In this document: piece after piece, positions 1 through 64,000 of the stretch
Position numbering within the stretch: the stretch's first letter is position 1
Layout: every line of letters begins with the position of its first letter
Source of the DNA: Pocillopora damicornis
Taxonomy: Eukaryota
Reading direction: 5' to 3'
DNA: 64,000 nucleotides
Assembly (NCBI RefSeq): GCF_003704095.1
Contig: NW_020845359.1
Coordinates: 1 to 64,000, forward strand
Translations under genes and position numbers: made by a program
Notes under the pieces: model-generated
The model's input: only the letters and a program-made list of their open reading frames with translations
Told to the model about the DNA's origin: nothing
Databases searched by the model: none

Positions 1-94
1 CGATAGTCGGTCGATTGTCGACCGATCGTCGACCGATAGTCGACCGATAGTCGATCGATATGTCGACCGAGTCCACCTATAGTACACATGATCC
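1..94. repeat. Degenerate 11-bp tandem repeat (GTCGACCGATA), probably the end of a non-autonomous DNA element
   Basis: Repeated gtcgaccgata units ending in agtacacatgatcc. Confidence 0.55.
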
Positions 95-511
95 GCCTTT
101 TCACGCTAAAATATTAACCTAGTAAGATTTCCTTCGCCGCCGTAAGCCGCCANNNNNNNNNNCCCTGAATACTAGTTCCCAAGCTTCGAGCCCAAAGGTC
201 TCACACATGCACTGAAATTATGCTATTCGTTATTTCAGGGCCGATTAAGAAATAACGATAATCGTTATTTTGGTGTCGAGATCATGCTGAAAAAGATAGA
301 CTCGACTGCATGTGGTTCTGCACCACTCTGATAACCAGGCCCCCTCCCATGATAGTAACCCATAGTGCATTGCTCAGCGCAAGTACTCCGCTGTTTCTTC
401 CGGTTCTTTGGCTGTGTACAAATCGTCATGGCCTGCACAGTTCGGAAGCGGATGAGGTTATAACGTCGGCATTAACTTAACCAACTGCTGAGCCCGTAAA
501 CGCTTGACATC

Positions 512-31276
<30,765 letters not shown>

Positions 31277-31552
31277 GGTAGAACCTTGGCGATTTAAGAA
31301 ATTAATGGCACTAATGCTAAGTGGACATTATCAAATTTAAAGGGAGAACAGAGTAGTAGTACGACTCTGTCAAGTGTTCTTGATAAGTGACCTGAGGTGA
31401 AATCTAAAAGTCAGGTTTTGTATTGAACTAGTAGGTATCTATGTATCAAATCCCAACAAACTTTCCTTTCGAAGATATGATGTTTACTCAGTTTTTTCAC
31501 TTTGATCGAAGTTATGTTTTACCCCTCAGTTATACTGTTTTGTTGCAATTAA

Positions 31553-31558
31553 AATAAA
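31553..31558 (+). promoter_or_regulatory. Candidate polyadenylation signal of the kinase gene
   Basis: AATAAA about 280 nt after the stop codon; an alternative lies near 32197. Confidence 0.35.
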
Positions 31559-33122
31559 TTGAAATACATACATATATATATATTTACATATATATGATAT
31601 GATACATATGGTAGTTTTTAAAAATGAAGAATTTAAACTCGAGTTTCACTCACTAAGTTATCGTCAGATTGAAGTTTTCTTAGCGAGCAGAATTGTACGT
31701 GAAAGTTTCAAATTTCAAATTCAGTTGCGGTTTGAAAATAAGCAGTTACAATAACGCTCATGAGAGAAACAACATTAATTAGTTTGCAGTTCCTAACTTT
31801 CCCAGTGTTTCTGTCACGAGTTCCTCATAATGTGAACAAATTCTTTGTAGAAAACGTTTCCAACTGAGATGGGATGATAATTTTAAAAAAGGAGAATAAT
31901 GCGCAGAGGGTTTTTTATCTTTTTTTTTGTAATGTCAAATGATTTTTATACAGAATAATTTTAGACGAGTCACTAGACGGTAGGATTTTGAGGAATCATT
32001 CCCTCTGGGAATTTTTGTATTTTGGAGAAGGAAACTTCCGATGAAATTCTTGAAATTAAACAATTAGTATGTGTTCCGCATAACCTCTATCAATTCAATA
32101 GTTGTGAAGAGACCTACGCCAGTTACTGACGAAGAGAACGTGGCTGAGTTGGGTAACCAAACATAATTATTGTTTAATAATTTAGACCGATTTTGAAATA
32201 AAAAAGAATTTTTTAATGCTTTACACTTCTGGAGACTTTGATTATTTAACCATGATGATCAAATGGTTAGTGCCTCATGTGAAACTCACATAAAGATTTC
32301 CCTAATTACTACAAAGGCACATTTAGGTTACTGTAGGTCTTTAGGGGTGTGTGCCAGAAAATCGTTCGCATTCGCGTTGCTTTTATCAGAACCTCTGATA
32401 ACCTTGAGTACATATTACCGTAAAGCTGATAAAATTCACGATTAAGTCAGTTCGAGTTAGTAGCTGCAGGTGGAGAGGTCCACATTGAAAACAAAATTTC
32501 ATTAATAGGAAGCGTGTGTGACCATACATTCAATTTTTTTCCCCTGAGTTTCTCACATTTTCGTACAATTCAGGAATAATCGTATTCGTATTTTCTAATC
32601 AGCCTATCGCTGACCCGGCCAGTCACAAATCCCTTAGCCGACTATTCCCTGAAATGAGCTCCACTCCTTTTCCATTATTACAAATAATTATTTAGAAAAA
32701 GATTTGGGTCGATGTTAAGGACGTGCAAAATTAACCAGGTTTGATAACTTGAATTACCTACCTACGGGTACGCACGCACAACCCGATAAACGGAGCAGTG
32801 TCACACTATTAATTCACTCAGAGTTTGCGAATCCATTCAAATATGAAGCTAGAGTTTTTTACCCCATAACGGTTTACAAGCTACCACACCATCAAAGCAG
32901 TTTCATGGCGTTTATCCGAAACAGAGGCTTCGGACTCTTAAGGCTCCAAACAAGACTAACCAGTTGAAATTCGTAGAAAATGCCCATGTTTCTATAATTA
33001 CGTGGTCATATGAGGAAGTGTGGTCCATCCGAGCCGAAGGGAAAGAGCAGAGACGTAGGGGAAAGCAGCAGCGAGTCGAGAAACCAGTATCGATCTACCG
33101 GCGATCCCAAAAAAAACAAACG

Positions 33123-33645
33123 TGACTATGACTATGACTATGACTATGACTATGACTATGACTATGACTATGACTANNNNNNNNNNNNNNNNNNNNNNNN
33201 NNNNNNNNNNNNNNNNNNNNNNNNNNNNNNNNNNNNNNNNNNNNNNNNNNNNNNNNNNNNNNNNNNNNNNNNNNNNNNNNNNNNNNNNNNNNNNNNNNNN
33301 NNNNNNNNNNNNNNNNNNNNNNNNNNNNNNNNNNNNNNNNNNNNNNNNNNNNNNNNNNNNNNNNNNNNNNNNNNNNNNNNNNNNNNNNNNNNNNNNNNNN
33401 NNNNNNNNNNNNNNNNNNNNNNNNNNNNNNNNNNNNNNNNNNNNNNNNNNNNNNNNNNNNNNNNNNNNNNNNNNNNNNNNNNNNNNNNNNNNNNNNNNNN
33501 NNNNNNNNNNNNNNNNNNNNNNNNNNNNNNNNNNNNNNNNNNNNNNNNNNNNNNNNNNNNNNNNNNNNNNNNNNNNNNNNNNNNNNNNNNNTATGACTAT
33601 GACTATGACTATGACTATGACTATGACTATGACTATGACTATGAC
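33123..33645. repeat. (GACTAT)n hexamer microsatellite spanning an assembly gap
   Basis: Perfect GACTAT runs on both sides of a ~415-N gap. Confidence 0.95.
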
Positions 33646-33649
33646 CGAT

Positions 33650-36052
33650 ACTGGTAGTCTAACTGTCATGAAGCATATATCATCTGATATGTACCTCTTG
33701 TCAGTGTTTGCTGCGAAAGCGATCTTATTTATAATCTGAGTGAACATTTCATTCTTTTTCGAGTTATACAGTTCATCTAACGAAGTTGAACTTCTTCTGT
33801 CCAGAAAGTATTCTTGACGTCTCTGAAACGAGGTGAGTCACCTGCATGTGAACTGCCATAAGATTCTCATCGAAGATTTTGGTGACCGATTGCCTGTTCT
33901 GTCTGATAACTCTCATGACCACTTTATTCCGTATATTCTCCATTGTCTTTCCAAATACTGAGATGCCTTTCATAAGCCTGTAGAAGTCTTTTTCAAAATC
34001 TGATTTGGCACCAGTTCTGAGTTTTGTGTTCAAGTAGATGTAAGGTTTTAACCGGGCATATGGTTTGAGCTTGAATTCTCGATGAATCATCTTAAACTTC
34101 ATCCCAAAATGTGTGTAATTCTTCAAGTTTCTAGAGTGAAGCACACACTTCTCTTTAAAATGAAAGTTCGGGATGAGCTTTTCAACTCTGTCAGTAATCA
34201 ATCTCTTAGGAGCTAATAGATAGTCATTGTGAAGACTAGATGAAGATGGTCAGGATATTCAAGATCAACTTCAAGCATAAATCCAACGTCCGAGTCAGGA
34301 TCTGCAAAGTCTTTCCAATTCTCAAATTCTGCGGGAGCATCCATCCATTCGAGATAAAGAGGTCGAAAGTTTTTACTCATTCTCTATCAGTGCAGATCCT
34401 TTGCATCGAGATACGTGATGAAAGTGCTTTCTTCCTCAGGGTTGAAGTCTTTCATATACTTAGTATTCGCCTTTGCATGTCTCTTTGAAATCATTGAAAC
34501 TCATCTTGGATTCTTTTTTCAAACATCAAAATCCCCATGTCAGGGTCTGTTAGAAGATAGAGAAATACTCCCGTCTTCTTAAGAGCTATGTCCTAAGTTA
34601 AACTGATGCTATGAAATACCATGCTAAATAGAGCTTTTAGTTTTTCATGCAAACCTTTCTGAAGTTTTGAAAAACATCTGCGAGGGTAAGAACATAAACA
34701 GAGGTAAAGATCGTAGTGGAGTGCCATCGTTTGCATCCAAATTTCTTCCAAACCTCTTGAGCGTGTTTGTAGTCTTCGTCAGTGATGTGTTCATTATTAA
34801 GCTTTGAAAAGAAATCTTCCTTTGGTGGCAGGTGTGTGGCTTCCATCTTCTTGAGTGAATCAAATTAATCATATGGAAACACTCCTTTCCTCGACATCTT
34901 ATTTATATTATCAATGTACTTGTTGAGGTGACAAATGTCATCTTTGTGGAGATTAGAAACGAGGGTGGCGGAGAGATGGCTGCATGAATCTGAGGCTGTC
35001 AAATTTCACATATTAATCGACTTCACTTCTCCATCTTTTTCAATCTTACTAAATCTGTCAACAACTATCTTTGTAAAAGATATGTAGTTTTCTTCAGTTT
35101 TCGCTATGCAGAAATATGTCACTTTGTGGTTTTGACGCTTCTTGTCCACTAGTTTTTTAACTATTCCGATATCGAACCCGATGGTTTTCTTGATTTCATC
35201 TAAACAACCTTTCAGAAGTTCGTCTTTTCCTTCTTCAACGTCGTCTTTATGTATTACGAGACCATCAAAAACAAGGCATGCTATCTTACGTTATTTTTCT
35301 CAAGATATTTGCACATGATAAGTGATTGATTTGAAGATCACACATGATGTGATTCAGAACTGATCCTCTTATATTATGATAATTCTCTCCCTTTGTTTCC
35401 TTCGCCTTTGAAACTAACTATGGGTTGAATTTTATCATTTTCGTTTCAATTTTTTTCATCTCTCTCGTGTATTTGATGAACCAATCGGGATCAGTTTTCT
35501 TCTCCACTCTCTGTCTTCCATTTACTAATGCTTATAGTTCTTTCTTTGCATCTCTTTCCTCATTTGAAAATTATCCATAAATGATTTCAGCATCTCTTCG
35601 TGATTCTCTAGGTAATCATTCAACATCGGAGCCAACAATCGTGGATTTCCTTGTTTCTTGTGAAATTGTGTCTCACCTTCCTTCTTACTCCTTGAAGTGA
35701 TGAACAATCAGCAAAATATCTTCTTTTCCTCTTTTTTGTTTGTGACTGTGTGTTCTCCTTTTTCATTGAGCCCTCCAAGATATAGTTTTAATCTTGTTAT
35801 TTCTCCTCCATAATCCTAAACTTTTACAAATCAAAGTTTTTAAATTCTCAACGATGTATTGAGCTTTTCTTTGTCTACTTTCTCTGGTAATCTAATTTTT
35901 CTCTCCTCAGGTTTTCCCGATCCCAACTCCTGTTCGACATCATAATGTTCGCCAAGTTTCTTGATGTGAGCATTATAACTCAAGAGGTTATGAAAGATGA
36001 CAGGAATTGTTATGGGCCTTGAATTTTAGATCACAACGGTTGTGGGCCGCAG
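33650..36052 (-). pseudogene. Polinton/adintovirus-type family B DNA polymerase (pPolB), frameshifted, 5' end cut by a LINE
   Basis: AAHNRCDLKF, IPVIFHNLLSYNAH, CIAKTEENYISFTK, FDSLRFM, LPPKEDFFSKLN..DEDYKHAQEVW, LKPYIYLNTKLRTGAKSDFEKDFYRLM..SVFGKTMENIR, TDKRYISDD. Confidence 0.9.
35115..35950 (-). pseudogene. Family-A-like (TVpol-type) polymerase domain nested inside pPolB
   Basis: LPEKVDKEKLNYIVE; RYFADCSSLQGVRRKVRH; LNDYLENHEEML; RDAKKELxALVNG; GSVLNHIMCD; ACLVFDGLVI..TIGFDIGIVKK. Both junctions read in frame with the PolB motifs. Confidence 0.65.
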
Positions 36053-39000
36053 CTGGCAATCTTTAATCGCCTTGGCGACTCTCAAAGCAAATTTCGTAAC
36101 GGGCGCTTTACGAAGGTCTGCTTCGTTACCGGATGTCTTCACGCAATCTACGTGCGAGTATTTTGCTCATAAAAAACAAGATTAAAGTCTTGGTTTGATA
36201 GATGTTATGCCTGAATCATCTTCGTTGCCGGCCAACGACAGTCATGACAGGAATGACTCCAACTTAAAGCATAGTACTTTCGAGAGAAAGGACGAGATGG
36301 TGCCTTTAACTGAGAAAGAAATTAGGAGTCTAACCATTCCAGCACTGAAAGACGAACTTGCTAAAAGGAATCTATCAAAAAAGGGAAACAAACAAACTTT
36401 GGTCTCCCGATTGAAGTCATCTTTTCAAAGTACCCGCCAGAAAACGAGTGCAGTTTCTGATCAAACGGATACTTCGCTACTGTATAAGGCAAGAGACGAA
36501 ACCAACAACTTAGAGAATTGCCCATGCTTACCACTTCTATTAGATTTACAGAATGAAGTGAAAGAGCTAATTCTTCGCGGCAAATTTTGCCTAACCTGAC
36601 TTTTAATTGTGAGCTGACAAAGCTTCAAGATGAGAACAACGCCTTAAAACAGAGACTTCATGACGTGGAAGACCCCTACTACTCTTTACAGTGGGGGGGG
36701 GGGTGGGGGAACAGGGAGGTCAGAGTCTCCCGCTTCCCGTACCACGTTCTCCCGCCTCCCGTACTTTTGTGCCCCTTTACCTCCCGACTCCCGCCCTTCA
36801 TTGTGTTGCTCCCGTCTTCAGGTTAATCAAGAGGATCAGAGACCTGGGTTTAACTTTCAAACTGTGCCGAAACTTAACATTCTTTTTCATTTTCTGGCCT
36901 TTGTTTTGGCAGGGGGATCGTTGGTTCCTGATGAAAGTTACTACAGGTCAGTTTTCTTAATTAAACTAAGTTTCACTAACCGGGTTATCACAGTTTGACC
37001 GTCGCTGCTGACATCTCGTTATAGAGACGAAAGTTTCAGTTCACTGTGTAAAGTAATAGCTATTACTATTTCAAAATCGAATTTTAAAAAAAACAAGAGG
37101 CAGACGTAATGTTTAGAGTTTGCTTCGCCTGTATCCGTGCTTGCTTTCCCTTTTTGACGTAAGTAACTAGTCGTAGCGAGTACATCAATCGTTGAACCGT
37201 TTGCATTTTGAGCGTTCAGTTTAAGTGCTAGTGAAGCATGATTGAACATTCTTGTTCGACTGATTATCAGATTTGTTCGATAGGTTGAAATCTTCTTTAA
37301 ACCTCTGCGGAAAGTTTTAAGGTTAGAAGAAGTCTTCCATGCCGCGCCGGGAAGACCACACTGAACTCTTCCAACTCCAAATTTTGATTAGAGCCTCTTC
37401 TTCCGCCGAGTCAAGATAACTTCTCGATTTTCTTCAGTTTCATCTGTTTTCAAATCACATTCGCCTCAACAGTCTGAAAGCATCTTGCGAATGTTTCTTC
37501 AGAGAGTTCGAAGCGCCAGTTTAATAATCGAGTGAAAATTGGGGCTGACAAGCCTACACGACTTCGTAGTACGTCAAATTTTCTGTATACTTGTTACAAG
37601 TGTTAAAGGCTCACACGGCTCCAAAGGATGTCGGTTTTCTTGCCTTCGTTATAATTTTGCTCTCACGAGTATATCTTTGAGTGGACGCCCCTTTCTGTAT
37701 GATACTTTAAGTCGTTCCAGAGCGGGCGGTGTCTGGTATCAAGAGGTTGAAATCTTTTTTAAACTCCTGCAGAGAATTTTAATGTTAGAAGAAGTCTTCT
37801 ATGCGCCGGGAAGGCCGCCCTGACCTCTTCCTTCCCCAAATTTTGGTTATAGCCTCTTCTTCCTCTGGGTCAACATAACATCCTTGATTTTCTTTAGTTT
37901 CATTTTTTTCCAAATCACATTCACTTCGGCAGTCTGAAAGGACCTGGCAAAGTCTTTCTTCAGTTAGCTCTAAACGACCGTTTAATAATCGTATCGAATC
38001 TTTACCAATTTCACAAATAACTCCACTTTTCTTGCATTTTGCTTCTTCGCTAGATGTTTCGAAGAGAAAAGAACTATTATCTATGATGATGATGCGTCTA
38101 TCTTACGTGAAATGAAGATGAGAAAAAGTTGGATTTGGATTGAATGCGTAAATTTCAGTATATGATGACTGATACGTTTTGTGATCATGTCCAGGCAAGG
38201 GCACGGGCTTTACATCGCTTCTATAGCTATTGCCTGATGGATGCATTGATGTATCTGCCTCCTTTTCAGAACTCACGGCCTTAAAAAACTCCTGTATTGA
38301 TGTGAGAGCTTGTTCCTCGGTGCTGTCGTTCGCATCCGCCGAAGTGTACATATAGAAGGGGAGAGTGCCAGCTTTGTCGTGAAAGAATTTCGCACGGACT
38401 GTTGCCTGACCCCTCGTTCAAATTAATTTCTCCAATCGTTAAGGCGTTTTATGTCCTCCTTATTCAGGAACGTAGTTGCCTCTTGTGGCACCGGGAGCAA
38501 GTCTTAGTACTTGATTGAAAACTGTGATGGTAGCTCATAGTGTTGTTTCTCCCGAGTGAAGCAAATATATCCAGGCCAGGCAATTCTCTTTAGGGTCTCA
38601 TCTGCTGCCTCGACACAGTTCATCGCACAAACCAGCACAGTGGGTGTGTCTGTCACCTGTCGCATTTCACCATTGAAATACTCGTTAACGAGTGTAAGAA
38701 ACGTTCTTACATCAAAAACTTCGAGCAGATGAGGACATTCCTTACTTAATCGTGTTCAGAGGCGATGAAGGAAGTTCTTGATGAAAGTTACTGAGGTGAC
38801 CGTCTTCTCAGCTGGGGTTCCATGAGGCCTTTGCATCGTTCCAGAAACTTTAAACTTGGCCTTGACGTTTTGAAGTATCTGCATTAGGGTTTTTCTGCTT
38901 TCTCAATGCGTTGCTCGGCTTTTAAGAGAGATGGCAACTCGGCACGACATAGAATGTCAGAATGAAGGCACGATAAATGTCTTCCATTACTCTGATATAC

Positions 39001-42000
39001 TTTATCAGAGCCGATATCTTGGAAATAAGCCTGACACTTTCGCTGCCTGTGTCAACGAAAAATATTGCTCCCCTCTCAGAAATTATCCCTGTTGGGTGGG
39101 ACACTCTTGCTACATCGATGAACCCGTCCTCTGCTCCACTCGTACCATCACCAATGATTGTGTCCACTTTCTCGACTTCTTTCTTGCCATCTAAGACAGA
39201 CGCTTCAAGAGAAAACCGTTTCAACGTGTGTGATGTGGTGTCTGTGAAAATGACTGAATGACAATTCAAACTCACTCCGTGAATTTGGCTGCACAAGGTA
39301 CTTCCGTTTTAGGTTTGGAACGACCAGGCCCCCCCTTTGTTCCCTTGCTGGTCACACTTTTCTAGGTACTCTGTAGAAAAACAGTAATGGCAGATTTTAA
39401 CTCCTCTCAGCTATAATGTTGGCCATGTTCGTAATCAACGTGTACTTCACGTCTAGCGACAAATTTATTAAAAATGGCGTGCTCGATAACCCCTCACAGG
39501 AGTACACAAGAATTTTTGGGCCAGCGTGTGAAATCTGATATTTTTGTACAGGCCACCTCATTTTTGAGAAACCATTTGGTCTCTTGTGAGTGTGAGGTTT
39601 CATTATTTGCATTGATAGTCTATATCTTTTCATATCTACAACGTTAGTACACGTTTGATTTGTGCTATGTTGTACTATGTTGCACTCCTTTGCATTAGTC
39701 TCCAGATTGTGCAATGTTTATCACTGACTGAATTTTCTGTATTCATTTGACAGCGCTTCACCAGTATCAAACACACTGGTGGTGATTCCTCTCCCAAATC
39801 GTCCCACTTCAAAAGTTGAATAATGTGGCCATATTTTGCTTGAGAGAATTAAAGTGTATGTAATGCGCACTTTGGCAACTGCGAATATGTTAAATTACCG
39901 TGTAGAATACAGTCAGCACAGGAAATCACACCTATCGTGTAGTTCATAATCTTTTGCTATCATTTTGTCTTTGTTGTCTATAAAATCCAATCTGATGGCT
40001 AGCCATACTGTTTGACTCCCTATCCTAATGNNNNNNNNNNTAGCCTTGTCCAAAATAAAAAATTGCATTGAAAAGTGAACCACTCCGCACTCTCCGGCGC
40101 ACCCCTGTCCCCCTCATCTTTACAGCGTGAAGCAAAATCTATTCACGATGAAATTAAGTTTAATGACTGCTCTAGAACTTTTAAACAACGAAATTAATGG
40201 CAAAGAAATTAAATATCGAGATGGTAGATATGAAAATATCAATGAGCAAAATTTGCATGATGAGGAAACCCCTTGAGTGACAGTACGTGACAACAAAGCA
40301 ATGCCCAGAAACAAAAAGAGAGAGCGTCAATTGCCAGTTGGGGGAAAGATGTCAGCCCGTAATTCTACTGACATTGCGCCTCAAAGAATAATAACGAGCG
40401 GACCACTCTCATCGTTGGTGACTCCATAATAAAGAATATTCAGGGAATGAAACTAGCCTAGACTGTGGGACATCGGGTTGTTGTCAAGCCGTTCCCTGGA
40501 GCCACAATTGGCGACATGCGTTCGCATGTTGTTCCTACAATTGATAAGTCTCCTGACCAAATTTGTCGACATGTGGGCACCAACGATCTGAAATCATCTA
40601 CACCGAGTGATGTGGTAGATGCTATTATAGACTTGGCCAGAGGGGTTGAGAATGCTTACGAGTCTCAAGTAGTTATATCTGAACTAACTGCAAGGAATGA
40701 TGATTACTGCGACGCCGTCAAAGCGGTAAACAAACGTCTAAAACAATTTTGCCAAAAAAATGACTGATACTCATCAGCCATGCTAACATCAGTTCAAAAG
40801 GACTTAACAAAGGTGGACTGCACGCAAAAATTACAACAAAGCTGACTCAGGTAGTTCGGTTCCTTCCAATATGTCTAAATTTTCTACCAGCTAAACGTGG
40901 TTTCAAAATGGCCTTTTTGAACATTAACAGTCTCGTCAAACATGTTGACGAACTTAGGGTCTTTCTTGCTGAGTTTTCATTTGATATTCTGGCAATTAAT
41001 GAAACCAAACTTGACGAATCCATAAAAAGTTCCGAACTCCATATACCATGCCATGAATTTATCCGTCGTGACAGAAATAGACATGGTGGAGGGGTAGGTT
41101 TTTACATTAAGTCTTCTAATTCTTATATAGTGCACTCCGGTCTAAACGTGATTAATCTTGAAAATTTAGCTATAAGAAATTCGTACACCAAACTCTAGGC
41201 CATTTCTAGTAGCGACATGATACGGACCTCCCTGTTCTCCAACCGATTCAGTTATTTTCGAGTAACGAGTCATTTATAGGCAAATTAGATTCTCTCGACC
41301 TAGAGTACTATTTGTTAGGTGGCTTAAATTGTAATTTGGTCTCTCCAACACCTGATGCAAACACTTATCGTTTACTCGAGATTTCGGATTTATATGGCCT
41401 CAAACAACTGATAAATGAACCGACGCGTGTTACAGAATCCTCATCTACACTAATTGATTTGATCTATACAAATTATGCAGACAGGGTATGCTTTTCTGGT
41501 GTCTCCCATATTGCCATCAGCGATCATAGCCTTGTCTATGTTTACCGGAAAATATCTTCTGATTTGCCATCTAAGGGACACTCTTCCATCTCTTACAGAA
41601 ACTTTCGAAATCTGAAATCTCTCAACAAGACTGATCGTTCAATGAATCAGAAGTTCCAAATTTGGCATAGTCTAACTGGAAAAAAAATTTGTGCGCGTCG
41701 TTAACTCTCATGCTCCTTTTGGAACTAGACGTATTAAATTGAACAAAACACCCTAGTTTAATTCAGCCTCGAAGAAACGTATGCGCTGTCGCGATGCTGC
41801 TAAAAGGAAAGCGATAAAAACAACTAAAGAATCTTCAAGACTGAGGGAATTACAGAAAGTTCCAAAACCGAATCAAGAATAAAGTGAAAACCACTAAGGC
41901 ATCCTATGATCGCAATAGTTTTATTCAATCCAAAGGAAGTGCTCGAAGGACTTGGAAGACTATAAACAACCACATGTCTCGTCGTCAGAACAATCAGATT

Positions 42001-42775
42001 GTAGAAGATGTGAAAGTATATGACATCTCTATCTGTAACTCTAACGAGATTTCCAACGCCTTTAACGAACACTTTTCAACTATTGGGCCCAGGCTAGCCC
42101 GTGAAATACCCTTAACTTCGACCGAGGAGTCTATTTATTTAGAAAATATTACTGAAAATTACAAAAAAGTTTGTTTTCGTTCAACAACTACCAGTGATGT
42201 CTTTACCCATCTAAAAAGATTGTCAAAAACTAAAGCTACAGGACTAGATAATATCTCTGCTAGGTTGATTCGTGATTGTGCTGATGTTATTTCATGCCCG
42301 CTATCTATTTAATAAATCCCAGATGTCTGGCATATTTCCTGACGACTGGAAATGTGCCAGAGTGACTCCTTTGTTTAAACAGGGCGAGTTATCTGACTTA
42401 AACAACTACCGACCTATCTCAGTCATTTCCGTAGTCACCAAAGTGTTCGGGAGGATTGTTTACGATCAGTTATACAACCTCTTAAATAGTGAAGAAATCA
42501 TCTCTAAACAACAATCTAGTTTCCGGTCTCTGCACTCAACTGTTACTGCACTTCTAGAAGNNNNNNNNNNTTGGGCGTTTAATATCGATCGTGGCTACGT
42601 CAATGTCGTAGTGTTTCTAGACTTAAAAAAGGCATTCAACACTGTTGATCATGAGATATAACTAACCAAAATGAATCGGTGTGGAATTCAAGGTAAAACT
42701 CTTGATTGGTTTAAATCGTATTTGACAAATCATACACAACAGTGTTCAGTTAACGGTTGTCTCCCTGACTTCAGC
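36053..42775 (+). mobile_element. CR1/L2-group LINE: ORF1 (SAP, coiled coil, SGNH esterase) and ORF2 (APE endonuclease, RT), decayed and interrupted
   Basis: SAP LTIPALKDELAKRNLSKKGNKQTLVSRL (~36320-36415); esterase IVGDSII..FPGAT..HVGTNDL..GGLH (40410-40822); APE LNINSL, INETKL, RRDRNRHGGGVG, SDHSLV; RT KATGLDNI, NYRPISVI, VFLDLKKAF. Confidence 0.92.
36692..40116 (-). mobile_element. DNA transposon with 9-bp TSD inserted in LINE ORF1; decayed NHL-repeat-containing gene
   Basis: TCTTTACAG at 36683-36691 and 40117-40125; ends TGGGGG..GGGGAACAGGG / CCCTGTCCCCCTCA; the LINE reading YYSLQ|REAKS resumes after it; NHL-like GDGTSGAEDG..HPTGI..FFVDTG at 38922-39296. Confidence 0.8.
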
Positions 42776-43059
42776 GCTTTTTTGCAGCCGTTTTATCAGA
42801 AAAGGATTAAACCAATGTTGATACGTGAGGAGTGTAGGTTTTTGTTAAAACAACCATGAAATATGTGCTAATATCTACCGATAAAGTTCCCTCCTTGCGG
42901 TTGGGGTCATTGTGAAATCGACATCTCGTAATGGTCTTGATATATCTGGAAATTAAGTAATAATCGCGGGTATACAACCCATTCAAGCTTTTTCAGCTGT
43001 AAACAAGTGTGTACTTTTCTACTTTTGGCTCATTTCTAAGCTCGTTAACACGAGGAAAT

Positions 43060-43160
43060 ATGCCTCGTGGGGATTGCTGTGCTGTGTGGGCTCATAACAA
43101 CGATTGTAGGTACCTAGAAAAGCAAAATATTCTTCCTCTTGTTGGAATATTGAGATTAGC
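43060..43160 (+). pseudogene. THAP-domain N-terminal fragment (transposon derived)
   Basis: MPRGDCCAVWAHNND.. fits a degenerate THAP start MxxxxCxVxGCxN. Confidence 0.5.
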
Positions 43161-44339
43161 CCCGCCAAGAGTAAGAGGATCAAGTCGTGTGGCGTCACTA
43201 AGAACTCATGCTCAAAGAAACATTTTGAAAGTCAAGAAATTTAGGATTCTTCCAGGAGTTATTTGTTAAAGAGACTAGCCAGAAGGCTCATTTTGATTCA
43301 ATTGATTATTGATTAGTTTAATAATTTCAGAACGATCCTAGATACGAACATAGTTTGTCTTTATTTTTATTGGTTTTGTAATGGGACCTTTCAGCGTCAC
43401 CACGCGCATATAAAAGCAAGTTTAGCGTCTTTGTGATCAGTTCTTCGAAAGTTTTTGAGAAGTCTTAGTGAACTTTCGTCTTTTCGTCTCTTAAACCTTT
43501 GGCACAATGTATAAGTAGCTTTGTAACTTTGTTTTTCTTAGTTTAGTTTTCCAGCATTGGGCGAAAGTATACAAACAGATATTTTGTTGTATTGCCGTAT
43601 TTTCAATTGATTCGAGATTTAAAGGCCGAATTGTATCTGATGCAAGTGAACACCCACCCACCAATTTCTTGTAATTTTTTTCTTGCAATAAGAACAATGG
43701 GCAACCAGCCCCCACATTCTTGTAATTTTTGTATTGATTAACGTAGTTTGTGTTGGTTCATTTGTATTGTTCATTTTAATCTCGTTATCGGCGTTAAGAC
43801 CCAGCTTTTAACACGCGATTTTGATTATGTATTTCGCAACATCTCATCAGATTAATGAAACTTCGTTGTACTATTGTTTCCTTTTACGATCGATCGATCG
43901 ATTGTTTGATTGATTGATTGATTGTGGATTGATTGTGATTTTGATCGTTGATTGTGGTCCGGCGTTGATTGTGGTCCGTGGTTGATTACTTGCAAGATTA
44001 AAGATTGGTGTAAACGGTCAACTTTGGTCTGTCATTCTTCAATCTCGATCTGTAAAATAGCCCCCAAACACCTCGCTAACCTCGTCTTGGAGCGACACTC
44101 CTTGGAATCTTGTGAATTAGATTTTCTGTTCGCCGCAAGCGCACATTATTCCTCTTTTGTTTTTTGTGCTTCCTTAACTAATTTTTGTCGAAGAAGCGTA
44201 AGGTAAGGAACACACTGTAGAAGCAAAAACTTCTATTTACTGAGTTCGGTGATATTTTTGACTTTGGGATAATTGTCCTGTGTGAAAATTGTCCCTAGGT
44301 AAGGGTTCAATTAGGAAAGAAGGAACTATTTGCTGANNN

Positions 44340-44662
44340 NNNNNNNTGTAAACTGTTGCTACAACAGTTTCCCCAAATTTATCATTAAAATTAATTGTGA
44401 TAATAAATATCTCGTTACTTATATATGTAGCAAAATCGCACGTCAAGTTTTTAAACATGAAACTGCCATGCCAGTCTGAACTTGGAAATAATGTGGATAA
44501 TATGTGTCAAGAAAGAAATTCCCATTATTTTCATCTTTTTTTCCACGAACATTTGATTGCAGCAAAAGAATGTTAAGGTCAAGGTCCTTCCCTTTAAATG
44601 GACATTTTATCTCTGCTACTGTAGGGTCACAACACTGGCATTTTCTAATACCATCCACACTA
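44340..44662 (-). pseudogene. YqaJ/lambda-exonuclease-like fragment (ISL2EU/Harbinger-associated)
   Basis: DGIRKCQCCDPTVAEIKCPF..HYFQVQTGMAVS..TCDF. Confidence 0.8.
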
Positions 44663-45689
44663 TCCTATCCAAGAATAACTGCTTACTAATATAACTACTA
44701 CTAATAATGCTACTAAAATTTTTTCATCATAGTTGGGGGAAAATGGTAAAAAAAACAGGAATACCAGAACAGGGATCAATTTTTCTAAGTTTCTTTACAA
44801 AATCAATTTTTTCTATGTCAGTTGTTTCCTTTCTACCTTTCATGGGATTAGTAGATGTAGCAAAATTTAGCTGTTTCACAGAAGAGTTTGTTTTGTTTGG
44901 CACTGGTAGCTTCTGGAGATTGATTTGGCTTTTTCACAGTTGTTTTAGAGCACAAAGACAATATTTTTTAATTAAAGAAGATCTCTTTCTCTGAACAACA
45001 CAACAGGCCGAATGGGAGTTTCGTCGATTTTAAGAGAAATGCTGATTGGATATTGATAAAAGGAGGTCGCTAAATGGTTGAATTCCTGGTTTTCCCAAGA
45101 GCAGTCGATGACTGGGTCGTTATATGGATATTTCTAGTAGGCCGTTTCTTCACCCGAATCATTAATCCAATGTACCCAAAAAAATTGCTTGTTGCCTACG
45201 CTGATGCTCTGACAGCAATAAATCCTTCCAGGTTGTAAATGAACGCATCAGTGCGTGAATAGGGTACAAAGTACTTTCCATGCTATTGCTTGTTTATTTT
45301 TAATATTTTTTCAGATTTTCACTTTCAAATGCTCTCTGGAGAGGGACCAAAAGACTGTTAGAATAAAGAAAGGAGAGAAAATGGAAAGATATGGAAAAAA
45401 GCAGTGGCTCGCAAGAAGAGGCTCGAAGCTCGCAAAAAGCGGCTCCGGCTCGCGGGCTCGCACATTAGTTAAACTCTGAAACAAACGTCACAAACCCATC
45501 CTTCTTTCAAACCACCTATGATTATAGCTACAGAATCCAAGCAACCTGGTCAAGAACTGAGAAATCTCGTTCTCAAGTTCCCTCTGAGAATCACAGATCT
45601 TCTTCAATCTGAAATTCTCCACTTACATCATTGGAAGAGAAGGCCAAAGTGGTGGAGCATTTTGGAGTACATTTTCAGCGGATATTTTA

Positions 45690-46345
45690 TCTATTTTCAA
45701 ATTATTTCGATTTCAAACCTCATTGAGAAATCACTGAAATGGATGATCTCACGGTGTCGTCAGTCACGAAAATTTTTATGTCTGGGATTTGATTCCTGCT
45801 TGTTTTTCCGCAACATTGGACATGTCGGAGAATAAGTTACTGCTTTTAAAGGTTTTCCTCTAATGCCAAAACATCCCCAAACAATTGCAGGCTAACCATT
45901 GAAAAGGTTTTCATCCTTTTCCAAAAGATGGAAAATTATTAATTATGTACCTGTTGAATGAAGTCAATCGTATGTTTCTTCAAATTACGATTAATCCTCA
46001 TTAATGAAAAAAGATCTCGATCAGGGTGAATCCTCAGTTTCCTCAGTTTTAAAGGATTCGGCATTCTGATAATTCCAATCGATGAATTTTTTTACCTTTC
46101 AATTTTCTTGTATCCAATATATTTTCAAGAGCTTTCGCAAGACTCTCAATATTGTAATTTCCAGCTGGAATTTCTTCAACACTTACATGTTGTGTATTAG
46201 GAAAAGTGATTTGTCCATCTCTCTATAAGTTATACGTAAATTACAGAATGAGTAATTCAGTCACCCGATGAATTGGAAACTTTCGAAGGATTCTTTGCGA
46301 GCTGTGAAATGATTTGCGTCAACAACCACTGTATGTACAATCATT
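45690..46345 (-). pseudogene. Polinton/adintovirus minor capsid (penton-like) protein, decayed
   Basis: IPAGNYNIESLAKAL, LLEKDENLFNGxPAIV..FGIRGKP..VTY, IKIFVTDD..IIHF..MRFEIEII*: the pattern of single-jelly-roll minor capsid genes of Polinton-like elements. Confidence 0.6.
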
Positions 46346-46413
46346 TTTAATCATTTATAATAAAACGTTTACTTGGCTAAGATAAGATGACGCGAGGAGA
46401 ATTGCTGACAAAG

Positions 46414-46414
46414 C

Positions 46415-46446
<32 letters not shown>

Positions 46447-46448
46447 GT
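46414..46448. repeat. (GA)n microsatellite
   Basis: Direct reading of the sequence. Confidence 0.9.
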
Positions 46449-47234
46449 CTGGAATAATTTCAAAGCGAGATATCTCAACGGGGATTTGAGCAAATGCGGT
46501 GCACAAGTGAATTTCAATGAAAAAGACAAGCACTGGCTGAAGTATATTTCACGCACGATAATGGAGTTCAGTCGAGTTTCGAGATCCGACAGAAGACATT
46601 GGGGCAGTGATATGAAGAATGCATTGAGAGTAGGTAGTTTTCCTATTGAAGATACCCAGAACCGGGAGATTAAGCATGGTGAGAATGAGGTACCGGCAGT
46701 TTCATTTCATGAGGGTGCCAATTTTTTCCGAAGATCCTTGAATGAAGAGGTAAAAAGTTTCATACTCCAATGCAATACTTCAAAGCAAAGTTCAGAGAGA
46801 CGTTCACAAAAAAGAAAATTGAGCACGTCTCCGTGCAGAATCAAAGAGATGGCCTTCGGGCCCGATAGGAGATGCTGGCCTCAAAAGCTCAATTTCGTAT
46901 TCTGGTGTGTTACGAGTGAATGTGGAATCTCTCGCGAAACATTCGAACTTGTTGATGATTCAAAGATGAAATGTTTTTGATTTTTCACATCTATTTCACA
47001 GATAATAATTATGACATGCCATCGTTCAAATGAAGCTCTGCAGAACTTGGAATTTCACCGAGCAAGGACTTCCCTTTCAAAGAAGGAAATGATCACACCT
47101 TCGGTCAGTTTTCATTTCTGTGACTAATGCGAGACCGGTAGCAACTTCAAACTCATATCCTGGAGGCGGAAACAAGTTCAGTGATGAAGGTGGATTACCC
47201 AATAAAGGCGATCCGGTGCATGTGCATCCTTTGG

Positions 47235-47562
47235 GATGACAGGCTCGACATCTTTGTACCAGCTAGTAACATCGAGAACTGTCCATGCATACTTATAGAC
47301 TTTCCTTCCTCTTGGAAGTCTGTCATGAGGAAGGAGAAGAAGATCAGCTTGGTGAAATACATTTGGAGATTCAACATCAAAAGTCGGTCTCAGAATTTGC
47401 TTCGGAGCTGGCAAGTATATCTGCTAGATGGCTTGCTTCATCAGCAATAGCTTTGTAACATCTTCAAATACTCCAGCCTCTTGAACCAATTCCTTCACGC
47501 CAGCTAATCCTTTCCAACAGCCTTTCGAATAGTGGCAGATTCTTGAAAGTTTTATTTCCATT
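47235..47562 (-). pseudogene. rve (retroviral-like) integrase of Polinton/adintovirus type, N-terminal part
   Basis: YSKGCWKGLAGVKEL..KQAI*QIYLPAPKQILRPTFDV..HQADLLLLPHD..YKYAWTVLDV..YKDVEP. Confidence 0.85.
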
Positions 47563-47907
47563 TTTGTAATGGATTCATAAGAAGCAACCAATGTAAATCC
47601 AACGTAAATTATCTCAGCTTGTTTTTGTTGAACACTCGGTTCGCAAAAGTCTGAAAATTGTAGCTCAACTCCCAAATTTAATTCATCTTGGAAAACTCTG
47701 CTGTAAAGTTTCAAAGCATAGTAGGTATCAGTGAAACTCTGACCCCATTGCTCAATGCTCCTGTATATCGTCGCTATCCAATTGAGAAGCTTTGTTCACT
47801 TATCTTGATACTTCTCTTATGCCGCCTGGTACTTCTCCATAATGAGATTGTGACACTTCTCCTCTTAATCCGCTTTGCTCCGATCTCCAGTGAGGTTATC
47901 CGATCAA

Positions 47908-48500
47908 TCCGCCACCACAACAAACTCGCCACCGCTGAAAGTCAAATTGCCACTGGTGGCAATTTAACTTTTTCTTTATGTGTAGTCGTATGAAACTAAA
48001 TGAAAGCTAATATTGTATATTTTGAAAGAGGAAAGGGTCTCAGAAGTTATATGTGGCCTCTCAGTTATCGAACGTTGATCGTTAAGTGAAGTAAAACTTG
48101 TTAGCATCATTAAGATTATGGTCCGTTTGCGTAAAGCAAAACCAGAGTGATATTCGGCCAGTGATATTCGCTTGATGATTTTCGCCGACGTTTATTAAAT
48201 CGTATGAAAGTTACATCAAATAGAGGCAAAGAAGTAGTAGTATATTGCGACAAAGAGCAAGTACAAATAAACATCGCTTTTCGCAAATTGATCGTAATCC
48301 TCGTAATATCAACAAGTTTTATTCCATAATTGAGAGGCTACACATAACTTCTGAGTCCCTTTCCCTTTCGCAATGTACTATTACATCTTAGCTTTCATCT
48401 AGTGTGAATTTCACACGACACACTATGCTCAACGAGAAAGTCAAATCGCCATCGGTGGCAATTTGGCTTTCAGTGATGGTGAGTTTGTTGTAGTGGCGAC
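47908..48500. mobile_element. Foldback/MITE with ~160-bp TIRs
   Basis: cgccaccacaacaaactcgccaccgctgaaag..ggaaagggtctcagaagttat vs ataacttctgagtccctttcc..ctttcagtgatggtgagtttgttgtagtggcg. Confidence 0.8.
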
Positions 48501-49531
48501 TTAAACGTAAACCACTGTGATATATTTTTCGAGATTCCATCAACAAATGCAGTTGCATTAATGATCGCTTCACCAACCATGATTGCTAAGCTCGCCGTTT
48601 TATTTATTACTATTGTAAATACACTTCTGGAGTCTTTTCTTTACTTCCTTATTTCAACTTCACTTCTCTGATGACGGTAAGAAAGTCTTCTATCGGCCTT
48701 TCTTCTTCTCTTTCTCGTTCTCGTTGAATCCTGTCTTCTATATCACCATACCATTTTACGTTTACCATTTTTGATATCATCACAAAATTTTATTGTCGTC
48801 AAGATATTGTTTTGTCGCAGGAGAAGCTGCGATAGTCAGTGTGAACCTCACACAGTTCATGACACTGGAACTCAGATCAGAAGTCATTTACTCTTTGATC
48901 ACCTTATGATCCATCCATATCCAGTTGCAATCCCTGTTATCATTCTCGATGATCTGAATCACTTGAGGGTTCAGCCTCGAGAAAGTTCAGAACATTATTA
49001 ACAGCGTCTTTTTCAGTGTCAGTTATCTCCGTTTTAGAGAGGAAATAGGAATATTTTCGTTGAATTTCAAGATCAATGTGAATACAGACGTGAATACATC
49101 TCACTCTTGAGCAAACTCTTCTTTTCGTTATTCGTCAACTCCCCTGCATAACTCTCGAAGATAACCTCATCCTTTGCTGATGGTGTATAGAAGAGAACTA
49201 ATGAAGCGATTTTTTCTCTGAATGCCTTCGCAATTCTCTTTATCTGCTGTGTAAGGACTTAAATGCCGGTTCCTTTGTGTCCTGCGCTGATACCAGATTC
49301 ACGAGTTCATTCATTCGTCTACTTTTTTACATCTCTCGAAGTAGCGCAGTCATCGAGAATGATCCGTGTATTCGTTACCTCATGCACATAACTAATGGAA
49401 TTGAGCCAATCATCGATCTGATCTTGGAGTGCAGTCACTCAGAAGAAGTCCTTATCATTTTCTTCGAAACCATCATACGTCTTAAAGCTAAGTTTCTCGT
49501 TTGTCTCACGATGTAGTCACATGTGATGTAA

Positions 49532-49575
49532 ATCGCGACGTTTCGACTGCATACTGCTAGTCTCCTTCAGGCGAT
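49532..49575 (-). ncRNA. Second hammerhead copy in the inverted pseudo-LTR, core variant CUGAAGG
   Basis: Reverse complement reads atcgc-ctgaagga-gac..gtc-gaaacgtc-gcgat. Confidence 0.65.
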
Positions 49576-51246
49576 GAAGTCGGCTGGTCATGTGTGATCT
49601 TATAAAGCATGATTCTCTGCTGTGATTAGTTGTTTTTCAACCGCTCTGATTGGGGCATTTCGATCCTTGCTGTTCACTCAGTGATTTGCTCCCTCGGCGG
49701 TGCGCTGTCGCTGTCGTCGGCATCCACGCTTCTGGAATTTCTATTACACTATCCCTGTTGAAGTTGTTAGGGTGAAGCCTTATATGAATTCTCGCTGTAG
49801 CTTCGAGCTCGTTGGCGGATTCGGCACTGTTGTTTGGTTTTCCGGTCTTGGTAAGTTTCTGCNNNNNNNNNNAAGGATAACCATTAGAAACCAGAACAGA
49901 TGACAGATGTTTTTCTCTCGGAGATGACGGAGGATTTTGTTACGAGACGTTTAGCATGCTCGTAAAGGCACTTAACAACACCGCGTTTTACTGATCGAGG
50001 GTGGTGTGGCGATAAGTATTGATCGGTGTGCGTGGGCTTCCTGTATANNNNNNNNNNGAGGCGGCCGTCAGGTTCTCTTAAAACTGCGGTGATTTTGTTG
50101 TCTTTCTCTGTTTCCATGATGAAGCGGATGGAAGGCTGCTGGTTGTTTAAATGTTGTAAGAAGTCATCTACGTTTTTGCGATCCAGGATGGTAAAGGTAT
50201 CGTCCACGTAGCGTTTCCAGATCCTAAGCTCCTAGGATGATATAATTATCGCCTGTTCTTCGAAACTCTCCATGTAGAGGTTAGCAATGACAGCGGAAAC
50301 CGGACTCCCCATGGCGGCGCCGTCNNNNNNNNNNTAAATCGATCCGTTATACTGGAAGTATGTGGATCTCAATACAAAGGTCAAAGGTCAGCGATCTTTA
50401 CAGGCCTTAGCGGGGTGTGGTCTGCAAGGCTTGGGTCGTTCTCGAGTTTCTGCAGTGCGACTTGTACAGCGGTGTCGATAGGAACGTTGATAAACAGCGA
50501 TTCTACGTCGAAAGATACCATGATCTCGTTGTCTAAGATCGTCTCATTGCTCACGGTGGATACGATGTGGGCTGAATTGGTCACTGTGTACTCTGACTTT
50601 CCTATTAAAGGAGACAAGATGTCGGCTAAGGAAGCAGATAAATCATATGCGAAGGTGTTTACGCACGACACGATAGGTCTTTGTGGTACATTGGCCGTAT
50701 GGATCTTCGGTAAACCGTAGATTCTAGGTGGCTGTTTGTGACGGGGTCTGATCTTGTTGTAAAGGGCCTATGATAGATATCCGCTTCGCTTCTTCAAGGT
50801 AAGCAACTTTTCGGCCAACTTGCGGCAAGGTGTACATCGGAGAGACTGGAAGACCTATGCAAGACAGAATTAAGGAGCACGATCGAGACATTCGACTCGC
50901 CCGTACCGAAACCTCCGCCGTTTCAGAGCATGCTCACAACACAGAACACAAGCCACTCTGGAACGAAGTAAAGTTTATTGATCGTGACTCTTATTACAAC
51001 ACGCGTAGGGTCAAAGAGGCAATTCATATAAGGCTTCACCCTGACAACATCAACAGGGATAGTGGAATAGAAATTCCAGAAGTGTGGATGCCCACGATCA
51101 AAAAACACAACAACAGGAGAGCCGTGCGACAGCGCACCGCTGAGGAAGCAAATCACTGAGTGAACAGCAAGGATCGAAATGCACCAATCAGAGCTGTTGA
51201 AAAACAACTAATCACAGCAGAGAATCACGTATGACCAGTCGACTTC

Positions 51247-51290
51247 ATCGCCTGAAGAAGACTAGCAGTATGCAGTCGAAACGTCGCGAT
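51247..51290 (+). ncRNA. Minimal type I hammerhead ribozyme in the Penelope pseudo-LTR
   Basis: ATCGC-CTGAAGA-a-GAC(tagcagtatgca)GTC-GAAA-CG-TC-GCGAT: stem I, core, stem II, GUC cleavage site. Confidence 0.8.
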
Positions 51291-53077
51291 TTACATCACA
51301 CGCGCCTACATCGTGAGACAAACGAAAAACTTAGCTTTTATTGTTATTCACCACGATGATTAACCACAACCTTTTCTACGACATCGTACGTCTTGTTATG
51401 ATCAGTTGAATGTTGGACAGATGAGAAAAATGAAATCAACCTTTTTCTCGGAAGGTGCCGCTCAAGAGATTGACAAAGTATCTCGTCTTTCCTGAATTTT
51501 TGGTCCATCATTTTTTGGACTATTCAATGCGTTGAATGGAAAATTATCAGGATTCATTGTCATTTGAGAAGTTGATAAGTAACATTCACTGGCTCTCTTG
51601 ACAGAAAAAGTTTAACTTCGTAATGTGAACTGTAGGAACTCTAAAAAACATGAAATCTGGTACAGACTATTAAAGTGAATAGTACTTTCCTTGAGCTTCG
51701 ATTGGCTATGGTTGTCACTTTCGTAGAACTTTGAAATTCTCTATCTTTTCCCTGATAAACGTAATATTTCTCTGACCATCTGAATTAACAATTTCACAAA
51801 CGAACCCCGATAATGGCCTCCCACCTTCACTCACAGCCAGCCTCTTCATGTCATAACTTTATGCTTTCAGTACTTTCAGTTTTCAGTATTCATAAGTTTG
51901 TGCTTTCATTACAAGTGTTCATAGTTCCTTTCAGAGACATGGAAAAGTAATTGATTTTCACATCAGCTTGTCGTTCAATTTCATTACACTAATTTCTACC
52001 AATTCAACATGTCTCAGTGTGAATCGTACTTTGAAAGAATTTAAAATTTTAATAAACAATAAAAAAGAGAAAAATGTATAACTTCATTCATAAAGAAAGG
52101 GAAAGTCAGGAAGCTTGTCAGGAATCTGTCAACTGTCCATGAGTAACCATGTTACCCAGGAGTAACCATGTTACTCATGGACAGAAGAGAGCCAATACAA
52201 GATGAACGACTTCATATTTACTTTATGTTTCAATTCTCCTAGTTAGGAAAAGATTCTGCGTTCCAAAACCTCACCTTTTACTTTGATCAACTTGCTCTCC
52301 CTGTCTCTCACACTGTACTACTCTCAAGCTCTGGTCTCCCCCATTTAAATATGTATTAAATGATCCTTTTTTTCTAAATGCTCAAATTATCAGTCACCTT
52401 ATCGCAAAAATGAACCTGAAATCAGTTAATGTTGAATAATCACTGACACCTGACATCTTTCAATGAGGTAAATATTCTCTGGCTCAAAGTGAAATTCCCT
52501 GACTTTTCTCTAATCTTGAAGAACCTTAAGGTGACTTGTGATTCATTAGGATCGTCTAAATCGTTCCGGAACAACATAGAAGGAAACCATGCTTATGGTT
52601 AATCCCTAACAACTTGCATGCAAAAGAACAAAAACGTCAATAATTTTACGCTATGGCTAAATGCTCGACAGCCGGGTACGGTCTGAAAAAGACTAAATAC
52701 CCGGCAGCCAGAAATTTTCACAGAACTTCAACTGAAAGGTTCCTCCGAACTTCTAGGAACATCAGATTTTTTCAGAAAAGTCAAGCGATTCCAAAAATTA
52801 ATTTGTTGTCTTAGTGGACAAATTCTCTGAGCTTGTGATCAGATTGCCAGGCACTGTCTCGAATAAACTAAATGTTCACAGTTTCTTCAAAAACGTTCTC
52901 TCTGTAAGCCAAAAAATCAACATGTCAACAACAAGTAAACATGTTCCCTTTGCGGTATTTTGTTTGACTTGATGAAAAAAATATCCAGTAGCTTCATTAA
53001 GGTAAAACGGGACAACCTTTAACCTGTAAACTGTAAACCTTGTTCGGGATTCCATTGACAATCACCTTCACCTTCAG

Positions 53078-53462
53078 TGATGTCTTCTCACTGTCTCTAG
53101 CACCAGCGACATATGGTTCTTAGAATAGACTCGAAGAAGAAGTCCCTTCATTGACCTCCTTGGAACATTGATGCTGTCATTGATGATCGTGTCAGATCTC
53201 ATATCTGCTGAGATGAGTGACGTGCTCGAACATGAATTAATTTCTATTTCTGTAGTTATACAAGGCCTCATCAGTGAGTTCTTGACTCTGAATGACTTCA
53301 TACTCAAGCTGGATGTTGGTCAATTCATTGGCGGGCTGTGCCTCGTAAGATCCTATTACAACACTTACGACAGGTGCAAGTCTGAACTCTAAAAGAAGCT
53401 CATCAGAAAGAGCTCTCGGGAAGAAGACTCTGTGATCCTTCAGAATCTCGTTATCCAGTGAG
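53078..53462 (-). pseudogene. Polinton/adintovirus major capsid protein, internal fragment
   Basis: LDNEILKDHRVFFPRALSDELLLEFRLAP..ELTNIQLEYEVIQSQEL..FMFEHVTH..DTIINDSINVPRRSMKGLLL..EPYVAGARDSEK. Confidence 0.7.
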
Positions 53463-53664
53463 GATAGGGCCTCTTCGTAGCTCAAGTGGACCGCTGCTGG
53501 ACCGCTTAGACCGCGAAGCGGTCCCTTCCCGATGGGCCTTTATCCTTTTCTCCCAGTGAATGCAGGAGGCTCTTTATGCCCAATCTCTTTGGGGCAGGGG
53601 CCGCTTTGCGGCCCAAGTGGCTCAGATTTAAGGTTGGAAAAGAATTGAGATTGCCAAAAGGAAC

Positions 53665-53967
53665 TTGAGAATGAGATTTCGCATTACCAGAAGGTCGCAA
53701 AAATACAAGAGAGTTTCTCTGGCTAAAGCGAACCATCGTTCAAACAGAACACTCATCTCAAAGGCTTTGCGAGACGCTTGGATATCAGATACTAAATTCG
53801 CTTCGATAATGAGTGAGATCGAGAAATGTTTCGGTCTGAAAGCCAAGCTCAAAAAATATAATTCACAAAATGCTTTAGAGAAAGTTGATAATGTCACTCT
53901 CAGAGAGGAGATAAAAAAAATTTTTCAGAGAGAATTAGGCTCTCTCCTGACACTTGCAAAGAGTTGA
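53665..53967 (+). pseudogene. Conserved helical adintovirus/Polinton protein fragment (family sometimes annotated GasderminX)
   Basis: LISKALRDAWISDTKFASIMSEIEK matches the family pattern ISKALxDxxISDxEFxxIxxEVEKY (from memory). Confidence 0.5.
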
Positions 53968-54317
53968 GAATTTAATTTGAAAGAAAATCAAATGGCCTCT
54001 CACTGTTTATATCTAGCCATAAATTCTAAAGATATGCATAATAACCCGCAAACGGTTATTTAATACTTCTGTAACGTCAACGCATTCCAGATCTTCCTAA
54101 CAATTTGATACTCTTGAAGTAGATAAGAAACCTATTTTTACCTGCGCTGGTTGTTGGGGAGATCTGGAATAGATAGAATGGATGATGATCTTTTTGTTTC
54201 ACACATTCATTTATGTGATCAAATTGTAGAAGAGAAATTCGTGTGGTCGTTTTTGAGGCAATTCAAGATTTCAAAGAGGCAAATGTTTGATCGAAAATAA
54301 AATTCTTATTACATTTT

Positions 54318-54578
54318 TTAATTCTTCATCTCGTCTCTCTTCCTCTGGCGTTCGAATTTCTTGTATGTTTGATGAGATGGGTTTGGATATTCATAATGTC
54401 GAATCCCGTAAAATTCGAAAGCTAATTTTAGTGTCTTGCAAAAACCATCTAATTTAAGCAAAAATCCAGTCTGATGACTCATAAGCCATGCGGGTGTGAC
54501 ATAAGGAAATTTTTCATTGAAAATATTCTCCCAAGATTTTACGACATCTTTCTCATTAATATATATTTTTTCTGTCAT
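54318..54578 (-). pseudogene. Vsr/restriction-fold (PD-(D/E)XK) endonuclease of giant-virus type, truncated
   Basis: FNEKFPYVTPAWL..TGFLLKLDGFCKTLKLAFEFYGIRHY..H..FERQRKRDEMK. Confidence 0.75.
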
Positions 54579-55997
54579 TTAGTTTTGGATTCCTCTTACC
54601 AAGAATATCATGACAAGCTTTTCCCACCAAAATAATTTATGCAAATTAGGCTACAGCAGATCTGAGATCCGTTTGGCAATTATGAGCTGTAAGAGAAGAA
54701 CTGAGTTCGCGCCACAGTACGATCGAGGTGTTGAGGATGAATTAATTTTTTTGGCACTTTTCGGGGCTAAATTGTATGGCGAGAGTAACCCAAGTCCTTT
54801 AAGCTGACCTTTCTTGTCATAGTACGACTGTTTTCCAGATAGGGACACACGTTAATGTCAGCTTCACTCGCGTGAAAGCATTTTACAGTTTCATTCAATG
54901 ATAGGAAATTTTTTTACAAGGGATAATAAAGGATCGGCGTCGACCTGAAGCGTCGGCATCACTCGCGTAGAGTCAACCATTTTCTTTAGCCCCTCGCGAA
55001 ACATATAATGCAAATTTTCTGACTCATTCTATTGATACACACGACTCGACAGTGGCTAAGAGTTCAAAGAGGAAGAAATTTTCCCACCAAAACCATGTAT
55101 TTTTCGATTTTTTTAACGCCAACAAAAATGAAGTAGCCGCAAGTCCACTCAGGAAGATAACACCACAAACAAAGGCAAGCTCTAACCGCGATGAGAACAC
55201 TCATGGATCACGCCGCGCAGCAGAACTCGAGTTTTTTTCTCCCTGATAATGTTGGTCTGTTAAGAAATATATAACGGAGTTTTTTGCATCCATCGCCGAC
55301 AGCACTTAATTGGCTTCTTGTCAAGGATGAAGTGTACTTTAAATCGATCACTAAAGGAGAAAAGTCTTAGAAGTTTTTCTAGTTTCCCGCCGTGGTTTTC
55401 TGGCGCGCCGCTGCGAACACTGCCATATAACTACATCTATCAAGCTACAAGGAAATAAACAAAGACAAGTAGAAAAAGTTCTGTTCTCACAAACCTCTTT
55501 TACAATCTATGACCGATAGTACATCTCGTATCTCAAGTTGATTTTTAAGCAAGGGAAGTTATCACAGTTGACCGGGAGTGACGTTGGAAATGTAAATGCA
55601 ATGGAATACGCTACGAGAAGAGGTATTTTACTCGTTGGTAATTTTATTCTTAAATTCATCATCAGTTTTAAACGAAACATCCGCGACACTGACAATTGAG
55701 GGCAGACGCCACCAAGACGAAAACGACTTCGGCGAAAAAAATTAATAGAAAGTTAGCAAACGGAACGTGCACTTACTATAAGTTATTAATTCAGCTCGAA
55801 TTGGTCGGTCATCGGAACAGGAGAACAAATTTTTAAATTAAACTAACTTGGCTTTTTCATCACGATTTTTCATGGTTAACGTAAAATTAAATCTGCCAAG
55901 GAAAAGATATGTACAATCAAGACGAGTAAATTAAATGTTTTTGAAATTCATACTGAAAATTGGTTTATTATATGATAAAAACGCACAGTCTAAAAAG

Positions 55998-57135
55998 GAC
56001 TGACTTTCCAAGAGAGAGAACCAGGTGAAAAAAAGTGGAAGGTTCTGCCCTCAGATAACAACAGCCCAAATAGGACTGACTACCCAAGAGAGACAGAACC
56101 AAGTAGAAAAAAAAAATAAGAAGGTTCTACCCTCAGATAACAACAGCCCAAATAGGACAACTACCCAATAGAGACAGAACCAGATGAAAAAAGAAGGAAA
56201 GGTTCTGCCTTTAGACAACGACAGCCCAAATAGGACTGACTATCCAAGAGAGACAACAAGATGAAAAAAAGGGAAGCTTCTGCCTTCAGATAACAACAGC
56301 CCAAATTGGACTGGCTACCCAAGAGAGACAGAACCAGTTGAACCGGGTGACAAAACAGGACGAAGAAAGAAAAAAAATACTGGTCCTTTCCTCACTGGGT
56401 TAAGACAGGTAATTATAGCCTAATGAGACAGAACCAAGTAGAAAAAAAAGCAGAAGGTTCTACCCTCAGATAACAACAGCCCAAATAGGACGACTACCCA
56501 AGAGAGACAGAACCAGGTGAAAAAAAAAGGAAAGTTCTGCCTTCAGATAACAACAGCTCAAATAGGACGGCTACTCAAGAGAGACAGAACCAGGTGAAAA
56601 AAAAGGAAAGGTTCTGCCTTCATATAACGACAGCCCAAATAGGACGACTACCCAAGAGAGACAGAACCAGGTGAAAAAAAGGAAAGGTTCCGCATTCAGA
56701 TAACAACAGCCCAAATAGGACTGACTACCCAGGAGAAACAGAACCAGGTGAAAAAAAGGGGAAGGTTCTGCCCTCAGATAACAACAGCTCAAATAGGACT
56801 GACTACCTAAGACAGACAGAACCAAGTGGAAAATAAAAAAGGTTCTGCGCTCAGATAACAACAGCTCAAATAGGAATGACTACCCAAGAGAGACAGAACC
56901 AGGTGGAAAAAAAGGAAAGGTTCTGCCTTCATATAACGACATTCCAAATAGGACTGACTACCCAAGAGAGACAACAAGGTCAAAAAAAGGGAAAAGTTCT
57001 GCATTCAGATAACATAAGCCCAAATTGGAGCGGCTACCCAAGAGAGACCGAACCAGTTGAATCGGGTGACAAAACAGGACGAAAAAAGAAAAAATACTGG
57101 TTCTTTCCTCACTGAGATAAGACAGGTAATTATAG
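55998..57135. repeat. ~75-80-bp minisatellite array (~14 units) in two higher-order blocks
   Basis: Unit ggactgactacccaagagagacagaaccaggtgaaaaaaaggaaggttctgccttcagataacaacagcccaaata; a shared ~88-bp terminal segment at 56331-56418 and 57050-57135. Confidence 0.92.
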
Positions 57136-57820
57136 ATTGTATCTGATTACCCAATTATATCTGATTACCCAAGAGAATGGATAAGAAACAACAAAGAACG
57201 AGAACATGCCCTGGATTCTGCTTTCGAATCTGTGAAATAGTACAATAAAATTAGTTCGAAAGAACACTAACCTGCTAAGACTCCGTCATCTAACAGGGAA
57301 GGAATACTTAAGGTGCGTTGTCAGGATTCATTCCATAATAAATTCATCTTGATCATGTTAGGTTCAAACAGTTGGATAATACTCCTTGTGATCTTAAGCA
57401 TTTATCATCTAACTACCGGAGAAGTAGGTCCTTTTCTTGCTTTGAAGGCACAGAAGCAAAGGCAAACCTTGCTTTGCCGATTAAACGGTTAAGGCATCAT
57501 CATTTTCGGCTCGCGTTACTAAGCAGCAAGATCTATCATGCGTCATCATATAGCTGTAAACAGAACTCATCAAGCATACAACTTTACCTTAAGTTGTATG
57601 CAAAAGCAAAAAGCAAAAGAGCATTGCCTCGGGTATCTGAACCGTTTCTCAAGCAAATAGAAGCTTGCACTCCATGGAGGGTGTTGCTCAAAAAATGAGG
57701 TATTCAGGATCGAGATGCCAGATATGATAGCTTGAGTATTAATGATGATAAGAGAATAAATAAAGAAGATAAGAAATCAACTTTTGCTCATGGTCACCAT
57801 CAATTAAATTAATAAAAAAT

Positions 57821-58368
57821 ATGAGTCCTGATAATATTCCATTCACTGCAATAATAGTCGGACCTACAAATTCAGTAAAGCCAAGATACCCAGTCAATAT
57901 CTTGAGCGCCACCTTTAGAGGAAAGTTTGATTTCATCGTTTTCCTCTGTCCAACATTCATTCACAACATTAATAAGGACTTACTTATCTTGACTCCATTC
58001 CAAAACCAGATTGATGACTGGCTCAAGATTATCAGTTATGTGTATGAGGGAACTAATACACTGATCATTCTCGATTCGACTAATGAACTCGTGAATTTAG
58101 CATTCAGTGCAAGACATAAGGGAATCAGCGTTTGGGTCATCACACAACAGATGACAAGTATCGCAAAACCATTCAGAGAGAACACTGCAGCATTAGTTCT
58201 CTTCTACACACCGTCAGCCATGAAGACATGAAGATTATTTTTGAGGATTATGCAGGTGTGTTGATGAAAGATGAGCAGAAGGAATTAACAGTAAAGCTAA
58301 AGAGCGGGAAGTATTCACATCTCATATTTTCACTTCGCCATTCCTTCAGTATACATTTTAAAATTTAA
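57821..58368 (+). pseudogene. A32-like packaging ATPase copy 2
   Basis: Degenerate Walker A IIVGPTNSVK, FLCPTF, Walker B LIILD, ARHKGISVWVITQQ; one frameshift near 58220. Confidence 0.85.
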
Positions 58369-58376
58369 CGTATAAA

Positions 58377-58840
58377 ATGGATATGAATGAGAAAGAAGCT
58401 ATCACAAATGTTATGAGTGTTCTCGAAGCTGAACCCTCAAGTGATGCAAATTATCGAGAGCAGCTCGCTGTGCTTGTTGCGAGTGGAAAAGTGAAGGAAA
58501 TGATTGGTATATCTCTCACCCAGGATCAAGTCAAGAAGCTTTCTGAACAAGGTGTTAAGACCTACTTCTAGAGATATGGAGCTTTTTTGTCTTCAAAGAC
58601 TAGATACAGTGGTTAATACACTTATTCAGCTCTCATGTCAAGCATTGGCTCATTTTCTCCCTGTTGATGAAGGAAAACTTCTGAAGAACTCGAACAATAA
58701 CTTCATGGTCAAGAGAGAACTCCGAATGATTGCCGGTGGACTGAGTCTGAAGTAAGGAAAGTACATGGAAATCGCAAGTGCTGCTCTTCTCACTATCAAA
58801 AATGTTGAAGTACTCTTCAAATCGCCTTCGGTCAATGATT
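58377..58840 (+). pseudogene. Conserved Polinton-like hypothetical protein downstream of the ATPase
   Basis: REQLAVLVASGKVKEMIGISLTQDQVKKLS; its N-terminus (LEAEPSSD) is also present after ATPase copy 1 at ~48950-49030 on the - strand. Confidence 0.6.
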
Positions 58841-59005
58841 AGGAAATAGATAGTATTTGTGAAAAACTGAATAAAAACTTGAATAAGAACTTAAATGAGA
58901 ACTTGTGTAAAAACTTGAATGAGAAATAGAAGTAATGTATCAACAAATAAAATGAGCGGTAAAGAATCTTAGACTGAAGAAGCGCCGGCTCAAAAGGCGA
59001 CTTCA

Positions 59006-59390
59006 ATGGATGAAAATAAGGCAAAACCAAATAAAGACCCAGGGGATGTCGCAGCTGGCAAAAAACTTACTGAGCACAACAGAGGAATGAGAAAGGAAAA
59101 AAAATATGAAAGGAGATTTAAAACAATCCAAAGGAATGCAACCAGAACCAGAACCGAAATCAGCACCATCATCATCGTCTCTGTCACTCACTCAAATTCC
59201 CTCAGTAGCAAGTGTCGTTCTCTCAGTGGCTGGACTGTACTATAAAAGAAAAGAGTTGATGGCTCTCGTTAAAAAAAAGGACAAATTCAAGAAACTGGTA
59301 AAGATATATAAAACAAAAAGATCGTCAATCTTGCCAATCCAATTGACCACCAAGACGCAGTGACCAAGAAGTATGTTGACGAAAAAACAG
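59006..59390 (+). pseudogene. Small Polinton-like genes: KDPGxVAAGKKL protein and DAVTKKYVD fibre-like repeat fragment
   Basis: KDPGDVAAGKKLTEHNR..VLSVAGLYYKRKEL; PTDHQDAVTKKYVD-like motif at ~59335-59385. Confidence 0.45.
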
Positions 59391-60548
59391 AAACAATTGA
59401 TTTATTCTATTTTTTTTTTTCAAAATATGCCCCCAGAAGTCTCTTCGTTGAGACATTCGTCTAGGAAAAAGCAACGTGCAGGTATCACACAGACCATAAC
59501 TCAAACAGTGAAATATATTATCAAAATAATTTTGTGTCCCTGCTTTCGATCAATTAGGATTCAAAATCAAAACAGATGGCTCTCGAAATCGGCAAATGAA
59601 AAATTGAGATACTCTTTGATTGGAAGTGGAATCTGGTGGATTTCTCTGCCAAGAAAAACAGATTTTTAACGATTGGTGGAGCAAAAGCAGAGAGACAAGA
59701 TTTTGGATTTATCACATTGATGGTGAAGGAAGAGGAAGGTTTCCAAAACAATAGACATTGATCTAAAAATGTCGATTGAGCTGTCATTAGGTGAAAGAAA
59801 ATGAAAACGATTAAAGCGTCAATGCTTCTTCTTTCTGGTGAAAAACTTTTCAAGTGTTCTGCAACACCTGCAATAGAGGCAGAATTCGTGTGGGAAAATT
59901 ACACAAAAATAGTTCGAGATCGTTTTCATGAAGGACTGACCTCAGACTGTCACACTCTTCTCCCTTACAAAGACGTAATTTTGACAGAAGAACAAATCAA
60001 GGCACACCACGACTTTTTTGGGAGAAGATACAACACTGACATTTGAAAATCTTCACACAAACAATCAACACCCTTTTAACGACGCCGATCGCGCGACAAG
60101 AGGATCGTTCAAGATGATAATATTCACATCCTCTTCAGAACTCATGAGTGAGACGTTGTGAAGATGGTGTTAATATTATTCACCTGTGAAAAATTTAAGT
60201 TGCCTTTTAAATCAAGGTTGATTCAACATGCTCAAAAACTGGTTGATTTGAGATTAAATTCACTAGTTGCCTTTCAAATCAAGGTTGACTTGAAATCAAC
60301 CGTGATTTCCAGGTTAAAATTGCCTTTGAAATCAAGGTTGTCTCCAAAATAAGTCAGAAACCCCAATTTCTAACCACAGATTGAAGTAGCTATTTGCACA
60401 CACCTTTCTATTCAATCATCTCAACTTTATTATAAATATGTATAAACCAGCCTTGTCAGTTGCAGTTTGGTTGCCTGTTACCCCGATCAAGAAGTCACTG
60501 TCGAAATTACTTCTTATATTGACAAAGTTCTCTCAAGATCACATGCCT

Positions 60549-60897
60549 TTACCGCTACCCTCTGACATTACTGCAATGTTGCCTGAGTGGGATCCAAAGT
60601 AACCAATACGTACTCACTTTGTTAGAGAATTCAGTTATATTACAAATCCAGATGTTAAAGAGTGACTGATAAACCAGCAAAAACTAAATGAAATTGAGTT
60701 TTGTCATGAGTTTCATGTCCCTGTAGCTACAGGGACATGACAAACTCAATTTCATTTAGTTTTTGCTGGTTTATTAGTCACTCTTTAACATCTGGGTTTG
60801 TACTATTAATTGAATTCCCCAACAACGCGAGCACTTATTGGTTACTTTGGGTCCCACTCAGACAACATTGCAGTAATGTCAGAGGGTAGCGGTGAAG
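60549..60897. repeat. ~350-bp spacerless palindrome (foldback)
   Basis: Arms accgctaccctctgacattactgcaatgttg.. / ..caacattgcagtaatgtcagagggtagcggt, centred on ctgtag|ctacag at 60726/60727. Confidence 0.95.
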
Positions 60898-62722
60898 TTA
60901 CCTGCAAATCTTGAACGATCGCTGTTCCACGTGAACAGAGCGTGACTGAAATTTGGCCTTGTCACTCTGCGTTCTTATGCGCTTACATGTTAATTTTCAA
61001 TAAATGCTCGATTTATTTGACATGGCGTCCTTTTTGTCTTCTTTGCGCTACGTAACAAATCCCTTGGCGATTGATACTTCGGGAAACCGATAATTTTGTT
61101 TCCTTTGACTGCTTTGGGACCTGCACAATGTGTCTTGATATGGTTTTGACTTCGCTGAGAGACCTTTCGCACCATTACTTTTAGAATTTGTGCAATACAC
61201 TTTGTCTGCTCAGTTGGGATGTGCACAATTTTATTTTTGCTCCTCCGCTAGTCGTTTCTTACTCTGAGGGAACCATTTACTTTCATTAACTAGCAATGCT
61301 CGTCGTAAAATACTTTGCCAACTTGAAAGTAAAGCCTGCAGCAGAACTTTCATAATAATTCCCAGCTTGGAAAGATTTACATCTGACTATGACTTTTTCT
61401 TCCGTCCACCCTTCACCACCCTGAAGCCAACATCCCTGCTAACTAGATCTTCGACCTAAAAAATGGAAAAAGCATCAAGAAAATACAAATCAAAACAGCA
61501 AAGTTGAGTTGCCCACTATAAGTTTAATTCACTACTATTTCTAACAATACATATTCCTGAAACATACAAATGTTTACATCCTTTTAGTCATTTAATAGAA
61601 GTAAATTTTACTAGAGCCAGAAGTCACCGATGCTGCTTTTAAAAAGGCATCTACAATAAAATATGCCATGGCCAAACCTTACTGTTAGGAAATGGTTGAC
61701 TCATCTGAAATCCATGATCAGTCTTGAACGGGAAATCAAATTGTATCTGAATAAGCCCAATGTGACCCTTGTTTGAAGCATACGAAGGTGTTTATGAAGG
61801 CATTTATTCATCAAAAATGCTATTCAGGCTTCCCCTGTCCGTGGTAGCATGACATGCCATTAAAAAAATAAAATATCCTGGGATGGAAGAAGCAACCTTC
61901 TACAAGGACAAAGGAATTCTACAAATAAAACTTTTCCGGGATTCACATAAGAAACCCAGTATAACTAGTAACATGCATGTGAATCATGGATCATGCTTCT
62001 ACGGTGGCCTACAGGGGACAGCTGCAAACAAATGCATATTGGTGCAAACAAATATATGTGGATGTAAACAAATGTGGGGGTAGAGTCTACCTTGGCATAA
62101 AGTGCTCAATGCTGTGGTAGCAGAGCTGAGTATATATAAGTGAAAGAATCAAAGAGGACGCATCGATTCTCTGTTACTCTGAGTTTCGCGCCTAAGCGCT
62201 CGTCAGACAGAACTTTTTATATATTGATGCAAAAATAAGCGTTCGTAAGACAGAACTTTTCATATATTGATGCAAAAAATAATAAAGCATTAGGTAAAAT
62301 TAATAAATGTTGCTGCAAATTAGTAAAAGCTCCGACAAATAAAAGTAAACATTTCGGCAAATTAATAAATGCTGCAAACAAATAACTTTTATTGCTTCAA
62401 ACAAATAAAAGTTGCTGCAAATAAGTTGAAGTTGCTGCAAACAGAAACTAAGAATCTCTGCGCGCGCAGGAATCAGGAGAGACTGGCATGGTAGTTCAAT
62501 GTCCAGAATGGCTCAGAATGGCTCAAAATGGCGGGAATAGCGATGCTGACTAGCGACTAAATATAGGAATGGCTCTGATCTGTGATTTGATGATAAAAAT
62601 AGTATAAGTTAATAAGTTATATCTTAACTCCTTGCTCGTGAGTATTGATAACCGCGTGTCTCGAAGCGGAACATTGAAGTATCAATGTGAAAACACCGAT
62701 GTGTCAAACAAGAAATGGCTAC

Positions 62723-64000
62723 TTACTTAACGAAGAGAAGGCAGAGTCTATCTTGTTCAGCGAGGTCGTTCAGCGATATTCNNNNNNNNNNNNNNNNNNN
62801 NNNNNNNNNNNNNNNNNNNNNNNNNNNNNNNNNNNNNNNNNNNNNNNNNNNNNNNNNNNNNNNNNNNNNNNNNNNNNNNNNTTCATGCCGTCCAGGAACA
62901 ACAACAGTCTCCGCCAAACTTATCTCAAAAACTTTCTTAACGCGATCAAAATCAATTTTGCAACCATATTTGCCCAGAAAATCTATACCTAGCAAACAGT
63001 CCTGGGTAACATCTGCAGCGATTAACACCGAATGAACAACATTTACCTCATTATTGCAAATTAGCAGGTCACATCTCCCCCTAATATCCAAAGGTTGGCC
63101 ATTTGCCAAAACCACAGGGTCATCTACCACGCTTAACTTAAGACTTTTAGTGGACCTATCGAGTACCCGCTGATGTACAAGAGACAGTGCTGACCCAGTC
63201 GACCAATATCTTAATAGGTTGCCCTCCCACTAGCCCAGGCACATACATGGCATTATAACTAGAAACACTACGAATACTCGCAGACGAATTCTCTACTTTC
63301 ACATTTGAATCCCTCTCCGGTACTTTGAAAGTCTCTCCCTTCTCCCTGACCGACATTTGACCCACGGTGCCAATCACTGGCAGTTTCCCTGTTGATCCCT
63401 GGGCAGTTGGGTACACTCAGCAATGTGATGGCCGTTCTCTGCGATCTTTAGTATTTGGCCCCAATCCCCGACCATTTTGTTTACGTTCATTCTCGTTCGA
63501 GGTTGGGGGTTGTTGTTATCTCTGCACAAACTGAACCATCTGGCTTATGGCAGCCGTTTTTTGCTTCAGGAGCTCTGCAAGTTCGCTCTTCTCCTCTCTT
63601 GATGGCCCTTGTATCAATCACACCAATCGACCTTTTGTGCACTAAGACCCAGCCTTGTACATTGCCTCGATCTGCAAGGTTCGACTATAGCCTCATCGAG
63701 CGTTTTTGGGGTGGATTCTCGGATCTTCATCTGTATTTCCCGATCCTCCAACGCATCAATGAACTGATCCTTCGCTAGGCTGTCTTGCAAATCAGTAACC
63801 ACCTCCAGGTACGCTTTCCCGACAAGTCTCCGCAACGAACTGGCGAGATCTGGCAGCCTCTCCTCTCGCTCGCGACACCTTGCACGAAATTCAGCTTTGT
63901 GAAGCTCTCTCCGTTCCTTTGGGACAAACCGCTCACAGAGTGCTGCCTTCAAATTCCCATATTTCACCCGTACGCCCAGCAACAAATTCTGAAGTTGAAG
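62723..64000 (-). mobile_element. Ty3/Gypsy LTR retrotransposon fragment (gag plus aspartic protease), decayed
   Basis: gag-like AEFRARCRE..LASSLRRLVGKAY..KDQFIDAL..PKTLDEA; protease IKILVDWVSTVS (DTG corrupted), LANGQPL, DCLLGIDFL. Confidence 0.85.

Follow-up and report, generated by a model that had tools for sequence, protein, structure and literature searches.

Polintons of animals encode a recurrent two-polymerase chimera, in which a family-A-like TV-Pol domain lies inside a protein-primed family-B polymerase (pPolB), and we are highly confident that this chimera is both real and recurrent. Both modules are known; apparently new is that a family-A polymerase is nested in a family-B polymerase, and this occurs at three sites. 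The copy in the window (the whole 64-kb stretch of Pocillopora damicornis DNA that was analysed) is dead, and the evidence for the chimera comes from its junctions, from a diverged copy in the same genome and from unbroken relatives elsewhere. The nested TV-Pol accounts for a region of ~270 residues left unannotated by Pfam and PHROGs.

The polymerase relic in the window

A protein-primed Polinton PolB has left a 2.4-kb relic on the minus strand of the window (~36062-33680), which is classed as a decayed pPolB of the adintovirus beta-like group 1 (33680-36062) by PolB profile matches and by its identity to the insert-free PolB of L099 (39-54% over the pieces). L099 is a near-complete Polinton with an rve integrase, an A32 ATPase and a DJR (double-jelly-roll) capsid. 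Neither the 64-kb window nor 26 kb around a second copy, C2597, had a match to any other gene of L099-L105, so the relic is limited to 2.4 kb and classed by PolB homology alone. Among whole elements, L099 and L100, both near-complete, insert-free and from IMG/VR, come nearest to the insert carriers (62-66% identity in the polymerase part).

Read along the minus strand, the relic begins with the N-side of the PolB exonuclease (36062-35951), colinear with the C2597 copy (L041), where the tail of an endonuclease-VII-type region is followed by the ExoII motif with its helix and by the upstream junction. The nested TV-Pol domain, at what we call site B, occupies 35914-35138 and is recognised by profile, frameshift-aware alignment, the fold of the homologue P0046 and its place in the tree. 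Across the downstream junction (35137-34898) the frame is open, and a short linker leads to the restart of the PolB exonuclease at 35110. A broken ExoIII region (34897-34607; PolB profile positions 2-99, iE 2e-35) and the broken palm and fingers with motifs A and B (34500-33827; profile positions 135-382) follow. A C-terminal remnant (33810-33679; iE 4e-4) lies past a large deletion that removed profile positions ~383-523, motif C included. The N-terminal TP/vOTU/ExoI region is missing as well; the group-1 pPolB features that are kept are the ExoII, ExoIII, Pol A and Pol B regions, and those lost are ExoI, the N-terminus and Pol C.

A hexanucleotide microsatellite flanking an N gap comes directly after the relic (~33123-33650), a SAP-domain ORF on the plus strand (36186-36599; Pfam E 6e-10), probably another mobile element, adjoins its truncated start, and a fragmented RVT_1 reverse transcriptase (18798-20808, minus strand; E 3e-10) marks a retroelement relic.

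The TV-Pol domain (~270 codons) is placed just past exonuclease motif II. An earlier note on this DNA, made from the letters and their reading frames, had put ~280 codons between the two flanking exonuclease motifs, and a hand count likewise gives 280 between 35951, where the ExoII helix ends, and the Cys of the PolB restart at 35110. Counted by hand from the ExoII Phe to the next conserved exonuclease motif, the distance in the window is 302 codons, compared with 35, 29 and 31 residues in the insert-free Polinton PolBs of L099, L100 and L101. Both junction peptides lie in open minus-strand pieces (35843-36025 and 35009-35290) of the same nominal frame, which agrees with the junctions having been described as unbroken; the further statement that the domain is nested in frame holds for the net frame but not for the middle, which has at least four frame breaks and two stops.

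Contigs from all four DNA runs cover the region, some of these runs possibly being the source of the assembly, and single contigs of three of them (X2, X5 and X16) reach across both junctions and hardly differ. In the RNA runs, insert and PolB are each covered in places by short, scattered contigs, which are not evidence of expression, and none of these contigs bridges a junction with 31 letters on both sides.

Identity of the nested domain

A TV-Pol profile built solely from 58 unbroken database TV-Pol domains, none of them from the coral's own genome, matches the window from 35914 to 35138 in three frames (positions 8-297 of 309; best piece iE 1e-19). Frameshift-aware alignment gave the insert a score of 150, whereas five shuffles scored 19-22. 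The alignment locates frame breaks near 35648, 35550, 35332 and 35285 and more of them in the first third; stops fall near 35532 and 35418, confirming that the copy is decayed. The thumb, Arg hairpin, fingers and motif C are recognisable, and motif A is deleted, as had been suspected, through a 9-column gap near 35656. Motif A is kept in both other TV-Pol copies of the genome (L037 and L002), and among the database TV-Pol domains, nested and free, motif A is present in 56 and motif C in 57 of the 58. Unbroken homologues have both catalytic aspartates (motifs A and C), the Arg hairpin and the RxxxK fingers motif, and show the TV-Pol features listed in the available text of Iyer et al. (PMC2579912).

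The fold was read from a model of the natural homologue P0046, to which the window insert is tied by the profile. In this model, made from 17 sequences, the insert (~227-516) mostly reaches pLDDT 85-95 and matches the Klenow fragment with Z 15.6 (rmsd 4.5, 274 residues aligned). The top 19 rows of the fold search are all PolA-superfamily enzymes, and the best Foldseek match in the viral library is the Zamilon replication protein (E 8e-19). Sequence searches against Pfam, PHROGs and PDB did not recognise the insert, and an Atlas search gave a weak lead to a PolA cluster (score 0.83). By its profile match and the predicted fold of its homologue, the insert is a TV-Pol/PolA-fold domain, as the earlier note had proposed; the fold comparison that it suggested as a check returned PolA enzymes. 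Two of its analogies need amending. A likeness to Tlr1-type elements does not hold, since Tlr1-type helicases have a pPolB-derived palm, not PolA, according to the accessible part of PMC11161782. As for the fusion to helicases, the nearest relatives found here carry a UL9-like SF2 helicase. The primase or second-strand role suggested in the note is putative.

Other copies in the same genome

At least three TV-Pol matches are present in the coral genome, and all three copies are broken. The copy on C2597 (G000:C2597; L037/L041) has 65-79% DNA identity to the window copy and has both junctions in common with it. Its order is also that of the window, with an endonuclease-VII-type motif, ExoII, TV-Pol, linker and PolB restart at the same Cys; its TV-Pol has an intact motif A, and it keeps the N-terminal PolB region. 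Since a diverged copy carries the insert at an identical position, the chimera is not a one-off recombinant, and the earlier thought that the junctions might be unique to this locus is thus answered. When the window is compared with C2597, the nested domain has a dN/dS of 0.38 over 218 codons (bootstrap 95% CI 0.24-0.57), near the 0.30 of PolB, which argues for purifying selection on the nested domain. Given a single insertion at site B, the domain was under purifying selection while nested; neutral decay came later. The shared junctions and the selection together support the earlier claim of an ancestral two-polymerase chimera, as opposed to a local accident.

The copy on G000:C2641 comprises the motif A-to-C half of TV-Pol followed by a fibre-like gene. 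The end of TV-Pol runs into Polinton fibre-like sequence, not PolB, both there (L018:5550-6400) and in protein P0034, which is named from Mytilus coruscus; this junction reflects either parallel deletions or a further fusion type.

The genome has 32 PolB matches, and 13 stretches were taken around the best ones. Among the other PolB copies with a judgeable exonuclease region, five of six are insert-free: in five copies with both ExoII and the start of ExoIII, 243-323 bases lie between the two, with no insert.

Three insertion sites among relatives

Protein searches with single short pieces or with a small alignment (A1) gave no long homologues, and a search with profile A4 gave 28 longer proteins, which were classed by eye. 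In twelve of these (P0035, P0036, P0038, P0039, P0040, P0042 and P0044-P0049), TV-Pol lies at site C, which follows the conserved exonuclease strand downstream of ExoII and precedes the opening motif of ExoIII. At site A the domain precedes ExoI of a VSR-type group-2 pPolB; P0033 and P0028 have it there, and P0037 belongs to their group. The site-B matches are five broken proteins that nearly duplicate the C2597 element and are not independent. Of the remaining eight, three are fragments and five are of helicase type: two with a UL9-like SF2 helicase, two SF3-like and one unclassified. P0007 represents a further element with the site-B downstream linker. P0046 and P0057 come from a clam-symbiont MAG, and their sequence is probably host DNA.

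Unbroken carriers exist at two of the sites: P0033 (1693 aa, site A), P0038 (1559 aa, site C) and its cluster mate P0056 (1585 aa). Read by eye, all three have Exo I-III, Pol A-C and the TV-Pol motifs, and P0038 and P0056 also have an N-terminal TP and vOTU with complete Exo/Pol motifs. The protein-search matches include no unbroken site-B protein, so that intact PolB ORFs with such an insert, which the earlier note had proposed to look for, were found at sites A and C and not at its own site. That note covered one site, and related inserts are now seen at two further pPolB positions. Three different positions imply that insertion or relocation happened at least three times.

Among 51 loci on viral and metagenome contigs, nine are site-C PolBs, 10 are SF2 fusions, 20 are SF3-like fusions and 12 are unclassified; TV-Pol nested in pPolB without a helicase is thus found in the window and in nine of the 51. 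Identical motifs bound the TV-Pol module at each of the three sites and in the helicase fusions. All seven viral-contig PolBs compared are insert-free, and no carrier was confirmed when viral contigs were scanned with P0033, P0044 and the site-B pieces. No carrier was found beside capsid genes in the loci and proteins examined. The length of the loop after ExoII differs between insert-free PolBs. A Cys-rich, zinc-finger-like segment precedes the site-C TV-Pol in the P0038/P0056 lineage only (~590-640 of P0038).

An intein was considered and rejected: reading by eye showed neither a splicing (Hint) domain nor the terminal residues of an intein (N-terminal Cys/Ser, C-terminal His-Asn before Cys/Ser/Thr) at the three sites, no intein family came up when the carriers were scanned with Pfam, and the Cys at the downstream junction in the window is PolB's own conserved residue.

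Phylogeny and divergence

For the TV-Pol tree, 58 rows were reduced to 40 at 95% identity, and two site-B rows with X at the breaks were added. Nested and SF2-fused domains share a clade (100/99) from which the SF3-like set is separate. Within this clade, site B (100/99) is sister to site A (89/95), and site C is a group of its own (99/98); a single origin of all nested domains is neither supported nor excluded (32/76), and sites B and C together give an AU p of 0.15. The nested domains are 38-48% identical to P0051, a PolA-SF2 fusion. Ten contigs (L049, L050, L056-L061, L043 and L054) encode fusions of ~1010-1090 aa between TV-Pol and a UL9-like SF2 helicase, and one of them, L058, also has an A32-type ATPase. 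These contigs likely represent a group of polinton-like viruses and the donor pool.

The tree of the PolB ExoIII-polymerase region has 31 rows, L027 and L029 being left out and seven rows being less than half filled. The site-B pair (100/98) lies inside a 100/99 clade together with some site-C carriers and insert-free PolBs. A single PolB clade of site-C carriers is rejected (AU p 6e-5), with insert-free PolBs interleaved, and site C would need losses or lateral movement besides insertion. Such a distribution, over three sites in two pPolB groups, could also be explained if TV-Pol were a selfish, non-splicing mobile domain that spread among pPolB genes by recombination or by collaborative homing with the endonuclease of the same gene (endoVII/HNH or VSR), its activity being kept to copy its own locus into breaks. 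This is the main rival explanation, and we consider it rather unlikely. Homing of this kind has been proposed hypothetically for whole PolA/AEP genes (10.64898/2026.10.13.758929, in the portion accessible), and carriers with an intact N-side do have an endoVII-type or VSR nuclease, but insert-free PolBs have the nuclease too. The insertion sites fall in variable loops rather than in conserved motifs, and by eye the junctions show no intein ends.

The divergence data bear on the same question. At site C, synonymous divergence of the insert is lower than that of the downstream PolB in all seven pairs compared (P < 0.02 in six), and GC3 is 0.45-0.49 in the insert against 0.33-0.40 in the downstream PolB, both in favour of a selfish domain; these pairs are, however, not independent, and an ancient gain followed by losses fits the tree equally well. 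Region by region, the site-C genes are mosaic throughout, with no tract centred on the insert: the N-terminus is as low as the insert in one pair and the flanks are in another. A clean homing tract at site C is thus unsupported, the mosaicism being general, and recombination between Polinton PolB lineages (L062, L066 and L086) is, as judged from these sequences, frequent. The site-B pair shows no difference in synonymous divergence between insert and PolB. Synonymous divergence varies about two-fold along the site-C PolB genes of L062, L066 and L086. For the nested domain at site C, dN/dS is 0.18-0.25 in five of seven pairs and 0.39 and 0.74 in the other two.

Possible origin and role of the nested polymerase

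The preferred explanation is an ancestral protein with two working polymerases, for which we see about an even chance, with TV-Pol predicted to be an accessory enzyme, tethered to pPolB, for priming, re-priming or gap filling on the single strand that pPolB displaces. TV-Pol would have been captured from the helicase-fused PolA-SF2 replicases of co-infecting polinton-like viruses, would have lost its helicase at capture and would have landed in variable surface loops of pPolB at least three times, the PolB tether then replacing its helicase partner. End priming by the terminal protein would go on, and the simplest benefit would be a tethered second polymerase at work on the displaced strand or at stalled forks. 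Against this explanation, the carriers keep the N-terminal TP/vOTU region, so protein priming is not replaced, and most pPolBs are insert-free, so the insert is dispensable.

In the model of P0044, a site-C carrier without ExoI, the TV-Pol and PolB polymerase domains both fold with good confidence. The exonuclease half upstream of the insert has pLDDT under 50 in the P0046 and P0044 models alike, and proofreading around the insert is putative in the carriers, that part of the models being of low confidence. TV-Pols are predicted primase-polymerases in the available text of PMC2579912. The sole one reported to have been tested biochemically, CCPol of the SCCmec pair CCPol-MP, is an active polymerase that primes only with its ssDNA-binding partner MP and alone just extends primers (PMC7581432, sections available). 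By analogy, this would count against de novo priming, no MP-like partner being known for the carriers.

The behaviour of CCPol by itself would also suit an accessory polymerase for lesion bypass or end repair, comparable to other small PolA enzymes and with no priming role, as would the purifying selection on the nested domain and the presence of Pol theta (Z 14.2) and Pol nu (Z 12.8) among the top folds of P0046, though these matches reflect the shared PolA fold. The donor context is primase-like, with the domain N-terminal to a helicase partner, and a repair role appears quite improbable. A chance recombination product or assembly artefact without function is largely refuted and very improbable: all three copies in the genome are broken and C2641 runs from insert into fibre-like gene, but a diverged copy has the same junctions, dN/dS is below 1, unbroken chimeras exist elsewhere and independent contigs pass over the junctions.

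Taken at its fullest, the two-polymerase explanation is that marine-invertebrate Polintons repeatedly captured a PolA-family primase-polymerase into PolB loops. The resulting single chain, with two active and unrelated polymerases besides terminal protein, protease-like domain, nuclease and proofreading exonuclease, would protein-prime the ends and prime internally, TV-Pol being a mobile non-splicing domain. We regard this full version as plausible, if slightly short of an even chance. The unbroken P0033, P0038 and P0056 make it testable whether the TV-Pols of eukaryotic viruses prime DNA, and whether Polintons replicate by internal priming besides terminal proteins.

Comparison with known systems

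The literature, in the portions available, describes pPolBs with inserted nucleases, fusions of the pPolB-helicase, PolA-SF3 and, rarely, PolA-SF2 kinds, and genomes that encode two replicases in separate genes (PMC11161782, PMC8502044, 10.1101/2023.08.22.554363, PMC13215967, 10.1101/2024.03.25.586562, 10.64898/2026.06.19.733378, PMC12721341). A PolA nested in pPolB was not found in the passages of the published texts searched, and a term look-up in the accessible text of PMC11131425 returned no mention of PolA, TVpol or primase. To this extent the view that the architecture is undescribed stands. In Preplasmiviricota, pPolB and PolA-helicase have been described, in the sources as available, as alternative and mutually replacing replicases; chimeras with pPolB and PolA in one chain may be intermediates of such swapping.

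The carriers have the same host protein, TP-vOTU-Exo-Pol, as group 1 of Polinton/Maverick pPolB. Polinton pPolB is known to take HNH and VSR nuclease insertions at differing positions (Jeong et al., 10.1101/2023.08.22.554363; Krupovic et al., PMC11161782; available parts of both). Those known insertions are nucleases, whereas the carriers have, within the exonuclease or next to it, a ~270-aa polymerase from a different family. The TV-Pol/PolA-SF3 replicase of Sputnik and Zamilon virophages and of polinton-like viruses agrees with the insert in domain, motifs and fold; the virophage protein has a helicase, while the carriers lack one and have the domain nested in another polymerase. According to the text available from Iyer et al. 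(PMC2579912), TV-Pols are linked to a D5/SF3 helicase or stand alone and are never fused to nucleases; against that rule, the TV-Pols of the carriers lie within a proofreading exonuclease. CCPol, likened to the insert from its description in the sections available, is bacterial, stand-alone and MP-dependent.

The nearest relatives of the nested domain, sharing its 100/99 clade, are the PolA-SF2 (UL9-like) fusions, two instances of which are noted in polisuviruses in the accessible portion of 10.64898/2026.10.13.758929. There the domain is N-terminal to the helicase, whereas in the carriers it is inside pPolB. Fusions of pPolB with an SF1 helicase (Tlr1-like; OmPLV, PMC12721341, as far as available) are likewise replicase chimeras of Preplasmiviricota. 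They join one polymerase and a helicase end to end, while the carriers reported here hold two polymerases, one nested in the other.
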